Source: Candidatus Poribacteria bacterium (GTDB lineage: Bacteria > Poribacteria > WGA-4E > PCPOR2b). Taken from it: a DNA stretch of 64,000 nucleotides. The notes under the pieces are model-generated. The model was not told the DNA's origin and made no database searches. It saw only the letters and a list, made by a program, of their open reading frames with translations. Position numbers and translations under genes: made by a program. Location of the stretch: positions 1,984,001-2,048,000 of the forward strand of contig OZ242326.1 of NCBI GenBank assembly GCA_965208325.1, in the 5' to 3' direction. This document shows positions 1-64,000 of the stretch, in pieces. How positions within the stretch are numbered: position 1 is the first letter of the stretch; every line of letters begins with the position of its first letter.

Positions 1-1
1 A

Positions 2-799
2 CTCACATGGAAGTCCTTGAACGTCGACACACGGCAACCGCTTGTCGGCGTGCATTTTCCCAGCCTTGACCCAAAATGGGGATGGGCCATGCAACGGGAC
101 GGCACGGTGTACTACACGACGGACGGTACGAAATGGACTGCGGGTTCAACGCCCACACGGCCGGGTTTATTCGAAGAGGATCCGCCGCAGTCGTTTGCCA
201 TCAACGATGTTGCGTTTGGTGAATTTTCGCAAGGCTGGGCGTCTGGCAACGAAGGGCAGATAATTCACAATCAAGACGGCGGGCCCATCTGGACGCAACA
301 ACGAACATCTACCGCGAATGACCTTTTAGGCATTAATATGAATTATGCGCCGCTTGGATGGGCGGTCGGGCGGGATGGCATCGTGCAAAGAACAATTAAC
401 GGCGGCGGCTACTGGAAATACCATGAAACGGATACAGGCTACGATTTGCACGATGTGTCGTTCATTACCAAACGGAAAGGTTGGGCTGTCGGACGCTACG
501 GCATGATTCTGCGAACGACCGGCGGCGGCTTTAGTTGGGAGCCCTTGTCGAGCGGTGTCACAACAGATTTATACAGTGTGATAGCGCTGACCGAGCAGCG
601 GATTTATGCCGTGGGCGCCAAAGGGACGATCCTCCACTCGACCGACGGCGGCGACACATGGGTACAGGAGCATACCGACATCAGCAACGACCTGTACCGT
701 ATCGCCCGATCGAAGACAGGAAACACCCTCTGGGTCGTTGGACAGTGGGGCGTCGTGCTACGGCGAACGATTGAACAGCCAAAGATGTCAATGCGGTAG
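2..799 (+). CDS. YCF48/BNR-repeat beta-propeller protein, 5'-truncated by window edge
   Basis: Repeated GWAVGxxGxIxxTxxGGxxW motifs; frame is open back to position 2. Confidence 0.85.
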   Translation, partial: LTWKSLNVDTRQPLVGVHFPSLDPKWGWAMQRDGTVYYTTDGTKWTAGSTPTRPGLFEEDPPQSFAINDVAFGEFSQGWASGNEGQIIHNQDGGPIWTQQRTSTANDLLGINMNYAPLGWAVGRDGIVQRTINGGGYWKYHETDTGYDLHDVSFITKRKGWAVGRYGMILRTTGGGFSWEPLSSGVTTDLYSVIALTEQRIYAVGAKGTILHSTDGGDTWVQEHTDISNDLYRIARSKTGNTLWVVGQWGVVLRRTIEQPKMSMR

Positions 800-973
800 T
801 TCCATGCATATTGGCGCGTTAACGCATAAGTGTATATTTTTTCGCGGACACAGTTTTACAGAGGTTAAAAATCCGCAAAAGGGCGAACTTTATCTATGTT
901 TGCTTGTCTAAAGGGAGAAGATGAAGCCAAAGAATTTGAATTCCCAAAACCCTAACGAAAAGGAGAGTTTTCC

Positions 974-1480
974 GTGTTAAACAGAATGAACACCGCAGAA
1001 TCCCGATTCTCGAAGTGGTTTTTGTTAGTTGCCATGTTAGCAGTTACGACGGTTATCGTGTTTATGACAAACCAGATTACGCAAGCCCAACGACCCGATC
1101 GGAGCGAAATGCGCGATAGACGCGGCGGCGGCATGCGGGGTGCAAGAGGCGGCGGTGGATTTTCCCCGACTTCTTTGATTGACAGTTCCTGGTCTGATTT
1201 GACATTTGTCGTCAAAGTTGACAATGAGACGCTAATCAAAGCCCGCCCGGTGTATCAGAAATCTCGAGACTCGCTTGAGAAAGCCATGAAGGAGGCGCGC
1301 AACACGGGTGACCGCGGTTCGATGCGAGCTGCCATGATGGAGGTTAGGACATCGTTTGAGTCCGATTTGAAAGAGATATTGACTGAAGAGCAGTCCGCAA
1401 AGCTTGATGAATTGCAGCAGAAGCGGATGGAGCGGATGAGAGGCGGACGGCCCGGCGGTAGGGGACGGGGTCAGCAGTAG
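974..1480 (+). CDS. Exported helical protein with Arg/Gly/Met-rich segments (weakly Spy/CpxP-like)
   Basis: AAGGAG RBS at 961; N-terminal hydrophobic segment; ILTEEQ motif. Confidence 0.7.
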   Translation: MLNRMNTAESRFSKWFLLVAMLAVTTVIVFMTNQITQAQRPDRSEMRDRRGGGMRGARGGGGFSPTSLIDSSWSDLTFVVKVDNETLIKARPVYQKSRDSLEKAMKEARNTGDRGSMRAAMMEVRTSFESDLKEILTEEQSAKLDELQQKRMERMRGGRPGGRGRGQQ

Positions 1481-1519
1481 TTAGGTATACGGCGTGTGCG
1501 GTAGGTGAAGGAAGATTAC

Positions 1520-1570
1520 GGCACACGGAGTGTGCCTACTACTATATGCGGGGCAAGTTGCCCCGCGTAC
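1520..1570. repeat. Paired REP-like palindromes GGCACACGGAGTGTGCCTAC and GCGGGGCAAGTTGCCCCGC
   Basis: Inverted repeats; related pairs recur at 17509 and 18133. Confidence 0.8.
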
Positions 1571-1624
1571 GGTAAGGGGCGGGGCGCGATGCCGCGGTTA
1601 CGGTAGGTGGGGGCAGATTTTGTA

Positions 1625-3625
1625 ATGAGAAAAAAGACGGTAATAATTTGTATTGTTGTGGTGGGAATTATCGGAGTTGGCGGCTATTTGCTTTACGATA
1701 GGCTATTCTCGTCTACCAAAGAAGAGCCGAACAATTCCGGAATGCCTGAATTAAGAACCGCTACGGTTGAACGCGGCGATATTGATGTCGTGATTGATGC
1801 GACGGGAACAATTGAACCACTGAACATTGTGGAGGTGAGTTCTAAGGCGAGCGGCAAGATTCTTTCTCTGTCTGTAGAGGAAGGAGACGCCGTTGAAAAA
1901 GACGACGTGATTGCGCGTATCGAAACCACCTATGTTGCGGTTGACCTTGAGCAGGCGGAAGCTGACCTTCGCGCCTCACAGGCAAGACTGAAGCAAGCCG
2001 AAATCAATATCCAACTGCAGAAAGACCAGTCGCAAATTCAGATTAAACAGGCTGAAGAAAAACTCGCTGAATCCAAAAAGCAGCTAGAGCAGCTCAGCGA
2101 GCAGATTCGCATCGAAAAAGAGAAGACGAATAAGCGTCAGGTGGCTGATGCGGAAAACAACCTTAAGATTGCCTCCTTGCGGTTCAAATTGCTGACTTCA
2201 GAGACGGTTCGCGCGGAAGAGATAAACCGCGCAAACGCGGCGGTTCACCAGGCGGAGGCGAGCCGGGACCTGGCAAAGAAGGAATACGAACGGAAGAAAG
2301 GTCTCTTTGAAAAGAACCTCATATCCCAATCAGAGCTGGATGCCGCCGAAACCCAACTGCAATCCGCCGAGGCGCAACATCAGTCTGCTGTCGAGCAAGC
2401 GAAATTAGTCAAACAACCAGCCAGCGAAGCGGAGTTAAAGCTAGCGCAGGCAGAGATAGACAAAGCAAAGTTCGCCCTAGATGCGGCGTTAGAGCAGATT
2501 GAGAAACAGCCGTACCGCGACATGGAGATTGATATTCAAAACAACCGCGTCGAACAGGCGAAGGAATCGTTGAACCTCGCTGTTGCAAACAAAGCTCAAA
2601 TTAGCGTCAAGGAAAAGGAGCTTGAGAACGCCCAAGCGCAGGTCAAACGCAGTGAAGGGCAGTTACAACTCGCGCGGGAGCAGATGAGCGACACGGAAAT
2701 CAGAGCGCCGATTTCCGGAACCGTCCTGGAAAAAAGGGTTGAGGAGGGCCAAATTATCTTCTCCAGCTTCGGGGGCGGCAGCCGATCCTCGTTCGGCACG
2801 TCTGAAGGGCAGGTGATTGTAACCATGGCAGACCTGTCACGGGTTTACGTGGTCACGGAAGTCGACGAGACCGACATCGGCAAGGTGAGGGTTGGGCAGC
2901 CGGCGAAGATTACCGTGGAAGCCTATCCCGATCAGCCGTTTGAAGGCGAGATACTTCGGATTTCGCCGCAAGGGCAGGTAGTGCAAAATGTGACCACCTT
3001 TAACGTGATTAGTGAAATAAAAAATACCAGGGCTCAGCGGCGCGGAAGATTCGGACGCGGCGCCGGCGGATTTAATCCGGAACAGCGTGAGCAATTCCGA
3101 CAGATGCGAGGGCAGCGCGACGAAACCGATGCCGCCGAAGCTTCCCGCACCGAAAACAGAGGTGCGGATAGTTCCGATGATGTAGATCCGTGGATGGCGA
3201 TGATGGATAGTTTTATGGGCGACCAGCCTTCCCCGACAGGCGCGGCTGAACAAGATGTTCAGGTCGAAGCGCCGTTCTTGAAACCCGGCATGAACGCAAC
3301 GGTGCAAATTTCTGCGGCAAGCAGGCGAGCCGTATTGGTATTGCCCAATGAGGCTATTATTTCATTTGGCAACCGTAAGATGATACGTCCCATCAGCGAA
3401 GATGGGCAGCCGGGACGCCCGCAACCCGTTGTTACCGGTGCCGCGAGTTTTGACACGACGGAAGTCGTCTCCGGCGTGGAAGAAGGGCAGCGTGTCGCCA
3501 TCGGGGGCGGACGACCTAGCGGTAGTGACGCAGATATGCAGCGATTCCGCAGAATGATGCAGAATCCCGCGTCTACGATGCGCCGTATGGGCGGCGGATT
3601 TGGCGGCCGAGGGAGAGGGCGGTGA
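1625..3625 (+). CDS. MacA/HlyD-family efflux periplasmic adaptor with long coiled coil
   Basis: N-terminal TM; VEVSSKASGKI and IRAPISGTV lipoyl halves; VDETDIGKVRVGQ; LKPGMNATV. Confidence 0.9.
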   Translation: MRKKTVIICIVVVGIIGVGGYLLYDRLFSSTKEEPNNSGMPELRTATVERGDIDVVIDATGTIEPLNIVEVSSKASGKILSLSVEEGDAVEKDDVIARIETTYVAVDLEQAEADLRASQARLKQAEINIQLQKDQSQIQIKQAEEKLAESKKQLEQLSEQIRIEKEKTNKRQVADAENNLKIASLRFKLLTSETVRAEEINRANAAVHQAEASRDLAKKEYERKKGLFEKNLISQSELDAAETQLQSAEAQHQSAVEQAKLVKQPASEAELKLAQAEIDKAKFALDAALEQIEKQPYRDMEIDIQNNRVEQAKESLNLAVANKAQISVKEKELENAQAQVKRSEGQLQLAREQMSDTEIRAPISGTVLEKRVEEGQIIFSSFGGGSRSSFGTSEGQVIVTMADLSRVYVVTEVDETDIGKVRVGQPAKITVEAYPDQPFEGEILRISPQGQVVQNVTTFNVISEIKNTRAQRRGRFGRGAGGFNPEQREQFRQMRGQRDETDAAEASRTENRGADSSDDVDPWMAMMDSFMGDQPSPTGAAEQDVQVEAPFLKPGMNATVQISAASRRAVLVLPNEAIISFGNRKMIRPISEDGQPGRPQPVVTGAASFDTTEVVSGVEEGQRVAIGGGRPSGSDADMQRFRRMMQNPASTMRRMGGGFGGRGRGR

Positions 3626-3770
3626 GTGCGCCGTGCGGGACAAGGATTTTTCAAGGCCGAATGGTCTCGCGCCGAGACCTAGAACGAAAATCTTATCAGA
3701 TAACGCAAAACAGTGCGTGATGCGAATAACCGGCGAATTTCACACATGCCAACACTCATAGAGAAAAAAA

Positions 3771-4985
3771 GTGGGACTTCTTGAAGGCTTAAGCAACGCA
3801 GTGCGCAGTCTGTTCGCCAACAAACTCAGGTCTGCGCTGACCATGCTCGGGGTCATTATCGGTGTGGCTGCGATTATGACGACCACCGCGATTGGCGAGG
3901 GCGCAAAAGCCGACATCACGGAACGGATTCAAACATTGGGTGCGAATATTCTCAGCATTCGGCCCGGACAGACCCGGTTCCGCGGACGCAGCTTCGGCGA
4001 AAGCCAGCGAACGTTGACGTACAAGGATGTTGAGGTGCTGGAAGGCCGTATGACAAATGCGCTTCATGTTTCGCCCCGGTTGAACCAACGCACACAAGCG
4101 AAATACTTGAACCGCAACACGAACACAACCGTAGTCGGGTCAACACCCGCGTTTCAGTATACCGAAAATTTTCCCGTTGCGACCGGCTCGTTTTTCACCG
4201 ATAACGATGTTCGCCGGCGGCAGCGGGTGTGCGTGCTCGGAAAATCGGTCGCCGATGAACTATTTGCTGAAAACGCCGATCCGATTGGGAAAACCGTTAA
4301 AATCAAGGGGCACAACTTCTATGTGCTCGGTGTGCTGAAGGAGAAAGGTGCGTCCGGTTTCCGCAATCCGGACGACCAGATAATTATTCCCGTGAGTACG
4401 GCAATGAAACGGGTTTTCGGAACCGAATACCTGTCGAGTATCAGTGTGCAAGCCGCTAGCAGCGAAGCCATGGATCCGGCGCAGGCTGAAATCGAAAATT
4501 TGCTGCGAAAACAACATAAGCTGTCCGCCAACAAACCGCTCGACTTTCACGTGCGCAACCAAGCTATGTTCTTGGAGACGCTGGAGGAATCCGGGCAGAC
4601 CTTCACCTATATGATTCTCGGTATTGCCATAGTCTCGCTGGTTGTGGGCGGCATCGGGATTATGAACATTATGCTGGTCTCCGTAACGGAGCGTACAAAG
4701 GAAATTGGTTTGCGGAAGGCGGTGGGCGCTAAACGCCGGGACATCCTGGGCCAGTTCTTAATAGAGTCCACCGCGCTCTCGGTAATCGGCGGATTGATTG
4801 GTATTGGCGTGGGCGTGTTTTGCGCCAAGATGGTGCCATCTTTGTGGGAGTGGCGGACGATTATTTCGCCGATTTACACGGGGTTAGCGTTCTTTGTTGC
4901 GGGTTGGATCGGAATTTTTTTCGGCGCTTATCCGGCATGGAAAGCCGCCAAGCTGTCTCCGATTGATGCGTTGAGGCACGAGTGA
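3771..4985 (+). CDS. MacB/FtsX-like ABC transporter permease
   Basis: NKLRSALTMLGVIIGV; GGIGIMNIMLVSVTERTKEIGLRKAVGA; PIDALRHE. Confidence 0.95.
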   Translation: MGLLEGLSNAVRSLFANKLRSALTMLGVIIGVAAIMTTTAIGEGAKADITERIQTLGANILSIRPGQTRFRGRSFGESQRTLTYKDVEVLEGRMTNALHVSPRLNQRTQAKYLNRNTNTTVVGSTPAFQYTENFPVATGSFFTDNDVRRRQRVCVLGKSVADELFAENADPIGKTVKIKGHNFYVLGVLKEKGASGFRNPDDQIIIPVSTAMKRVFGTEYLSSISVQAASSEAMDPAQAEIENLLRKQHKLSANKPLDFHVRNQAMFLETLEESGQTFTYMILGIAIVSLVVGGIGIMNIMLVSVTERTKEIGLRKAVGAKRRDILGQFLIESTALSVIGGLIGIGVGVFCAKMVPSLWEWRTIISPIYTGLAFFVAGWIGIFFGAYPAWKAAKLSPIDALRHE

Positions 4986-5118
4986 GGAGAAAGGAATAAT
5001 GAGTAATGCGTAAGGAGTAAGGAGTAAGGAGAAATGTAGGGGCAGTTCTTGGGTTTGCCAGTTAATTTTTTCTGGTGGGTGGGTTAGCACGGACGCGCTC
5101 GGCTTGGAGGCAAAAAAA

Positions 5119-6249
5119 ATGGGATTGAATTTAGATGTCGAAACGCCTCACATTTTATTGGATTACGAGCGGCTGCAGGCAAACATCCGTTTGATTCAAA
5201 ACATCGCCGACGCGCGCGGTGTCAATCTCCGTCCGCATATCAAAACGCATAAGTGCCTTGAAATTGCGCAGCTTCAGACTAATGCCGGCGCGGCCGGCGT
5301 TACGGCTTCAAAGGTAGACGAGGCGCTGGTTTTTATTGAAAACGGCATTCGTTCCGTCACTGTGGCGTATCCGCTTGTCGTGGCTTCGAAGCTAGACCGC
5401 CTGATTGCCGCTGCGCACGCGCATGACGCCGATCTTCGACTCATCGTTGACAGCCCTGCAGGGGTAAATGCAATCGCTTGTGCGGCGGAGAAACACCAAA
5501 AACAGATTGATGTCTTCTTGAAAATTGATGTGGGGCTGCACCGATGCGGACTCACGGAAGGCGATCCGCATATGGTCGGGCTGGTGCAGAACATCGTGCA
5601 AGAACCCGCTCTGAATTTTGTAGGTCTTTTATCCCATGCGGGACACACTTACGGATCGGAAGACATGGAGTCAGCGCGGAAAATCGCCCAAGAAGAGTGC
5701 GAGATTATGAAGCGAGTGCGTGCGAAACTGGAATGCGCCGGTATTGATGTCGCGGAAGTGTCCGTTGGATCCACACCCGGCACGCTAGCGAGCGATAGCT
5801 ACGACGGCATCACGGAAATTCGACCCGGCAATTACGTCTTTATGGATAGGATGCCGCTGCGCCTCAAGCTCATCGAGCCAAACCAGATTGCGCTCTCCGT
5901 GCTGGCAACGGTCGTGAGCCGAAACGCCGACTACTTTATTATTGACGCCGGATCGAAAACCTTGAGTTCCGATAAAGGCGCACACGGTATGGCGGGGATG
6001 GAAGGATTCGGGCTCGCGTATCCCGCGGATCTGTTCGAAGACAAAGATTACGAAATGATTGTCGCCAAACTATCGGAAGAACATGGATTCGTAACCAGGA
6101 AGGGTTTAGATTTGGAGATTGGCGCACAACTTCGAATCGTGCCAAACCACGCATGTGTCGTAGCAAACCTACTAGACACTTATGCGGTGCTAAAAGACGG
6201 ACACATCACCGAGCAGTGGGACATCGCAGCGCGTGGTTGTGTGCATTAG
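5119..6249 (+). CDS. PLP-dependent fold-type III enzyme, D-serine dehydratase/D-threonine aldolase family
   Basis: LRPHIKTHK, EIRPGNYVF, DAGSK, SEEHG, PNHAC; GGAGG RBS before ATG 5119. Confidence 0.9.
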   Translation: MGLNLDVETPHILLDYERLQANIRLIQNIADARGVNLRPHIKTHKCLEIAQLQTNAGAAGVTASKVDEALVFIENGIRSVTVAYPLVVASKLDRLIAAAHAHDADLRLIVDSPAGVNAIACAAEKHQKQIDVFLKIDVGLHRCGLTEGDPHMVGLVQNIVQEPALNFVGLLSHAGHTYGSEDMESARKIAQEECEIMKRVRAKLECAGIDVAEVSVGSTPGTLASDSYDGITEIRPGNYVFMDRMPLRLKLIEPNQIALSVLATVVSRNADYFIIDAGSKTLSSDKGAHGMAGMEGFGLAYPADLFEDKDYEMIVAKLSEEHGFVTRKGLDLEIGAQLRIVPNHACVVANLLDTYAVLKDGHITEQWDIAARGCVH

Positions 6250-6288
6250 CAAACGGTGATAGTGGACGATACACTTGTGTATGGGGGG

Positions 6289-6840
6289 ATTCAGAGCCGT
6301 TCCAGCCCGCAATGGAATTCCGAGAAGAAACTGTGGGAATGGTGGTATTTCGGCCGGCATTTGTACTAGGCGGTCTCCGATGACGGGGAGCATTGGAAAA
6401 AGCCGGCCATGGGGTTGTACGAATTCGGCGGTTCAAGGGACAACAACATCGCATTCGACCCGGAAAATATGGGGCAGGGAATCCCTTTTCACGTTGTGCG
6501 CGACTAGACCGATCCGGATCCGCGGCGCCGTTACAAAGGACTGTTCAACGCTAACGGCCGCCGCCTCGCCGTGTCCCCGGACGGATTTGACTGGAGGCTC
6601 CACGACTCGCCGCCCATCCCCTGCCAAGACGAGTCCCAGTTTACGCATGACATCGAGTCGAGCCAGTTTCTAGCAATGGTCAAGTTGAGTACGGAATGGG
6701 GACGTTCCGTTTGGCTCTCCACCAGTTCCGATTTTAATTCCTTCACCGAACCCCAGCTAATCTTTCACACCGACGAAATTGACCAGGAGAACGGAAGCCG
6801 GCGAGTCCGGAAAATATTCGAAGACCCGGCTTCGGGGTGA
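6289..6840 (+). pseudogene. Remnant of a beta-propeller glycoside-hydrolase-like gene
   Basis: One frame reads WEWWY..Y*AVSDDGEHWKKP..RD*TDPDPRRRYKG..AVSPDGFDW, with TAG at 6367 and 6505; no start codon; 3' end runs into the repeat array. Confidence 0.75.
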
Positions 6841-8830
6841 CGGCACTCGGCGTGGACCTGCTACTTTGAGCGCGGCAAGATGCCGCGCCTACGGTAAGGG
6901 GAAAGGGGACGCGACTACGACAGGGGGTAAAGGGGATTGACGCCGTGACTACGATGGGGGTAAAGGGTTAGAGCCGCAAATACAGTCGGTAAATGCGGGG
7001 AAGGAAGCAACGGATACGGGGTGACGGAACACGGAGTGGGCATGCTACTTTAAGCGCGGCAAGATGCCGCGCCCACGGTAAAGGTAAAGGGGAAAGAGGC
7101 CGTGACTGCAGTAGGGATATGCGGGGGAACAAGCAACGGATACGGGGTGACGGCACACGGCGTGGGCATGCTACTTTGAGCGCGGCAAGATGCCGCGCCT
7201 ACTACAGGGGGTAAAGGGGAAAGACGCCGTGACTACGATAAGGGTAATAGGGAAAGATGCCGCGGATACGACGTGACGGAACACGGAGTGGGCATGCTAC
7301 TTTGAGCGCGGCAAGATGCCGCGCCTACAATAAAGGTAAAGGGGAAAGAGGCCGTGACAACGATGGGGGTAAAGCGGATAGAGGATGCGACTACGACAGG
7401 GGGTAAAGCGGAAAAAGCCGTGACTACGAGGGGGATAAAAGGGAATAAGGCAACGGATACGGTGTGACGGCATACGGGGTGGGAATGTTACTTTGAGCGC
7501 GGCAAGATGCCGCGCCTACGGTAAGGAGAAAGACGCCGTGACTACGAGGGGGGTAAAGGGGAAAGACGCCGCGACTACGATAAGGGTAATAGGGAAAGAT
7601 GCCGCGGATACAGTAGGGATATGCGGGGAGGAAGCAACGGATACGGTGTGACGGCATACGGGGTGGGAATGTTACTTTGAGCGCGGCAAGATGCCGCGCC
7701 TACAATAAAGGTAAAGGGGAAAGACGCCGCGACTACGATAAGGGTAATAGGGAAAGATGCCGCGGATACAGTAGGGATATACGGGGAGGAAGCAACGGAT
7801 ACGACGTGACGGAACACGGAGTGGGCATGCTACTTTAAGCGCGGCAAGATGCCGCGCCTACGGTATAGGTGAAGGGGAAAGAAGCCGCGACTACGACAGG
7901 GGGTAAAGGGGGAAGAGGACGCGAATACAGTAGGAATATCCAGAGGAAAAGGCAACGGCTACGACGAGACGGCACACGGAGTGGGCATGCTACTTTAAGC
8001 GCGGCAAGATGCCGCGCCTACGAGGGGGGTAAAGGGGAAAGATGCCGTGACTACGACAGGGGGTAAAGGGGGAAGAGGACGCGAATACAGTAGGAATATC
8101 CAGGGGAAAAGGCAACGGCTGCGCCGTTGCGGCACACGGAGTGGGAATTCTATTTTGAGCGCGGCAAGATGCCGCGCCTACGGTAAGGTAAAGGGGAAAG
8201 ACGCCGTGACAACGATGGGGGTAAAGCGGATAGAGGATGCGACTACGACAGGGGGTAAAGGGGATAGAGGACGCGAATACAGTAGGTTAATGCGGGGGAA
8301 GAAGCAACGGATACGACGTGACGGCACACGGCGTGGGCATGCTACTCTGAGCGCGGCAAGATGCCGCGACTACGGTAAGGGTGAAGGGGAAGAGGACGTG
8401 ACTACGATGGGGGTAAAAGGGAATGAGGACGCGACTACGGTTAGGGTAAAGGGGAAAGACACCGTGACTACGATGGAGGTATAGGGGAAAGAGGACGCGA
8501 ATACAGTAGGTTAATGCGGGGGAAGAAGCAACGGATACGACGTGACGGCACACGGCGTGGGCATGCTACTTTAAGCGCGGCAAGATGCCGCGCCTACGGT
8601 AAGGGTAAAGGGGAAAGATGCCGCGACTACGAAGAGGGTAAATGGGAAAGAGGACGCGACTGCAGTAGGTAAATGCGGGGGAAGTGGCAACGGATACGGG
8701 GTGACGGCCCACGGAGTGTGAATTCTACTTTGAGCGCGGCAAGATGCCGCGCCTACGGTTAGGGTAAAGGGGAAAGAAGCCGCACCTACGACAGGGGTAA
8801 AGGGGAACGAGGCGCGACGACGGTAGAAAT
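6833..8830. repeat. Purine-rich tandem array with 12 copies of GCGCGGCAAGATGCCGCGCCTAC and ~30-bp sub-repeats
   Basis: Cores counted near 6870, 7054, 7180, 7306, 7497, 7681, 7839, 7999, 8159, 8352, 8575, 8734. Confidence 0.95.
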
Positions 8831-9008
8831 ATGCGAGGGAAGAGGCAAGGCATAGGATAGGCATCTTGGTGTGGATTCGCCAATTCCTCAACCAAACAGA
8901 TGTTTTTGCGTCTAACACAGACTGAATGTACAAGCATATAAACAGCGTTGAGATATGATATCTTCGTAATCCCATGCATCATTTATTGACCTCCAGAGGA
9001 AACAGGTT

Positions 9009-12000
9009 TTGATTTTCAAAGAATTTAAGCGCCATATGGCTGGAAGGATGTCGACCGCAGGGCGTTTTCATATTGTTTTACTTCTATCTGTCCTCCAGCT
9101 GTTGTTTCATCTACCCTTACCGTTTTCCCCGGTACAGCCGCTAGCTTGGGGGCTGGGTTTTGACTCCGAACCGCAGGTCATTGATGACGCAGACGAAGAT
9201 GATGTTTTCAGCCCAAACGGAGACGATGTTCAGGATAAACTGCTAATCAGTTTTGTGACGGATGGCGCTCGAGGGGATTTTCGGATTATTATTGACGTGC
9301 ACGGCGGAGGTGGGATTGGCCCCCCCGACGGCGAATTCGATCCCGACGATGATTGGCTAATCATCGGTGAAATCGGTTCGGGAGCGACCGAAAATGACGC
9401 TCCCAAAGTTATTCGCCAGGAGTGGGACGGTAAAGACCGGTCTCCGGAACAAGAGGGACCGACCACGGCTCGTGCCGTGAGGGACGGAACGTACACGATT
9501 CGCGTCGATATTGATGATTTTCAAGACGGCAGGGTGGACGGGGTATTTGGCCGCCGTGAAACCGAGACCGTAACTGCCACGGTTGACACAACCTCGCCTC
9601 GGGTGACCGTACAGATATCCCTCCGTGAGTTTTCGCCCAATGATGATGGCATCAAAGATTCAACGGAGTTTATTTATTCCCTCTCCGAATCACTCCCTGA
9701 CGATTCGGCGGCGCGTGAGCCGGCACTACAGTTAGAGTTTACCCAACCCAACCGCCCCGCGATTTCTCTGACTATACGCTCAGAAGGAGACCACCCTTAC
9801 AATTGGGAAGGTAATGACGGTTCCGGCATACCGTTGGGCGACGGCACCTACAATCTGCAACTGCGGGGCGTTGACAAAGGCGGTAATATCGGTACTTTCG
9901 AAATTGGAGCGGTAACCATAGACACTGAACCGCCGTCCGTCTTGCAGGTCACTCCGGGCGGCATCACCTTTCAAAACACGCCGATTTCAGTAATTGAGGT
10001 GATAGTCAATCCGGGTGACGGATCCGCCATTGATTTCACTCCGACGGGAACAGATATTACGTTACAAAACGAAACCGGCGACCCGATCGCGGGGAGATTA
10101 AGCCGCAACGATAACCGCCTCACGCTGACTCTCGATACTCCTTTGGACGACATTGAGGAAAATGGAGAATACACGGTCACCGCCGATGTGTTGGACTTGG
10201 CGGGGAACGGCGTTCAGGAAACCGTGAATTTCACATTCGATACAAGCCCGCCGATTGTGACTAGACTTACTGCCAACGGCTTGGACCTAAAACCCGGAAC
10301 AGCGTTCAACACGCCGCTGCAGTTTGTCCAAGCCTTTCTCGCAGATAACATTGCGTTGAATCGCAACGCCTCGACCATCCGCCTGAATGGGCCTAGCGGC
10401 GCAGTCGATGGCGGACAGGGCCCCGTCGGCGAGAATGGTATCCAATTTTGGTTGAGTTTCCCCTTAGAAACCGATGGATCGGATGACGGCACTTACACAC
10501 TCACGGTTGTGCCTGTGGACAGCGCAGCCAACGAAGGTTCACAGCGGCAAATTTCTTTCATTTACGACACCCAACCACCGCAACTCCTCTCACTTAACCC
10601 GATTGAGATGTCGGAACCGCGGACGTTCCGGAACACTCTGATTTCTCAGGTAACCGCCGCCTTTGACGACGGGGATGGCAGCGGCATCAATCTTGATACG
10701 ACGACAATTGAGATGGCACGTCAAGTTGAAGTTGGTGATACCGCCCCGGTAGCAGGTGAGTTGATTCCGAATGTGAACGACAGCACCCTGGTCTTTCGGT
10801 TGAACCAACCGCTGCAAGTCCGCGATGGCAGTCAGGATGGCGCTTATAGGGTTCAGGTCAGCTTTGCTGACAAGGTGGGCAACGCTCAATCAACAGATGC
10901 TGTTCTGATTTTTGACACGCAGGCACCCGTGCTTACCGCGACAACACCGGAGGACAATGCAACGGTTTCATCTCTGTCCGAAGTCACTGTTCGCCTCGAC
11001 GATGCGACGAGCGGGATTGATTTTTCATCCACAACCGTCAGGCTGCTGCATGGGGGGAATGCGGTCAGCGCTGACGCCAGCGATAACGGACAAGATACGG
11101 TGACGCTCTCGTTGGCGAAACCGCTGGCAACCGACGGATCAGACGACGGTGAATACACTATTGAGATTTCGCCCGCCGACCGCGCCGGCAACATTGGAAC
11201 AGTGCGCCACAATCGGTTCTTCTTTGAAACGCGAATCCCGGAGATTCGGCTCAATGTACCCAGCGAGTCCCAAGTCAGCACGTTGGGGACAATCGAGGCG
11301 CAACTGTTGGATTACGTGGGTCCCGGGATTAGTTTCTCCGCTGTTCTGCAAGACGGCGTTTTGCGCCGCGAATCGACAATTCAGGTGATTGGACCGGATG
11401 GCGGCGTTGTTTTACCCAAAGAAATAACTGCCGATTCGGAACATGCACGGTTGATTTGGACGATTGGTACACCTCTTCCGCGCGACGGCTCGGCAGACGG
11501 CGATTACACGGTCAGGGTAAGATATGTAGATATAGCGGACGCTGCTTTTACGGAAGATTTTACCTTTACGTTTGATACACAGATTCCAACCGTCGCAAGT
11601 ACAACACCGGGAGCCGGCGATATCGTTACGGCGTTGAATCAAGTAGTTGTAAAATTCGAGTCGGACGTTAGCGGTGTGGATCTCGGTGCTTCCGAGGTGC
11701 GTCTAATTCAGCCCGATGGTTCGCCAATTTTGTCAAACATATCGAATGACGGGTTCGACACAATTGTATTGCAATTTAATCCGCTGCCGACAGATGGAAC
11801 CGCGGACGGTATTTTCGCGATTGAAGTCACTTCCGCGGATCGGGCAGGGAATGCGGCAGACGCGCCATTGCGGTTTGAATTTACGTACGCGACGCAAACT
11901 CCGGAGATTCGACTGAATTCCCCCAGCGAAACTCACATCAGCAACTTGACTACCGTTGAGGCGCAACTGTTGGGTTACACCGGTCCCGGCATCAATTTCT

Positions 12001-15000
12001 CACCCGTGTTGCAAGACAGCGATTTGCGCCGGAGATCGACGATTCAGGTGACAGGGCCCGATGGACAGGTGGTACCGGCAGAGGAGATAACTGCCGACGC
12101 GGAAAACGCGCGTTTAACGTGGGCGATTGACACCGTCTTGCCCCGCAACGGGACGGCAGACGGGCAATACACCGTCAGTGTGAGGTATGAAGATTCCGCG
12201 GGCAGCGCTTTCGCCGAAGAGTTTACCCTTGTTTTTGACACGCAAATTCCGACCGTTGTTAGTACAACACCAAGCGCCGGCGACAACATCTCCGAATTGA
12301 GTCAAGTTATTGTTAAATTCGAGCCGGACCTTAGCGGTGTCGACCTCGCCGCTTCCCAAGTGCTTCTAATTCAACCTGATGGCACGCCGATTTTGTCGAA
12401 CACGTCGAACGACGGGCTTGACACAATTATGCTGCAATTTAATCCGCTGCGGACAGATGGGGCTGCTGACGGGATTTACGCGATTGAAATCACGTCCGTG
12501 GATGGTGCGGGAAATGTCTCCGACGCGCCATTTCGATTTGAATTTACGTTCGCAACACAGTCACCGGAGATTGACACGCTGGTGCCGGCAGACAATGCGA
12601 TTGTCAACAGCGTGGAAGATATTACGGCGACGCTGATTGACAAAAGCGGAAGCGGGATTGATTTTTCGCAATCGACAATCATATTGAAAAATGCCCTTGG
12701 CGAGAGAATCGCGGGAGTTTTGAGAAATGACGGCGCACAGACGCTCACGCTGGAGACTACACTACCAACCGACGGCGCGGCGGACGGGGGGTACACAATC
12801 GAACTTAATTTAGTTAATGAACTCGGCACGGCAGCGGATTACACAAGCGTTTTTCTGTATGACAGCCACCCGCCGCAGATTACGCCGGAATCCCGCATGC
12901 CCGCGGACAGTGCGACGAACCGGAATCAAATTGAAGTTGAATTTGAAGTAGTAGACCCGGCGCCTTCCACGGCAAGAGACGGCGTGGAAGGGTCGGGGAT
13001 TGATTTTTCTGCGTCAGAGGTGCAATTGATGGCGCCGGACAATTCTCCAATTGACGGCGAGAAGACCTACGACGGAATAAGCCGCATCACCTTTGAATCC
13101 GCCGCGTTTTCGAGTGTCGGGACATACACCCTCGTCGTAACGCTGGTGGATATAGCGGGCAACAGCGGGATTCCGCAGACATTTACAATCGCATACGACA
13201 TGGAAAAACCCGTCATTGAGGCGTTGAACGCGATTACGCCATCGGACGCCGTTCCCCTCGACATTATTGGCGGTGCGTCCAACATCAGCAACCAGTTGAC
13301 GCGTGTCGAGGTTGTCTTGAGCGACGACAGTGCAGGGATAGATTTTAACCGCACATCGGTGCAGATTTTGAACCCTGACGGGGACGCAGTTGCCGGCACA
13401 CTTAATAACGACAGCAGCGAAACGGTTTGGCGGCTGCTTGATACCCCTCTTTCTCGTACCGGCGACGCCGACGGCGCGTATTCAATCCGCGTACAAGCCT
13501 ACGATAAAGCCGGGAATTTTGAAGACATATCGTTCATCCTGCGTTACGACACGCAAGCGCCGAACGTAGAATCTATTCGCGCTGAACAGACTGACGGTAT
13601 GAGTATTGATGTGCTTCAGGAATCTACAGTCATCATGTCCCCCATCCACCGTCTAATCGTAGCTTTCTCGGACGATGGCGGCAGCGGCATGGATTTCTCA
13701 AGGACGGCTGTGCGTCTAACCGCCCCGAACGGGGACGAGATTGGCGGAAATCAATCCGATGATGGGGCCGGTACTGCGATTTTCAGTTTTAATGCGCTGC
13801 CGGTAAACGGATTGGCTGACGGGCGTTACCGCATTCAGGTGACGCCAACAGATTTGGCGGGTAACACGTACACCAGTCCAATCGAATTTCCGTTCTTTTA
13901 TAGTACCCAGAATCCGGAGATAGTCTCGACGACACCGGCTGCGTTTTCATACGCTGCCCGGCTCACGTCTGTGAGCGCGGCGCTGCTAGATCACAGCGGC
14001 GAGGGTATTGATTTCGAGCGATCTACTATTCAGCTTACGGGGCCAGCGGGCAACCCGGCCGCGGGACGCATTCGCGCAGACAAAACGGCTTCGACACTTA
14101 CGTTGGAGTTGGATACCGCCCTGGCTCGAAACGGGGATGCAGATGGAGAATACGTCATCGGACTGACCGTCGCCGATAAAGCGGGCAACGTCGTCGAAGC
14201 ATCTAACACGTTTATATACGACACGCAGATACCACGGATTGTGTCCGTGACCGCAAATACCGATCCCCCAACGAACATCGAGGCTGACCAGTTAGAAATT
14301 ATAGATACGTCGTTGCATGAGATTGCTGTCATATTCTCAGACGCATATGATAAAATAACCGCAGTCAGCGGGGTAGACCTCGCGGGAACATCGGTTCGAT
14401 TGATTGCGCCGGGGGAAACTCAGGTCGACGTACACGCCCGGGACGACGGGGTTGACACGATGACCGTCACTTTTACGCGCTTGACCCGTTCCGGCAACTA
14501 CACGCTCGAAATCACACCGCATGACCTCGCCGGCAACGTATCGGGGCGCGCCATCCCTTACAATTTCCGCATTGAGTTGGCGCCTCCCCGCGTGGAAGCT
14601 GTCACCATTGGCGGACATTCTGCACCGGTTGAGTTTGTTAATGCGGTGGACACCATCGCCGCCTCGCTTATAGATGTCAGCGGCATCGGTTTAGACTTGA
14701 CCTCCGACGGGTCGAGAATTATTGTGGTTGGACCCGACGGAGAGGTTGACGGAATTCAGAGCACGCGCGGCACGAATGAGATTGTCTGGACGCCGTTGCA
14801 ACTGGCGACGGACGGTACAATGGACGGCACCTATACGGCGACAATCACCCCAATTGATGCTGCTGGTGAAGCCGGCATTCCGGCGCGGCATCAATTCATA
14901 CTGGATACGCAGCCGCCCGCGGTAAGTGCGGTGTCGCCAATCACTCTCACGGAACCGGTATCTTATATCGGGGAGCAGATTTCGCAAATCGCTGCATTGG

Positions 15001-17258
15001 TAGTTGACACGGGTCCGGCTGGGCTGAAAATCGATGAACAGCGAATTCACTTATTGGATTCACACGAGAACCTTATCCCAGGAGATTTAACCAATGACGG
15101 CACCGAACTGATAATCTTCACGCTTTCTCAGTCTTTGGCAACCGATGGCAGCGACGATGGAACATACACCGTAATACTTGTTCTCAGCGACAATGCTGGC
15201 AATTTGAGCGGCATTGCGCATCAGGTGGTGTATGACACGATAGCCCCAACGGTGCAAACACACCCGGCAGACGGCGAGGCGATTCGTGATGATATTCGTA
15301 CAATTTCAGCCGATTTACGGGATACGGGCGGCAGCGGCATCGATTTCGACGCGTCGACTTTGACCCTTTTGGATGCAAGCGGCGAAGAAATTACCGGTGA
15401 GCCGAACAACGATGGCCGCGGGCGGATGACACTGCAGATTCCGGGGCTTGTGACGGACGGGAACTATACTATCCGCGTCCTAGCTGTGGATCGCGCGGGA
15501 AATGGCGCCGATTCGCCTTTCACGGCGCGTTTCCTTTATTCGTCAAGTATACCGGCGGTGGTTTCGACAATCCCAGCGACTTCGCCTCCTGAAAGAGCAA
15601 CTACGAACAGACCCCTTCGCCAGGTTGAAGCTCAACTTCAGTTTGACGGAGACGACTCGGATCGTTCAACGATTACACTGCTCTCTCCCGACGGTACACC
15701 TGTGGCGGGAATACAGACTGAAGCTGGAAGCAGATTAGTGTATCGGCTGTCGCGCCCTCTTGCTTCGGATGGATCTGACGATGGCATGTATACCATTTCG
15801 GTGATACCGGTCAATCGCGCCGGACGCCAGGGGGCAACGCGGCAATTTACCTTTGCTTACGATACGATTCCACCCGAGGCCGATCCGGATACCGTATCGT
15901 TGATTGTAGCGGAACCGGGCGTTAACAATGCGCTCAACGAGATTCAGGTACTGATTACCGACGCCGAGCCGGGTTCGGGAATTAATTGGGACGATTTGGC
16001 TGAATCTTGGCTCACGCTTGAGAACATTGAGACGGGCCAGCGCATTCGCGGTACGTTGTCTAGCGATGAGCAGGAAACGCTTTCCTTGCGACTGGCGACG
16101 CCGCTTGCCAGCGACGGAAGCCAAGATGGCGCATACCGCGTAACCGTAGTTGCCGCGGACCGCGCAAAGAACACCTCGGATCCGGTGATGTACGAGTTCA
16201 CCTACGATACACGTCCGCCGCTAGTTATTACGCATTCCTTAGAAATCAATGATCAGCCTCTGCTCTACGATAGGGAGCATACCGACTATCCATCGGCAAC
16301 TAACAGAATTATCGGCGTAGTCATTCGGGCAAGACTGGAAGATATTGCCCGCGACGGCACGCGCGGGCTGGGAGTTGACCTCTCTCAATCAACAATTGCT
16401 CTGCATGATCCGGGGGGAAATCCGATAAACGGGCACATGCGCCAAAACGGCGTGGATGCGATTGAGTTCAAATCTGACGCACTATCAACCGAAGGGCTTT
16501 ATCAGGTTACCATCACGAGCGTTGGGTTAGATGAGGCGGATCTCGGTTTTCAACCGATGGATTCAATCTCTACGGAGTTTCTTTATGAAAGAACTGAACC
16601 GGTTGCCGCGCTCACGGATTTCGGCGGCGTCACGACACTTGAAAACGAACCGATTCCGTTAAGTGGCACGGCTCATGATCCGGAGACGGAAGAAGTTTCC
16701 GCATCCGGAGTTCTGCAGATTGAGATTGTTGGCGTCGGTCCCGACGGCGCCCCGATCAATCCGGTGCCGGCGCAAGATGTAAGTGAAGCGGAGGAGGAAC
16801 CGTGGAGCCGCTGGTCGGCCGATTTTCTGCCCACGCAATCCGGGGTATACAACCTTGATATTCGCGCCACTGATCAGGCGGGCAACGTTTCGGTGGTTGA
16901 CGGCGTAACGGCGACGTTCTCGGTTTCGCTCTCTTTCAAGGGATCGACGTATGTTTGGCCGAATCCCGTGAGACATTCAATCGGGGATGCGGCTAACTTC
17001 TCCTTCGATATCAACGCCCCGGTCGACGATCGGATGGACGTACTCTTAAGTATTTACGATTTTGCCGGCGATCTCGTATACTATGAGGAGTTTCAAGAAA
17101 TTTCCGCGGGCCGAACCGATCAGCTCGTGACGTGGAATCTAGAAAATCAATCGGGCGCCGACGTTGCGCGCGGTGTCTATATCTTCCGTCTTGAAGCGCA
17201 GCGTACCGGTTCAGAAGAACGTGCAAATGTAGTTGGCAAGGTTCTTGTTGTTGAATGA
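9009..17258 (+). CDS. Giant secreted Ig-like repeat protein with FlgD-type Ig domains (2749 aa)
   Basis: Signal-like N-terminus; many PLxxDGSxDGxYxxxVxxxDxAGN and SGIDF repeats; C-terminal YVWPNP..IYD..W..GVYIFRL. Confidence 0.9.
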   Translation: MIFKEFKRHMAGRMSTAGRFHIVLLLSVLQLLFHLPLPFSPVQPLAWGLGFDSEPQVIDDADEDDVFSPNGDDVQDKLLISFVTDGARGDFRIIIDVHGGGGIGPPDGEFDPDDDWLIIGEIGSGATENDAPKVIRQEWDGKDRSPEQEGPTTARAVRDGTYTIRVDIDDFQDGRVDGVFGRRETETVTATVDTTSPRVTVQISLREFSPNDDGIKDSTEFIYSLSESLPDDSAAREPALQLEFTQPNRPAISLTIRSEGDHPYNWEGNDGSGIPLGDGTYNLQLRGVDKGGNIGTFEIGAVTIDTEPPSVLQVTPGGITFQNTPISVIEVIVNPGDGSAIDFTPTGTDITLQNETGDPIAGRLSRNDNRLTLTLDTPLDDIEENGEYTVTADVLDLAGNGVQETVNFTFDTSPPIVTRLTANGLDLKPGTAFNTPLQFVQAFLADNIALNRNASTIRLNGPSGAVDGGQGPVGENGIQFWLSFPLETDGSDDGTYTLTVVPVDSAANEGSQRQISFIYDTQPPQLLSLNPIEMSEPRTFRNTLISQVTAAFDDGDGSGINLDTTTIEMARQVEVGDTAPVAGELIPNVNDSTLVFRLNQPLQVRDGSQDGAYRVQVSFADKVGNAQSTDAVLIFDTQAPVLTATTPEDNATVSSLSEVTVRLDDATSGIDFSSTTVRLLHGGNAVSADASDNGQDTVTLSLAKPLATDGSDDGEYTIEISPADRAGNIGTVRHNRFFFETRIPEIRLNVPSESQVSTLGTIEAQLLDYVGPGISFSAVLQDGVLRRESTIQVIGPDGGVVLPKEITADSEHARLIWTIGTPLPRDGSADGDYTVRVRYVDIADAAFTEDFTFTFDTQIPTVASTTPGAGDIVTALNQVVVKFESDVSGVDLGASEVRLIQPDGSPILSNISNDGFDTIVLQFNPLPTDGTADGIFAIEVTSADRAGNAADAPLRFEFTYATQTPEIRLNSPSETHISNLTTVEAQLLGYTGPGINFSPVLQDSDLRRRSTIQVTGPDGQVVPAEEITADAENARLTWAIDTVLPRNGTADGQYTVSVRYEDSAGSAFAEEFTLVFDTQIPTVVSTTPSAGDNISELSQVIVKFEPDLSGVDLAASQVLLIQPDGTPILSNTSNDGLDTIMLQFNPLRTDGAADGIYAIEITSVDGAGNVSDAPFRFEFTFATQSPEIDTLVPADNAIVNSVEDITATLIDKSGSGIDFSQSTIILKNALGERIAGVLRNDGAQTLTLETTLPTDGAADGGYTIELNLVNELGTAADYTSVFLYDSHPPQITPESRMPADSATNRNQIEVEFEVVDPAPSTARDGVEGSGIDFSASEVQLMAPDNSPIDGEKTYDGISRITFESAAFSSVGTYTLVVTLVDIAGNSGIPQTFTIAYDMEKPVIEALNAITPSDAVPLDIIGGASNISNQLTRVEVVLSDDSAGIDFNRTSVQILNPDGDAVAGTLNNDSSETVWRLLDTPLSRTGDADGAYSIRVQAYDKAGNFEDISFILRYDTQAPNVESIRAEQTDGMSIDVLQESTVIMSPIHRLIVAFSDDGGSGMDFSRTAVRLTAPNGDEIGGNQSDDGAGTAIFSFNALPVNGLADGRYRIQVTPTDLAGNTYTSPIEFPFFYSTQNPEIVSTTPAAFSYAARLTSVSAALLDHSGEGIDFERSTIQLTGPAGNPAAGRIRADKTASTLTLELDTALARNGDADGEYVIGLTVADKAGNVVEASNTFIYDTQIPRIVSVTANTDPPTNIEADQLEIIDTSLHEIAVIFSDAYDKITAVSGVDLAGTSVRLIAPGETQVDVHARDDGVDTMTVTFTRLTRSGNYTLEITPHDLAGNVSGRAIPYNFRIELAPPRVEAVTIGGHSAPVEFVNAVDTIAASLIDVSGIGLDLTSDGSRIIVVGPDGEVDGIQSTRGTNEIVWTPLQLATDGTMDGTYTATITPIDAAGEAGIPARHQFILDTQPPAVSAVSPITLTEPVSYIGEQISQIAALVVDTGPAGLKIDEQRIHLLDSHENLIPGDLTNDGTELIIFTLSQSLATDGSDDGTYTVILVLSDNAGNLSGIAHQVVYDTIAPTVQTHPADGEAIRDDIRTISADLRDTGGSGIDFDASTLTLLDASGEEITGEPNNDGRGRMTLQIPGLVTDGNYTIRVLAVDRAGNGADSPFTARFLYSSSIPAVVSTIPATSPPERATTNRPLRQVEAQLQFDGDDSDRSTITLLSPDGTPVAGIQTEAGSRLVYRLSRPLASDGSDDGMYTISVIPVNRAGRQGATRQFTFAYDTIPPEADPDTVSLIVAEPGVNNALNEIQVLITDAEPGSGINWDDLAESWLTLENIETGQRIRGTLSSDEQETLSLRLATPLASDGSQDGAYRVTVVAADRAKNTSDPVMYEFTYDTRPPLVITHSLEINDQPLLYDREHTDYPSATNRIIGVVIRARLEDIARDGTRGLGVDLSQSTIALHDPGGNPINGHMRQNGVDAIEFKSDALSTEGLYQVTITSVGLDEADLGFQPMDSISTEFLYERTEPVAALTDFGGVTTLENEPIPLSGTAHDPETEEVSASGVLQIEIVGVGPDGAPINPVPAQDVSEAEEEPWSRWSADFLPTQSGVYNLDIRATDQAGNVSVVDGVTATFSVSLSFKGSTYVWPNPVRHSIGDAANFSFDINAPVDDRMDVLLSIYDFAGDLVYYEEFQEISAGRTDQLVTWNLENQSGADVARGVYIFRLEAQRTGSEERANVVGKVLVVE

Positions 17259-17284
17259 TGGGTGACGGAACAATTCTATGCGTT

Positions 17285-18195
17285 TAAAAAACCGAGTTTT
17301 GAAGAAAAAACTCGGTTTTAAATTGAATAGGTTTTTGTAGGTTCAAAAGCGTTGGGTTTCGCTTCAATCATCGGATTTTCGTACGCGATAAAGTTTACAG
17401 GGCGGTTCGTTTTAATGGGCGATTTTTGGATGAATCCGCTCTACCCAACCTACAAAAACTTGATCCCGGGCTACCGTGTGTGGGTAGTGCGGTTGCACAA
17501 AAAGTTACGGCACACGGAGTGCGCATACTACTTTGCGCGGCAAGATGCCGCGCCTACAATGGGAATGGATGCGGCGCGAGTTTCGGCGAATACCTTGGAA
17601 ATTTGCGGGTTGAGATGGCGCCGGGTTACGACGTGCAGCGGGGGGTCCTGCGATTACGGAAATGGTTACGGCACACCGAGAATATTGAAGAAACCGAGTT
17701 TTGAAGAAAAACTCGGTTTTGAATTTAATAGTTTTTTGTAGGTTGGGTAGAGCGGATTTGGTAATTGATGTGTAGTGTTTTGTGGGCAGTACCTACGTTG
17801 GGATTGATGGGTTAATGTAATAGCGGAGCGAAACCCAACGTTTTTGGAGCGTTGGAATAATAGAACGATAGACACCAAAACGATTGGATAAAGGAAATTC
17901 ATTGAGAGGATTTGGATTCCGGAGCGGTGTGTGGTATTTAGAAGTTCATAGGGTTGCGGGAGGTTTCAAAAGCGTTGGGTTTCGCTTCAATCATCGGATT
18001 TTCGTACGCGATAAAGTTTACAGGGCGGTTCGTTTTAATGGGCGATTTTTGGATGAATCCGCTCTACCCAACCTACAAAAACTTGATCCCGGGCTACCGT
18101 GTGTGGGTAGTGCGGTTGCACAAAAAAGTTACGGCACACGGAGTGTGCCTACTACTTTGCGCGGCAAGATGCCGCGCCTACAATGGGAATGGATG
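17285..18195. repeat. Composite REP-like region with a ~230-bp direct duplication (17342-17571 and 17965-18195) around an inverted copy
   Basis: Near-identical sequence; duplicated shadow ORF text. Confidence 0.9.
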
Positions 18196-18230
18196 TGAGC
18201 AATATTTATGCACAATTTTATCTGAAAATT

Positions 18231-18239
18231 TGATATAAT
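18231..18239 (+). promoter_or_regulatory. Extended -10 promoter TGaTATAAT
   Basis: Consensus match in an AT-rich region upstream of the NHL gene. Confidence 0.55.
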
Positions 18240-18259
18240 ATTTGGTTAAGCCCGATTGT

Positions 18260-18295
18260 AAGGGGCAGTCTACCGCAGATTGCCCCTTCGTTTTT
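18260..18295 (+). terminator. Intrinsic terminator-like hairpin in the leader of the NHL gene
   Basis: AAGGGGCAGTCT/AGATTGCCCCTT stem followed by CGTTTTT. Confidence 0.55.
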
Positions 18296-18322
18296 GATAT
18301 CTGATGCATATTTTATGGGAGA

Positions 18323-19276
18323 ATGATAATGGACCAATCAACATCGAACCGCGGCGCCGAGATTGAAATTGAGGGTAGCGGCGGGTTTAGATACGAGGTC
18401 GCCCAAGATTGGGAACAGTTGCCGCAAGGATTACGCTTCGGCGAAGTGGCAGGGGTAGCGGTAGACTCAAACGACCGCGTTTATGTTTTCCACCGCAGCG
18501 AGACTCCGGTTGTTATCTTCGAGCGCGACGGCACTTTTGTGAACTCTTGGGGCGAGGGAGACTTCGCTCGACCACACGGCATATTTATTGGACCTGACGA
18601 TTCAGTGTATCTTACCGATGATTTCGACCACACCGTTCGGAAGTTTACGACGGACGGCGAGCTACTCCTGACGTTGGGTGTCAGCGGCGAATGCCCGGAT
18701 ACCGGCGTAATAAACATGGATCCGGGCACGGTTGTCCGCGCGGGACCGCCCTTCAATTTGCCGACCAATTTAGGTCTTTCCCAGAATGGCGACATGTATA
18801 TCTCGGATGGTTATGGCAACGCGCGCGTCCACAAATTTTCGGCGGATGGCGAGTTGCTTTTATCGTGGGGAGAACCCGGCACTGGGCCCGGGCAGTTTAT
18901 TCTCCCGCACGGCGTGGCTCTGGACCGGAATGACAAAGTGTACGTCGCGGATCGGTCGAACAACCGAATCCAAGTCTTCACGGCTGGCGGCGAGTATCTG
19001 ACCGAATGGACGGATACAGAATCTCCGTGCCAGCTATTCATTGACGCCGACGACTATGCTTACGTAGCGGAATTGCCCGGCCGAGTCAGTATTTTTGATC
19101 TCAACGGCGCACTCCAAGCACGGTGGGGTACCGGCAGCGGGGCGGACATTCCGGGCGATTTGCAGGGCGCCCACGGGATTTATGTTGATGCGCATGGAGA
19201 CTTGTACGTGGGAGAAGTCGGTCTTATGCCAGAATCGCCGAATCGACATCATTTGCAGAAGTTTATCCGAATTTGA
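18323..19276 (+). CDS. NHL-repeat protein (peptidyl-alpha-hydroxyglycine lyase-like)
   Basis: PHGIFI, ISDGYGNARVHKF, PHGVALD, VADRSNNRIQVF. Confidence 0.9.
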   Translation: MIMDQSTSNRGAEIEIEGSGGFRYEVAQDWEQLPQGLRFGEVAGVAVDSNDRVYVFHRSETPVVIFERDGTFVNSWGEGDFARPHGIFIGPDDSVYLTDDFDHTVRKFTTDGELLLTLGVSGECPDTGVINMDPGTVVRAGPPFNLPTNLGLSQNGDMYISDGYGNARVHKFSADGELLLSWGEPGTGPGQFILPHGVALDRNDKVYVADRSNNRIQVFTAGGEYLTEWTDTESPCQLFIDADDYAYVAELPGRVSIFDLNGALQARWGTGSGADIPGDLQGAHGIYVDAHGDLYVGEVGLMPESPNRHHLQKFIRI

Positions 19277-19296
19277 ATCTAATTTGAATGTATTTG

Positions 19297-19331
19297 CCTT
19301 CGGAAGGACTTCAGCCTTCCGAAGGTTCCAC
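19297..19331. repeat. REP-like palindrome CCTTCGGAAGG-N7-CCTTCCGAAGG-TTCCAC
   Basis: 11-bp perfect inverted repeat with a GTGG foot on the minus strand. Confidence 0.6.
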
Positions 19332-19387
19332 GCTCCAGCAAACCGTATCGACCACAATCAGATTTATATTGAAAGACCAGAGGCGAC

Positions 19388-20218
19388 ATGAGAACGTACG
19401 ATTGCGAACCGACGTTAAACGACTTACAAGTTCTGGAATTCTGCCATAACGGTTATTTGATGCTAGAGGGCGTTGTGCCGGACGAAATTAACAAAAGAAC
19501 TACCCAGTTTCTGGAAGAACGCACAGGAGAGACGTTCGGCAAAATTGTGGATGAAGACTGGTTTGTGGACAATGTGCTTACCAATCCACAGGCGGCGGGT
19601 GCGGTGCGGTCACTGCTCGGCAAGGATTTCTCTCTGACGATGCCTTACATGGCAAATCATCAAGCTGAGGGGCCGGGGCCAGCGCAAGGCTGGCACCGGG
19701 ACGGCGGCTCTGTATATAGCCACGAACTCGATTCGCTTCAAGTTTTCTACTATCCGCAAGATACGCCCTTAGCGATGGGGCCAACTGAAGTGGTGCCGGG
19801 CTCCCATTTTCTTTTTGCCTTACAAGGTTTTATGCATCACTACACGGGAATCCGAGAGGCGGTTTCTACCGCTGCACCGGCTGGATCCATCTTCCTTACC
19901 GTTTATTCAATATGGCACCGTCGCGGTGCGTCCACCCTCGGCGGCACCCGCAACTTGCTCAAATACTGGTACATGCGGACTTCACCGCCGGAACGGGACT
20001 GGGTAATCGACCCGGAATTTGACTTAGAGCACGCCTATCACGTCCCCGTCAAAAACACCTTCAACCGAGAAGGGCATCGAGCGCGCAATGACGCCGCGGA
20101 GATGTTTTATTGGTTGTGCGGGAAACAGAACGAATACCGCGCACGAAGCAACAATCTGCCCGTGTATTACTATGAACAGCGAAAACTCTGTAAATATTGC
20201 GGATACCGCGTGCGGTAG
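19388..20218 (+). CDS. Phytanoyl-CoA dioxygenase (PhyH) family protein
   Basis: WHRD, GPTEVVPGSH, WHR motifs. Confidence 0.9.
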   Translation: MRTYDCEPTLNDLQVLEFCHNGYLMLEGVVPDEINKRTTQFLEERTGETFGKIVDEDWFVDNVLTNPQAAGAVRSLLGKDFSLTMPYMANHQAEGPGPAQGWHRDGGSVYSHELDSLQVFYYPQDTPLAMGPTEVVPGSHFLFALQGFMHHYTGIREAVSTAAPAGSIFLTVYSIWHRRGASTLGGTRNLLKYWYMRTSPPERDWVIDPEFDLEHAYHVPVKNTFNREGHRARNDAAEMFYWLCGKQNEYRARSNNLPVYYYEQRKLCKYCGYRVR

Positions 20219-20248
20219 ACATGCCAAATGTGGAGATAAGACACAGTT

Positions 20249-21043
20249 ATGAGAACTTACGATTGCGCGCCAACGTTGACTGACTCGCAAGTTTTGGATT
20301 TTTGCCGTGCGGGCTTTCTGATGCTTGAAGGCGTTGTTCCGGACGAGATTAACACAAGGGCGTTCGATTATTTGGACGAGCATCCCGAACATACGCCGCT
20401 CCAAATTTTGGAGGAGGACTGGTTTGTCGACAATGTCATCCTTAATCCAGAGGCGGCTGGTGCGATTCGGTCGGTGTTGGGCAAGAATTTTGCGTTGACC
20501 ATGCCTTACATGGCAAATCACCGCGTGCAGTGTCCGGAGACCGCACAGGGATGGCATCGGGACAAAGGCTCGGTGTTTACTCATGGGCTGGATTCGTTGC
20601 AGGTGTTTTACTATCCACAGGATACGCCTCTGGAGCTTGGCCCGACGGAAATCATACCGGGGTCGCATTTTCGGTACGCCGATGGAATCGCTATGAGCCA
20701 CTACGGCAGCATTCGAAATTCGGTGTCAACTGCGGCGCCTGCCGGCTCGATTTTCCTCACTGTCTATTCGATATGGCACCGGCGTACTGTGTCTACAGCG
20801 AGCGGGACGCGGAATCTGTTGAAGTATTGGTACATGCGGACGGTGCCGCCAGAGCGAGATTGGATTATAGAGCCGGAGTTTGAACTCGAGCACGCCTATC
20901 ATGTTTCGATTTCCGACACGGCGGAGATGTTCTATTGGCTTTGCGGGCGACACAGTGAGTACCGCGCACGGCGGAACAACCTACCGTCCTACTACTATGA
21001 GGCGAGGAAGCTGTGTAAGTATTGCGGATATCGCATTGGGTAG
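20249..21043 (+). CDS. PhyH family protein, tandem paralog
   Basis: WHRD, GPTEIIPGSH, WHR; closely similar to the preceding gene. Confidence 0.9.
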   Translation: MRTYDCAPTLTDSQVLDFCRAGFLMLEGVVPDEINTRAFDYLDEHPEHTPLQILEEDWFVDNVILNPEAAGAIRSVLGKNFALTMPYMANHRVQCPETAQGWHRDKGSVFTHGLDSLQVFYYPQDTPLELGPTEIIPGSHFRYADGIAMSHYGSIRNSVSTAAPAGSIFLTVYSIWHRRTVSTASGTRNLLKYWYMRTVPPERDWIIEPEFELEHAYHVSISDTAEMFYWLCGRHSEYRARRNNLPSYYYEARKLCKYCGYRIG

Positions 21044-21091
21044 ATAAACGGCACAATTGGGGCAATCAATTGGTTAGATTCTAATTGCGCT

Positions 21092-23461
21092 TTAACGTGC
21101 GCCGTAAGTGTTTTGTTCTGATGGAGGGCGCGCCGGCTGGTACAAGTCGAAATCAACGGTGTTGAAATCGGTGCCGGCGGGCAGTAGAAAGTAGACCGCC
21201 CCCGGCGCGGTTGGAAATTCCGCAATTGGATTAGTGAACGACTGGACGAGTTCTCCTGAAGAATCGTACAACTTCGCGGGGGTCGCATAAGGGTCCACAA
21301 TACGGCACATCCCGCCAACGGTACTCTCCACGCTCACGAATTTGACCTGACCCGCTTTCAGGCACGAGGAGACCAGAAACGCATCTTCCGTCCGCAGCCG
21401 GTAAAAAGCGGCATCCTCCCACGCTTTTGGCAGCGCCGGAAACACACGGATAGTCCCGCCCCAACTTTGGATCAGCATTTCCATAATTACCGCAGGCATT
21501 CCGAGACTCGGTTCCAACGGCACGCCTTCCGCTGCTTTGCCCCGTACATACGGCGCATTGGTGGCGAGACCAACCGGCGTAACATAGTTCTCATACGCTT
21601 TAAGCGCTTCGACACACTTATCACCTTTTCCAACCCGCGCATAAATCATCGCGAGGTACACGTAGGACCAGCACTGCCAGTCAACTACAAATCCGTGAGA
21701 TTCAACCTGTGCAAGGCTCTGATTGATGAGATTATTGTCTTCCGTTTCGCCGTCAATCGAAATCTGGTGCATCGGATACATCGGAAACAGGTGAGTCATG
21801 TGGCGGTGCGGACGGTCTAGCGGTTGCCCGCTCCAGATGTGGAGCCCATCCGTCCCTTGCGGGAAGGGTGCGAGATTCGACTGAACATCCCGCCAGCGTT
21901 CGGCATCCGGATCGTCGATTTTGAGAATACCCACCGATTCAAGAAGAGACTCCGTTAGAAAACGGATGAGCGCCAAATCTGCGGAGGCGTCAGGTCCCCA
22001 CGGAATCCCATTTTCGGGGATGAATTCCGGCGAACAGGACCACGGGAGATGCCACAGTCCATCGCCGCCTCGTTCAAGCATGCCGAGATAGGTCTTCATG
22101 AACTCGCGCATCATCGGGTAGGCGCGTTCCCGCAGAAATTTTTCGTCGAGCGAATAGCGGTAGCGCAGCCAAAAGAAATGACACACCCATGCACCGCAAC
22201 CGGGCCAATAGGTGGTGCTAGCATCGCCCATTAGGCTGATTGTCCCGTCTGCGCCAAGCGCGCCGCCGAGCCACGGACCTTCCCAGCCGAACTCCCTGCC
22301 GCGCCGGCAGAATTCCGGGAGGAGTTTCAAACTCCATTCGCAGAGCGCGTCTAACATCTCAAGCCGATTCGAGGTGAAGGTGGGCCAATAATACATTGGC
22401 AGATCAAAGTGAGGCCGCCCAGCGCCAACCACCATATCCGTATCGGGTGTCCAGGGCGCCAGAAGTCCCATGGGCCAATGCTTTTCGGGGTTTGAAGCTG
22501 AACCGAGCTGGCAGATTCCTAAATAGTAGAGGCTTTCGAGTTGGCTATCCGGGATGGAGATAAAAGAACGCGACCAAAATGCACGCCACCAAGCCGTATG
22601 TGCTTCCAAAAGCGATGCAACGCCCTCCTGTTTTGCTTCGCGGAGCACGGCTCTGGCGCGTAGATCAGGATTGGGCGCCTCCGCGGAACTCGCCAAAGTT
22701 ATGTAGAAAACGCAACGATTCGGGGCTGGACGGCCGGTTATACCGCTAACATAGAACTCCTGCCCGTTCAACATTGCCTGTTTCCAACCCCATTCCCGTC
22801 CGCCAAGGTCGAGTTCAGCGGGAGGATACGCTACGGGCTGCTCGGGACCTGCCGCCCGAACATCGCCCGGCATACCGCTGAAGCGGAACTGCCCCAATTC
22901 CACCTCAGCCGGGTGACAGGCAACTGATGGAGAGAATGTATGCGCATCCGTTTCTATAGTGATTACAATTACATTTTTTTGCGGCGGGATGAAGGCTGAC
23001 AGGTTGAGATTCTGTTTTGCTGAAACCATCTGGGCAATTGCCTGCGCGCGGCTTAACTGAAGCCGTCCTCGAAAATCCGTCGGGGGAGCGCCGAGGTTTA
23101 TTTCGATTCGACCAACGGGGGGATGGTAGACGAGCTGCCAGCTTTTGGAGAAAACTCCTTCTGTGTCCTGCCACTGTCCAGTTTCCAAGCCGGCGACAAG
23201 GGTGCTCCAATGGTAGTCCGGGTGGATAACTTTTGTCTGCGGGGCGGTTTCGAATAGGTCGAGCTTATCAAGCGAAATGTTCAGCCGTTCCGCTTCGAAC
23301 CAGAGTACGGCGCCGATGTCGCCGTTGGCGAGCAGCATTCCCTCGTCCCAGATTTCGGGTGCACGTTCATACAGGAGATCGTGCTGTTTCAACCACTGGT
23401 CCATGTCTGGCAATGCTATAGACTCAGGTTGAGAGGTTTGTGGATGAGTTGCAAATGTCAC
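21092..23461 (-). CDS. Glycoside hydrolase, GH95-like (alpha-L-fucosidase-like)
   Basis: NGDIGA, AYPMMRE, SPE, HRHMTHLFPMYP, EMLIQS..IRVFPALPKAW. Confidence 0.85.
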   Translation of the reverse strand: MTFATHPQTSQPESIALPDMDQWLKQHDLLYERAPEIWDEGMLLANGDIGAVLWFEAERLNISLDKLDLFETAPQTKVIHPDYHWSTLVAGLETGQWQDTEGVFSKSWQLVYHPPVGRIEINLGAPPTDFRGRLQLSRAQAIAQMVSAKQNLNLSAFIPPQKNVIVITIETDAHTFSPSVACHPAEVELGQFRFSGMPGDVRAAGPEQPVAYPPAELDLGGREWGWKQAMLNGQEFYVSGITGRPAPNRCVFYITLASSAEAPNPDLRARAVLREAKQEGVASLLEAHTAWWRAFWSRSFISIPDSQLESLYYLGICQLGSASNPEKHWPMGLLAPWTPDTDMVVGAGRPHFDLPMYYWPTFTSNRLEMLDALCEWSLKLLPEFCRRGREFGWEGPWLGGALGADGTISLMGDASTTYWPGCGAWVCHFFWLRYRYSLDEKFLRERAYPMMREFMKTYLGMLERGGDGLWHLPWSCSPEFIPENGIPWGPDASADLALIRFLTESLLESVGILKIDDPDAERWRDVQSNLAPFPQGTDGLHIWSGQPLDRPHRHMTHLFPMYPMHQISIDGETEDNNLINQSLAQVESHGFVVDWQCWSYVYLAMIYARVGKGDKCVEALKAYENYVTPVGLATNAPYVRGKAAEGVPLEPSLGMPAVIMEMLIQSWGGTIRVFPALPKAWEDAAFYRLRTEDAFLVSSCLKAGQVKFVSVESTVGGMCRIVDPYATPAKLYDSSGELVQSFTNPIAEFPTAPGAVYFLLPAGTDFNTVDFDLYQPARPPSEQNTYGAR

Positions 23462-23797
23462 GGTAGGGTTCCTTCAAGCTAAGGTGTAGGGGCGCGGTGC
23501 TAACATTAAGTCTTGGCGCTCTATATGAATTGTTAATGCTTCGTTTGCTGTTTATTGCGCCAAATTGTTGTGCCAGAATATCGATCTTGACAGCGGTTAA
23601 CGGGTCGGCTATGATATTCGCGAATTGTCCGCTCATTTCTGCCTTGAAAAGAGAATAACACCCCTCCACCCAATTGTCTAGAGATTTTTGGAATACCCGA
23701 TCTTACGCTTAGCGTTAAAGAAGCCAAGTTTTGAAGAAAAAACTCGGCTTCAAACAAAGCCCGCGATTCGGAGATGGATGCTGCGGGATACAGCAGT

Positions 23798-24940
23798 TGT
23801 CTGAACTGTGATTTATTTGATTGAATGGTGGGCTATGATTGTGGGAGCACATAATGATTCGGTGTTGAAGCGTAGGCGGATTGGCTACCGCTTACAACAA
23901 CTCGGACTTCGCCAATTGGTGTTTGGGACAGTGTTCGTGTTGGGTAATCATTTGGGATGGGAGAGGTTTTAAAAGCGTTGGGTTTCGCTCCATTCATCGG
24001 AATTTGCACGCGGTGAGGTTGACGAAGCGATTCGTATTGATGGGCGGTTTTTGGCTGAATACGCTCTACCCAACCTACAAGAACTGTCTGAACTGTGATT
24101 TATTTGATTGAATGATGGGCTATGATTGTGGGAACACATAATGATTCGGTGTTGAAGCGTAGGCGGATTGGCTACCGCTTACAACAACTAGGACTTCGCC
24201 AATTGGTGTTTGGGACTTGTTCGTGTGGGGTAATCATTTGGGATGGGAGAGGTTTCAAAAGCGTTGGGTTTCGCTCCATCCATCGGAGTTTGCACGCGGT
24301 AAGGTTGACGAAGCGATTCGTGTTGATGGGCGGTTTTTGGCTGAATACGCTCTACCCAACCTACAAAAACTGTCTGAACTGTGATTTTTGTGATTGAATG
24401 GTGGGCTATGATTGTGGGAACACATAATGATTCGGTGTTGAAGCGTAGGCGGATTGGCTACCGCTTACAACAACTAGGACTTCGCCAATTGGTGTTTGGG
24501 ACTTGTTCGTGTGGGGTAATCATTTGGGATGGGAGAGGTTTTAAAAGCGTTGGGTTTCGCTCCATTCATCGGAATTTGCACGCGGTGAGGTTGACGAAGC
24601 GATTCGTGTTGATGGGCGGTTTTTGGATGAATCCGCTCTACCCAACCTACAAGAACTGTCTGAACTGTGATTTATTTGATTGAATGATGGGCTATGATTG
24701 TGGGAGCACATAATGATTCGGTGTTGAAGCGTAGGCGGATTGGCTAACGCTTACAACAAATAGGATTGCGTCAATTGGTGTTTGGGACGGTGTTCGTGTT
24801 GGGTAATCATTTGGGATGGGAGAGGTTTCAAAAGCGTTGGGTTTCGCTATATCCATCGGAATTTGCACGCGTTGAGGTTGACGGGGCGATTGGTGTTGAT
24901 GGGCGGTTTTTGGCTGAATCCGCTCTACCCAACCTACAAG
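23798..24940. repeat. Four tandem ~286-bp units
   Basis: TGTCTGAACTGTG starts at 23798, 24085, 24371, 24657; flanked by palindromes at ~23720 and ~24972. Confidence 0.95.
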
Positions 24941-25097
24941 AGCTAAATCGCAGAATTTTGCTGCATTTAAGAAACCGAGTTTTGAAGAAAAAAAACTCGG
25001 TTTCAAATAAGGGTCGAGATTTGGAAATCGCTCCTACAGATGATAGCGGTTCGACAGATTATTGAGAGTTAGCTTGTTGATTTAGAAAGGAACGTGC

Positions 25098-28000
25098 ATG
25101 GCCAATTTGAGCCATCCTTATTTGACGTTGTTATCAACCCTCTACACCGCCGGAAACGGTAATAGAGACAGGTCCGAGACTGCTCATTTCCCATATCTGT
25201 GCCAACCGAGCGTTTCGCCGAACGGGAGCGAAATCGCGTTTTGCTATGCCGGCGACGTGTGGATAGCATCTGCAGAAGGCGGGCAGGCTAGGCGGGTTAC
25301 GACTCACCCGAGCCACGATTCACATCCCATTTTCTCACCGGATGGGAGCGAATTGGCGTTTGCCTCTCAGCGTACAGGCGATGGAAATATTTACGTTATC
25401 TCGCTCAACTCAAGCGAGCCGCCGAGGCGTTTGACACATCACAGCGCATCAGTTCCGCCTGCATGTTGGTCGCCTGACGGAAATTGGATCTATTTTGCAT
25501 CAATGTACGACGGCATCTGCGGCGCGATTTACAAGATATCGGTTGATGGCGGCACGCCAATCCGCGTTGCCGGCGACCCTATGGAATCCCACTATAACGC
25601 GGTTATTTCCCCAGATGGAAGTATGTTGGCGTTTAACAACAACGGACACGCGTGGTGGCGGCGCGGTCCTAATCCGGCGGGGCATTCCGACATCTGGACA
25701 GTGAACGTTTGCGGGACAGGTCATAAACGGTTAACGCAGTACCTTGGCAAAAATCTGAATCCGATGTGGAACGCGGACGGGGATGCACTTTATTATCTCA
25801 ACGACCGCAGCGGCCAGGAAAATATCTGGTGTATGTGCTTGGATGGCGATGGCACCGCTGAACAGATTACGCATTTTACCGACGGACGTGTGTTGCGTCC
25901 ATCAATCTCCGCGGATGGAGAATGGATTGCGTTCGAGCGCGGCTTTCAGCTCTGGCGGTTAAACCTCAGTAATCGAGAGTGCGAACCGATAGACATCGCT
26001 GTGCACACTGACGAGAAATCTAACCCTGTGACGCATCGAACTTACACGGGGGACATCGTCGAATTCCAACTTTCACCGGACGGGAAAAAGGCTGCGTTCA
26101 TTGTCCACGGAGACGTTTTTGCGGATCTCGCCGATAAGGGTGAGAAAGTAAAAAAAGGCGGGGATTCATTTAAGGTCACGGATACGCCCGCCCGTGAGAG
26201 CCAGTTGCGTTGGCACCCGGAGAGTAATCGGGTTGTTTATGTGTCGGATAGGTTGGGGAACAACCAAATCTTCGCGTACGATTTTGTAGCGCGTGAAGAG
26301 ACGCAACTCACCCATTCGCCAGAGCAGAAATTCGCGCCGAAATATTCGCCGGATGGCAAAACGCTCGCCTACATGCAGGGCAATACCGAAATTTGGTTGA
26401 TGGACACCGAAACACTCGATAGCCGCCCGTTCATTATGAATCAGGTATTCGTCAATGTGCCCATACCGGCAGATTTCGGTTGGTCCCCTGATAGCAAATG
26501 GCTTGCTTTTATCGCTCAAGACCAGAATTTTTTCAGCAACCTCTACGTCCAACATGTAGATGACAGCACGCCGAAACAGATTACTTTCTTGAGCAACGTC
26601 CGCGCTTACAACACGCTTTGGTCGCCCGACGGAAAATTCATCATATTCAATACGGGACAGTACCGGACAGAAAACCAGATTGCACGGGTAGACCTTAAGC
26701 CGATCCAGCCAATATTCAAGGAAGAGGATTTTGATAAGCTTTTTGTAGCGGAAAAGGATAACGCTAACGAAGAAGAAAGACCGGAGACTGGCGCCAAACA
26801 ATCCGAAAATGACAAGGCATCCGATAAAGAAAACGATACGGATAAAGCGCAAATAGAACCGGTGGAGATTTCTTTCGAGTCTATCAAGCACCGGCTTCGC
26901 TTCCTCACGGATGCTAAGCTAAACGCGGCGGCGTTGCGTATTCACCCTGACAATAAAACCCTAATCTTCCGGGCTGTCATGAACGGACACCCCAATCTCT
27001 GGAGTATGTTTCTTGAGGATGACAAGCGAGGCGAACTTCCGAAGCAGCTAACTTCAACTGCAACCGGTAAAGGCAATGTTCATTTTATGCCAGATGGCAA
27101 AAGAATCTTTTTCAACGACGGCGGTCGAATTCACACGCTTGGGCTTAGTGAAGACGGCGGCAAAGAAGGTGATTCAAAAATGATTGAAACTATAGCAGAG
27201 GTTAAAATTGATTTTCACCTTCAGAAAATGCAAGCTTTCAATGAGGCGTGGCGGATGATACGGGATAGTTTCTATGATTCCCGATTTCACGGCTGCGATT
27301 GGGAAGGGCTGTTGGGACAATTTCGACCGATTATTCAGAGCGTCCAAACGCAAACGGATTTCCGTGAGGTTTTGAACTTGATGGTCGGTGAACTGAACGC
27401 TTCACACCTTGGCGCACGGGGCGGTAACACGAATAGTTCTGACAGCCACCTCGGCGCGGATTTCGATCAGGTGGCATTGGAGGGGCGCGGGCATTTCAAA
27501 ATTACGCATGTTCTACCGGAATCGCCATTGGCCATGCCATCAGGACCCGCCGAGGTTGGCGAGTATCTACTGGCAGTCGATGGCGTTGAACTCAATGGGC
27601 GAGTCAACCTCTCCGAACTACTCCAGCGAAAAAGCGGTAAACGCGTCGGGGTAAAACTCAACGACAAACCGGAACTCGCGGGCGCACGCGACCTAACGGT
27701 TCAGCCGATTGACGCAAGCCGATACGCCGATCTTCGTTATAAAAATTGGGTGCGATGCAATGGCGAATATGTCAATGAAAAGAGCAACGGCCGGTTCGGA
27801 TACGTCCATATCCCCGCGATGTCCTATGACGCCTACCTCCAATTCACCGCCGATCTTGATGCCGAAACGCACAACAAAGCGGGGGTCATCATAGATGTCC
27901 GCTTCAACCCGGGCGGACACATTGCACCGTTCATCCTCGACGTATTGTACCGAAAAGCGTATACGAGTTCAAGCTATCGCGGGCGTATCGCTACACCGGA

Positions 28001-28367
28001 CACGCATTTAGCTGGGAGCCGCATCCTTGACAAGCCCCTTATACTTATTGTCAATGAGCATTCGGCAAGCAACGCAGAGATGTTCAGCGAAGGATTCCGC
28101 AAGCTAGGATTGGGAAAGGTCGTCGGGATGCCCACTGCCGGCGCCGTTATCTGGACAACGAACTTGAAATTGCTCGACGGGACATGGTTCCGATTGCCGC
28201 GGTTCAAGGTAACAACCCTTGAGGGTGAAAATACCGAAGGGGTTGGCAGACCGGTTGATGTGGAGGTCGACCGCCCGCTTGGAGAAGCCGAACAGGGTGT
28301 AGACAGCCAACTTGATGCCGCGGTCGAACAGTTGCTCGCACAAATTGATAGTGGAAATGAGGCGTAG
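25098..28367 (+). CDS. Tricorn-like S41 peptidase (PD40 propellers, PDZ, S41)
   Basis: SPDG repeats; GELNASH; GYVHIPAM; IDVRFNPGG; SASNAE. Confidence 0.93.
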   Translation: MANLSHPYLTLLSTLYTAGNGNRDRSETAHFPYLCQPSVSPNGSEIAFCYAGDVWIASAEGGQARRVTTHPSHDSHPIFSPDGSELAFASQRTGDGNIYVISLNSSEPPRRLTHHSASVPPACWSPDGNWIYFASMYDGICGAIYKISVDGGTPIRVAGDPMESHYNAVISPDGSMLAFNNNGHAWWRRGPNPAGHSDIWTVNVCGTGHKRLTQYLGKNLNPMWNADGDALYYLNDRSGQENIWCMCLDGDGTAEQITHFTDGRVLRPSISADGEWIAFERGFQLWRLNLSNRECEPIDIAVHTDEKSNPVTHRTYTGDIVEFQLSPDGKKAAFIVHGDVFADLADKGEKVKKGGDSFKVTDTPARESQLRWHPESNRVVYVSDRLGNNQIFAYDFVAREETQLTHSPEQKFAPKYSPDGKTLAYMQGNTEIWLMDTETLDSRPFIMNQVFVNVPIPADFGWSPDSKWLAFIAQDQNFFSNLYVQHVDDSTPKQITFLSNVRAYNTLWSPDGKFIIFNTGQYRTENQIARVDLKPIQPIFKEEDFDKLFVAEKDNANEEERPETGAKQSENDKASDKENDTDKAQIEPVEISFESIKHRLRFLTDAKLNAAALRIHPDNKTLIFRAVMNGHPNLWSMFLEDDKRGELPKQLTSTATGKGNVHFMPDGKRIFFNDGGRIHTLGLSEDGGKEGDSKMIETIAEVKIDFHLQKMQAFNEAWRMIRDSFYDSRFHGCDWEGLLGQFRPIIQSVQTQTDFREVLNLMVGELNASHLGARGGNTNSSDSHLGADFDQVALEGRGHFKITHVLPESPLAMPSGPAEVGEYLLAVDGVELNGRVNLSELLQRKSGKRVGVKLNDKPELAGARDLTVQPIDASRYADLRYKNWVRCNGEYVNEKSNGRFGYVHIPAMSYDAYLQFTADLDAETHNKAGVIIDVRFNPGGHIAPFILDVLYRKAYTSSSYRGRIATPDTHLAGSRILDKPLILIVNEHSASNAEMFSEGFRKLGLGKVVGMPTAGAVIWTTNLKLLDGTWFRLPRFKVTTLEGENTEGVGRPVDVEVDRPLGEAEQGVDSQLDAAVEQLLAQIDSGNEA

Positions 28368-28620
28368 GGTACAACACCGATAAGGATTACTGGACATCTT
28401 TCCCAAATAACTCAATGTTGTGGACGGCACGTACAGGCATGAGAGTTTTGACGATTGACAGTTTCCCAAGCCAATCGGTTCGTGGGTTGATGCCATCGGA
28501 CACCGGCATTTTATTGAAAAAGTGGCTATTATTTGTTCTTTGTACCTTTCGCCCCTCTGGGGCTTAATCCGGTAATATTATGGAAAGACATCCACTGATA
28601 AAAGCGGCATTAGCAGGGAT

Positions 28621-29574
28621 CTACGGGATGCCCAGCGCTTCAATCTCCTGATGCAAATCGGACGGCAGCGGGCCGTCATAGGCCGCGATAACGTTCTCCT
28701 CTACCTCAGCGGGACTTTTTGGACCGATCAACATCGTGGTCACGTCCGGATCGCCCATGAGATACCGGACGCTTAGTGCAGCAATTGAAAGACCGCTCTC
28801 GCGCTGTAATTCGTATAGGCGTTCGAACCGCCGCCGGATATCCGGCGGGAAAGATTCAGCGACCTCCTGTTGAGATGACGCAAACATCCCGCCCCGAAGC
28901 GCGCCGCCCAACACCATGGCTACGCCCCGCTCGCGTGCGAGCGGTAGGGATTCGCGGCGAATGTCACGCCATATCAGGTCGTAGTGACCTGCAACCAGAT
29001 AAGCGTCTACATCCACATGGCGTAATGCGTGAGCCGTCTCGGTTGCGCTGTTACCGGTTACACCGGTAAACCGGCAAAGCCCCTGCGCTTTCGCCTCATT
29101 CAGCGCCTGCATGACAGGGGAATCCGCAAAATCGTAGTCTTGATCTGGATCGACGTATTCGTCGTGCGGCAATTCGTCCGTCCACCAAGCGCGCCAATCC
29201 GCCTCATGCACCTGAAACGCACCAATGCTATCCCGCTGCAGCGTACGCAGGTTTTCTCCAATTTGAACATGAATCGCCTCGACGGAACGGAAATGCCGCG
29301 TGTCGCGGAAATGACCAACTTTCGTCGCCAATACGTACCCATCAGGGCGGCTCCTCAATGCCACGCCTAAAATCATCTGCGACGGCCCATAAAGCGGGGA
29401 GGTATCGATGTAGGTTATACCCATGTCGAGCGCGCAATGCACTGTGGCTACGCCGTCGTTCAGGGAAATATCTCCGAGATGAGAGCCGCCCAATCCTACG
29501 ACGGTTACATGTTCGTCCGAGCTGCCAAAAGGCCGTTTCTCGATTGTGTTAGCCAATGGTGGTTCTCCTTTCAT
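28621..29574 (-). CDS. Aldo/keto reductase
   Basis: GITYIDTSPLYG, ATKVG, LIGPKSPAEVEEN. Confidence 0.9.
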   Translation of the reverse strand: MKGEPPLANTIEKRPFGSSDEHVTVVGLGGSHLGDISLNDGVATVHCALDMGITYIDTSPLYGPSQMILGVALRSRPDGYVLATKVGHFRDTRHFRSVEAIHVQIGENLRTLQRDSIGAFQVHEADWRAWWTDELPHDEYVDPDQDYDFADSPVMQALNEAKAQGLCRFTGVTGNSATETAHALRHVDVDAYLVAGHYDLIWRDIRRESLPLARERGVAMVLGGALRGGMFASSQQEVAESFPPDIRRRFERLYELQRESGLSIAALSVRYLMGDPDVTTMLIGPKSPAEVEENVIAAYDGPLPSDLHQEIEALGIP

Positions 29575-29635
29575 TCTTGAATTTTAAACCGGTTCCCCCA
29601 GTGGTTTAGCGCTTTGTTTGGGGGATGGGCGAAAT

Positions 29636-30484
29636 TCATGCCGCTTGAAAGGCATCAAGCGTCGCTTTCAATAGTCGAGAGGCGTGGAACGGGTCCGGGT
29701 GGCCCCACACATCCGCTTGCACCCACCGGTCATATCCAACGTTTCGCAGCGCACTGAGAATTGCGTCAAGATCGAGGATGCCTTCGCCCGCGCCGAGGTG
29801 GCGTGCAACATTTTGAAAGTTGCTGTCGTCCGAGTCGCAGAAGTGCACATGACCAATGTAATCCGCATACTTCGTGACAGCTTCGAGCGCGTCGCCGTCA
29901 AGCATCTGCGCATGGCCGCAGTCGTAAATCAAGCGAAAGTTGGGTGATCCCACGGCGTCCACAACCCGCGCGGCGAGCGCGTAGTTGTACGCAAGTTGGA
30001 TAGCCTCCGGCTCAATGGTTGTCATCAGATTGAGTTCCTCTGCGCGCGCAGCGACGGGCCGGAGCGCTTCCGCCATTCTGGACACGACTTCGTCCTGCGG
30101 CAGGTCTGGCTGTTTCATGGCGGGCCAAAATCCGCATTGAACGCCGCCCATGGCGTGGCAGAACTCGACCTGTTCAACTGCGCACCGCCCCCATTCCAAT
30201 CGGCTCGACTGATCTGGCGAACCGATTTCACCCCGCGTCACGCCTGCCTGAATGCCCACGACTTCCAAGCCGTGCGCAGTGACCTGCCGGGCATAAGCGG
30301 CAACAGCCGCCGCATCGTGAATGTCGGGGTAGGGCGCAATTCCAGCTCCGTCCCTGCCGTCGAGTTCTATGCCGTCATAACCCAGCTCGACTGCATGTTC
30401 AAGCACTTCTTCATACGTAACTTTGACGTTGTGGATAGGGCCTAACACGGCGAATCCATTTATTCCAAGACATATTTTCCACAT
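29636..30484 (-). CDS. Sugar phosphate isomerase/epimerase (xylose-isomerase-like TIM barrel)
   Basis: GYDGIEL, IEPE, YDCGH, HVHFCD, GEGILD. Confidence 0.88.
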   Translation of the reverse strand: MWKICLGINGFAVLGPIHNVKVTYEEVLEHAVELGYDGIELDGRDGAGIAPYPDIHDAAAVAAYARQVTAHGLEVVGIQAGVTRGEIGSPDQSSRLEWGRCAVEQVEFCHAMGGVQCGFWPAMKQPDLPQDEVVSRMAEALRPVAARAEELNLMTTIEPEAIQLAYNYALAARVVDAVGSPNFRLIYDCGHAQMLDGDALEAVTKYADYIGHVHFCDSDDSNFQNVARHLGAGEGILDLDAILSALRNVGYDRWVQADVWGHPDPFHASRLLKATLDAFQAA

Positions 30485-30588
30485 TTGCGATACTCCTTCA
30501 TGTTGTCGGTATACTCAAACCGAGAGATTATTGACCTGTTCAAAAGTGCAGAATCAATGGGAAAAACGCCGGAATCACCTGAATTCGG

Positions 30589-31383
30589 TCATTCATTTTT
30601 GAAGCCGGCGTCCGCGTATCTTTGGGTTGCGGGTGTCCACTGGCTGTAAAAGGCACGCTGCGCCGGGTTCGGATGCTGCGCCAGGCGTTCAGGAATGAGT
30701 ACCCACTCCGTCAAAACCGGACTTGCGGCGCGGCTATAATAGGTGTGTTGCGTCCGCCTGCCTGCATCGGTTGTCCCAGCGAAACGCGCATGATAGGTGG
30801 CAATATTGTAAAGGATAGCGGTACCTGCGGCACCGCGAATCGGAATTTCGCGATAATCAGCCATCTCGGCTTTGGCATCTTCTGCCGTGGCGTAGGGGTG
30901 GCTATTCGGGACAACGGAGAAACAGGGCGTCTTTTCTGTCACATCCGTCAGGTAGAAGATGCGGCACAGATAGCGGCACTGGTAATCGTGATTTGGATCC
31001 CAGTTATCGCGGGTAAGGTAAGAGTGGTCCTGATGGAAACGCATGGGATTCTTTCCATCGCCGTCCGGCAACTCACGAAAATCGAACTGCGCGAATCGCA
31101 CATCCTCTCCGAGGATTGCTTCTATGAGCGGATACGTGGTCGGATGCTGGACGAAGGCGTCGAGCTGCGGGTGTTCGACGAGGATTTGTCCGTGGTCGTG
31201 AATATCGCGGGTGCCTATTCCCCATTCGTCCGGAATCTGCTGTTGGCTTTCCGCCACAAAACGGTTGAGAAAATCAATTTCATTGGACGTCAGTCCGTCC
31301 GAAATGACCGCATAGTTGTTCCGCTGGAAAAAGTCGAGTATGTCATCGCGTTGATTCGGTGTAAATGAAGGGTGTTCGTGCAT
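30589..31383 (-). CDS. PhyH family dioxygenase
   Basis: FHQD, YLTDV, VVPNSH, AGTAILYNIATYH. Confidence 0.88.
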   Translation of the reverse strand: MHEHPSFTPNQRDDILDFFQRNNYAVISDGLTSNEIDFLNRFVAESQQQIPDEWGIGTRDIHDHGQILVEHPQLDAFVQHPTTYPLIEAILGEDVRFAQFDFRELPDGDGKNPMRFHQDHSYLTRDNWDPNHDYQCRYLCRIFYLTDVTEKTPCFSVVPNSHPYATAEDAKAEMADYREIPIRGAAGTAILYNIATYHARFAGTTDAGRRTQHTYYSRAASPVLTEWVLIPERLAQHPNPAQRAFYSQWTPATQRYADAGFKNE

Positions 31384-31500
31384 AATTTATATTTGATTTC
31401 CAATCCGGGGAGGCAGCAGCCGCCAAATTTGTGATAATGTCCGGTAGTTTTAAACGAAATTTAACGATGACGTGGAGTGATTCGCTGTTTCACAGCGAAT

Positions 31501-31935
31501 GCGCGGCAAGATGCCGCGCCTACAAAGGGGGCAAATTCACGAAATATGGTGCCTGTTAGTGGGCGCCTTCTCACACCAAATCATGACAGAAGCAGTCGAT
31601 GTTGCTCATCAATTGCGCGGCAAGATGCCGCGCCTACAAAGGGGGTCAATTCACGAAATATGGTGCCTGTTAGTGGGCACAATCTTACACCAAATCATGA
31701 TAGAAGCAGTCGATGTTTCTCATCAATTGCGCGGCAAGATGCCGCGCCTACAAAGGGGGCAAATTCACGAAATATGGTGCCTGTTAGTGGGCGCATTCTC
31801 ACACCAAATCATGACAGAAGCAGTCGAGGTTGCTCATCAATTGCGCGGCAAGATGCCGCGCCTACAAAGGGGGTCAATTCACGAACTACGGTGTCCGTTA
31901 GTGAGCGAAATCCTACACCAGATTATGATGGAAGT
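31501..31935. repeat. Four tandem 114-bp units, each starting with GCGCGGCAAGATGCCGCGCCTAC
   Basis: Cores at 31501, 31615, 31729, 31843. Confidence 0.95.
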
Positions 31936-31986
31936 CAAGAAAATTGTGATTACTTTACCGCAGGTTTTACGTACCGCCATTTGTTA

Positions 31987-32014
31987 TTGACACAGATTTG
32001 AAAACCGTTATAAT
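31987..32014 (+). promoter_or_regulatory. Sigma70-type promoter TTGACA-N16-TATAAT
   Basis: Perfect consensus hexamers 30 bp upstream of ATG 32045. Confidence 0.75.
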
Positions 32015-32044
32015 CAGTACATTGCGGACTGTGAAAATTCAACG

Positions 32045-34048
32045 ATGCTCGCAACCCGCAAAGCACCGAAACGCCGAAACCGTGAAAATCTGCCTTCCCT
32101 CAATGCAACTCCTCCAATTATGAGAACATCTCCTCAATCTCAATTCGCCGCCTCGACCGGTGTTACGCCGCGTGCGGTTGTCATCGGGCTGATCTTGGTT
32201 GTCTTAAACGCCTACTGGCTGAATCATGTAATCTGGCGCGGGTTATTGCACACCTACATGTCACTGTTCGCCAATACGGTCTTCAGCCTATTTGTGGTTG
32301 TGGTGCTATTCCACCTTCTTTTGAAACGAATCCTGCCCCGGTACGCGCTGCACAATACGGAGGTGCTCGTCATCTATGTCATGGTGCTTATGGTTTCGAC
32401 TGTGGGCGGCAACACAAACATGGGCTATCTCGTCTATATCCTGGCGCACCCGTTTTGGTTTGCGGACGCGGAGAACGACTGGAACCAGTTGTTTGGCGGG
32501 TACATCCCCCAATGGTTTAACGTCCGGGAAAGGTCAGTTTTAAAAGGTTTTTTTGAGGGGGATTCGATTTTCCTAACTGCCACTCACATTTACAACTGGA
32601 TGGTGCCGTTTCTCGTTTGGTCGGCTTTTGTGTTTGTGCTCTACTTCGTGTTAATTTGCATAAACGCCGTTCTGCGAAGGCAGTTCTCGGAACATGAACG
32701 GTTGAGTTATCCCATCCCCCGGCTGCCGCTGGAGATAGGGAAGAATCCTGAGGGGTTTTTTAAGAACAGGCTGATGTGGGTTGGATTCAGCGTGGCTGGC
32801 GGGATCGAGATCCTCAACGGCGTAAGTTATCTGTATCCTTCCTTTCCGTATATTCCAATCAAGCCGTGGGACAATATCCACCTGTTCCCCGACGAGCCGT
32901 GGGACGCGCTTGGGACGATGCTGCTGTCTTTCAATCCGTTCATCATCGGCCTCACCTTTTTCATGCCGCTGGACCTGTCATTCTCCGCACTGTTCTTTTT
33001 CGCTCTCGGGAAAGCGTTACTCTTGGGGCGACGCGTTTTGGGCTTGCACACCGGATTCTACCTTGATGAACAGGCGCAGGGGGCTTGGATCGGCTTGGGT
33101 ATTCTCGCCTTATGGGTGGGGCGAAGGCATTTGAAAGGCGTGTTCAAGCACGCGGTTGGAACGGCGAGAACTGCCGATGATACAGCCGAACCCATGCGGT
33201 ACAGGTGGGCAATTTACGGGATTGTTGCCGGGCTTATTTTTATCGCTCTATTTGCCTACCATGCGGGCATTTCGATCTGGGCGGCGATAATCTTTTTTGG
33301 CTGTTACTTCCTGATGGCTATCGGATTAACGAAGGTACGGGCAGGACTCGGTCCGCCGCTGCACGAAACCATCGGGAAAGACCCTGCGAGTACGATGGTC
33401 GCGGCGCTCGGCACACGCACGATTGGCGCGCGGAATTTAACGTTGCTCTCCTTTTTTTTCTGGATGAACCGCGTCAACACGGCGCACCCGATGCCCAACC
33501 AGCTCGAAGCCTTTCACATCGGACGCCAAGGCGGCATCAACAATCGAAAGCTGCTTTCGGCGATGCTCCTCGCGCTGGCGGTCGGCATTCCGTGGACGTT
33601 TCTCGTATATCTGGGCATGGCTTATGATATCGGCGGCGGTGCCGCGTTTCATACAGTCGGAATCGGTTGGCAGAACTTCAGGTTGTTGGAGAGCCGACTG
33701 AGCAACCCGACGGAGGTGGACAGCTTCGCAATGATTGCCATGGGCACGGGATTCGGTGTGACGACGCTGCTGTCTGCGTTGAAGCTAAGGTTCCTGTGGT
33801 GGCCTCTGCATCCCATTGGCTACGTAATAGGGACGGGCAATTGGGGCGACATGTCGTTCATCTGGCTTCCGGTACTTTTCACTTGGGTGGTCAAGTCCTT
33901 GCTGTTGACGCACGGCGGTTTGCGGGTATACCGGAGCGCAATACCGTTTTTTGCGGGACTCATTCTCGGTGATTTTGTTGTGGGCGGTATGTGGAGCCTT
34001 GCCGGTATTGCGTTCAACACGCCGACGTACGCTATCTGGACGCGGTAA
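32045..34048 (+). CDS. Multi-pass membrane protein, DUF6785/DUF6784-like putative transporter
   Basis: Many TM segments; RRQFSEHERLSYP, WWPLHPIGY, PFFAGLILGD. Confidence 0.8.
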   Translation: MLATRKAPKRRNRENLPSLNATPPIMRTSPQSQFAASTGVTPRAVVIGLILVVLNAYWLNHVIWRGLLHTYMSLFANTVFSLFVVVVLFHLLLKRILPRYALHNTEVLVIYVMVLMVSTVGGNTNMGYLVYILAHPFWFADAENDWNQLFGGYIPQWFNVRERSVLKGFFEGDSIFLTATHIYNWMVPFLVWSAFVFVLYFVLICINAVLRRQFSEHERLSYPIPRLPLEIGKNPEGFFKNRLMWVGFSVAGGIEILNGVSYLYPSFPYIPIKPWDNIHLFPDEPWDALGTMLLSFNPFIIGLTFFMPLDLSFSALFFFALGKALLLGRRVLGLHTGFYLDEQAQGAWIGLGILALWVGRRHLKGVFKHAVGTARTADDTAEPMRYRWAIYGIVAGLIFIALFAYHAGISIWAAIIFFGCYFLMAIGLTKVRAGLGPPLHETIGKDPASTMVAALGTRTIGARNLTLLSFFFWMNRVNTAHPMPNQLEAFHIGRQGGINNRKLLSAMLLALAVGIPWTFLVYLGMAYDIGGGAAFHTVGIGWQNFRLLESRLSNPTEVDSFAMIAMGTGFGVTTLLSALKLRFLWWPLHPIGYVIGTGNWGDMSFIWLPVLFTWVVKSLLLTHGGLRVYRSAIPFFAGLILGDFVVGGMWSLAGIAFNTPTYAIWTR

Positions 34049-34242
34049 AGTAGGATTAATTCCCACAACTGAAGCGTCCAGAGCGCGCCAAAATCTTGTT
34101 GCGTTCATTTTGATGCTGTGATAGGATAGTGCAACGCCCGATTTGGGCAAGCTATCGATTTAGCAATCATCCGAGCGGTTAGCGAGAGCAATAGTGTTCA
34201 AGTCTTTACCTGATTTAGCAACTCATACCCCCCTTTGACTCT

Positions 34243-35304
34243 ATGAAGGAGAACGATATGCACTACACCCTTGAAATGCGCGGAAGGTACATACAGGGGC
34301 CGGGGGCAATTCATGAGATAGGACGGTTCACCGCGGGATTGGGGGATAAAGCCCTCCTCATGGGCGGGCCCACGGCGTTGTCACTAACTCAGGTTGCGAT
34401 ATCCGACAGTCTGAAAGAACATAATGTTGACACCGTTGTGAACCGGTTCCGAGGAACGCACGACGATGATGAGATTGAGCGGTTGGCGAAGATTGCGGAT
34501 GAATCCGGCGCCAACGTCGTCATCGGGATTGGCGGCGGCCAAGCGTTGGACACCTCAAAAGGCATATCCCACAGCAGAGGACTTCCGCTGGTCCAGGTAC
34601 CGACGGTCGCGTCGACAGATGCGCCTTGCGCGGGCGGTCCGCTTCTAGTCATCGCCGATACGGAGATAATCGTAAAGAGCCCTCCGCGATACACGGTTGC
34701 CGGAATGGGTGACGCACTCTCCACGCCGTTCGAGGCGGAGGCATGCATCAAATCGTCCGCGCCGAATTTCCGAGAGGGGCGCGCCACAGAATTAGCGTAC
34801 GCAGCGGCGAAATTGTGCTATGACATCGTTATGGAACACGGGATAGAGGCGAAGCGCTGTAACGAGGAGGGGCGCTTGTCCGAGGCGTTCGAAAAAATCG
34901 TTGAAGCAAACACGCTCTTGAGCGGGGTGGGATACGAAAACTGTGGACTATCTATCGCGCACGGGCTATGGAACGGTTTTAAGCGTGTCGACGGCTTCCG
35001 GGAGAGCGGCACACTACACGGCGAAGCGGTCGCTTGGTTCACGCTTGTCCAATTGGTTCTGGAAGGACGTTCTGACGAATTTATTAATGAGATGCTCGCC
35101 TTCTACAATGCCGTCGATCTTCCGGTCGCCCTGGACGATAGCCGGCTGGTGAACGCTAGCCGAGACATGATTGACGCCGGCGTGGAATTCACGATGGAGC
35201 CGGGCAGCTCAATATATTATACACCGCTATCGCTAGATGCAAATACGGTTCACGACGCAATCCGCCAAACGGACGCCATCGGGCGCGCTTCCAGAAACAG
35301 TTGA
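34243..35304 (+). CDS. Glycerol dehydrogenase-like metal-dependent alcohol dehydrogenase
   Basis: GIGGGQALDTSK, PTVASTDAPC, GMGDAL, EANTLLSGVG, HGEAVA. Confidence 0.85.
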   Translation: MKENDMHYTLEMRGRYIQGPGAIHEIGRFTAGLGDKALLMGGPTALSLTQVAISDSLKEHNVDTVVNRFRGTHDDDEIERLAKIADESGANVVIGIGGGQALDTSKGISHSRGLPLVQVPTVASTDAPCAGGPLLVIADTEIIVKSPPRYTVAGMGDALSTPFEAEACIKSSAPNFREGRATELAYAAAKLCYDIVMEHGIEAKRCNEEGRLSEAFEKIVEANTLLSGVGYENCGLSIAHGLWNGFKRVDGFRESGTLHGEAVAWFTLVQLVLEGRSDEFINEMLAFYNAVDLPVALDDSRLVNASRDMIDAGVEFTMEPGSSIYYTPLSLDANTVHDAIRQTDAIGRASRNS

Positions 35305-35492
35305 CCGCGGCATTCACCGGAAACAACAGCCTGAAGCGGCGCCAAACAATTGGCGAAAATAAAACTAGAGGAAAGTCGATGGTTCATGCTTTCGAGCATT
35401 GTGCGGGGCAAGGAAGATCTCTATCGCACTCCTTATTCAGTCGCTTGATCCCCGACGACAAGGCGCGGCGGCATACCCGGGGCAAGGGGGAT

Positions 35493-35699
35493 CTCTATCG
35501 CGCGGGATTTACTATCGCCTTCGCTATTCGCTCAGTTGATTCTATTCAGTCGCTTGATTCCACCAAATACATTACACCAGCATTGAGCGGGGCAAGATGC
35601 CCCGCCTACAAGGCGCGGTGGTACACACGGGGCAAGATGCACCACCTACGGAAGGTAGCGGGATACTATACACCTGCCGCCCCTCTGGGGCTGTATAAA
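35493..35699. repeat. Composite dispersed repeat containing GCGGGGCAAGATGCCCCGCCTAC
   Basis: Homologous copy at 57244-57409. Confidence 0.85.
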
Positions 35700-35724
35700 A
35701 TGAACGCGCTATACTAGTGAAAGG

Positions 35725-36714
35725 GTGAATATGATTCTTGAAATACTGGCAGCAGCGATTGCGTTGGCGTTAATCTCGACATCTGTGAGTCACGCGGCTT
35801 CTATTATTGTCGCCGCTTCAAACTCTTCGCCTGAATCAAAAGAGCGCGCAGACTTCATCTGTGACGGCACGAACGACCAGGTTAAGCTGCTAGAGTCCAT
35901 AACCCGTGCGAGCCGCGTCACAACTAAAGTTGACACTGCACCTGCGGTTCAAAAGAGCGTGGAGTGTTATGGCAGGCATTCGGTTGAATGGGTACCCGGT
36001 GACTACTATTTGGGAGAGACGCTGACTATCCCCGACGCCGCGGATGTTGCCATTCATGCGGAGGGAACATACTTTCATTACATACCCAAGGAAGGCGATG
36101 CGGTCGTCGTCACCGGGATGAATCGGTGCCGATACTACTTTGGGACAATCGAATCCAATTCCAGCGGGGCAGCAATCCTAGTGAAACCCACCGCAGAGAT
36201 GCCGGCGCTCATGAGTTTTCTGAATTTTACCGGCTTGCTTGGAAGCGACCAGCGCGGAACAGGGCTATACCTCGATTCTACCCAGTCGGGCGTCTGCTGC
36301 AACCGGTTTGAAGGCACCGACATTATGGGCTTCGATACCGGCGTGTTCGTCAGCGACGCTATCGCAAAATGTGATACGAATTGGTTCTGGTTTAGCTACA
36401 TCCGGATGTGCAACACCGGTATCCAAGAACTCGGAAAGGGCGTCGATGACAATGTCTGGAACGTAAATGTCGACGCTAGCATTCCCGATTCCCTCTCGCT
36501 CCGCACCGCGGCGACGCACGGGAAATGGTACGTTATCATGGGCACATGGACTTTTGAAGGCGTCAACAATGCGGTAATCCTCGATCCGGGTGCAAGCCAA
36601 AACGTAATCGAAGTCCATCCGCCGTTGGAAGATTTCGCATGGGAGGATAACAGCGGCAATAACACAAACATCATTCTTACCGCGAAGCGGTATCTCAATG
36701 CCCAATGTTGTTAG
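35725..36714 (+). CDS. Secreted hypothetical protein, possibly pectin-lyase-like beta-helix
   Basis: Signal peptide; ADFICDGTNDQ motif; beta-rich composition. Confidence 0.7.
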   Translation: MNMILEILAAAIALALISTSVSHAASIIVAASNSSPESKERADFICDGTNDQVKLLESITRASRVTTKVDTAPAVQKSVECYGRHSVEWVPGDYYLGETLTIPDAADVAIHAEGTYFHYIPKEGDAVVVTGMNRCRYYFGTIESNSSGAAILVKPTAEMPALMSFLNFTGLLGSDQRGTGLYLDSTQSGVCCNRFEGTDIMGFDTGVFVSDAIAKCDTNWFWFSYIRMCNTGIQELGKGVDDNVWNVNVDASIPDSLSLRTAATHGKWYVIMGTWTFEGVNNAVILDPGASQNVIEVHPPLEDFAWEDNSGNNTNIILTAKRYLNAQCC

Positions 36715-36768
36715 CGCGCACCATCTTTAAGGAATAAGCCTTAAAACTATGAAAGGGAGGGACAAATA

Positions 36769-37566
36769 TTGAAAACGTTAGTTTCGACTTTATTAATGAC
36801 GGTTCTAGCTACGGCGTTTTATGTTACAGAAGCCGATGCAGCCCTCGACGAAGACATTGTACTCGCCATGCCGTTTGATGAAGGCAAAGGCGAAACCACG
36901 AAAGATCTCTCTGCACACGCTAACCACGGCACCCTCATGCAGAACGCGGGATGGGCAAAGGGTAAATTTGGCAACGGCATAATCGTTGAACCGGTTGGCT
37001 ATGTAGATGCCGGAAACGATCCGAGTCTGAGTCTGTTCAAAACAGATTTCACGCTTGCCGCATGGGTCCACATGAAAGACACCGTCGTCCACCAACACGG
37101 GTTCATGGGTCACGATGAAGGCGGCGGAACAACGAACAAATGGATTTTTCGATACAATAAAGGCGGCAGCCAGAGCATCAATTTTCATATCAATAGAGCC
37201 GACGGTGCAGGAGTTAATCAACTTGAACCCGGTGTTTGGAAAACAAAACCCAATACATGGTATCAGGCGGCTGTGGTTCGATCCGGGAACAAGTACACGT
37301 TTTACACCGACGGCAAAAGAGATGGGCAGATGGAGAGTGATGTGGCCGTCCCAAATTTCATCGACGCCCCAGTCACGATCGGTTGGGCAGAAGGCCCCAT
37401 TGCGCTGGACGGCCGTATCGACGAAGCCCTAATCGCTAAGCGAGCCTTCACCGCCGATGAAATTAAATCGCACTTCCAGGGCGGCGTCAAACAGGTGTTG
37501 GCGGTGCAGCCCGTAGGCAAAGCCGCTACCATCTGGGGCGCCATCAAAACGCGGACATTGCGATAG
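36769..37566 (+). CDS. Secreted LamG/concanavalin-A-like protein 1
   Basis: FDEGKG..D.S...NHG; GKFG; DGRIDE; C-terminal AVQPVGKAATIWGAIK. Confidence 0.92.
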   Translation: MKTLVSTLLMTVLATAFYVTEADAALDEDIVLAMPFDEGKGETTKDLSAHANHGTLMQNAGWAKGKFGNGIIVEPVGYVDAGNDPSLSLFKTDFTLAAWVHMKDTVVHQHGFMGHDEGGGTTNKWIFRYNKGGSQSINFHINRADGAGVNQLEPGVWKTKPNTWYQAAVVRSGNKYTFYTDGKRDGQMESDVAVPNFIDAPVTIGWAEGPIALDGRIDEALIAKRAFTADEIKSHFQGGVKQVLAVQPVGKAATIWGAIKTRTLR

Positions 37567-37602
37567 GTTTCCGACATTAGCCTTATGCGGGAAGGACAGC
37601 CT

Positions 37603-38400
37603 ATGAAGGCGTTGGTTTCGGCGACTCTGATTACCGCATGGTGCGCCGCCTTCTACGGTGGATATGCTCAAGCAGCCGGCATCGGCGACATCGTGCTTGC
37701 CATGCCGTTTGATGAAGGCGAAGGCGAGGTCACGATGGACATCTCCCCTCACCGGAACCACGGCACGCTCATGGAAAATGCGGGTTGGGGCATTGGCAAA
37801 TTTGGCAACGCCCTACAGGTCGAACCGGTCGGTTATGTGGATGCCGGCACTGATCCAAGTCTGAGTCTGTTTGACACAGACTTCACGCTTGCCGTTTGGG
37901 TCAACATGAAGGAAACTGTCGCCCACCAACACGGGTTCATGGCTCAGGATGAAGGCGGCGGGCCGGCGAATAACAAATGGATGCTGCGATACAATAAAGG
38001 CGGGGTTCGGAGCGTCAACTTCCATATCCATAGAGCCGACGGCGGTTCTATGCAGCTTGAACCCGGTTTTTGGCGAGCTAATCCCGATACATGGTATCAG
38101 GTCGCCGTCGTTAGAGCTGGAAACGAATACACGTTTTACACCGACGGCAAACGCGATCTGGAGCTAGAGAGCGACCTTGCTGTTGCAAAATTCATTGACG
38201 CGCCGGTAACAGTCGGCTGGGCAGAGGGCCCTATTGCGACGGACGGACTTATTGACGAGGCATTGATTGTGAAGCGGGCTTTTACCCCCGATGAAATAAA
38301 AACGCATTTTGAAGGGGGAGTTCACGACGTGTTGGCAGTTCAGCCACAAGGCAAATCTGCTGCAGTCTGGGGCGCCATTAAGGCGCAAATATTACGTTGA
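37603..38400 (+). CDS. Secreted LamG-like protein 2
   Basis: Paralog of protein 1; C-terminal AVQPQGKSAAVWGAIK. Confidence 0.92.
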   Translation: MKALVSATLITAWCAAFYGGYAQAAGIGDIVLAMPFDEGEGEVTMDISPHRNHGTLMENAGWGIGKFGNALQVEPVGYVDAGTDPSLSLFDTDFTLAVWVNMKETVAHQHGFMAQDEGGGPANNKWMLRYNKGGVRSVNFHIHRADGGSMQLEPGFWRANPDTWYQVAVVRAGNEYTFYTDGKRDLELESDLAVAKFIDAPVTVGWAEGPIATDGLIDEALIVKRAFTPDEIKTHFEGGVHDVLAVQPQGKSAAVWGAIKAQILR

Positions 38401-38436
38401 GATTTCCCACCAAAATCCCATGAAGGAGGAATTCCA

Positions 38437-39237
38437 ATGAAAACCCTAATTTCGATTTTTATGATTGCCGCTATAGCCGTCTTTTTTTGTGCCGGCGAGA
38501 CAGCAGCGGCCGGCAGCGATGAAGACATTGTGCTCGCCATGCCTTTTGACGAAGGTGAAGGCAATTCCACCATGGACATTTCTCCCCACGGCAACCACGG
38601 TACGCTTATGGAAAACGCGAGTTGGGGAGCAGGTAAATTTGGTAACGCCGTACAGTTTGAACCGGTCGGTTATGTGGATGCCGGAAATGATGAAAGTTTG
38701 AGTCTATCTGGCACAGACTTCACGCTTGCAGTGTGGGTCAACATGACAGATACCGTCGGCCACCAACACGGGTTCATGGCTCAGGATGAAGGCGGCGGGC
38801 CGCGTAACAAATGGATTTTACGGTACAATAGGGGCGCCAGCCAAAGTGTTAACTTCCATATCAATACAGCCGACGGCGGGTCTATGCAGCTTGAACCGGG
38901 CCTTTGGGATGTGCAGCCAAACACATGGCATCAGGTCGCCGTCGTTAGAGCGGGAAACGCATACACGTTTTTCACCGATGGCGAGCAGAGCGCGCAGTTA
39001 GAGAACGACCTCCCCGTTCCGCCTGTTATCGACGCACCGGTCACTGTCGGTTGGGCGGAAGGTCCCATTGCTATGAGCGGCCTTATTGACGAAGCCCTAA
39101 TCGCGAGGCGCGCCTTCACGTCCGATGAAATCAAGATGCACTACGACGGCGGAGTGCAACAACTACTCGTCGCAGTTCAGCCCACAGGCAAATCTGCTGC
39201 CGTTTGGGGAAACATCAAGGCGAAAGCATCGCGCTGA
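38437..39237 (+). CDS. Secreted LamG-like protein 3
   Basis: Paralog of protein 1; AGGAGG RBS; C-terminal AVQPTGKSAAVWGNIK. Confidence 0.92.
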   Translation: MKTLISIFMIAAIAVFFCAGETAAAGSDEDIVLAMPFDEGEGNSTMDISPHGNHGTLMENASWGAGKFGNAVQFEPVGYVDAGNDESLSLSGTDFTLAVWVNMTDTVGHQHGFMAQDEGGGPRNKWILRYNRGASQSVNFHINTADGGSMQLEPGLWDVQPNTWHQVAVVRAGNAYTFFTDGEQSAQLENDLPVPPVIDAPVTVGWAEGPIAMSGLIDEALIARRAFTSDEIKMHYDGGVQQLLVAVQPTGKSAAVWGNIKAKASR

Positions 39238-39424
39238 AAATCCCAACGGTAATCTTATAGGGGAGTTCTTGTAGGATCAACCGAGTGAATAACGAGGGCG
39301 ATAGTCTTCTCCCCGCATCAAATCCTCATCCTTGATAAGCTTTCTATTACCCACAAGTGTCTGGAGGTAGACGCCGTCTATGTTGCGGCTAAGAACGATT
39401 GTTCATTTCGGTATGGTGTAAACT

Positions 39425-39860
39425 GTGGGAGGGACATCCCTGTCCCGATGAGCAGGGCTAGGCAGCCCTTCCCACAGGCGCTTCACAGCATGGTAACGTC
39501 AAGAATGAGAGGAAAAAACCGTACCCTATCCGACTTTGCGGACTTGTGCGTAATAGTAAGCTTTATAAAGGGGATCGAGAGGGGGTTGCGTGCTTTCAGC
39601 CCGCGTTTTATCTGAATTCTAATCTGAATTTGCAATTTAGCTCTTGTAGGTTGGGTTGAGCGGTGTTAACGCACCAACGCATGTATGCCGCGAATGTTAC
39701 TTGTTCTGGTTGCGTTCAAAATTTGAACTGATGAAGTGTAACTCAACGTTTTTTGTTAAATGCGAAATGTATCGTTGACCGGTAGTTGCAGAAAACTATC
39801 GGCTTCGCTATCCGTTCAGTTGATTTTCGAAAATCGGGAGAAGGATCTCCCTCCCACAGC
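39425..39860. repeat. Cluster of GTGG/GTAG-footed REP-like palindromes
   Basis: GTGGGAGGGACATCCCTGTCCC, AGGGCTAGGCAGCCCTTCCCAC, GTAGGTTGGGTTGAGCG, GGGAGAAGGATCTCCCTCCCAC. Confidence 0.7.
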
Positions 39861-39946
39861 GTTGCGGCACGCGGCATTTTAACCTGTGGGAAATAGTAAG
39901 CTGATAGGAACTGATTGCGCAATTGCGCGTATACCACGCATTGCAA

Positions 39947-40765
39947 ATGTTAACCCAAAGACAACGACAACACTTTGATTCCTTCGGATTCGTGCTGTTG
40001 CGCCAGTTGTTTGACGCCGGCGAAATGGACACTCTGCGCCGGGAGTTTGAAATCGGGCTTGAGAGTAAGTATCGCCATGCCCCCTTCGACGGCACCCGGA
40101 TGCACCACACGTACCTGATGGAATCGAACACGCCGTTCTTTGCGTCTCTGCTCGAAGACGAGCGATTCGCCTCAGTTGCCGAGTCGCTCGGCGGATCGGA
40201 CATCCTCGGCATCAACGCGACCGGCAACCGCCACGTCGGCAATACGCCTTGGCACGCGGATACCGACAGCTACCATCAATACGGCGTAAAGTTCGTATTC
40301 TATTTCGATCCCCTCACCGCCGCGAACGGAGCGCTCCGCGTTGTCCCCGGATCGCATCGCCGCCCATACTTCGAACAGATGCGCGAGTTTACAAGCATTC
40401 ACCAAATTCCGGACGGTTCTACTATAGATGAGGTTCCCGCTTTCGGCATCGAGTCTGAGCCGGGCGATGTGATTGTCTTCGACCATCGCCTTTCGCATGC
40501 GAGCCGCGGCGGGCGGGACGACCGGCGGCTCGGCGCTGTTGTGTATTACCACAACCCCGCAACTCCTGAAGAAGAGAAAGCGCTCCGTTGGGCGTTCCAC
40601 AAACGAAAAAAATCCGATCTCGAAAAATTTGGCTTGTCCGTCGGTCCATGGTACGATGCGGACTGGTGGTCGGCTCCGAACCCCAGCCCGAGACGGTTGC
40701 GATGGCGCCAACGCCTTGAATCCCTCGACTTCTTCTCCCCGCTTAACGACCAAGTCACTGAATAG
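39947..40765 (+). CDS. PhyH family dioxygenase
   Basis: WHAD, NGALRVVPGSH, PGDVIVFDHRLSH. Confidence 0.9.
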   Translation: MLTQRQRQHFDSFGFVLLRQLFDAGEMDTLRREFEIGLESKYRHAPFDGTRMHHTYLMESNTPFFASLLEDERFASVAESLGGSDILGINATGNRHVGNTPWHADTDSYHQYGVKFVFYFDPLTAANGALRVVPGSHRRPYFEQMREFTSIHQIPDGSTIDEVPAFGIESEPGDVIVFDHRLSHASRGGRDDRRLGAVVYYHNPATPEEEKALRWAFHKRKKSDLEKFGLSVGPWYDADWWSAPNPSPRRLRWRQRLESLDFFSPLNDQVTE

Positions 40766-40856
40766 ATCCGTATCGGTTGGTTTGTGCGGGCTTGCGAAAC
40801 CCAACGACCAGACCCGCCATTGGACATACGGTGCCGAACGAAAGGAGAATTTCAAA

Positions 40857-41648
40857 ATGAAGCTAATTAAACTGTGTGTTATTTGTATTCCGTTTCTGTT
40901 ATCTGCAGCCGGATGCGCAAAGCCAAAGTCGTCCGACTACCCCATAATCAGTCCGGATAAGGTTGTCGCCATGTGGCTTTTTGACGAAGACCACAAAGAA
41001 ATCGCCTATGATTCGTCCGGCAATGGACACGATGGGGCACTGATGGCGCTCACCACGCGAGTCCCCGGCAAGTTTGGCACAGCTTTGCAATTTGGCGGTG
41101 CGGGCGATGCCGTCGTCGTCCCCGATTTTGGTGAGTCTGTTCCCGCTAGCGAAGTGACCGTGGCGGCGTGGATCAAACTTGAAGAGATTAAGAATCACGA
41201 CCTTTTCAGTTTGGTTCCCATTAGCCGAGTTGGTCATTGGAGACCCGACATCCTCGATCGATTTACGGTGCATTTTCCGTGGAACAGACCCTATCCGAAC
41301 ATGATTCACTGGCAATTTGGCGGGGAACAGATTTGGATGCATCGTCCCTCGGAAACGCTAGGCAGGTGGGAACATTGGGCATTTGTATGCAGTGCCAGCC
41401 AAAAATTCATGAAAATCTACAGAAATGGGTCCGAGGTGGCGTGGTATAAGAGCGCGGGCCAATATTCTCCCCGTATTGCGGATTTGCACATCGGCGGGCG
41501 GCCTAGAGACTTATTGGGCGGCACTCCCGGAGGCACCTTTGGCGGCATTATCGACGAGTTCGCCGTTTTCAACGTTGCGCTAAATGAGCGCGAAATCGTA
41601 TCGCTGATGGGCGGGATTCAGAATGCCGTCACCCCAATGGAGCCATAA
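40857..41648 (+). CDS. LamG-like lipoprotein
   Basis: AAGGAG RBS; lipobox-like LSAAGC; DSSGNGHDG, GKFG, GIIDE. Confidence 0.85.
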   Translation: MKLIKLCVICIPFLLSAAGCAKPKSSDYPIISPDKVVAMWLFDEDHKEIAYDSSGNGHDGALMALTTRVPGKFGTALQFGGAGDAVVVPDFGESVPASEVTVAAWIKLEEIKNHDLFSLVPISRVGHWRPDILDRFTVHFPWNRPYPNMIHWQFGGEQIWMHRPSETLGRWEHWAFVCSASQKFMKIYRNGSEVAWYKSAGQYSPRIADLHIGGRPRDLLGGTPGGTFGGIIDEFAVFNVALNEREIVSLMGGIQNAVTPMEP

Positions 41649-41683
41649 GGTTTTAATCAACACAATTTAGAATATACTAACTA

Positions 41684-42070
41684 TTAAATTGAGTTGCGAC
41701 TGCCATCGGCACTGTCAACTCCGGCCACACGCGCCTCCCCGCAGATGTCAACTAGCCCCGAAGCGGGACCCACGCTGACTAATTGGCGGCGATCTTCCGC
41801 TCGTACGTAACGCACAGAAATGCGTTTTGCAAACTGATACGGCGCAAGTTCAATCGTAATCGGCATGACCGCTTTGCCGCTATCGAAGGCACTTATCCAG
41901 CGCCGAAGCTCTCGCGTCGCTTTGTAGCGGTCTTTCCCAATCACAATTAGGCCCGCCACTGAAATTTCGTACGCTTGTCCGTCTTTCAATACCACAGCGA
42001 TGGCACAGCTGCGCATGTCTGCAATGCGCCCGCGGTCAATGTCCTCCTGAGTAATCTCTATCGTCCACAT
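41684..42070 (-). CDS. Small hypothetical protein
   Basis: GGAGG RBS and TGGACA-N18-TATAAT upstream on the minus strand. Confidence 0.65.
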   Translation of the reverse strand: MWTIEITQEDIDRGRIADMRSCAIAVVLKDGQAYEISVAGLIVIGKDRYKATRELRRWISAFDSGKAVMPITIELAPYQFAKRISVRYVRAEDRRQLVSVGPASGLVDICGEARVAGVDSADGSRNSI

Positions 42071-42279
42071 ATTGAAATCTCCCTCCAAATTGAAAAAGTC
42101 AGTTTAATGCGTCCACGTAAAAATTATACTATACAAATGTTTAGTCTGTCCACCTGATTTTCAAATTGTTTTCGGATTTTTTTTCGCCGAAAACTCAAGT
42201 CGGGAAAGGTCTTGCGCCCGCGCAAACATTCTCGGCATGGAGATGGATTCGAATTGTTAAAACATCTCTGCCATCGCCG

Positions 42280-42308
42280 TTGACTATATTTCGCCATTAT
42301 GACATAAT
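42280..42308 (+). promoter_or_regulatory. Promoter-like TTGACT-N17-CATAAT with extended TG
   Basis: Consensus-like spacing. Confidence 0.5.
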
Positions 42309-42652
42309 CTTGAAAATCTTTCCGATGGAACGGTAGTTTATCGCAGTGTTTGAAACGTCCAGATAACCCGCCGGGGGGCGTCAGCGCCAGAACGATTCGA
42401 AAAAGAGATTACAATTGGCGTATTTGGATTTCGGATCGGTTTGTTGAATTCGGAAGTTGATAGGGTTGCCGGAGGTTACAAAAGCGTTGGGTTTCGCTCC
42501 GCGTGTATTGACAGCAGCATTATCAGGAATTCGTAACGTTTATTGCTGCCTGACCGTATTGGGATTAACCGCTCTACCCAACCTACAAAAACTAGTTAGG
42601 CAGTTAGCGATTCGCAACCACTAACCCTCTATATGGAGTAAAACACGGAGAG

Positions 42653-42892
42653 TTGAAGTTTACACAATACTTTCTCTACATGCGCCAAAGACCCGATCGC
42701 GCCAAAATTAAGATGGCGTGGATTCAGGAAACCATCGAAAATCCCATTCGTATGGAAACACAAGCAGACAGAAGGATAAGAAAATGGAAAAAAATTGAAG
42801 AAGAGGATAAATACTTGAGGGTAGTTTTGCTGCCTGACGGTGAAACCGTTCATAATGCATTCTTCGACAGAAATTTCAAAGGGGAAATTTAA
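42653..42892 (+). CDS. Putative type II toxin (DUF4258/RelE-like)
   Basis: 79-aa basic protein; YLRVV..TVHNAFFDR; 1-nt overlap with the next gene. Confidence 0.7.
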   Translation: MKFTQYFLYMRQRPDRAKIKMAWIQETIENPIRMETQADRRIRKWKKIEEEDKYLRVVLLPDGETVHNAFFDRNFKGEI

Positions 42893-43110
42893 TGAAAGTG
42901 AAATACTTCCACGATACGGATACCGCCTTGGTTGAATTCTCAGGGCGTGAAGTGACCGAAACAAAAGAGATAAATGAGAACATCTATATCGATTTGGATG
43001 CCTATGGGAATCTGGTGGCAATGACCATTGAACATGCGCATCAACAGGCAAGTCTTCCCGAACTGTCTTATGAACAGATAGAAGCCCCGACCGCGAATGT
43101 GTCGAATTAG
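42892..43110 (+). CDS. DUF2283-family putative antitoxin
   Basis: MKVKYxxDTDxxxxEF..IDLDxxGNLVxxxIE; acidic. Confidence 0.8.
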   Translation: MKVKYFHDTDTALVEFSGREVTETKEINENIYIDLDAYGNLVAMTIEHAHQQASLPELSYEQIEAPTANVSN

Positions 43111-43146
43111 ACAATTTACGGTAATTGCCCCAATGCTTTCACTTAA

Positions 43147-43905
43147 CTCTACCCAACCTACAAAACATATGTGTCTAAGAAACCGAGTTTTGAAGAAAAA
43201 ACGCGGTTTCTAATTAGGGTCGAGATTCGGAGATCGCTCCTACAGGATAAAGGAGCTGTCTGAACTGTGATTCGTGTGATTGAATGATGGGCGATGATTA
43301 ATTTGAGTCATTTGGGTGCATATATACACACGGAGTAATTTACAATCGAGGCTGGGAAGCCTCTCCCACAGACGGGTGAGGCAATGAATGATTTCTGGTA
43401 ATCGAACTTGATTGGGTTGCCGAAGTTTTTTAAGACAGAAGACTGTAGGAAAACTATCGCCCTCCCTATTTGGTCGGTTGATCGTTGGGTTTCGCTCTGT
43501 GAGAATTGACAGCAGCAGCATCAGGAGTTCGTAACGTTAATTGCTGCCTGACCGTATTGGGATTATCCGCTCTACCCAACCTACAAAAAATTTGTGTCTA
43601 AGAAACCGAGTTTTGAAGAAAAAACGCGGTTTCAAATAAGGGTCGCGAGTCGGAGATTGCTCCTACAGGATAAAGGAGCTGTCTGAACTGTGATTCGAGT
43701 GATTAAATGATGGGCGATGATTAATTTGAGTCATTTGGTACATATATACACACGGAGTAATTTACAATCGAGGCTGGGAAGCCTCTCCCACAGACCGGCG
43801 AGGCAATGAATAATTTCTGTAATCGAACTTGAACGGGTTGCCGAAGATATTTAAGACAGAAGACTGTAGGAAAACTATCGCCCGCCCTATTCCGTCGGTT
43901 GACCC
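43147..43905. repeat. Tandem ~423-bp composite units (about 1.8 copies)
   Basis: GTGTCTAAGAAACCGAG at 43171 and 43594; related partial unit at 42484-42590. Confidence 0.9.
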
Positions 43906-44338
43906 TTCGCTATTCGCTCAGTTGATCTCTACCTAACCTACAAAGACTATTACCATGTTATGGCGGATATTGAAAATTTTGAATAGGGTTACCTTTCTGC
44001 TAAGCGTTCTCAACAACCTGAAACGGCGGAGGTTGGGTCGGCTGCTCTGGTGGGGCGTCTCGAACCCGAGACTGACTAGAACGGGAGGACGGTTAACGTA
44101 CTTTAGGAGTAGGCTCAGATTCATATCGCGCGGTTGGCGGCGGATGCGCAGAAAGCTGTCGCGCTCATGAAATAGTTAAGACTTACGTAGTGGAGTTTGT
44201 AGCGGCGGAATGTTTTGCGCGTCCGGCAGGCCGTGCACGTCCTTGGCCTGATATATCGTTTTATGTAGTAACGGGGGATGAATTGCCTTACTACGAACCT
44301 TTAGACGTTAACTAAGTACCTCCAAATAGTTTTAACAA

Positions 44339-44367
44339 TTGCGTTCCAATTTGGAGTTGGATATAAT
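44339..44367 (+). promoter_or_regulatory. Promoter TTGCGT-N17-TATAAT
   Basis: Consensus-like, upstream of the VOC genes. Confidence 0.55.
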
Positions 44368-44477
44368 AAGAAGAAACTGCAGCACAAAAAGAGGAGGTGC
44401 GGTTTCCACCCCGTCCTAGTCAATGCCGAACTTCGAGAATCAAATGATTTGGACGAGATTCCTACCGCGAAGAGTAG

Positions 44478-44882
44478 ATGATAAAAGGAATGTGGAACTA
44501 CGGCGTCAAAGTCGAAAATATTGAAGAAACCACGGAATTTTACACCCGCTATATGGGCGCAGAAGTGCGTATTCAAAGCGAAGTTTTGGGGTGTCAATAT
44601 ACGCTGATTCGCATGGGCGAGACGCGAATAATTCTCTTCGACAAAGCCCCCTATGAAGATGACATGGGTCTGAACCTGCCGCTGGGCTTTCTGCACGTCG
44701 TCTACGAAACGGACGACTTCGAAGCTGAAATAGCGAAGCTGCGCGAATCGGGTGTGAATTTCATCATGGGGCCCATGGTCATTGAAAGCGACTTCGGCAA
44801 ACGGAAGTTTGCATTTTTTGAAGCACCCGACGGCATCCGTACCGAAGTCATGCAGGTGTACGAAGACACGGGAATCGCATGA
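44478..44882 (+). CDS. VOC/glyoxalase family protein
   Basis: GVKVENIEETTEFY..HVVYETDD..FFEAPDGIRTE. Confidence 0.85.
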   Translation: MIKGMWNYGVKVENIEETTEFYTRYMGAEVRIQSEVLGCQYTLIRMGETRIILFDKAPYEDDMGLNLPLGFLHVVYETDDFEAEIAKLRESGVNFIMGPMVIESDFGKRKFAFFEAPDGIRTEVMQVYEDTGIA

Positions 44883-44988
44883 CACCGCTCCAGAACCCAT
44901 AGAGACAACCCGTAAATCTGCCAGATAAACTGTTACACCTGCCGCAGTTCGGCAAAATAGAACGCAGCAACGAGAAAGGAAGCATTGA

Positions 44989-45450
44989 ATGAGGGTTAAC
45001 GGCATCCATCACGTGACGCTTCTTGTGGATGATGAAGAGCGCGCCGCTTGGTTTTACGGCGAGGTTTTGGGATTGAAAGAAAAATCGCGTCCCAGTTTCA
45101 AGTTTCCCGGCATTTTTTATACCTCCGGAAACCAAGAAATTCACATCATCATCGCTTCACGTCCGCTCTCCTATGAAGACCTGTACATTGACATTGGCGG
45201 CGTATCCGACATTACCCGCCGCCACATCCATCGCCATGTAGCGCTAGCGGTTTCCGATTGGGACGGGCTTGAAGCGCGTTTGGAGGAGAACGGCGTCGAA
45301 ATCCTATTTGGCCCCAATCGTGTTGAGCCCGACGATGAACTCTCACGGAACATGATTGACGGATGGATGCGGATGTACGGCGGCGTACCCGTCTTTTGTT
45401 TAGACCCTTTCAAAAACCTGGTTGAACTTGTCCCGATCGGGTTGGAGTGA
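44989..45450 (+). CDS. VOC/glyoxalase family protein
   Basis: IHHVTLLVDD..FYGEVLG..HVALAV..DPFKNLVEL. Confidence 0.85.
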   Translation: MRVNGIHHVTLLVDDEERAAWFYGEVLGLKEKSRPSFKFPGIFYTSGNQEIHIIIASRPLSYEDLYIDIGGVSDITRRHIHRHVALAVSDWDGLEARLEENGVEILFGPNRVEPDDELSRNMIDGWMRMYGGVPVFCLDPFKNLVELVPIGLE

Positions 45451-45513
45451 GATTGAGTCAGAAACGCAAAACGTCTTAAATGCTGGATTCTGACAGATAA
45501 GAAGGTTGTGATT

Positions 45514-46527
45514 ATGTCCGCAAACATCCAAAAGATTTTTGTCGCCGGGGGCGGGGCTTGGGGTACGACGGTCGCAAATCTGCTTGCTGAAAAGGGGTTA
45601 AAGGTCTCTATCTGGGCGCGCGAGGCGTGGTTGACACGCCATATTGCGGAACATAAAGACAATCCCAAGTATCTCCCGGGCGTTTCATTACATAAAAATC
45701 TACACGCTGCGCACAGCATATCGGAGGGCATGCACAATGCAGGGTTGATTATCTACGCCATTCCCGCCCAATCCTTGCGCGGCGTAGTTCAACAGACACA
45801 GCCCTACCTTCAAGAAGAGGTCATCTTGCTCAACCTTGCGAAAGGTATTGAAGAGGGAACGGGGCTGCGCTGCTCTGAGATTGTTCAGCAGGAAACGAAC
45901 GGGGTTCATCCAATTGCAGCGTTGTCGGGTCCGAACATCGCTTATGAAATTGCCCGGAAAATCCCATCAAAGACGGTCGTGTCGTGCAACAATTACCGAT
46001 ACCTCGGTATACTCCGGGATTTGTTCTCGACACCGCATCTGAAGGTCTACGAAAACCCGGATTTGGTGGGTACCGAGTTAGGCGGCGCATTAAAGAACAT
46101 CGTTGCAATCATGGGGGGAATCGGCGACGGACTCGGATTCGGCGTCAACACAAAGGCGGCGATTATCACGCGGGGACTAAGAGAGATGATTAAGGCCGGT
46201 ACGATGATGGGCGCAAATCCGGACACCTTCTTCGGATTGTCCGGCATTGGTGACCTGATGGCGACGTGCTTGAGCCCCCACAGCCGGAATCGGACGTTGG
46301 GTGAAAACTTAGGGCGCGGCATGGCGCTTGAAGAGGCGGAAGCTGCACTGAATGGCCGTGTCGCCGAAGGCATACGGACAGCGAAGGCGCTTTATGAGGT
46401 GAAGGGCGAATTGAACCTCGAAATGCCGATCGTGGACCAGTTGTACCGAGTGTTATACAAGGGGCAGCTACCGAGTGAAGGCTATCTCGCCATCTGGAAC
46501 CCCGGCGAAGCACATGAACTGAATTGA
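45514..46527 (+). CDS. gpsA: NAD(P)H-dependent glycerol-3-phosphate dehydrogenase
   Basis: GGGAWGT, AKGIE, LSGPN, GGALKNIVAI, GLSGIGDL, SRN. Confidence 0.95.
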   Translation: MSANIQKIFVAGGGAWGTTVANLLAEKGLKVSIWAREAWLTRHIAEHKDNPKYLPGVSLHKNLHAAHSISEGMHNAGLIIYAIPAQSLRGVVQQTQPYLQEEVILLNLAKGIEEGTGLRCSEIVQQETNGVHPIAALSGPNIAYEIARKIPSKTVVSCNNYRYLGILRDLFSTPHLKVYENPDLVGTELGGALKNIVAIMGGIGDGLGFGVNTKAAIITRGLREMIKAGTMMGANPDTFFGLSGIGDLMATCLSPHSRNRTLGENLGRGMALEEAEAALNGRVAEGIRTAKALYEVKGELNLEMPIVDQLYRVLYKGQLPSEGYLAIWNPGEAHELN

Positions 46528-46537
46528 GGGGCGAGGG

Positions 46538-47296
46538 ATGTCAGCGACGATTGGAATCATCTTGGCGGCTGGCGTCGGTTCACGCCTGCGGCCGATGACG
46601 AATCAGGTGCCGAAATGCCTGATCCCGGTGGCTGGAATCCCAATCCTTCAACGGCAAATCGAAGCGATGCTGGCTTGCGGCATCCGAAAAATCGTTGTGG
46701 TTGCCGGCTATAAGTGCAATCTGGTCGTCAGTTTTTGCCGGCGTTATTCGGAAACCGTCAGGGTGGTAATCAAGGAGGAGTATGCGAACACGAACAACAT
46801 GTATTCGTTCTATACGGCGGCTCAAAATATTGGTGAGGCGCCCGTAATGTTATGCAACGGAGATGTTGTTTTTGATTGTGAAATAATATCATCGCTGTTG
46901 AAATCGGACTGGGGTAATCTTATATGCGTGCAGCCCAACCAGTACATTGAAGAAGCGATGAAAGTGTCCGTCGATTCACAAGGCAGGGTGCTTGAATTGA
47001 GCAAAGCGGTTCCCGCTTCCAGCGCTTTTGGGGTTTCAATTGATGTGTATAAATTCTGCCCTACTGCGTTTAAAGAAATTGTGAAAATAGCAACTCGAAC
47101 CATCGTTGACGAGGGGAAAAGAAACCTGTGGACCGAGGTCGCAATTAACGAAGCGTTGCAACGCATAGAGTTTAGGACGTTTGACATTGGAACACATCGT
47201 TGGGTCGAGATTGACAATTTCGCTGATCTGAAAGGCGCAAATGAATCATTCGCACCTACCGGCTGTAGTCATTCGGGAGATATTAACCCAGCTTGA
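46538..47296 (+). CDS. LicC-like (phosphocholine/sugar-phosphate) cytidylyltransferase
   Basis: ILAAGVGSRLRP..PKCL; YANTNNMYS; NGDVVFD; WVEIDNFADL. Confidence 0.85.
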   Translation: MSATIGIILAAGVGSRLRPMTNQVPKCLIPVAGIPILQRQIEAMLACGIRKIVVVAGYKCNLVVSFCRRYSETVRVVIKEEYANTNNMYSFYTAAQNIGEAPVMLCNGDVVFDCEIISSLLKSDWGNLICVQPNQYIEEAMKVSVDSQGRVLELSKAVPASSAFGVSIDVYKFCPTAFKEIVKIATRTIVDEGKRNLWTEVAINEALQRIEFRTFDIGTHRWVEIDNFADLKGANESFAPTGCSHSGDINPA

Positions 47297-48065
47297 AGGG
47301 TTTCTCATAGATCTTGACGGGACGACATTTTTAGGCGATGACTTAATTCCAGGCGCCCTAATGTTCGTTGAAATCCTGCAAAAATTGGGGAAACCACATT
47401 TATTCTTGACGAACAACTCTTCTGAGTCGGCGCACACATATGTGGAAAAGCTGCGCCGCCTCGGAATTGATGCGCAGGATGGAAGCGTCTTAACCTCCGG
47501 CGATGCCACAGCCATGTATCTTGCGGACGCGGGATATACCAGGTTATTTGTTTTGGGGACGCCGAGTTTTGAAAATGAGCTAAAAGAATTTGGATTTATC
47601 CTCACATCTGAGCGTCCGGATTGCGTTGTTCTTGGATTCGATAAAACACTGAATTATCAAAAGCTCGAGATTGCAACGGATTTAATCCGTCGGAAAATTC
47701 CGTTTGTCGCAACCCATCCAGATAAGGTCTGCCCTACGGAAGACGGTTTTATTCCAGACTGCGGTGCGATTGCAGCGCTGCTTTCGGCTGCGACTGATGT
47801 CGATCCACTTGTCATCGGAAAACCCAAGCCGCAAATGGTTCAGATGGCGCTGAAGCGTTTGAATCTCGACTCGCGAAAGATCGCCATAATCGGCGACAGG
47901 CTGTACACGGATATACGAATGGGACGCGACGCCGGACTCGTAACGGTGCTTGTACTCTCCGGTGAGACTACGCCCGAAATGCTTCTGTCGGAAATTGAGA
48001 TGCGACCCCTTATCGTTGTAGAGCGCCTCGGGACACTATGCGGTTATTTATTGAATCTGTATTAG
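47241..48065 (+). CDS. HAD-IIA (NagD-like) phosphatase
   Basis: DLDGT, LTNNS, GKP, GDRLYTDI. Confidence 0.92.
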   Translation: MNHSHLPAVVIREILTQLEGFLIDLDGTTFLGDDLIPGALMFVEILQKLGKPHLFLTNNSSESAHTYVEKLRRLGIDAQDGSVLTSGDATAMYLADAGYTRLFVLGTPSFENELKEFGFILTSERPDCVVLGFDKTLNYQKLEIATDLIRRKIPFVATHPDKVCPTEDGFIPDCGAIAALLSAATDVDPLVIGKPKPQMVQMALKRLNLDSRKIAIIGDRLYTDIRMGRDAGLVTVLVLSGETTPEMLLSEIEMRPLIVVERLGTLCGYLLNLY

Positions 48066-49922
48066 TTCGGTTAAAGACACCGAGTTTTCAAATGAGGGTC
48101 GCGATTCGGAGATCGCTCTTGCGGCGCGCGGGTGGAATTGGAAGGATGGAAGATTGGATGGGATTCCGATTTTAGATGATGGGTTCGTATTGTTTAAAAA
48201 TTGGGTTAGGTTCAGCTCGGGATTAGGGACGGTGTTCGTAATTGGCAATCAATTCGGATGGGAGAGGTTTTAAAAGCGTTGGGTTTCGCTACAACCATCG
48301 GATTTTGTACACGGATAGATTGACGGGAGCGGTTGGTTTTACTGGGCGATTATTGGATGAACCCGCTCTACCCAACCTACAAAAACTTGTCCACAAACTA
48401 AGATTAGAAGAAACCGAGTTTTGAAGAAAAAACTCGGTTTCAAATAAAGTCCGCAATTTGGAGATCGCTCTTGCGGTGCGCGGGTGGAATTGGAAGGATG
48501 GAAGATTGGATGGGATTCCGATTTTAGAGGATGGGTTCGTATTGTTTAAAAATTGGGTTAGGTTCAGCGCGGGATTAGGGACGGTGTTCGTAATTGGCAA
48601 TCAATTCGGATGGGAGAGGTTTTAAAAGCGTTGGGTTTCGCTACAACCATCGGATTTTGTACACGGATAGATTGACGGGAGCGGTTGGTTTTACTGGGCG
48701 ATTATTGGATGAACCCGCTCTACCCAACCTACAAAAACTTGTCCACAAACTAAGATTAGAAGAAACCGAGTTTTGAAGAAAAAAACTCGGTTTAAAATAA
48801 ACGCCGCGATTCGGAGATCGCTCCTGCGGTGCGCGGGTGGAATCGGAAGGATGGAAGGTTGGAAGGGATTCCGATTTTCGAGGATGGGTTCGTATTGTTT
48901 AAAAATTGGGTTAGGTTCAGCGCGGGATTAGGGACGGTGTTCGTGATTGGCAATCAATTCGGATGGGAGAGGTTTTAAAAGCGTTGGGTTTCGCTACAAC
49001 CATCGGAATTTGTACACGGATAGATTGACGGGAGCGGTTGGTTTTACTGGGCGATTATTGGATGAACCCGCTCTACCCAACCTACAAAAACTTGTCCACA
49101 AACTAAGATTAGGAGAAACCGAGTTTTGAAGAAAAAACTCGGTTTCAAATAATAGCCGCGATTCGGAGATCGCTCTTGCGGTGCGCGGGTGGAATTGGAA
49201 GGATGGAAGATTGGAAGGGATTCCGATTTTCGATGACGGGTTCGTATTGTTTAAAAATTGGGTTAGGTTCAGCTCGGGATTAGGAACGGTGTTCGTGATT
49301 GGCAATCAATTCGGATGGGAGAGGTTTTAAAAGCGTTGGGTTTCGCTACAACCATCGAATCTTGTACACGGATAGATTGACGGGAGCGGTTGGTTTTAAT
49401 GGGCGATTATTGGATGAACCCGCTCTACCCAACCTACAAGAGCTTGTCCACGAACTAAGATTAGGAGAAACCGAGTTTTGAAGAAAAAACTCGGTTTCAA
49501 ATAAAGTCCGCAATTTGGAGATTGCTCCTGCGGTGCGCGGGTGGAATTGGAAGGATGGAAGAAAGGGAGCGCATGAACATTCGGTGTTGAAGGGTAGGTG
49601 GATTGCGTAAGTCTTACGCTTTAATGGCCAAGCATGATTGTTTAAAAATTGGGTTAGGTTCAGCTTGGGATTAGGGACGGTGTTCGTGATTCGCAATCAA
49701 TTCGGATGGGAGAGGTTTTAAAAGCGTTGGGTTTCGCTTCAACCATCGGCATTTGTACACGGATAGATTGACGGGAGCGGTTGGTTTTACTGGGCGATTA
49801 TTGGATGAACCCGCTCTACCCAACCTACAAAAACTTGTCCACAAACTAAGATTAGGAGAAACCGAGTTTTGAAGAAATAGTATCAAATGACCTGATGATA
49901 GTTGGAATGCGCGTGGTTACTG

Positions 49923-50068
49923 ACTTCGAGCCATCATCAAATGAGCGAGTTATGTTGGCTTAATTAGCTTATCCGTCAAGAAATTCATTTGGTTTGGCTA
50001 GAAGCGTGACAAAGTATACCAAAATGGCTATGGCGTGCCAAGCCGATGCCAAAGAAAGAGACGTTGTT
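49923..50068. ncRNA. Candidate structured non-coding RNA (two stem-loops with large internal loops)
   Basis: By-eye pairing 49923-49945 with 49984-50005 plus apical GGCT/AGCT; weaker second domain at 50008-50068; no expression evidence. Confidence 0.35.
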
Positions 50069-50101
50069 TTCCCATGTCTAAGCAATAATAGGCGTATGCT
50101 G

Positions 50102-50995
50102 TCATTGCAAGTCTCCTGTAGGTTTGGAACTGGACGGCACGGTGTTATCTTTGCCGTCTTCCAAGTTTGCGTTGATGTCATTCAGCGAATGTTGAGGAAT
50201 TAGGTCGAGATATTGAGAGATGACGCGCTTGGAAAGTTTGGTAATCTGAGAGATTTTGTCAATGTCATCGGTAGCGGTGCGAACAATCTTAACGGACTCA
50301 TAATCATGGATGTATCGGTCAACAGCTTCTTTGGAGTGCTTGGTTTTGGCAGCAATGGTCGGAGTCAGGTGCCCTTGTAGATAAAGGGTAATAATCTCCT
50401 TCTTGTGTGTAATTGCCGCCGATAAATCGTGAATGTTGCCGCGAGTGGGCAAGATTTTTCCACTGGTGCTTTGCCACTCGTTGACATACTCACTCACTAC
50501 TGGGTCGCGGACGTTGAGCAACACAGCCAGGTCTAGTTGAGTCAACAATGCCCCTTGGTCATAGGCTTGATAACACCATCGCACCAATCGATGAATTCTG
50601 AGTTCACGAGAGCTGAAGCCGCTGTAATAGTGTTCAATGTCCTCGGGGGCCACAAAGCTTAAAACCACAGGCTTCATGCGGGTTTTAACGATTGACTTGG
50701 CTCTCTGTGGATATTCGTCAATCGGCACAGCCATCCAAACCAGTTGACCATAGCTAAGCATTCGTTCATCAGGAAGTTGTTCTCCAGCGGCGAGTTTATC
50801 AAGTGGCAAGCGAATCAGGAAATAGTCTTCAATAGTTTTGACGATGTCATCGACAATGGCTTTGGCAGTCACTTCGCCTTTGTCATACCCATAGGAATTG
50901 ATAAAGCGATGAATCAGCAACTGCCGCAACGATTTATCATTGATACGTCTGATTTTCTTCTCGTTGATTTCGGTTCGAGTCAATGATTTACTCAT
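50102..50995 (-). CDS. DUF1670-like multi-HTH protein B
   Basis: QAYDQGALLTQLDLAVLL, PTRGNIHD, THK, TKHSKEAVDRY; ATGA overlap with the upstream gene. Confidence 0.85.
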   Translation of the reverse strand: MSKSLTRTEINEKKIRRINDKSLRQLLIHRFINSYGYDKGEVTAKAIVDDIVKTIEDYFLIRLPLDKLAAGEQLPDERMLSYGQLVWMAVPIDEYPQRAKSIVKTRMKPVVLSFVAPEDIEHYYSGFSSRELRIHRLVRWCYQAYDQGALLTQLDLAVLLNVRDPVVSEYVNEWQSTSGKILPTRGNIHDLSAAITHKKEIITLYLQGHLTPTIAAKTKHSKEAVDRYIHDYESVKIVRTATDDIDKISQITKLSKRVISQYLDLIPQHSLNDINANLEDGKDNTVPSSSKPTGDLQ

Positions 50996-51792
50996 GAGTT
51001 TTCCCCCTTTTTTTCATCAACGGGTTCAGGATGAAGTAAAGTCGTCATTCGCTCTGTATGTTCGTATTTATCATACAGGGAGAGATACTCACGAATCAAT
51101 CGGTCAGAGAGATGGGTGATGAGCCGTATCTGTTCCTTTGGAAAGTCTTGATGATGGAGGGTTGCTACCTGAGTGAAATTACGCAAGTATCTCAACACGG
51201 CGCGTTCGGTGTGGTTCGTCTTTCGCTCAATGTCGGTGAATTGATAGCCTTTAAAGTACAGTTCTAGGATTTGGGTTTTATGAGAGATGCCGGGGCCCAT
51301 GTCGTGTTTGGCGCCGCGAGTCATTACAAAAAACCCTTGCTGTTTCAACTGTCGAATGTCTCGTTTGACGGTCGCCGGGCTGGTGGTTAATAGCACCGCT
51401 AAATCTTCATAGCTGAGCAAAGCGTCTTGGTCATAGGCTTGTTTGGTTAACCGTAAGATTCGATGTCGTCTGAGTCCTGCAAGTCCATAGTTGGCTAACA
51501 CCTCAAGATCGGTGTGCACATCATTGAGGGTGAGTTGGCAGGAGACCTTTTTGGCTAAGGCAATGTGTTTACCTGCGGGTTCGTCGGCGGCTACGGCTTC
51601 ATAGCAGATTTGGCCTGATGTGAGTTTAATATCGGCGTGTTGGGCAAAGTAGGAAGAAATCTGATTATAGTAGGCTTCGGCAAGGATAGGCATCAGATTG
51701 AAGTCTGACGCAATCTTCTGAATAATTGCCGCTCTCGCCGTCTTTGATTCCAGACGATTGATACCGTAGTTTGAATGACTTTGTGGTTTCAT
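50992..51792 (-). CDS. DUF1670-like multi-HTH protein A
   Basis: QAYDQDALLSYEDLAVLL, TRGAKHDMGPGISHK, TNHTERAVLRY; GGAGG RBS before ATG at 51792. Confidence 0.85.
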   Translation of the reverse strand: MKPQSHSNYGINRLESKTARAAIIQKIASDFNLMPILAEAYYNQISSYFAQHADIKLTSGQICYEAVAADEPAGKHIALAKKVSCQLTLNDVHTDLEVLANYGLAGLRRHRILRLTKQAYDQDALLSYEDLAVLLTTSPATVKRDIRQLKQQGFFVMTRGAKHDMGPGISHKTQILELYFKGYQFTDIERKTNHTERAVLRYLRNFTQVATLHHQDFPKEQIRLITHLSDRLIREYLSLYDKYEHTERMTTLLHPEPVDEKKGENS

Positions 51793-52354
51793 AATGACCT
51801 CCATGGATTCATGGTAATTGATGGAAATAACATCTGTTATCAGTTTAACTCATGGGGTCATTTGATACAAACTATAAAAAACTCGGTTTCAAATAAAAGT
51901 CGCGATTCGGAGATCGCTCTTGCGGTGCGCGGGTGGAATTGGAAGGATGGAAGATTGGAAGGGATTCCGATTTTCGATGACGGGTTCGTATTGTTTAAAA
52001 ATTGGGTTAGGTTCAGCTTGGGATTAGGGACGGTGTTCGTGATTCGCAATCAATTCGGATGGGAGAGGTTTTAAAAGCGTTGGGTTTCGCTCCATTCATC
52101 GGATCTTGTACGCGGTTAGGTTGACGGGGAATTTGGTTTTCATGGACGGTTTTTGGATGTATCCGCTCTACCCAACCTACAGGAGTTGTGTTTAAGAAAC
52201 CGAGTTTGCAAGAAAAAAACTCGGTTTCAATTAACATTTTGCTCGGCTTCAGAGTTTCGGCAGGTGCAGTTGGGAGACTAAACCTACCGCAGTGCAAATA
52301 AATTACGAGCTTTGCAATGATTTGGCGGAAGTCCTTGTTCGGAAGGAACTATTC

Positions 52355-54187
52355 ATGGAATACATAGTGTGTTTTATTGGAATTTGTGTGGTTGGCGGTC
52401 TCGGTTTGGCTGCCGTATGCGCAGCCGAACAGGGCTACCGGGAGACGCAGCTTCACGAGAAAGTCGTAGAACGCATTTACCAAGACGGCCGCCGGGTTTT
52501 GATGGTGAACGGGGATGAAATCGAAGATAGAACACCGAAACCCGACCCGGCTCCACAGGACATCACGCCCGAGGAACACGAACGCGGATACATCGTCTAT
52601 CGACGATCTGATTCTGACGGCGTCTTTCGTTTCAGCAGCCCCCAAACCGGTGAGCGAACTGCCGTTCTCTCGACGGCTGCGAGTCAGGACGAGAAACGGC
52701 ACGCGCAGTTTGCTATACGCGCGCTCCGAGATTTGGGGAGGGTAGATGTGGAACTTGGGGCATTGTCGAACGGGGATGGCGTCACGCTGCCGGTTTCCGC
52801 TGTTTCAGTTCGACCGGTGCGTATCGGCATTTGGAGAAACTATTGGGACCCGTTCTTTGTCGAGGCGCCGAAACTCTTAGATCATTATGACGCTGTGACC
52901 CGCGTGCACCGCGGGCAGAGCCAGCAGTTTTGGATTAGTTTTCACGTACCGCCGGGGACACCTGCCGGCAGATTTTCGGGGGACATTCATGTGCGTACCG
53001 AGCATGGCGGTGAAGCGGCGCTAAGGCTTGAATTGGAGGTTTATCCTTTTTCCCTGGCGCCCGGGCGATGGTGGGGCATCTACTACTACGGTCTGACAGG
53101 CGAGAAAACTGCACGGGACTTCGCTGACATGAAGGCACACGGCGTCAATTCGTTGCTCATCTGTCCTCCGGGGCACGTAGCGCCCGTGCTTGAGCGCGTC
53201 GGGGACCGCGTTACCGCTAGTTTTCCGCACACTGACAAGCTGATGGCTGAACTTAAACGTCAGGGGTTTAACAGGCAGGTGCCGTATTATCCCCGCATGT
53301 TAAGCTGCCGCGTGCTCGATCTCTTCGACCGTGTGGACGGTGTGAAATTCAAGCCCGGCGACTATTACGGCCAACGCTGCGTCGACTATAAAGCTGAAGA
53401 CTATCCCGAAGACCTGAAGGAGGTACTCAAAGATATTTTTCGCCAAATGGTTCAACACGCAAAGGAAGCAGATTGGCCGGAAATCCTCTGGTTCCTCGTG
53501 GATGAACCCGGTGCCGCAGCTTTGCACGAGCGTGAACTTGAATGGGCGAAGGTAGAATTCCCCCTGTTTGCGGAGGCATGCCCCGGCGAGAAATTGCTCT
53601 GTACGGCGTACTCACGCGACGTGATTGACGCTATCGGTGTCCGGCTTGATGTGCGTGTCGGGGAGTTGTGGCGCTTTACCGACGACGACCTGCAGCGTAC
53701 CGACGCGGACGATTCACAGCTCTGGGGTATTCGTTGGCTGTGTCAGCACAATGCCTACCGTTTTCCGCGGCACTTCGCCGGGTTTGGGCTCGACCGTATG
53801 GGGCTTGACGGTTTTACCGAATGGACGTACTACGGCGCACCCGTCTACCGACCCTACGACCAGATTATTGACTGGCAGGGTTGCAGTTACGCCTTTGAAG
53901 ATGAACATGGGAATCTCCTCAGCACGATTACCTGGGAAGCGGCGCAGGAAGGCATTGACGATGCCCGCTACGCGGCTACGCTGCGCGCACTAATTTCCAA
54001 TGGTGAGTCCTTGATGAACCGAGAGCATCAGCGGCTTGGCGGCGATGCGTCGGATTGGATTGAAACGCGCATCGCGGCAATTCCAAATCGCCCGGTTACC
54101 TTGCCCGAGGCGGAACTGGACGCATTGCGGCGGGAGATTGCGAATCAGATTATTGTGTTGATGGACGCGGGACTGTCCGCCGATTAG
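52355..54187 (+). CDS. Secreted glycoside-hydrolase-like protein (GH123/DUF4091-like)
   Basis: QQFWISFHVP, DMKAHGVNS, DEP, WEAAQEGIDDARY. Confidence 0.7.
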   Translation: MEYIVCFIGICVVGGLGLAAVCAAEQGYRETQLHEKVVERIYQDGRRVLMVNGDEIEDRTPKPDPAPQDITPEEHERGYIVYRRSDSDGVFRFSSPQTGERTAVLSTAASQDEKRHAQFAIRALRDLGRVDVELGALSNGDGVTLPVSAVSVRPVRIGIWRNYWDPFFVEAPKLLDHYDAVTRVHRGQSQQFWISFHVPPGTPAGRFSGDIHVRTEHGGEAALRLELEVYPFSLAPGRWWGIYYYGLTGEKTARDFADMKAHGVNSLLICPPGHVAPVLERVGDRVTASFPHTDKLMAELKRQGFNRQVPYYPRMLSCRVLDLFDRVDGVKFKPGDYYGQRCVDYKAEDYPEDLKEVLKDIFRQMVQHAKEADWPEILWFLVDEPGAAALHERELEWAKVEFPLFAEACPGEKLLCTAYSRDVIDAIGVRLDVRVGELWRFTDDDLQRTDADDSQLWGIRWLCQHNAYRFPRHFAGFGLDRMGLDGFTEWTYYGAPVYRPYDQIIDWQGCSYAFEDEHGNLLSTITWEAAQEGIDDARYAATLRALISNGESLMNREHQRLGGDASDWIETRIAAIPNRPVTLPEAELDALRREIANQIIVLMDAGLSAD

Positions 54188-54361
54188 CGCCGAGATGTGA
54201 TTACAATGGTTGTGCCCGTCCATTCGAAAGCCGTTGAAAGACGTGGTGCAACCAGCGGTTAGTCGCCCATGAATTCCGACGTTAAAGCCGATTCCATGGA
54301 AATTTAATAGTGTTTCAGAGCGTGCGGCTTGAAACCGCACCTACGGGGTGGAGAATAACTG

Positions 54362-55663
54362 ATGTCTTTAGCAAGAAAAATCATACTCGCCGTGTGCTTT
54401 ACTTTTGCGATAACGTGCAGTGCCTTCGCCCAATGGCTGCTTGTACCGATGGATAAAGCGCAGACCAACCACCTAAAGGCCTACGGATTGACCTACTGGA
54501 CGCTGCAAACGCCGCGGGAATACCGGGCGATGTGGCTATTGAATTACCGCGGCGGCGCCTTCCTGTTGAACGATTCGCCCGACGTGCATGTCAAGTCGAA
54601 GGCGATGGGAGTTCATGTTGAACCAATGTCTGATGTCGATTACGGCGAAATTCTCATTGAGATGGAAAATTCCAACATGGATGAAATCTTGTTGGAAAAA
54701 GCGCCAAAAATTGCGGTTTACGCCCCGCCGGACAACACCCCCTACCGCGATCCGTGGGGCGATGCGGTGAAGATTGCTTTGGATTACGCCCAAATTCCCT
54801 ATCATGTCATCTGGGACAAGGAGGTCGAAAACCAGTTCCTGCTCACGGAAGGGTTCGACTGGTTACATTTGCACCATGAGGATTTCACCGGACAGCACGG
54901 CAAATTCTACGGTTCTTTCAGGGGGCAGGTGTGGTACCAGCAGCGAGTCCGACTGTTTAAGCAAGCGGCTACCGAGGCGGGCTTTTCCCGCGTGCCGAGA
55001 CACAAAGGACATATTGCGCAACTGATTCAGGATTACGTCCTCAACGGAGGATTCCTGTTTGCGATGTGTTCGGCGCCAGAAACGTTGGATATTGCAATCG
55101 CGGCGGGCGCAGGGCACGTCGATATCGTCGCACCAGAACTTGATGGAACGCCCACCCAGCCGGACTATCAATCCAAATTGAATTTTAAAAAGACGTTCGG
55201 CTTCGAAAACTTCACGCTGCATACAAGCCCCTATCAATATGAATTTTCTGATATTGACGACCCGAAACCAGAGCCCGACCCGCTGTCCGGCTTAGAAGAT
55301 TTCACCTTGTTCGAGTTTTCGGCAAAGCACGACCCAATCCCAACGATGCTTACGCAGAATCATGTAGGTAAGGTACGGGGATTTCTTGGCCAGACGACTT
55401 CTTTCAATAGAGACACCATCCGCGATTCGGTGACCATATTGGGCGACATCGAAGGCACGCCTTATGCAAAATACATCCATGGGAAATTAGGCAAGGGGAC
55501 GTTCACGTTCCTCGGTGGACACGATCCGGAGGATTACCGGCATCTCGTCGGGGAGGGAAGGATTCCGACCAATCTGGATCTGCACAAGCACTCTCCGGGC
55601 TATCGCCTAATACTAAACAATATCCTGTTTCCCGCTGCAAAGAAGAAGCCCCAGAAGACGTAG
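54362..55663 (+). CDS. Conserved exported protein of unknown function (family often auto-labelled 'asparagine synthetase B')
   Basis: Signal peptide; NHLKAYG, WLLNYRGG, WLHLHHEDFTGQ, GGHDPEDY. Confidence 0.75.
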   Translation: MSLARKIILAVCFTFAITCSAFAQWLLVPMDKAQTNHLKAYGLTYWTLQTPREYRAMWLLNYRGGAFLLNDSPDVHVKSKAMGVHVEPMSDVDYGEILIEMENSNMDEILLEKAPKIAVYAPPDNTPYRDPWGDAVKIALDYAQIPYHVIWDKEVENQFLLTEGFDWLHLHHEDFTGQHGKFYGSFRGQVWYQQRVRLFKQAATEAGFSRVPRHKGHIAQLIQDYVLNGGFLFAMCSAPETLDIAIAAGAGHVDIVAPELDGTPTQPDYQSKLNFKKTFGFENFTLHTSPYQYEFSDIDDPKPEPDPLSGLEDFTLFEFSAKHDPIPTMLTQNHVGKVRGFLGQTTSFNRDTIRDSVTILGDIEGTPYAKYIHGKLGKGTFTFLGGHDPEDYRHLVGEGRIPTNLDLHKHSPGYRLILNNILFPAAKKKPQKT

Positions 55664-55808
55664 TCTGAATCAGGATACTCAGGATTGAAGGATTTGCAGG
55701 ATATGATGCGTGTAAATATGAAATGACTATTGGGCCGCATTTCCTTAAAGATTAGGCGAGGCTGCATGCTTTAAAAATTCACATTTAACACTTGGAAAGA
55801 GAAGTGAA

Positions 55809-57185
55809 ATGTCGAACATTCAGAGTGAATTTTCCACCGAAGATTACCGAGAAATTGATCGAGCGCACGTTTGGCACCCGCTCTTTCAACATGAACTTTT
55901 GAATCAGACAAATCTGATTGTGTTCAAGGAGGCGCATGGGACAACCATAGTTGACTCGGACGGACACGAATATTTGGATGCGTATTCAGGTTTGTGGAAT
56001 GTCATCGTCGGATATGGACGGCAGGAGATTGCCCAAGCGGTGTATGAGCAGACTCAACAGTTGCACTACTATCCACATACGCAGATAAACATTCCGGCAA
56101 CGTTACTGTCGGAACGGCTGGCGGAGCTACTTCCGGGGAACCTCAACCACGTCTATTTCAGCAACAGCGGTTCTGAAGCCAATGAAACAGCAATAAAAAT
56201 AGCGCGGCAGTACGGCAGGCAAAGGTATCCGGGGCAGAACCGGTACAAGATTATTGCACGGTACCGCGGCTATCACGGATTCACTTACGGGGCAATGTCT
56301 GCAACCGGACAGGTGCTGCGGAAAAAACCTTTTGAACCGCTCGCGCCCGGTTTCCTGCACGTCCAGCCACCGTATTGCTATCGGTGTCCGTTTGACTTGA
56401 ATGATTCGGACTGCGCCATGTTCTGTGCGGATGAAATCGAACGAGTCATTCAGTGGGAGGGCGCGGAAACCGTCATTGCAGTAATTGCCGAACCCATCAT
56501 CGGCGGCGGCGGAGTGATTGTTCCGCCGGACGACTATCTTCCAAGACTGAGAGAAATCTGCGACCGCTATGGAATATTGCTCATCCTTGATGAAGTGATT
56601 ACGGGGTTTGGAAGAACAGGCACGCTGTTCGCGTGTGAACGGTGGGGAGTGCTACCGGATATCATTACATTGGCGAAAGGGTTGACGAGCGGCTACGTTC
56701 CGCTGGGCGCATGCGTCGTCAGCGATGAGGTTTTTGAAGGATTTCTCGGTGCGCCGGAGGAGGAACGGGAATTCGCGCAAGTCTGCACGTATGCTGGGCA
56801 CCCTGTGGCTTGCGCTGCGGGTTTGGCGAACCTGAAAATTATCTCAGACGAACGGTTATGGGAAAACTCCGAGCGTGTAGGAACCTACCTTCTTGATAAA
56901 CTTGATACGCTGCGATCGTTGCCAATTGTGGGAGATGTCCGCGGAAAAGGACTTATGCTGGCGATTGAGTTAGTGAAAAACGGCAAATCACATTTAGACA
57001 CCGCGAAAACAAATCAGATTGTTGCGGCAGTCCGAGAAAAAGGCATCCTAATCGGAAAAATCAGCCGCGCTGTAGATGAGCCGGAAAACATCATTTTCGT
57101 TGCCCCGCCGCTAATTCTGACGGATGATGAGGCGAATCGAATCTTCGAATCACTCCGCGAGGTACTTGCTGATTTTAGCACCTGA
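55809..57185 (+). CDS. Class III PLP aminotransferase (omega-amine/BioA-like)
   Basis: NSGSEANE, YHG, DEVITGFGRTG, AKGLTSGY. Confidence 0.93.
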   Translation: MSNIQSEFSTEDYREIDRAHVWHPLFQHELLNQTNLIVFKEAHGTTIVDSDGHEYLDAYSGLWNVIVGYGRQEIAQAVYEQTQQLHYYPHTQINIPATLLSERLAELLPGNLNHVYFSNSGSEANETAIKIARQYGRQRYPGQNRYKIIARYRGYHGFTYGAMSATGQVLRKKPFEPLAPGFLHVQPPYCYRCPFDLNDSDCAMFCADEIERVIQWEGAETVIAVIAEPIIGGGGVIVPPDDYLPRLREICDRYGILLILDEVITGFGRTGTLFACERWGVLPDIITLAKGLTSGYVPLGACVVSDEVFEGFLGAPEEEREFAQVCTYAGHPVACAAGLANLKIISDERLWENSERVGTYLLDKLDTLRSLPIVGDVRGKGLMLAIELVKNGKSHLDTAKTNQIVAAVREKGILIGKISRAVDEPENIIFVAPPLILTDDEANRIFESLREVLADFST

Positions 57186-57243
57186 TTGGATAATAGGTGA
57201 CAAAGCCATACTTGTGCGTTTGAGTTGCTATAAGCGGTGGAAC

Positions 57244-57409
57244 CTCTATCGCGCGGCATTTACTATCGCCCTCGTTAGTCGCTCTGTTGATGCTATTTGG
57301 CCGCTTGATTCCATCAAATACCATACTCCAGCATTGAGCGGGGCAAGATGCCCCGCCTACGGAGGGTAGTGGGTTACTATACACCTGCCGCCCTCTCGGG
57401 CTGCATAAA
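57244..57409. repeat. Second copy of the composite dispersed repeat
   Basis: Homologous to 35493-35699. Confidence 0.85.
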
Positions 57410-57504
57410 GTGAATTTTCAAACGAGTTCTTAAGGGTTGATAGAGATTCACAATCCTACGGCATTTTTTCACGATAAACAGCTGTCCCTGACGGATTTTC
57501 ACGA

Positions 57505-57598
57505 TGGCGGGAGAGGGTGGGAGTCGAACCCACCTACCCACTTGCATGGGCAAGCTGGTTTTGAAGACCAGTAGAGCCACCGGACCCTATCCTCTCCC
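57505..57598 (-). tRNA. selC: tRNA-Sec (UCA)
   Basis: 8-bp acceptor stem GGGAGAGG/CCTCTCCC, G discriminator and CCA; anticodon arm CTGGT-CTTCAAA-ACCAG; long variable arm; TTCGA loop; follows selB. Confidence 0.97.
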
Positions 57599-57652
57599 AA
57601 AATGAACGGTTAACATTGGACGCATGAGCACCGTGTAAATGTGCGCAACGGA

Positions 57653-59578
57653 TTATGAACTCTTTTGCGGAGATTTCCGCAGACGGCGGTGGTTTCCTTC
57701 GCGAATCGTGAACCCTTTGCCGTCGCAGTATTCCAAGAACGGCACAGCATATTTGCGGCTAGTCTGCGCAACCTCCCGGAATTCAGCGACTGTAATCACG
57801 GTTTTTTCTTGGAGGAAACCGGTAAGCAGATTCATGGTGTTTTCAAATGTCCGGATATGGACAAAGAAGTCATCTGCAATTTTGACAAGCTGTCCAAGAT
57901 TTACGAGCGCGTAGAATGTCTCTCGAACCGATTGCGCGGAATATTCCGGAAGTTGCTCGGTTAGCGCTTTTATATTGGGGACGTTTATACCTGCATCCAA
58001 AAAGACGGCTTCAACTTTCTCTTTGATTGCCTCCTCTTGTACCGAAAATTGGATTTGATGTGACGCCAAACGCAGGAGATTTCCGTCTATAACGACCCGC
58101 TTCTGCCGGATTAAATCGCCCACAATCTTCTCGAAAGCAGTTTCATCAAGGTCAAGTTGTAGACGGAGTTTCGCCGTGTTCTGACCGGGTGCGAGCGGCG
58201 TCTCTGCGTGGAAACCCTCCAAGGCGTCGATGAGATTAGTTTGCGCCCTTTGCAATCGATCCCTAGCGGCAATAAGCCGGCTGCCACCGTTCCAACGCGT
58301 TATTTTATGCTCGCGTTCCAGTGCTTTCAGGATTTTTTCCATCGTTGAATTCGGGTGGCTGAGATAATACCGCAGAGAGTCTTCCGACAAGCAGAGTTCA
58401 CTCCTTTGCGCTAGCAGCAGATTTATCACGCCGACATCGTCAGCCATTTTCCATTGATTGAGCGTATGCGCAGTCGCTTTCGCAAACCGCTTGTGGCGAG
58501 GCGCAAACGGATTCATCACCGTACCACCTCCGACGGTATACTGCGATGCGAAATCGCGGACGATAAGCCGATCTCCCCTGAATGTGAGAATTGGCGTCTC
58601 TAAGCGCAATTGGATTTGCGCCGTTTCGCCCGGCAAAACGGCTTCATCCACAAGCAGTATCGCCCGACAAAACGCTTCGCTAGTACCGAGATAAAACCGC
58701 AGCCGCGTCCAGTGTTCTAACATTCGCGGAAAGGACGACAGCACATGGAGTGAAACATCAATGTTGTCCGTCACTCTTGACAAGCCGATTGTGCAAAGTA
58801 CATCTCCGCGGCGAATTTCTTCTGTCGTAATGCCCGAAAGGTTCAATGCGGTCCGCTGTCCGGCGTGCGCTTCCTCGGCTGGACGATTGTGAACTTGTAT
58901 CCCGCGCACACGAATGTCGCGTCCCTGCGGCAATATCATAAGCCGTTGTTCGCGGTGTATGGAACCGTCAATCAGCGTTCCGGTAACGACGGCGCCAAAC
59001 CCCGGCATGGTAAAAATCCGATCCACATAGAGGCGTGGAATACCGTTGCGGCTCTCTTTTCCTGCAACAGCCGTGACTCTATCGACAATTGCCTGCTTTA
59101 GGCGGTCCACGCCTTCTTCAGTCTCAGCCGACACTTGCACAGTTGGTGCGCCTTCAAGCGCGGTACCCGCCAACATCTCTTGTGCCATCTCGGTAGATTC
59201 AGCTAATTCTTCCGCCGTCACCAAATCAATTTTGGTCATCACCAATATGCCGGTCGAGATGCCGAGGAGATCGAGGATTTCCAAGTGTTCCAAGGTCTGC
59301 TCCTGTACACCCTCCTTCGCATCCACGACTAGCAGCACAACGTCCATTCCGTAAGCGCCCGAAAGCATATTCCGGATGAACCTTTCATGCCCTGGCACGT
59401 CCACGATTCCGGCGCGTGAACCGTCGGGGAGGTCGAAATAGGCGAACCCCAACTCGATTGACAGTCCACGTTCTTGTTCCTCCTTGAGCCGGTCGGTTTC
59501 GATTCCTGTGAGGGCGCGAATAAGCGCTGTTTTGCCGTGGTCGACATGTCCGGCGGTGCCGATGATGACGTGCCGCAT
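57653..59578 (-). CDS. selB: Selenocysteine-specific elongation factor
   Basis: [24 protein letters not shown]-terminal [13 protein letters not shown]. Confidence 0.97.
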
Positions 59579-59582
59579 AGCG

Positions 59583-61022
59583 TTATCCTGAATTACAGCT
59601 CAGGCCTCCCATGACATTTTTGGCCGCATCGGCGATCCAATCCAGTTCCTGCTCGCCTATCGTTCGAACGTCCATCCAAAACCGATTATCCTGCGAGCGA
59701 CCGATTACCGGCCTTGACTGAGTGCGGAAACTGGCAGCCAGCGCTTCCGCGGAGGTGTGTTTCGACTCCAAGACTACTGCGAGGCTGGGCAAAGTTTCAA
59801 TCGGGAGGGAACCGCTGCCAATCTGTGCGTGACTCTCTTCGATTGCGACAGCCATCTCTTCACCAAAGACTTGCTGTAGGCACGTTTCTAATTGTTCGGC
59901 AACCGTTCGTAGCTCATGCATTGAGCGGGTACAGCGGTAAAGCATAGGGAGGTTATCGATTAGGCTGTCTTCATTGAGATAGAGACGTAAAGTCGCTTCG
60001 AGCGCAGCGATTGTCAGTTTTCCGACGCGGAACGCACGCATCAGCGGATTTTTACGAATTTGCCGAATTAAATTCGACTTACCGGCGATAATCCCCGCCT
60101 GCGGACCGCCGAGCAGCTTATCACCGCTAAATGTTAGGATATCGACGCCCGCCTCAATTCGCTCACGAACGACTGGCTCATAAGGTAAATTGTACTTGGT
60201 CAAATCGATTAGCGATCCGCTGCCGAGATCTTCCATAGTTGGGATGCCACTCCGATGCCCAAGTTCGGCGACCTCTTCTATGCTTGGCGCCGCGGTAAAG
60301 CCGACGATTTTGTAGTTGCTGGGATTCACTTTCAGGAGGAGCGCTGTGTTCTCGTTGATTGCATTTTCGTAATCCTTGAGATGGGTCCGGTTCGTCGTGC
60401 CCACTTCCCTCAGGATTGCCCCACTGGCTTCCATTACATCGGGAATTCGAAATGCACCGCCTATTTCAATCAATTCTCCGCGCGAGACGATGACCTCCTT
60501 GCCTCGCCCCAATGTGTTCAACGTCAGTAAAACTGCCGCGGCGTTGTTGTTAACGACGGTTGACGCGCCGCAGCCAGTTAACCGCTGAAGAATAGGTTCA
60601 GTGATAAGATCGCGGTGTCCACGATTTCCACTCTCCAGATTGTACTCTAGGTTGACATAGTTACTGGCGGCTTGACGAATCCCTTCACACGCGGATGTGC
60701 TGAGAAGCGATCTACCAAGATTGGTGTGGATGATTGTCCCGGTCACGTTTATTACAGGCAGGATAGAGGAAGCGGTCATGGCTTCAAGTTTAGCGCGCGT
60801 AATACCGGCAAGTTGCGCATCATCGGGTACATGCGAGATTTCACGGTCGGCGAGAATTTGCGTTCGAATCTCCGCAACCACTGAACGCAATGCTTCGGTG
60901 ACGAGATCTCGGGAATACTGTTTCTGAATGTCGAGAAACAATCCACGAACCAACAACTGCTCAATGGCAGGTATGCGGCGTAAAGCGGCATGTTGTTTTT
61001 CGGTCAGGTTATGTTCGGACAT
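59583..61022 (-). CDS. selA: L-seryl-tRNA(Sec) selenium transferase
   Basis: [37 protein letters not shown]. Confidence 0.97.
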
Positions 61023-61322
61023 TTGTGATTGAAGGGATATGACGAGTATAAGACTTGTTAGATTGGATTGATTAGGAAAACGGTCACTTACCACCTTTAG
61101 CGCTTTGAAACTTCGATATCGGACATCTTTACTAATTAACTCGGTGTGGTAGACAAATCCAAAGCGGCATCGGGTTACAGAAATATTTTGGAAAGATGTT
61201 CATTATTTGAATTATTGTATTGGCCGCGGATATGGTTTACACATTGCGCTGGTGTCAATTAGGGAATGGCGATCCAAGCCGACGGGTATGGCGGAGTAGC
61301 TTCAATATACTGCTCGGTTAAA

Positions 61323-61355
61323 GAAACTGAGTTTTCAAGAAAAAACTCAGTTTCA
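61323..61355. repeat. Variant palindrome GAAACTGAGTTTTCAAGAAAAAACTCAGTTTC
   Basis: Compensatory variant of the AAACCGAG..CTCGGTTT family. Confidence 0.8.
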
Positions 61356-61658
61356 AATTAACCTCTGCACCGCTTTTGCGCAAGAGGAAGAATTGCGGAC
61401 ATCTTTGTTTAACACCACTATTTCATATTATATAATATTTCGGTGCATTTAACAACCAAGTAACTCCGCTGCGGCAGACCTTGTACTGACCTCATCGTAT
61501 AGGTTCGTCCGGGAATATAGGTTTACCGATAGCAGCGCTGTGTGCTATAATATGGCGGTCTTAATCCAAATAGATGCGGGATTTTTGAAGACTAGCTACA
61601 AGTAAAATCACATCATTACGGGCACCTATGTTCCAGAATCTTACTGACGGTTAAACAG

Positions 61659-61967
61659 ATGGGCATACAATTTTTTGTAGTCTTTGCGCTATCAATAATT
61701 TTCCTATCCATAGGGGTGACCGGGTGCCGTGACTTCGCTTCCGTAATTTGGGATAATGGAACACCCAAGTTGAGTTTCGTTTCGAATGCCTCAGCGATTA
61801 TCCAGTGCGCACTTGGGTTTCTACTATTTTTCATCAGTCTGTACGTTATGGGATTCTTTCTGTATCTTGAGGAGCGGGAAAGCGGCCGAATTATGAAAAA
61901 CATCAAGAGTTTCGTGAAGCTCAGGGAGTTTCTTGAACGACATCAGAAAGAGGAAACTAGGGAATGA
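61659..61967 (+). CDS. Small two-TM hypothetical membrane protein
   Basis: Two hydrophobic segments; stop codon 15 bp before hemE. Confidence 0.55.
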   Translation: MGIQFFVVFALSIIFLSIGVTGCRDFASVIWDNGTPKLSFVSNASAIIQCALGFLLFFISLYVMGFFLYLEERESGRIMKNIKSFVKLREFLERHQKEETRE

Positions 61968-61982
61968 GGATATGGAAAAATC

Positions 61983-63089
61983 ATGAACCCGCCTTCAACG
62001 CAAAAACGATTCTCCCACCCGCCAAAAAACGACCTCCTGCTTCGTGCTGCGCGCCGTCTTTCGGTTGAACGGGTGCCTGTCTGGATGATGCGGCAGGCCG
62101 GACGTTCGGATCCGGCTTACAGGGCACTACGCAAACGCCTACAACTCCCATTGGAGCAGTTGTTTCGGGATGTCGATCGAGCGATTGAAATTTCGCTCAT
62201 GCCGCAACGTATTGGGGTTGATGCAATCATCATGTATCAGGATATTCTTACGCCGCTCACCCCGATGGGGGCGCACTTCCAATTCGCTCCGGGCCCCGTG
62301 TTGACGACACCGATTCGATCGCGAGCACAAGTCGAGGCGTTGCGACCGGTGCAGCCGCCGTCAGAATTGAAATTTGTAGGGGAAATCTTGAACGGGTTGC
62401 GTCAGAGTTTAGCTGGCGAATTACCGGTAGTCGGTTTTGCCGGCGCCCCGTTGACGCTGGCATTTTTTATGATTGCCGGCAAAAGCCCCATGAATGCGGG
62501 AAATGGAGTCTCTAATGCGGCGAGCCTTGTGTTTCAGTTTATGCGTGAGGAACCGCGTATTTTCCATAATTTGTTGGAACGCCTGACACGGCTGACGATT
62601 GATTATCTCAACTACCAGATTGCAGAAGGGGCGCATGCAGTGCAACTCTTTGAATCCATCGCGGATATCATTGATCGTGTGTGCTATGAAACCTTTGTTC
62701 AGCCTTATCACGAACAGATATTCGCCGAGTTAAATTCTAATTCAATAACTATTCTGTTTGCGAAGGAATGTCCTCATTTAGATCTCATGCTAAAAGCCGG
62801 TGCGGACGTATTGAGCGTCGGCACATGCGTAAATCTCGCAAAAGCGCAAGCGCAAGCTGCGGGGGAAGCCGCGTTTCAAGGAAACGTGGATAATAAAACC
62901 TTACGAGACGGTACCGCCGATGACATTTCGGCTGCTGTCAACCAATGCTTGAAAGAAGGCGGAAAAATTGGGCATATCCTGAACCTCAGCCACGGACTTT
63001 ACCGCGATACTCCATTTGAAAATGTGAAACATTTTGTGAAGGCCGCCAAAGTGTATGATTGGGACAATGAAACCGCCAAAAGAACATAG
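61983..63089 (+). CDS. hemE: Uroporphyrinogen decarboxylase
   Basis: PVWMMRQAGR, GFAGAP, QGNVD, HILNLSHG. Confidence 0.95.
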   Translation: MNPPSTQKRFSHPPKNDLLLRAARRLSVERVPVWMMRQAGRSDPAYRALRKRLQLPLEQLFRDVDRAIEISLMPQRIGVDAIIMYQDILTPLTPMGAHFQFAPGPVLTTPIRSRAQVEALRPVQPPSELKFVGEILNGLRQSLAGELPVVGFAGAPLTLAFFMIAGKSPMNAGNGVSNAASLVFQFMREEPRIFHNLLERLTRLTIDYLNYQIAEGAHAVQLFESIADIIDRVCYETFVQPYHEQIFAELNSNSITILFAKECPHLDLMLKAGADVLSVGTCVNLAKAQAQAAGEAAFQGNVDNKTLRDGTADDISAAVNQCLKEGGKIGHILNLSHGLYRDTPFENVKHFVKAAKVYDWDNETAKRT

Positions 63090-63107
63090 TCATTTTGAGG
63101 CGAGCAC

Positions 63108-64000
63108 ATGATTTCACCGCGAGAAAACCCCTTTGCGCCAAGAGTTTATGGGAGCCTCGAAAAGGTCACTGACCGAGTTTATCTCTTTCGAAATATTGTC
63201 AATTCATCAATTGTTATCGGTGACAACGGGGCCGCTGTGATTGATACGCAAGTTAATCAGCCGATGGCTCGCCGCTTGCTTCAGGCGGTTCGTACTGTGA
63301 CCGACAAGCCGATTGTTTGCACGATTAACACGCATTACCACTGGGACCACACCAATGGGAATATCGTCTTCCACAACGAGGGGGCAACGATTCTCTCACG
63401 GGCGATGACAAAAGAATTCATCGTCAACCGTGCCCCCCGGCAAAAAGCGTTTCTTCAATCGCGCGGGTTTGAATTGGGCGACGATCCCTATCTGCCCGAT
63501 GAGACCTTCTCAATGGAAACGGAAATCGATCTTGGCGGTCAGCCACTCCATCTCATTCACCTCGGCAAAGCAGAAACCGATGATGCCACAGCGGTTCGAA
63601 TCCCTAGGGAAGGCTGTATCGTTTCCGGCGATACGATCATGACGGGCAGCTTTCCCATTTTTGGCCAGCCGGTGATGAATGAGGGGCTCACGGCAAATCA
63701 CGATTGGATTGATACGATTCGGGAGTTGAGATACTATGGGCCGAAACATGTGCTGCCGGGTCATGGTCCCCTTGCCCATGACGAGGAGATTGATTTATTG
63801 ATTCAGATTGAGGCTTATTTCCTCAAGGAGGTCGAGGAGCGAGTTGAGCGCGGCATGAAGTTGCCTGAACTCATAGCAGATTTGGAAAGGGCATTGCCCG
63901 GCTGGATTACGCAAATCGCTGAAGTCTGGGGAACACCCCGTTATGCCATCCTGCGGGTGTATCGCGGATTGATTGACGACTCAGAGCCGGGTTGGCAACA
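63108..64000 (+). CDS. MBL-fold metallo-hydrolase, 3'-truncated by window edge
   Basis: Hand translation from ATG 63108: VIDTQ..INTHYHWDH..SGD..PGHG; absent from the ORF track because no stop codon falls in the window. Confidence 0.9.
   Translation, partial: MISPRENPFAPRVYGSLEKVTDRVYLFRNIVNSSIVIGDNGAAVIDTQVNQPMARRLLQAVRTVTDKPIVCTINTHYHWDHTNGNIVFHNEGATILSRAMTKEFIVNRAPRQKAFLQSRGFELGDDPYLPDETFSMETEIDLGGQPLHLIHLGKAETDDATAVRIPREGCIVSGDTIMTGSFPIFGQPVMNEGLTANHDWIDTIRELRYYGPKHVLPGHGPLAHDEEIDLLIQIEAYFLKEVEERVERGMKLPELIADLERALPGWITQIAEVWGTPRYAILRVYRGLIDDSEPGWQ

Follow-up and report, generated by a model that had tools for sequence, protein, structure and literature searches.

The insert and its genes

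The window, a stretch of 64,000 nt from a Candidatus Poribacteria chromosome, contains a tandem array with a TRF period of 352 (48086–49562, 4.2 copies, 95% matches). The fifth unit of the array was cut inside its own hairpin at ...CCGAGTTTTGAAGAAA, and AAAAAACTCGGTTTC resumed at 51876. The hairpin was intact in the units upstream, and the interruption in mid-palindrome described in a preliminary description of this DNA was confirmed by the sequence. That description had placed the insert at 49878..51875 (1998 bp). The right edge was retained, and the left edge was moved to 49875 by comparison of filled and empty sites; the element is 2001 bp rather than 1998 bp long because AAA at 49875–49877 is the element's own and no target duplication is present. 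Since the element's genes are on the minus strand, its ends in gene orientation are LE = 51875 and RE = 49875. The features are as follows.

49858–49874, no strand: left half of the interrupted REP hairpin (GAAACCGAGTTTTGAAG), target DNA; from the sequence and the orthologous intact hairpins in genome G003
49875–51875, minus strand: whole element, 2001 bp; from 4 identical copies, filled minus empty length and the constant TTT at RE
49875–49879, minus strand: RE tip, 5 nt beyond the repeat, TATTT in gene orientation; from comparison across sites
49880–49892, no strand: subterminal inverted repeat at RE (GTATCAAATGACC on the plus strand); from the sequence, with arms co-varying in variants
49893–49939 (arms 49893–49907 and 49925–49939), minus strand: predicted hairpin adjoining the RE repeat; from repeat finding and folds of 16 variants
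49958–50005, minus strand: first tail hairpin, predicted, tip AAUUUCUUGA; from tail alignment and single-sequence folds
50013–50041, minus strand: putative sigma-70-like promoter directed outward to RE, TTGGCA-17-TATACT with TG; from a promoter scan
50102–50995, minus strand: OrfB, 297 aa, DUF1670; from ORF and Pfam, AF2 pLDDT 76.6
50992–51804, minus strand: OrfA, 270 aa, DUF1670; from ORF and Pfam, AF2 pLDDT 89.1
51805–51855, minus strand: leader with ribosome-binding site GGAGG; from alignment of 30 variants
51856–51868, no strand: subterminal inverted repeat at LE (GGTCATTTGATAC on the plus strand); from the sequence, with arms co-varying in variants
51869–51875, minus strand: LE tip, 7 nt beyond the repeat, ATAGTTT in gene orientation; from alignment of 30 variants
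51876–51892, no strand: right half of the interrupted REP hairpin (AAAAAACTCGGTTTC...); from the sequence

The GC content of the element was 42–50%, so that the earlier statement that it is AT-richer than the host genes applied to the downstream DNA (57–59% GC) but not to the upstream genes (45–51% GC).

OrfA and OrfB were the sole long ORFs of the element, and their reading frames shared an ATGA overlap on the minus strand. Both passed the curated cut-off of 25 bits for the 220-position model of PF07900 (DUF1670): OrfA with E 7.6e-64 and 215.5 bits over model positions 4–220, and OrfB with E 1.1e-59 and 201.9 bits over positions 30–220. The two proteins were 34% identical (BLASTP) and homologous over nearly their full length (hhalign E 3e-59). 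As judged from dN/dS (0.05–0.11 for OrfA and 0.08–0.12 for OrfB; 10 comparisons, 0.05–0.12 overall), both are under strong purifying selection, and the pair is the sole selected cargo of the element.

The recognisable content of both proteins was DNA-binding only, namely a wHTH and two HTH. The most conserved motif, RG-x2-HD-x-G-x3-(T/S)HK, was located in the loop between the HTH domains and was common to OrfA and OrfB. HTH_23 and HTH_29 were each matched by 25 of the 88 family members in Pfam; we take these to be transposase-associated families, the Pfam text describing them only as homeodomain-like or winged HTH. Prediction of an OrfA-OrfB complex from the proteins' own alignments gave scores of 0.15 and 0.02 against a mark of 0.32 and counts neither way. 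Read by eye, CCATG adjoining the LE repeat may pair with CATGG at the ribosome-binding site.

The non-coding 3' tail was 225 nt long. The stem of the hairpin beside the RE repeat was retained in variants of altered sequence (single-sequence folds, 16 variants); RNAalifold recovered it only partly, with 5 sequences changed on both sides at one pair. The outward putative promoter was the best site in the scan (10/12), and 28 of 29 related copies carried TAYACT within their 200-nt tails, aligned to one column, among variants with dS near or above 1. Whole-tail RNA folds did not surpass those of shuffled sequences (z 0.23 and -1.24), and the RNAalifold consensus of 18 tails was weak (-1.8 kcal/mol), the predicted hairpins coming mainly from single-sequence folds. 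The tip of the first tail hairpin (UUUCUU) resembles the insertion point TTT^CTT, as a resemblance only. A lone sub-threshold snoRNA match in the Rfam search of 47900–52400 was dismissed. Between the element and the REP target no complementary match of at least 9 nt was found, and the 7–8-nt matches were located in coding DNA.

Copies, ends and targets

The 1998-bp stretch occurred 4 times at 100% identity in the one-contig Poribacteria chromosome, and all 4 copies interrupted the same REP hairpin at its loop, in one orientation. In the sister genome G003 the orthologous sites were empty with intact hairpins, and filled minus empty length was exactly 2001 bp at two sites. The insert is confirmed as real, far beyond chance, and the element is mobile with exact ends; the other copies and empty sites anticipated from the sequence were found, and the four identical copies in a one-contig genome refuted a misassembly. 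The 4 copies were split 2+2 with respect to replication by cumulative GC skew, the curve of which was not cleanly two-armed. In run X2 (all four runs being assembled contigs) a joint that 'skips 2001' was seen, the shorter side of which spanned only 27 letters; it is located inside the repeated hairpin and therefore is probably an empty REP elsewhere rather than an excision at the locus. These contigs revealed no circle junction, excision product or transcript, and the stretch was absent from the RNA runs.

The 13-bp inverted repeat at 49880–49892 and 51856–51868 was perfect, as had been stated; its placement was missed at first, the repeats being subterminal and inset 7 nt (LE) and 5 nt (RE) from the element tips. 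Both arms varied in step among variants (GTATCATATGCCC/GGGCATATGATAC and GTCTCATATGACC/GGTCATATGAGAC), and the repeat core TCAWATGA was conserved in distant lineages. The LE tip ATAGTTT was identical in 29 of the 30 aligned variants, the remaining one (L038) having AAGGTTT. The RE tip TATTT was similar to the target's 5' flank and followed the target: TATTT was found with Lys-stop, and TATCG with Arg-stop in a distant lineage.

At 39 distinct sites the right-hand triplet was always TTT (39/39), and the left triplet was TTT at 23 and CTT at 16. Otherwise identical copies within one genome carried both left triplets. A 3-bp TTT target duplication was ruled out, as the flanking triplets differed at 16 of 39 sites; the element inserts without target duplication.

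Insertion was site- and orientation-specific. The REP hairpin family hosting the element had about 103 copies in the genome, and the 10 full copies of one other MAG likewise all occupied this REP loop with a single orientation. The hairpin was assigned to the REP/RAYT type by its many short palindromic copies and its position beside a Y1 HUH transposase gene: the genome had two Y1 HUH transposase homologues (PF01797), both outside the element, and one of them (G000:C1:3321944-3322279) had three target hairpins on one side and one on the other. Among the 39 distinct sites, 29 were at the ends of genes with a T9SS tail, 8 were in REPs and 2 were elsewhere. The target-gene tails matched TIGR04183 at 30.3 and 32.7 bits (cut-off 23), and most relatives targeted genes that end in a type IX secretion tail, at the last codon. 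At these genes the replacement codon and stop came from the element's own tip, the RE tip providing the last codon AAA and part of the stop TAG, and insertion would be harmless because the element restores 'Lys-stop'. The scarless site-specific insertion and the stop-codon region of T9SS-tail genes as the family's usual target had been missed in the first reading.

Relatives and the search for a recombinase

The distribution was patchy: 36 of 121 Poribacteria genomes contained PF07900, as did 1 of the 3 other genomes from the same genus, and the family ranged from Poribacteria and Gemmatimonadota up to Methanosarcina. The same element with the same ends was present in many independent assemblies and runs. 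Metagenome relatives were collected by a scan with P0282 as query; the three-module protein P0133 as query retrieved none, and tblastn of the plasmid collection gave no match. In the distant lineage an A-then-B pair was present at 19 of 22 metagenome loci, and inverted repeats with the same core flanked 10 of the 16 loci examined, so that DUF1670 pairs do occur between inverted repeats, with filled/empty polymorphism, as had been proposed for checking. At the other six loci (L075, L076, L077, L082, L090 and L094) short GC-rich matches only were seen and were not accepted as ends; L075 had one DUF1670 ORF although its flank was long enough. The pairing and the repeat core are co-inherited, both being conserved in lineages only 35–45% identical. 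A-B fusion proteins of 529–559 aa were found, as were three-module DUF1670 proteins of 930–952 aa on 3.0–3.5-kb contigs; these fusions would fit paralogues acting jointly, an idea already raised from the sequence. In L088 and L089 only 32–40 nt followed OrfB and 54–67 nt preceded OrfA, and the target was of the same kind (T9SS-type ends); therefore the proteins and ends seem to be enough.

Pfam analysis of all 88 aligned members revealed, besides DUF1670, only HTH-type families and no recognisable catalytic domain, in agreement with the earlier statement that no DDE, DEDD or HUH motif is visible. No Pfam or NCBIfam transposase model for a DDE/RNase H-like domain scored above threshold; the only match, to the IS1 model on an HTH stretch, reached 15.5 bits (cut-off 100). 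No HUH/Y1 domain (PF01797) was found in the element. No Phage_integrase or Resolvase match was found by Pfam in the 88 members, nor such a fold among the structural neighbours listed. PF01548/PF02371 (IS110/IS1111) were found neither in OrfA, OrfB and the 88 relatives nor in any gene of the genome (one contig, 95.6% complete), and the controls were matched in 6 of 14 genomes.

No relevant match for the element's proteins came from NCBIfam, PHROGs or PADLOC, and profile searches of PDB sequences gave only HTH regulators and a designed repeat. Foldseek with the OrfA model against PDB returned nothing at E<=0.001, and VIA-align wide with the whole OrfA and OrfB models returned wHTH/HTH neighbours only (Z<=6.9, within noise), these searches covering the N-terminal ~100 residues as part of the whole models, and weak matches being unable to exclude a fold. 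The best ESM Atlas score was 0.80 and was uninformative. For the OrfB winged helix, VIA-align ranked the Topo VI-A 5Y-CAP domain first (Z 6.2), level with dozens of regulators; this is a lead only. Compared with Pfam, NCBIfam, PHROGs, PADLOC and PDB (sequence and fold), the family matched no known transposase family and is apparently undescribed.

Proposed mechanism and comparison with known systems

These results are best explained, in our judgement with somewhat better than even confidence, by an autonomous IS of an undescribed family in which the DUF1670 pair carries out or at least directs recombination. Of the original proposal that the pair is the mobilisation enzyme of an undescribed IS-like family, the mobility and the pair as sole gene content stood; cutting and joining by the pair would be the inferred part. 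OrfA and OrfB, probably as a heteromer, would bind the palindromic core TCA-N2-TGA of both 13-bp repeats and draw the element ends together. The joined ends (...GATAC-TATTT / ATAGTTT-GTATC...) would then undergo conservative, orientation-specific recombination with a target in which their short T-rich motif recurs, as YTAYTT^C or, in the REP loop, as TTTTT^C. Break and join would take place just after TT, with nothing duplicated or lost, and the RE tip, a copy of the target's 5' flank, would stay in place. The target in most Poribacteria would be the junction of the penultimate and last codons in T9SS sorting-tail genes, and in this genome the active variant would instead use the abundant REP hairpin loop.

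A stronger form of this explanation, held tentatively and at somewhat less than even confidence, is that the DUF1670 proteins are themselves catalytic: a new recombinase or transposase class outside DDE, DEDD, HUH, serine and tyrosine, tandem-HTH and two- or three-module, which would insert ~2 kb in one orientation without duplication, guide RNA or loss of target function. Candidate active-site residues, chosen by conservation, are those of the loop motif and the conserved tyrosines Y206 and Y240 of OrfA. All recognisable parts of the DUF1670 proteins are DNA-binding folds, and therefore the pair could instead be a recognition and targeting module like TnsD, with a recruited host enzyme (a Xer-type tyrosine recombinase, a topoisomerase or a junction resolvase) cutting and joining. 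Elements borrowing Xer recombinases are known, and scarless core-sharing insertion is the product of conservative site-specific recombinases. However, a plain HTH would not need such conservation of the loop motif; with 13-bp arms and a 12-nt spacer, the joined ends are presumably unlike a dif or lox-type site; and the family extends from Poribacteria and Gemmatimonadota to Methanosarcina, and therefore the host enzyme would need to be near-universal. We regard a recruited host enzyme as rather unlikely.

In IS110/IS1111 elements a guide RNA of the seekRNA or bridge RNA type comes from the non-coding region and is complementary to both target strands. Target choice by such an RNA, made here from the tail promoter and hairpins, would accord with the IS1111-like anatomy (PMC11187229), the 225-nt tail with its conserved putative promoter and hairpins, and the match of the first hairpin tip to the insertion point. 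It is very unlikely, since L088 and L089 still target T9SS-type ends with tails of 32–40 nt, the hairpin tip is alike in REP-site and T9SS-site variants, and neither the complementarity and Rfam searches nor the RNAalifold consensus and tail folds described above support it. It is still less probable that the element is non-autonomous, its ends moved in trans by an IS1111-type DEDD or REP-associated HUH transposase with the DUF1670 genes as passengers. The Y1 HUH homologue flanked by four target hairpins speaks for this; however, no other element in the genome shares these ends (remnants only were found), no IS110/IS1111 gene was found in it, most relatives are at T9SS gene ends without a nearby REP, and passengers would not retain the low dN/dS, the pairing and the repeat core across such divergent lineages. 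That the insert is a product of misassembly, or that an inverted repeat happens by chance to surround two ordinary regulator genes, is practically impossible: this is already refuted by the identical copies at four separate loci, their shared hairpin placement, the orthologous empty sites and the same ends in many independent assemblies.

To our knowledge, all transposases characterised so far belong to a handful of catalytic classes. An active IS family with HTH-type proteins only would mean either new chemistry for cutting and joining DNA or general borrowing of host enzymes by small elements. The family is clearly active and extends over several bacterial phyla and into archaea, and either alternative is open to direct testing in a two-gene, 2-kb system. 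Insertion that is precise, oriented and scarless, that uses a short defined site and that seems to need no guide RNA has practical appeal, and in natural variants the target has changed from the last codon of a gene to a REP loop. For annotation, ~960 DUF1670 clusters now called 'hypothetical' or 'biotin operon repressor' would be reannotated as mobile-element genes. In sponge symbionts the element is a marker of recent genome flux, and it targets surface-protein genes characteristic of these symbionts without destroying them.

DDE ISs such as IS3, IS1, IS630 and IS30 have two overlapping ORFs or HTH-rich N-termini. The DUF1670 element resembles them in its size of ~2 kb, its inverted repeats and its two overlapping ORFs, and differs in having neither a DDE/RNase H-like domain nor a target duplication. 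Tn7 has five proteins, a DDE transposase among them, generates a 5-bp duplication and, via TnsD, inserts at attTn7 downstream of the gene. As with TnsD, a conserved gene 3' end would be read by a DNA-binding protein and the gene product is unharmed; unlike in Tn7, insertion is inside the last codons, which are rebuilt by the element.

IS200/IS605 elements, which encode a HUH Y1 transposase, insert without duplication immediately 3' of a short specific sequence flanking the left end, have a related right tip and favour hairpin DNA. The DUF1670 element shares the absence of duplication, the short specific left-flank sequence, the related right tip and the hairpin preference. However, it has no HUH/Y1 domain, and its ends share an inverted repeat, as double-strand binding predicts. 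The 4 copies had no common orientation relative to GC skew, which is a weak test of this comparison.

According to PMC11187229, IS1111 has subterminal repeats of 11–13 bp with unequal tips outside them, 7 bp on the left and 3 bp on the right; it carries non-coding DNA downstream of the gene, does not duplicate its target and inserts in REP or attC sequences. ISPa11 of the IS1111 group targets REP sequences (PMC11187229 and PMC1525189). The element described here likewise has perfect subterminal repeats (13 bp), asymmetric tips (7 and 5 nt), and a sizeable non-coding region 3' of its genes; it too inserts without duplication in one orientation at a specific sequence, which can be a REP hairpin. 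IS1111 requires a seekRNA (PMC11187229 and PMC1525189), whereas the compact DUF1670 relatives leave no room for a guide RNA; and in place of the single DEDD (RuvC-like) transposase of IS1111 the element encodes two DUF1670 HTH proteins.

Anatomy of the element and its hairpin target

A tandem array of 352-bp units was detected at window positions 48086-49562 (TRF; 4.2 copies, 95% matches), and each unit was closed by a 30-bp palindrome, AAACCGAGTTTTGAAGAAAAAACTCGGTTT. In unit 5, the palindrome was interrupted by an insert of about 2 kb, which carried a perfect 13-bp inverted repeat (49880-49892 and 51856-51868) and two genes. The features were as follows:

49875-51875, the whole element, 2001 bp
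51804..50992, minus strand, OrfA, 270 aa, DUF1670 (PF07900, E 7.6e-64)
50995..50102, minus strand, OrfB, 297 aa, DUF1670 (PF07900, E 1.1e-59)

The two reading frames overlapped by ATGA, and the proteins were 34% identical, with homology across nearly their full length (hhalign E 3e-59). The preliminary description had reported the split array palindrome, the perfect 13-bp repeat and the ATGA-overlapping pair of DUF1670 paralogs, and was correct in each, the Pfam search matching both ORFs to the family; its extent of 49878..51875 (1998 bp) was corrected to 49875-51875 by the tally of tips and the filled/empty difference presented below.

Both inverted repeats were subterminal: the left one was preceded by a tip of 7 nt (ATAGTTT), and the right one was followed by a tip of 5 nt (TATTT). 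In gene orientation, the left end (LE) lies at 51875 and the right end (RE) at 49875. Among the variants aligned, there was almost no change in the 7-nt LE tip or in the sequence adjoining the LE repeat. The repeat core occurred a third time (ATCAAATGA) at 49936-49944, 44 nt inward of the RE repeat; this copy was retained in the closest variants only.

About 103 copies of the palindrome were present in the genome, together with two homologues of Y1 HUH transposases (PF01797): L098 (G000:C1:3321944-3322279, 39.4 bits) and L097 (1955941-1956273, 46.7 bits). The palindrome is a true REP. Four of the hairpins flanked L098, three to one side and a single one opposite, and L098 so placed appears to be the transposase associated with this REP hairpin family. 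The hairpin also punctuated several tandem arrays of other unit lengths, with spacings of about 194 bp and 489 bp (G000:C1 about 1894813-1895416, 4209639-4210893 and 1979152-1980153). The 352-bp unit (48086-49874 and 51876-52230) showed a strong G-over-C skew (+0.3), and in unit 5, at 49545-49640, where the TRF array stopped, about 95 nt were swapped for unrelated sequence (GGAAGAAAGGGAGCGCATGAAC...).

Mobility, ends and targets

The 4.7-Mb one-contig genome contained four copies of the 1998-bp stretch, all 100% identical. All four were hosted by the same palindrome, in constant orientation relative to its asymmetric loop. In the sister genome G003, the palindrome was intact at the orthologous loci of two copies, and the filled sites exceeded the empty ones by exactly 2001 bp. 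PF07900 was present in 36 of the 121 Poribacteria genomes searched, with 1 to 22 matches in each; of the three other genomes of the same genus, only one carried it. Many database homologues were carried on contigs of about 2 kb; repeats typically end up on short contigs in short-read assemblies. The element is a real, active insertion sequence. At another locus (L025:3912-3929), an RE-like sequence of 17-18 nt (GGTTATTTGATACTATTT) abutted the LE of a full copy, as would result from joined ends or from insertion beside an end-like target.

Full copies from other Poribacteria were collected from 30 loci and 20 more, giving 39 distinct insertion sites with the own copies. In gene orientation, the triplet to the right of ...GATACTA was TTT at 39/39 sites, while the triplet to the left of ATAGTTT... 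was either TTT (23 sites) or CTT (16); both left triplets occurred among otherwise identical copies within one genome (L025, L026, L027, L031). The constant TTT is therefore part of the element, the variable triplet is part of the target, and target duplication is absent. A TTT duplication, considered as a candidate, was ruled out by the same tally.

The 39 sites comprised 8 REP loops, 29 gene 3' ends and 2 that were neither. The REP sites represented the four own copies, all 10 of the full copies from a single MAG, and one G003 copy. The products of the 29 target genes ended in ...SG(I/V)YFY...TRKM(V/L)ILK; a sequence pattern caught 19 of them, and the other 10 (...MLIRK, ...MLTLK, ...MLIQK) were judged by eye. 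In two products, a match to TIGR04183, the type A sorting domain of type IX secretion (T9SS), extended through to the last residues, at 30.3 and 32.7 bits against a cut-off of 23. At gene ends, the element separated the penultimate codon from the final Lys codon, and since the element tip supplies AAA-TAG on the strand of the target gene, the target protein is unchanged. Ends of this element were also found connected to T9SS-type flanks on contigs from similar samples.

The genome of the window had at least 35 T9SS-tail gene ends of this type. Three held decayed RE remnants (G000:C1:2325643, 2657334 and 4057022), and a fourth held a decayed mini-element of about 390 bp with both ends present (G000:C1:2139018-2139403). 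The remnants derived from an older element variant and lay exactly at the stop codons (...ARKMLILK, ...LRRMVIVK, ...TRKMLILK, ...TRKMLIAK); the stop codons of these four genes now come from them. As remnants are found at T9SS ends and identical copies in REP loops, the lineage formerly used T9SS ends and now uses REP loops.

The DUF1670 proteins, the family and the non-coding tail

Both genes are under strong purifying selection, with dN/dS of 0.05-0.12 in ten comparisons (dS 0.3-1.9); comparisons 11 and 12 were saturated. The proteins matched no known transposase family, in agreement with the preliminary description: among 88 members scanned with Pfam, only HTH families were found beside DUF1670 (HTH_23 and HTH_29 in 25/88 each), OrfA and OrfB had no match above cut-off in NCBIfam, which includes NCBI's IS transposase models, and neither sequence nor fold searches of solved structures gave more than HTH regulators at noise level.

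AlphaFold models of OrfA (pLDDT 89.1) and OrfB (pLDDT 76.6) shared one layout: helices at the N terminus, then a beta hairpin, a long helix and a winged helix, with two more HTH units after them. The best conserved residues common to both were R118, Q126, D134, G164, D168, G170, H175, K176, H198, Y206 and Y240 (OrfA numbering). In the OrfA model, the motif RG-x2-HD-x-G-x3-(T/S)HK lay in a loop connecting the winged helix to the HTH that follows; these residues and this motif are no more than active-site candidates. For the winged helix (OrfB 126-192, OrfA 105-165), the tyrosine-bearing 5Y-CAP domain of topoisomerase VI-A was the top or near-top structural neighbour (Z 6.2 and 5.6), and Spo11 was another (Z 5.1); both likenesses of the modelled domain are tied with many regulators and are only a lead.

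Searches with OrfB yielded 961 clusters at the 50% identity level (E<=0.001), and searches with OrfA 946 at the 90% level, including one Gemmatimonadota-named match 65% identical to OrfA. Among 14 control genomes, the family occurred only in Methanosarcina acetivorans. Fusions of A and B measured 529-559 aa, and four three-module proteins (P0133, P0134, P0138, P0147) 930-952 aa. The two looked up, P0133 and P0134, were on contigs of 3.0-3.5 kb, which suggests versions of the element with a single gene; no locus was returned when metagenomes were scanned with one three-module protein.

In a distant lineage (35-45% identity), adjacent A-like then B-like ORFs were present in 19/22 loci; two of the remaining three were cut by contig ends and one had a single ORF. 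Inverted repeats with the same core bracketed the pair in 10 of the 16 distant loci examined (GTATCATATGACC...GGTCATTTGATAC, GTATCAAATGATAC, AGTTCATATGACC; in a GC-rich branch, TCGTATGAGCC), and the search gave nothing convincing in the other 6. Within Poribacteria, both repeat arms co-varied. The core, TCA-N2-TGA, was itself palindromic, as would be expected of a dimer-binding site. Distant targets also resembled T9SS-tail ends (...KKAVILK, ...KKLIIMR). At Arg-stop targets, the element tip was TATCG in place of TATTT; the RE tip therefore varies with the target's 5' flank, the hallmark of a shared recombination core.

The 3' tail behind OrfB was 225 nt. The region's best sigma-70-like site, TTGGCA-17-TG-TATACT on the minus strand (50041-50013), lay within it and pointed out through RE. 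TAYACT was found in the 200-nt tail of 28/29 related copies, in the same column of the alignment, and was kept despite saturated synonymous sites. Two hairpins lay downstream of the predicted promoter (tail segment 49875-50007), and the promoter/hairpin region had no match in Rfam. The promoter may be the source of a small RNA, may transcribe outward into the flank, or may serve OrfA/B only once the ends are joined; junction promoters that act in this last way are described for IS110/IS1111 (PMC11187229). Such a tail was not universal, the tails of L088 and L089, two compact relatives, being 32-40 nt.

Proposed mechanism and comparison with IS1111

Insertion was scarless, oriented and at a short motif common with the element tip; DDE staggered-cut chemistry is therefore ruled out. 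The sequences point to conservative recombination between joined ends and target. The DUF1670 pair would bind the inverted repeats as a heteromer, bring the ends together in a junction of ...GATACTATTT with ATAGTTTGTATC... and perform the exchange with the target; we favour this reading with modest confidence.

It is possible, though rather unlikely, that the pair only selects the target and a host enzyme cuts; only HTH families accompany DUF1670, and its conserved loop is a candidate active site. Guidance of target choice by a tail RNA is improbable: the predicted promoter is conserved in most tails and is followed by two hairpins, but the compact relatives have tails of only 32-40 nt. Mobilisation in trans by another transposase is more doubtful still, because the IS1111 enzyme, whose elements have similar ends, is absent from the genome. 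With identical copies and orthologous empty sites, an assembly artefact is scarcely credible.

The DUF1670 element apparently represents an undescribed IS family: neither 'DUF1670' nor 'PF07900' was mentioned in the roughly 8.4 million full texts searched, and none of the IS papers listed for Por_Secre_tail contained that term. New here are the tally excluding duplication, the subterminal-repeat anatomy in common with IS1111, the use of a REP loop as target and the change from one target to another, the TATTT/TATCG tip-target covariation, the conserved outward promoter, and the compact relatives that speak against a guide RNA. The family's mode of insertion is unusual, being harmless and site-specific, and its proteins have no recognisable catalytic domain; DUF1670 itself may be the enzyme.

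IS1111 elements, as described in PMC11187229, have subterminal repeats of 11-13 bp, asymmetric tips of 7 bp and 3 bp, a downstream non-coding region, no duplication and REP targets, the last also reported in PMC1525189. The DUF1670 element has this anatomy, its tips being 7 nt and 5 nt; however, the IS1111 enzyme is absent from both element and genome, and the compact DUF1670 relatives seem to have no room for a guide RNA.

Follow-up and report, generated by a model that had tools for sequence, protein, structure and literature searches.

A putative insertion sequence of Poribacteria with two paralogous DUF1670 genes and seamless, oriented insertion at palindrome loops and gene ends

Elements of the IS110/IS1111 group are not known to duplicate their target, and those of the IS200/IS605 and IS91 groups likewise insert without duplication, in one orientation, beside a short specific sequence, with a similar sequence at the far end. 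IS110/IS1111 elements (DEDD recombinase; bridge or seek RNA; e.g. IS621 and ISPpu9) are described as inserting site- and orientation-specifically into repeated extragenic palindromes, as having sub-terminal repeats in the IS1111 group, and as containing a sizeable non-coding region (PMC11187229, PMC12288879). The description also fits the element reported here, which lies in a window (the whole stretch of Candidatus Poribacteria DNA analysed, 64,000 nucleotides) and carries two DUF1670 genes: it is site- and orientation-specific, is found in palindromes, and has sub-terminal repeats and a sizeable non-coding region. Its insertion is duplication-free and single in orientation at a specific sequence, as in IS110/IS1111. 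In contrast to that group, it encodes no DEDD/Transposase_20 protein (PF01548 and PF02371 were not found), its non-coding regions show no complementarity to the target beyond chance as judged from exact words only, one element type uses two unlike targets, and no circle was detected in assembled contigs. Duplication-free oriented insertion and a similar short sequence at the far end are shared with IS200/IS605 and IS91, whereas no HUH protein is present and the ends are long-range inverted repeats instead of one hairpin each. As with integrative elements of the tRNA-gene integrase type, which bring along a duplicate of the target gene's 3' end, the interrupted gene is kept intact, AAR-TAR being replaced by AAATAG; however, only ~6 nt are shared, neither a tyrosine nor a serine integrase is encoded, and insertion takes place at palindromes and at a whole class of paralogous gene ends instead of at one locus. 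The small size, the fixed dinucleotide-like target, and the paired HTH modules of the proteins recall IS630/Tc1-mariner elements, from which the element is distinguished by strict orientation, by the absence of a duplication, and by the lack of any DDE family among its Pfam matches. Unlike serine recombinase elements of the IS607 type, the DUF1670 proteins gave no PF00239 hit, and the two junctions do not share an identical 2-nt core (AG or AT at the right with AA at the left in three copies).

The features of the locus are as follows, in window coordinates.

48086..49562, no strand assigned: tandem array with a 352-bp period, in which every unit contains the palindrome unoccupied; the interrupted unit comes directly after the array.
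49858..49874, plus strand: left half of the split palindrome, GAAACCGAGTTTTGAAG, from the junction reading and other copies.
49875..51875, minus strand: whole element, 2001 bp; the plus strand reads AAATAG...CAAACTAT, and both genes are on the minus strand.
49875..49879, plus strand: left tip AAATA, forming AAATAG with G49880; invariant in 34/34 paired copies.
49880..49892, plus strand: left 13-bp inverted repeat, GTATCAAATGACC, unchanged across lineages with coding dS ~1.
49893..49939, plus strand: imperfect hairpin directly inside the left repeat.
49875..50101, minus strand: 227 nt of non-coding sequence following the second gene in its reading direction.
50102..50995, minus strand: second gene, 297 aa, DUF1670 paralogue "A" (Pfam PF07900, E 1.1e-59).
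50992..51804, minus strand: first gene, encoding DUF1670 paralogue "B" with a listed length of 270 aa (Pfam PF07900, E 7.6e-64).
51856..51868, plus strand: right 13-bp inverted repeat, GGTCATTTGATAC, read directly in the sequence and in relatives.
51869..51875, plus strand: right tip AAACTAT, invariant in 30/30 paired copies.
51876..51890, plus strand: right half of the split palindrome, AAAAAACTCGGTTTC; joined to the left half, it gives the exact canonical 6-A empty site.

The source genome contains four copies, 100% identical over 2025 nt, and all four (4/4) occupy one and the same loop position of a single dispersed palindrome type, a pattern far above the chance level. Of the 81 pattern hits in this genome, 50 (37 + 13) are canonical palindromes that contain no insertion. 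The repeats of the element bound, in this genome, only the DUF1670 element and its remnants, and no other gene type. A 20-mer of the right end is present in 77 of 176 Poribacteria genomes, with at most 20 matches per genome, and a control with the reversed right-end pattern gave no match in the 176 genomes; from the 77 genomes, 34 paired copies were compared, together with right junctions of 90 distinct sequences. Miniature derivatives without genes were also found (69 bp in L184, ~445 bp in L237, and ~400 bp in L006). The element appears to be an insertion sequence of an undescribed family. A literature search for DUF1670 or PF07900 returned no publication naming either, and one on insertion sequences and transposases of Poribacteria gave nothing relevant by title or abstract.

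The element boundaries were derived from three sources: the junctions of relatives (30, later 90 distinct), orthologous empty sites, which in a sister genome cover two of the four source-genome copies, and the site in a gene with a T9SS tail. The left junction reads CCGAGTTTT GAAG AAA TA followed by the left repeat (49880-49892), and the right junction reads the right repeat (51856-51868) followed by AAACTAT (51869-51875) AAAAAA CTCGG, with ACTAT at 51871-51875, in exact agreement with the first-pass annotation; the 7-A empty-site variant that it had noticed in the tandem array is likewise present, at about position 48766 (genome 2032766). The left triplet, AAA in all 34 paired copies, is part of the element. 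The right flank consists of target DNA, its triplet being AAA in 51, AAG in 31, and another in 8 of the 90 distinct flanks, with AA in 84/90. Since the first base of this flank is A in 87/90, the boundary may be moved by one A, and element and target may overlap by one base (A) at most. At orthologous empty sites, the sequence is that of the left and right flanks placed end to end (G002, for source-genome copies B and D), and the empty gene-end site of G013, which reads ...ATTTTG AAG TAG with a single AAG, also equals the joined flanks. No target base is gained or lost on insertion; the insertion point lies immediately 5' of an A, usually in AAR-TAR or in the A-run of the palindrome loop, and only one orientation is used relative to either target class.

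These two classes are unlike each other, and yet they are used by an identical or near-identical element. Among 30 paired copies, the palindrome insertions are all at the identical loop position and in the identical orientation (15/15), and 13 of the remaining 15 fall on the final codon of genes encoding a T9SS-type sorting tail, the left end always abutting the gene; the TIGR04183 tail domain scored above its cut-off in 5/5 target genes tested. At these gene ends, AAATAG (the left tip plus G49880) resembles the AARTAR that it displaces and provides Lys and a stop codon, so that a gene ending in Lys-stop stays intact. The preference for a target class varies between lineages, and our comparison revealed no visible determinant of it.

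The 13-bp inverted repeats are sub-terminal, 5 and 7 nt inside the element ends (3 and 7 nt if AA is counted as core), and both tips are conserved as strongly as the repeats in lineages with dS ~1. AAACTAT is also invariant in right ends retrieved with the repeat core alone, and is shared by copies from many genomes with saturated synonymous sites. In the hairpin, 78% of cells are paired over 19 relatives, compared with 27-62% for slid controls, and covariation over the same relatives was not above shuffles. The predicted fold of the left 249 nt is no better than shuffles (z 0.33), RNAalifold predicted zero consensus pairs, an Rfam search of the non-coding region gave no match and only a sub-threshold snoRNA hit, and a scan for promoters and terminators was not above shuffles. 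The longest exact words shared by the flanks and the two non-coding regions are 5-6 nt, equalled in 352-489 of 500 shuffles, in a crude test of complementarity to the target flanks that covered exact words.

Traces of excised forms were surveyed in genomes and in assembled contigs, in which rare forms tend to be dropped. At two element-free sites (genome 1973080 and 1973531), which lie upstream of the window at a distance of 10.9 kb, the sequence is GAAG-A7-CCAT-A6-CTCGG, and the CTAT form of this footprint-like site was seen in contigs of two public runs. The earlier statement that ACTAT is absent from empty sites thus holds for 79 of the 81 hits, the other two being these element-less sites with the CCAT form. 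In five other genomes no footprint was found, all 14 matches to AAACYAT-A6-CTCGG (14/14) being real right ends. A site keeping the 7-nt right tip is unlike the leftover expected of a purely conservative recombinase, and such sites are rare. In a circle, the abutted ends would read ...GATACAAACTAT then AAATAGTATC...; the exact pattern gave no hit in metagenome contigs, and a looser repeat-spacer-repeat scan of these contigs gave 85 hits, with an AAACTAT/AAATA spacer in none of the 80 readable loci, which were ruled out as circle junctions and are unrelated palindromes. Four of the 176 Poribacteria genomes have a right end followed by AAATAGTA; these cases are not dimers, but two full-length copies beside 18- and 10-nt remnants of a left end and two short right-end fragments. 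The contigs of four of the 22 public runs contained no "goes back" joint among the joints listed, and contigs of public runs did show an empty-site joint and a footprint-like joint.

Both proteins are full-length members of Pfam DUF1670 (PF07900), a family without assigned function, with scores of 201.9 and 215.5 bits against a gathering score of 25 bits. They are 34% identical to each other, and the start of gene A overlaps the stop of gene B by 4 nt (ATGA). Residues shared by the two paralogues include, in B numbering, R163, D168, H175, K176, H198, Y206, and Y240, of which R163 and Y240 are invariant. Gene B may start at ATG 51792, preceded by GGAGG, because its close homologues have 266 aa. 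Judged from substitution rates, both genes are under purifying selection (dN/dS, 0.05-0.13 for A and 0.05-0.12 for B); the AF2 models have pLDDT values of 72 and 90.4, respectively. The family comprises 1237 representative clusters from bacteria and archaea, including fused two-module and three-module proteins and some members with weak hits to HTH_23, HTH_28, and HTH_29, which occur in transposases as well. Among the 12 long forms scanned, none was fused to a catalytic domain, which is neutral as to whether the element is autonomous. A Pfam scan of A and B (E <= 0.01) detected only DUF1670 and HTH families, with no nuclease or recombinase domain, and an NCBIfam search gave nothing above the cut-offs. 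Structure-based searches, which barely covered the N-terminal ~100 residues of either protein, returned nothing at E <= 0.001 in Foldseek against the PDB and, in VIA-align of the AF2 models, wHTH/HTH domains only, at background level (best Z, 6.7 and 6.5). A PDB sequence profile search gave weak wHTH hits only (E >= 0.04), and for the N-terminal 105 residues the ESM Atlas yielded no usable match. In the winged helix, a weak resemblance to topoisomerase VI-A/Spo11 (Z, 5.1-6.3) was discarded, being tied with dozens of ordinary regulators. Three conserved Asp positions with spacings of 35 and 34 were also rejected as a DDD triad, because they sit in separate helical modules of the model.

On balance, and with modest confidence, we favor the view that the element is an insertion sequence that moves autonomously, that it belongs to an undescribed family, and that its sole genes encode the two paralogous multi-HTH DUF1670 proteins, which would act in the following manner. 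Since fused DUF1670 forms exist, A and B may act together; they are predicted to bind the 13-bp inverted repeats and to pair the element ends. They, or a recruited host enzyme, would then break and rejoin DNA exactly between N and AAATAG at the left and between CTAT and A at the right, by a conservative chemistry resembling site-specific recombination rather than by staggered target cleavage and gap repair. In its free form the element might be circular and double-stranded, linear after excision, or single-stranded. Several observations count against this view: no catalytic fold or domain among the matches of either protein, no circle or head-to-tail dimer in the assemblies, the rare footprint-like sites, and the use of two unlike target classes by one element. 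More tentatively, and with the odds somewhat against it, the two HTH-only proteins with their small N-terminal domain could represent a new class of strand transferase for seamless, oriented insertion at short A-rich sites, with DUF1670 marking a large unrecognized insertion-sequence family.

The failure to find a catalytic fold or domain in A or B would also be explained if the element were a non-autonomous cassette, in which the DUF1670 proteins serve only to regulate or to select targets, and an unlinked enzyme of the host or of another element, such as a recombinase (Xer-type or other) or a nuclease, cuts and joins at the ends. The gene-less miniatures are in line with this, showing that the ends are able to survive where no genes accompany them in cis. 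We nevertheless regard a helper-dependent cassette as unlikely: the repeats in the source genome enclose no other type of gene, the linkage of both genes to the ends is constant and the purifying selection on them is strong, and the 1237 clusters over many lineages would require a universally available helper.

A single-strand "peel and paste" or rolling-circle route, as in IS200/IS605 or IS91, would involve cleavage of one strand 3' of TAYTT (the complement of AARTA) at the target-side junction and at the element's own distal end, followed by movement in single-stranded form. In the gene orientation, the upstream junction is ...TAYTT followed by ATAG, and the element ends in ...CTATTT, so that the same short sequence precedes both cut sites; insertion without duplication, strict orientation, and an imperfect hairpin just within one end would also be accounted for. 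Such a route is improbable in our view, as no HUH/Y1 or Y2 domain was detected (Pfam, E <= 0.01), true 13-bp inverted repeats are placed 2 kb apart in lieu of one hairpin per end, and the covariation of the hairpin does not exceed that of shuffles.

Classical cut-and-paste transposition with a short fixed duplication, either 3 bp (AAA) or 2 bp (AA, comparable to the TA of IS630/Tc1-mariner), is very unlikely, even though AAA flanks both sides in 51/90 junctions and AA in 84/90. The 3-bp duplication, also proposed in the first-pass annotation, is contradicted by the constant left AAA (34/34) against the right AAG (31/90) and by the empty orthologue with a single AAG. The 2-bp duplication fails in the full-length copies L233 and L234 and in the internally deleted L232, which have AT or AG at the right junction and AA at the left (right triplets AGG, ATA, or AGT in the three copies; full-length copies with the right flanks ATATAG and AGTGAT exist). 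Tc1/mariner excision leaves end nucleotides behind, and the footprint-like site retains such nucleotides; weak matches of some DUF1670 proteins to transposase-associated HTH families point in the same direction. However, strict orientation at a non-palindromic target is unexpected from a symmetric, duplication-making transposase, the matches include no RNase H-like fold (with the N-terminal third barely covered), fixed-length direct duplications at both junctions, the hallmark of classical DDE elements, are not seen, and no classical cut-and-paste transposase is known to insert always in one orientation and without duplicating target bases. The geometry put forward earlier, non-classical-DDE and site-specific recombinase-like, is accordingly supported by the absence of duplication, by strict orientation, by sub-terminal repeats at unequal distances from the ends, and by the lack of a DDE domain among the matches found; fixed-length duplications at unrelated targets, which would have spoken against it, do not occur in the other copies. 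An AA core with IS1111-like repeats is the nearest of the three junction readings offered at that time, restoring the 6-A site and fitting the AAG cases, but the AA core itself fails in the three copies above, two of them full-length and one with an internal deletion, whose right junction has AT or AG, so that strict AA is not required. The circular intermediate implied by this reading and by the coupling-sequence reading left no junction in the assembled contigs examined. Tn916-type insertion with variable coupling sequences from the previous site can be set aside almost with certainty despite the resemblance of the target to a T-run, short spacer, and A-run, since all paired copies, which come from many genomes and targets, share an unvarying AAACTAT and no tyrosine recombinase domain was found (no PF00589 hit); the foreign 7-bp spacer envisaged earlier is likewise incompatible with a motif constant across genomes with saturated synonymous sites, the alignment of other copies having yielded an invariant AAACTAT, not a variable 5-7 nt.

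Altogether, a formerly ambiguous poly-A junction is resolved into an element anatomy with a defined predicted cut site. Harm to the host is avoided in two ways, by insertion into intergenic REP-like hairpin loops or at the last codon with Lys and stop restored; the second target class consists of genes for secreted proteins, the Lys and stop coming from the element's own tip. If the DUF1670 pair is the transposase, it would represent a new enzymatic way to move DNA, seamless and oriented, which is a property wanted in recombinases for genome engineering. If true, this would also give a function to the widespread DUF1670 family, and thousands of "hypothetical" gene pairs could be annotated as mobile elements.

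The junction sequence that the first-pass annotation described at 49862–51886 was confirmed on re-reading the DNA, and the element has the following parts.

Features of the DUF1670 element (window coordinates)
49880–49892, left inverted repeat, 13 bp, perfect, GTATCAAATGACC
50102–50995, minus strand, second gene (protein A, 297 aa), DUF1670
50992–51804, minus strand, first gene (protein B, 270 aa), DUF1670
51856–51868, right inverted repeat, 13 bp, perfect, GGTCATTTGATAC

The two genes overlap and are bracketed by the 13-bp repeats, and the element splits one unit of a tandem array with a 352-bp period. Both proteins match Pfam DUF1670 over their full length (E-values, 7.6e-64 and 1.1e-59), the remaining Pfam matches being of the HTH type only; neither has a match over the cut-offs of NCBIfam, the source of transposase names in NCBI annotation. 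They are paralogues with 34% identity. Since homologues close to protein B have 266 aa and a GGAGG lies upstream of the ATG at 51792, the true start of the first gene is probably 4 codons inside the listed 270-aa start (window 51792–51804).

The own genome (4.7 Mb, single contig) contains four copies with 100% identity across the 2025-nt query, all four occupying the loop of a palindrome, AGAAACCGAGTTTT-GAAG-AAAAAACTCGGTTTC, outside which their flanks are unrelated to one another. With junctions marked by a slash, three of the four read GAAG-AAA/TAG...CTAT/AAAAAA-CTCGG, and the remaining copy has one extra A at the left. A search of this genome for the arms at most 40 nt apart gave 81 matches, with the canonical 24-mer in 50 (37 on one strand, 13 on the other). 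The palindrome is REP-like and dispersed, and it often lies, strand-biased, within tandem arrays with periods of about 160–490 bp, the array here spanning window 48086–49562 and continuing to about 52300.

Close relatives belong to Candidatus Poribacteria, which are sponge symbionts. In a first set of 30 distinct insertions from these relatives, the left junction is invariably N/AAATAGTATCAAATGACC and the right junction ...GATACAAACTAT/AAR (AAA 26, AAG 4). A wider scan of 176 Poribacteria genomes with the right-end 20-mer, one mismatch allowed, found it in 77 (reversed-pattern control, 0), and, with further sites fetched, the enlarged set comprised 90 distinct right flanks. Their bases 1–3 are AAA (51), AAG (31), AAT (2), GAA (2), AGG, AGT, ATA, and CGG (1 each), and their bases 1–6 are AAAAAA (21), AAGTAA (15), AAATAA, AAATAG, and AAGTAG (12 each), AAGTGA (4), and others (14). 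The 8 flanks other than AAA or AAG were each inspected.

Right flanks other than AAA or AAG (L numbers, fetched loci)
L234, full-length, 2011 bp; left ...ATTCTA/AAATAG, right CTAT/ATATAG
L233, full-length, 2012 bp; right CTAT/AGTGAT
L232, internal deletion, both ends, 1552 bp; right CTAT/AGGTAA
L239, internal deletion, both ends, 1536 bp; tip altered to CTAA, right CTAA/CGG
Remaining four, a derivative of 445 bp (GAA); three fragments of the right end, 30 to about 370 nt

The left tip AAATAG is constant in all 34 copies with both ends recovered and the right triplet varies (AAG in 31/90), indicating that the left AAA is part of the element and the right triplet part of the target; the 3-bp AAA duplication considered in the first-pass annotation is thereby refuted. 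Its proposal of a 7-bp Tn916-type coupling sequence likewise falls, because AAACTAT proved invariant when the junctions of other copies were aligned. Its remaining reading, a 2-nt AA core with IS1111-like sub-terminal repeats, comes nearest, but a strict 2-bp core or duplication fails in L232, L233, and L234. Since the first right-flank base is A in 87/90, a one-base (A) overlap is possible at most. From the constant left AAA, the target-derived right triplet, and the invariant AAACTAT, the element is delimited as AAATAG...CTAT (window 49875–51875, 2001 bp).

Empty orthologous sites show the same boundaries. A gene-end copy in the relative G018 reads ...ATTTTG/AAATAG[element]CTAT/AAGTAAGAG, and the empty orthologue in G013 ends ...ATTTTG AAG TAG, with one AAG only. 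The empty counterpart of own copy B in the sister genome G002, GAAG/AAAACACTCGG, has six bases from GAAG to CTCGG, equal to the right-flank count of the filled site; that of own copy D is the 7-A form, which corresponds to both flanks joined exactly, given an element AAATAG...CTAT.

Palindrome loops account for 15 of the 30 first insertions, with identical position and orientation in all 15. Thirteen of the remaining 15 occupy the final codon of a gene encoding a protein with the C-terminus ...SGIYFYxL......ATRKMLILK*; this tail is a T9SS type A sorting domain (TIGR04183 in 5/5 tested, 29.5–42.2 bits against a cut-off of 23). On gene-end insertion, the Lys and stop codons come from the AAATAG of the element, and the original AAR-TAR is pushed to the right junction. 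Target preference varies among lineages, and palindromes are very numerous in some relatives: in G018 all five copies are at gene ends despite 313 palindromes, G063 (449) uses them as targets, and G099 has 0, with a codon plus stop codon following all 18 that were read of its 20 right-end matches. Comparison of the non-coding ends by target class found no difference tracking class.

Nothing in the own genome other than element copies and their remnants is bounded by the 13-bp repeats. Two full-length copies directly adjoin short left-end remnants (CTAT/AAATAGTATC...), an arrangement consistent with mimicry of the target by the left tip. Gene-less derivatives with both ends were found at AAR-TAR sites.

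Miniature derivatives and solo ends
L184:1490–1569 (G081), 69 bp, AAR-TAR site
L237:2116–2559 (G099), about 445 bp, AAR-TAR site
L006:1141–1540 (own genome C1:2139013–2139410), derivative or remnant, about 400 bp, AAR-TAR at a T9SS-tail gene end
C1:2325643, 2657334, 2718953, and 4459142, four solo left-end remnants, own genome

Left-end solo remnants outnumber right-end ones, and may persist through supplying the stop codon of the adjoining gene. The right flank of a full-length copy in G085 (L186) is AAATAATTGACAAACTAT, then AAATAATTG..., apparently a mini-remnant of 18 nt, left tip plus right tip, from a previous insertion at this position. In G006, the second gene of four copies contains an in-frame TGA, and two more copies have lengths of 3137 and 3999 bp (L058 and L033), with extra ORFs within L033. 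In the own genome, 10.9 kb upstream of the window, two element-free palindromes (C1:1973080 and 1973531) have the loop sequence GAAG-A7-CCAT-A6-CTCGG, and contigs of two public runs (X1 and X3) read GAAG-A7-CTAT-A6-CTCGG. Such a loop equals a copy in a 7-A site minus everything from TAG to GATAC, with both tips left, and looks like the product of imprecise excision, later copied with the tandem unit; five other genomes gave no more such sites. No circle junction or full head-to-tail dimer was found, which says little because the search covered assemblies only.

Both genes have dN/dS of 0.05–0.13 with dS between lineages of 0.23 to >1. At these distances the terminal 18–20 nt of either end do not differ at all, and this stretch includes the tips, which are thus functional parts of the element. 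Source records give no protein names other than "hypothetical", "biotin operon repressor", "DNA-binding NarL/FixJ family response regulator", and "DUF1670 domain-containing protein". Among 1.84 billion cluster representatives, 1237 relatives were found (E ≤ 0.001). Some carry two or three DUF1670 modules in one chain (P0250, P0253, P0257, and P0260, 930–952 aa; about 20 proteins, 500–570 aa), which suggests that the separate paralogues may act as a hetero-oligomer. A Pfam scan of 12 long forms found no additional catalytic domain. The AF2 models (pLDDT, 90.4 for B and 72.4 for A) consist of a helical N-terminal part and a β-hairpin, a winged helix, and two more HTH units. Foldseek gave no match at E ≤ 0.001, and VIA-align only wHTH/HTH regulators, barely covering the N-terminal third (top rows: B, Z 6.7, rmsd 2.8, 59 aligned; A, Z 6.5, rmsd 2.2, 57 aligned). 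Arg163 and Tyr240 (B numbering) are invariant in both paralogues, which also have in common, among others, Asp99, Arg118, Asp134, Asp168, His175, Lys176, His198, and Tyr206; most of these residues are in HTH helices, where conserved residues usually contact DNA.

The absence of duplication, strict orientation, sub-terminal repeats with unequal offsets, and target-copying left tip call for DNA to be broken and joined at fixed points, 5 and 7 nt beyond the repeats, and for the target to be cut without a stagger. On balance, we lean towards a mechanism in which the DUF1670 pair would bind the 13-bp repeats, bring the element ends together, and perform or recruit a conservative, site-specific-type exchange. 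That an unlinked enzyme moves the element in trans seems unlikely. Transfer as a single strand, with the coding-sense strand cut 3′ of TAYTT at each junction, is improbable to a similar degree. IS200/IS605 and IS91 elements insert beside a short sequence with no duplication, a logic common to the present element, which lacks an HUH protein. Cut-and-paste with a short duplication is very doubtful, and Tn916-type coupling can hardly be entertained. The element also resembles tRNA-gene integrases, in that insertion restores the host gene. IS110/IS1111 elements are described as site-specific with REP targets, the IS1111 group having sub-terminal repeats (PMC11187229, PMC12288879). They are closest in working (site-specific insertion, REP-like target, sub-terminal repeats), but the present element is not a member: it has no DEDD protein, and a comparison of exact words showed no guide-like complementarity beyond chance.

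In the literature searched, no paper mentions DUF1670 or PF07900. New here are the base-level proof of zero duplication and the repeat offsets of 5 and 7 nt, together with the left-tip target mimicry, the footprint-like site, and the finding that, within Poribacteria, targets of two classes are used.
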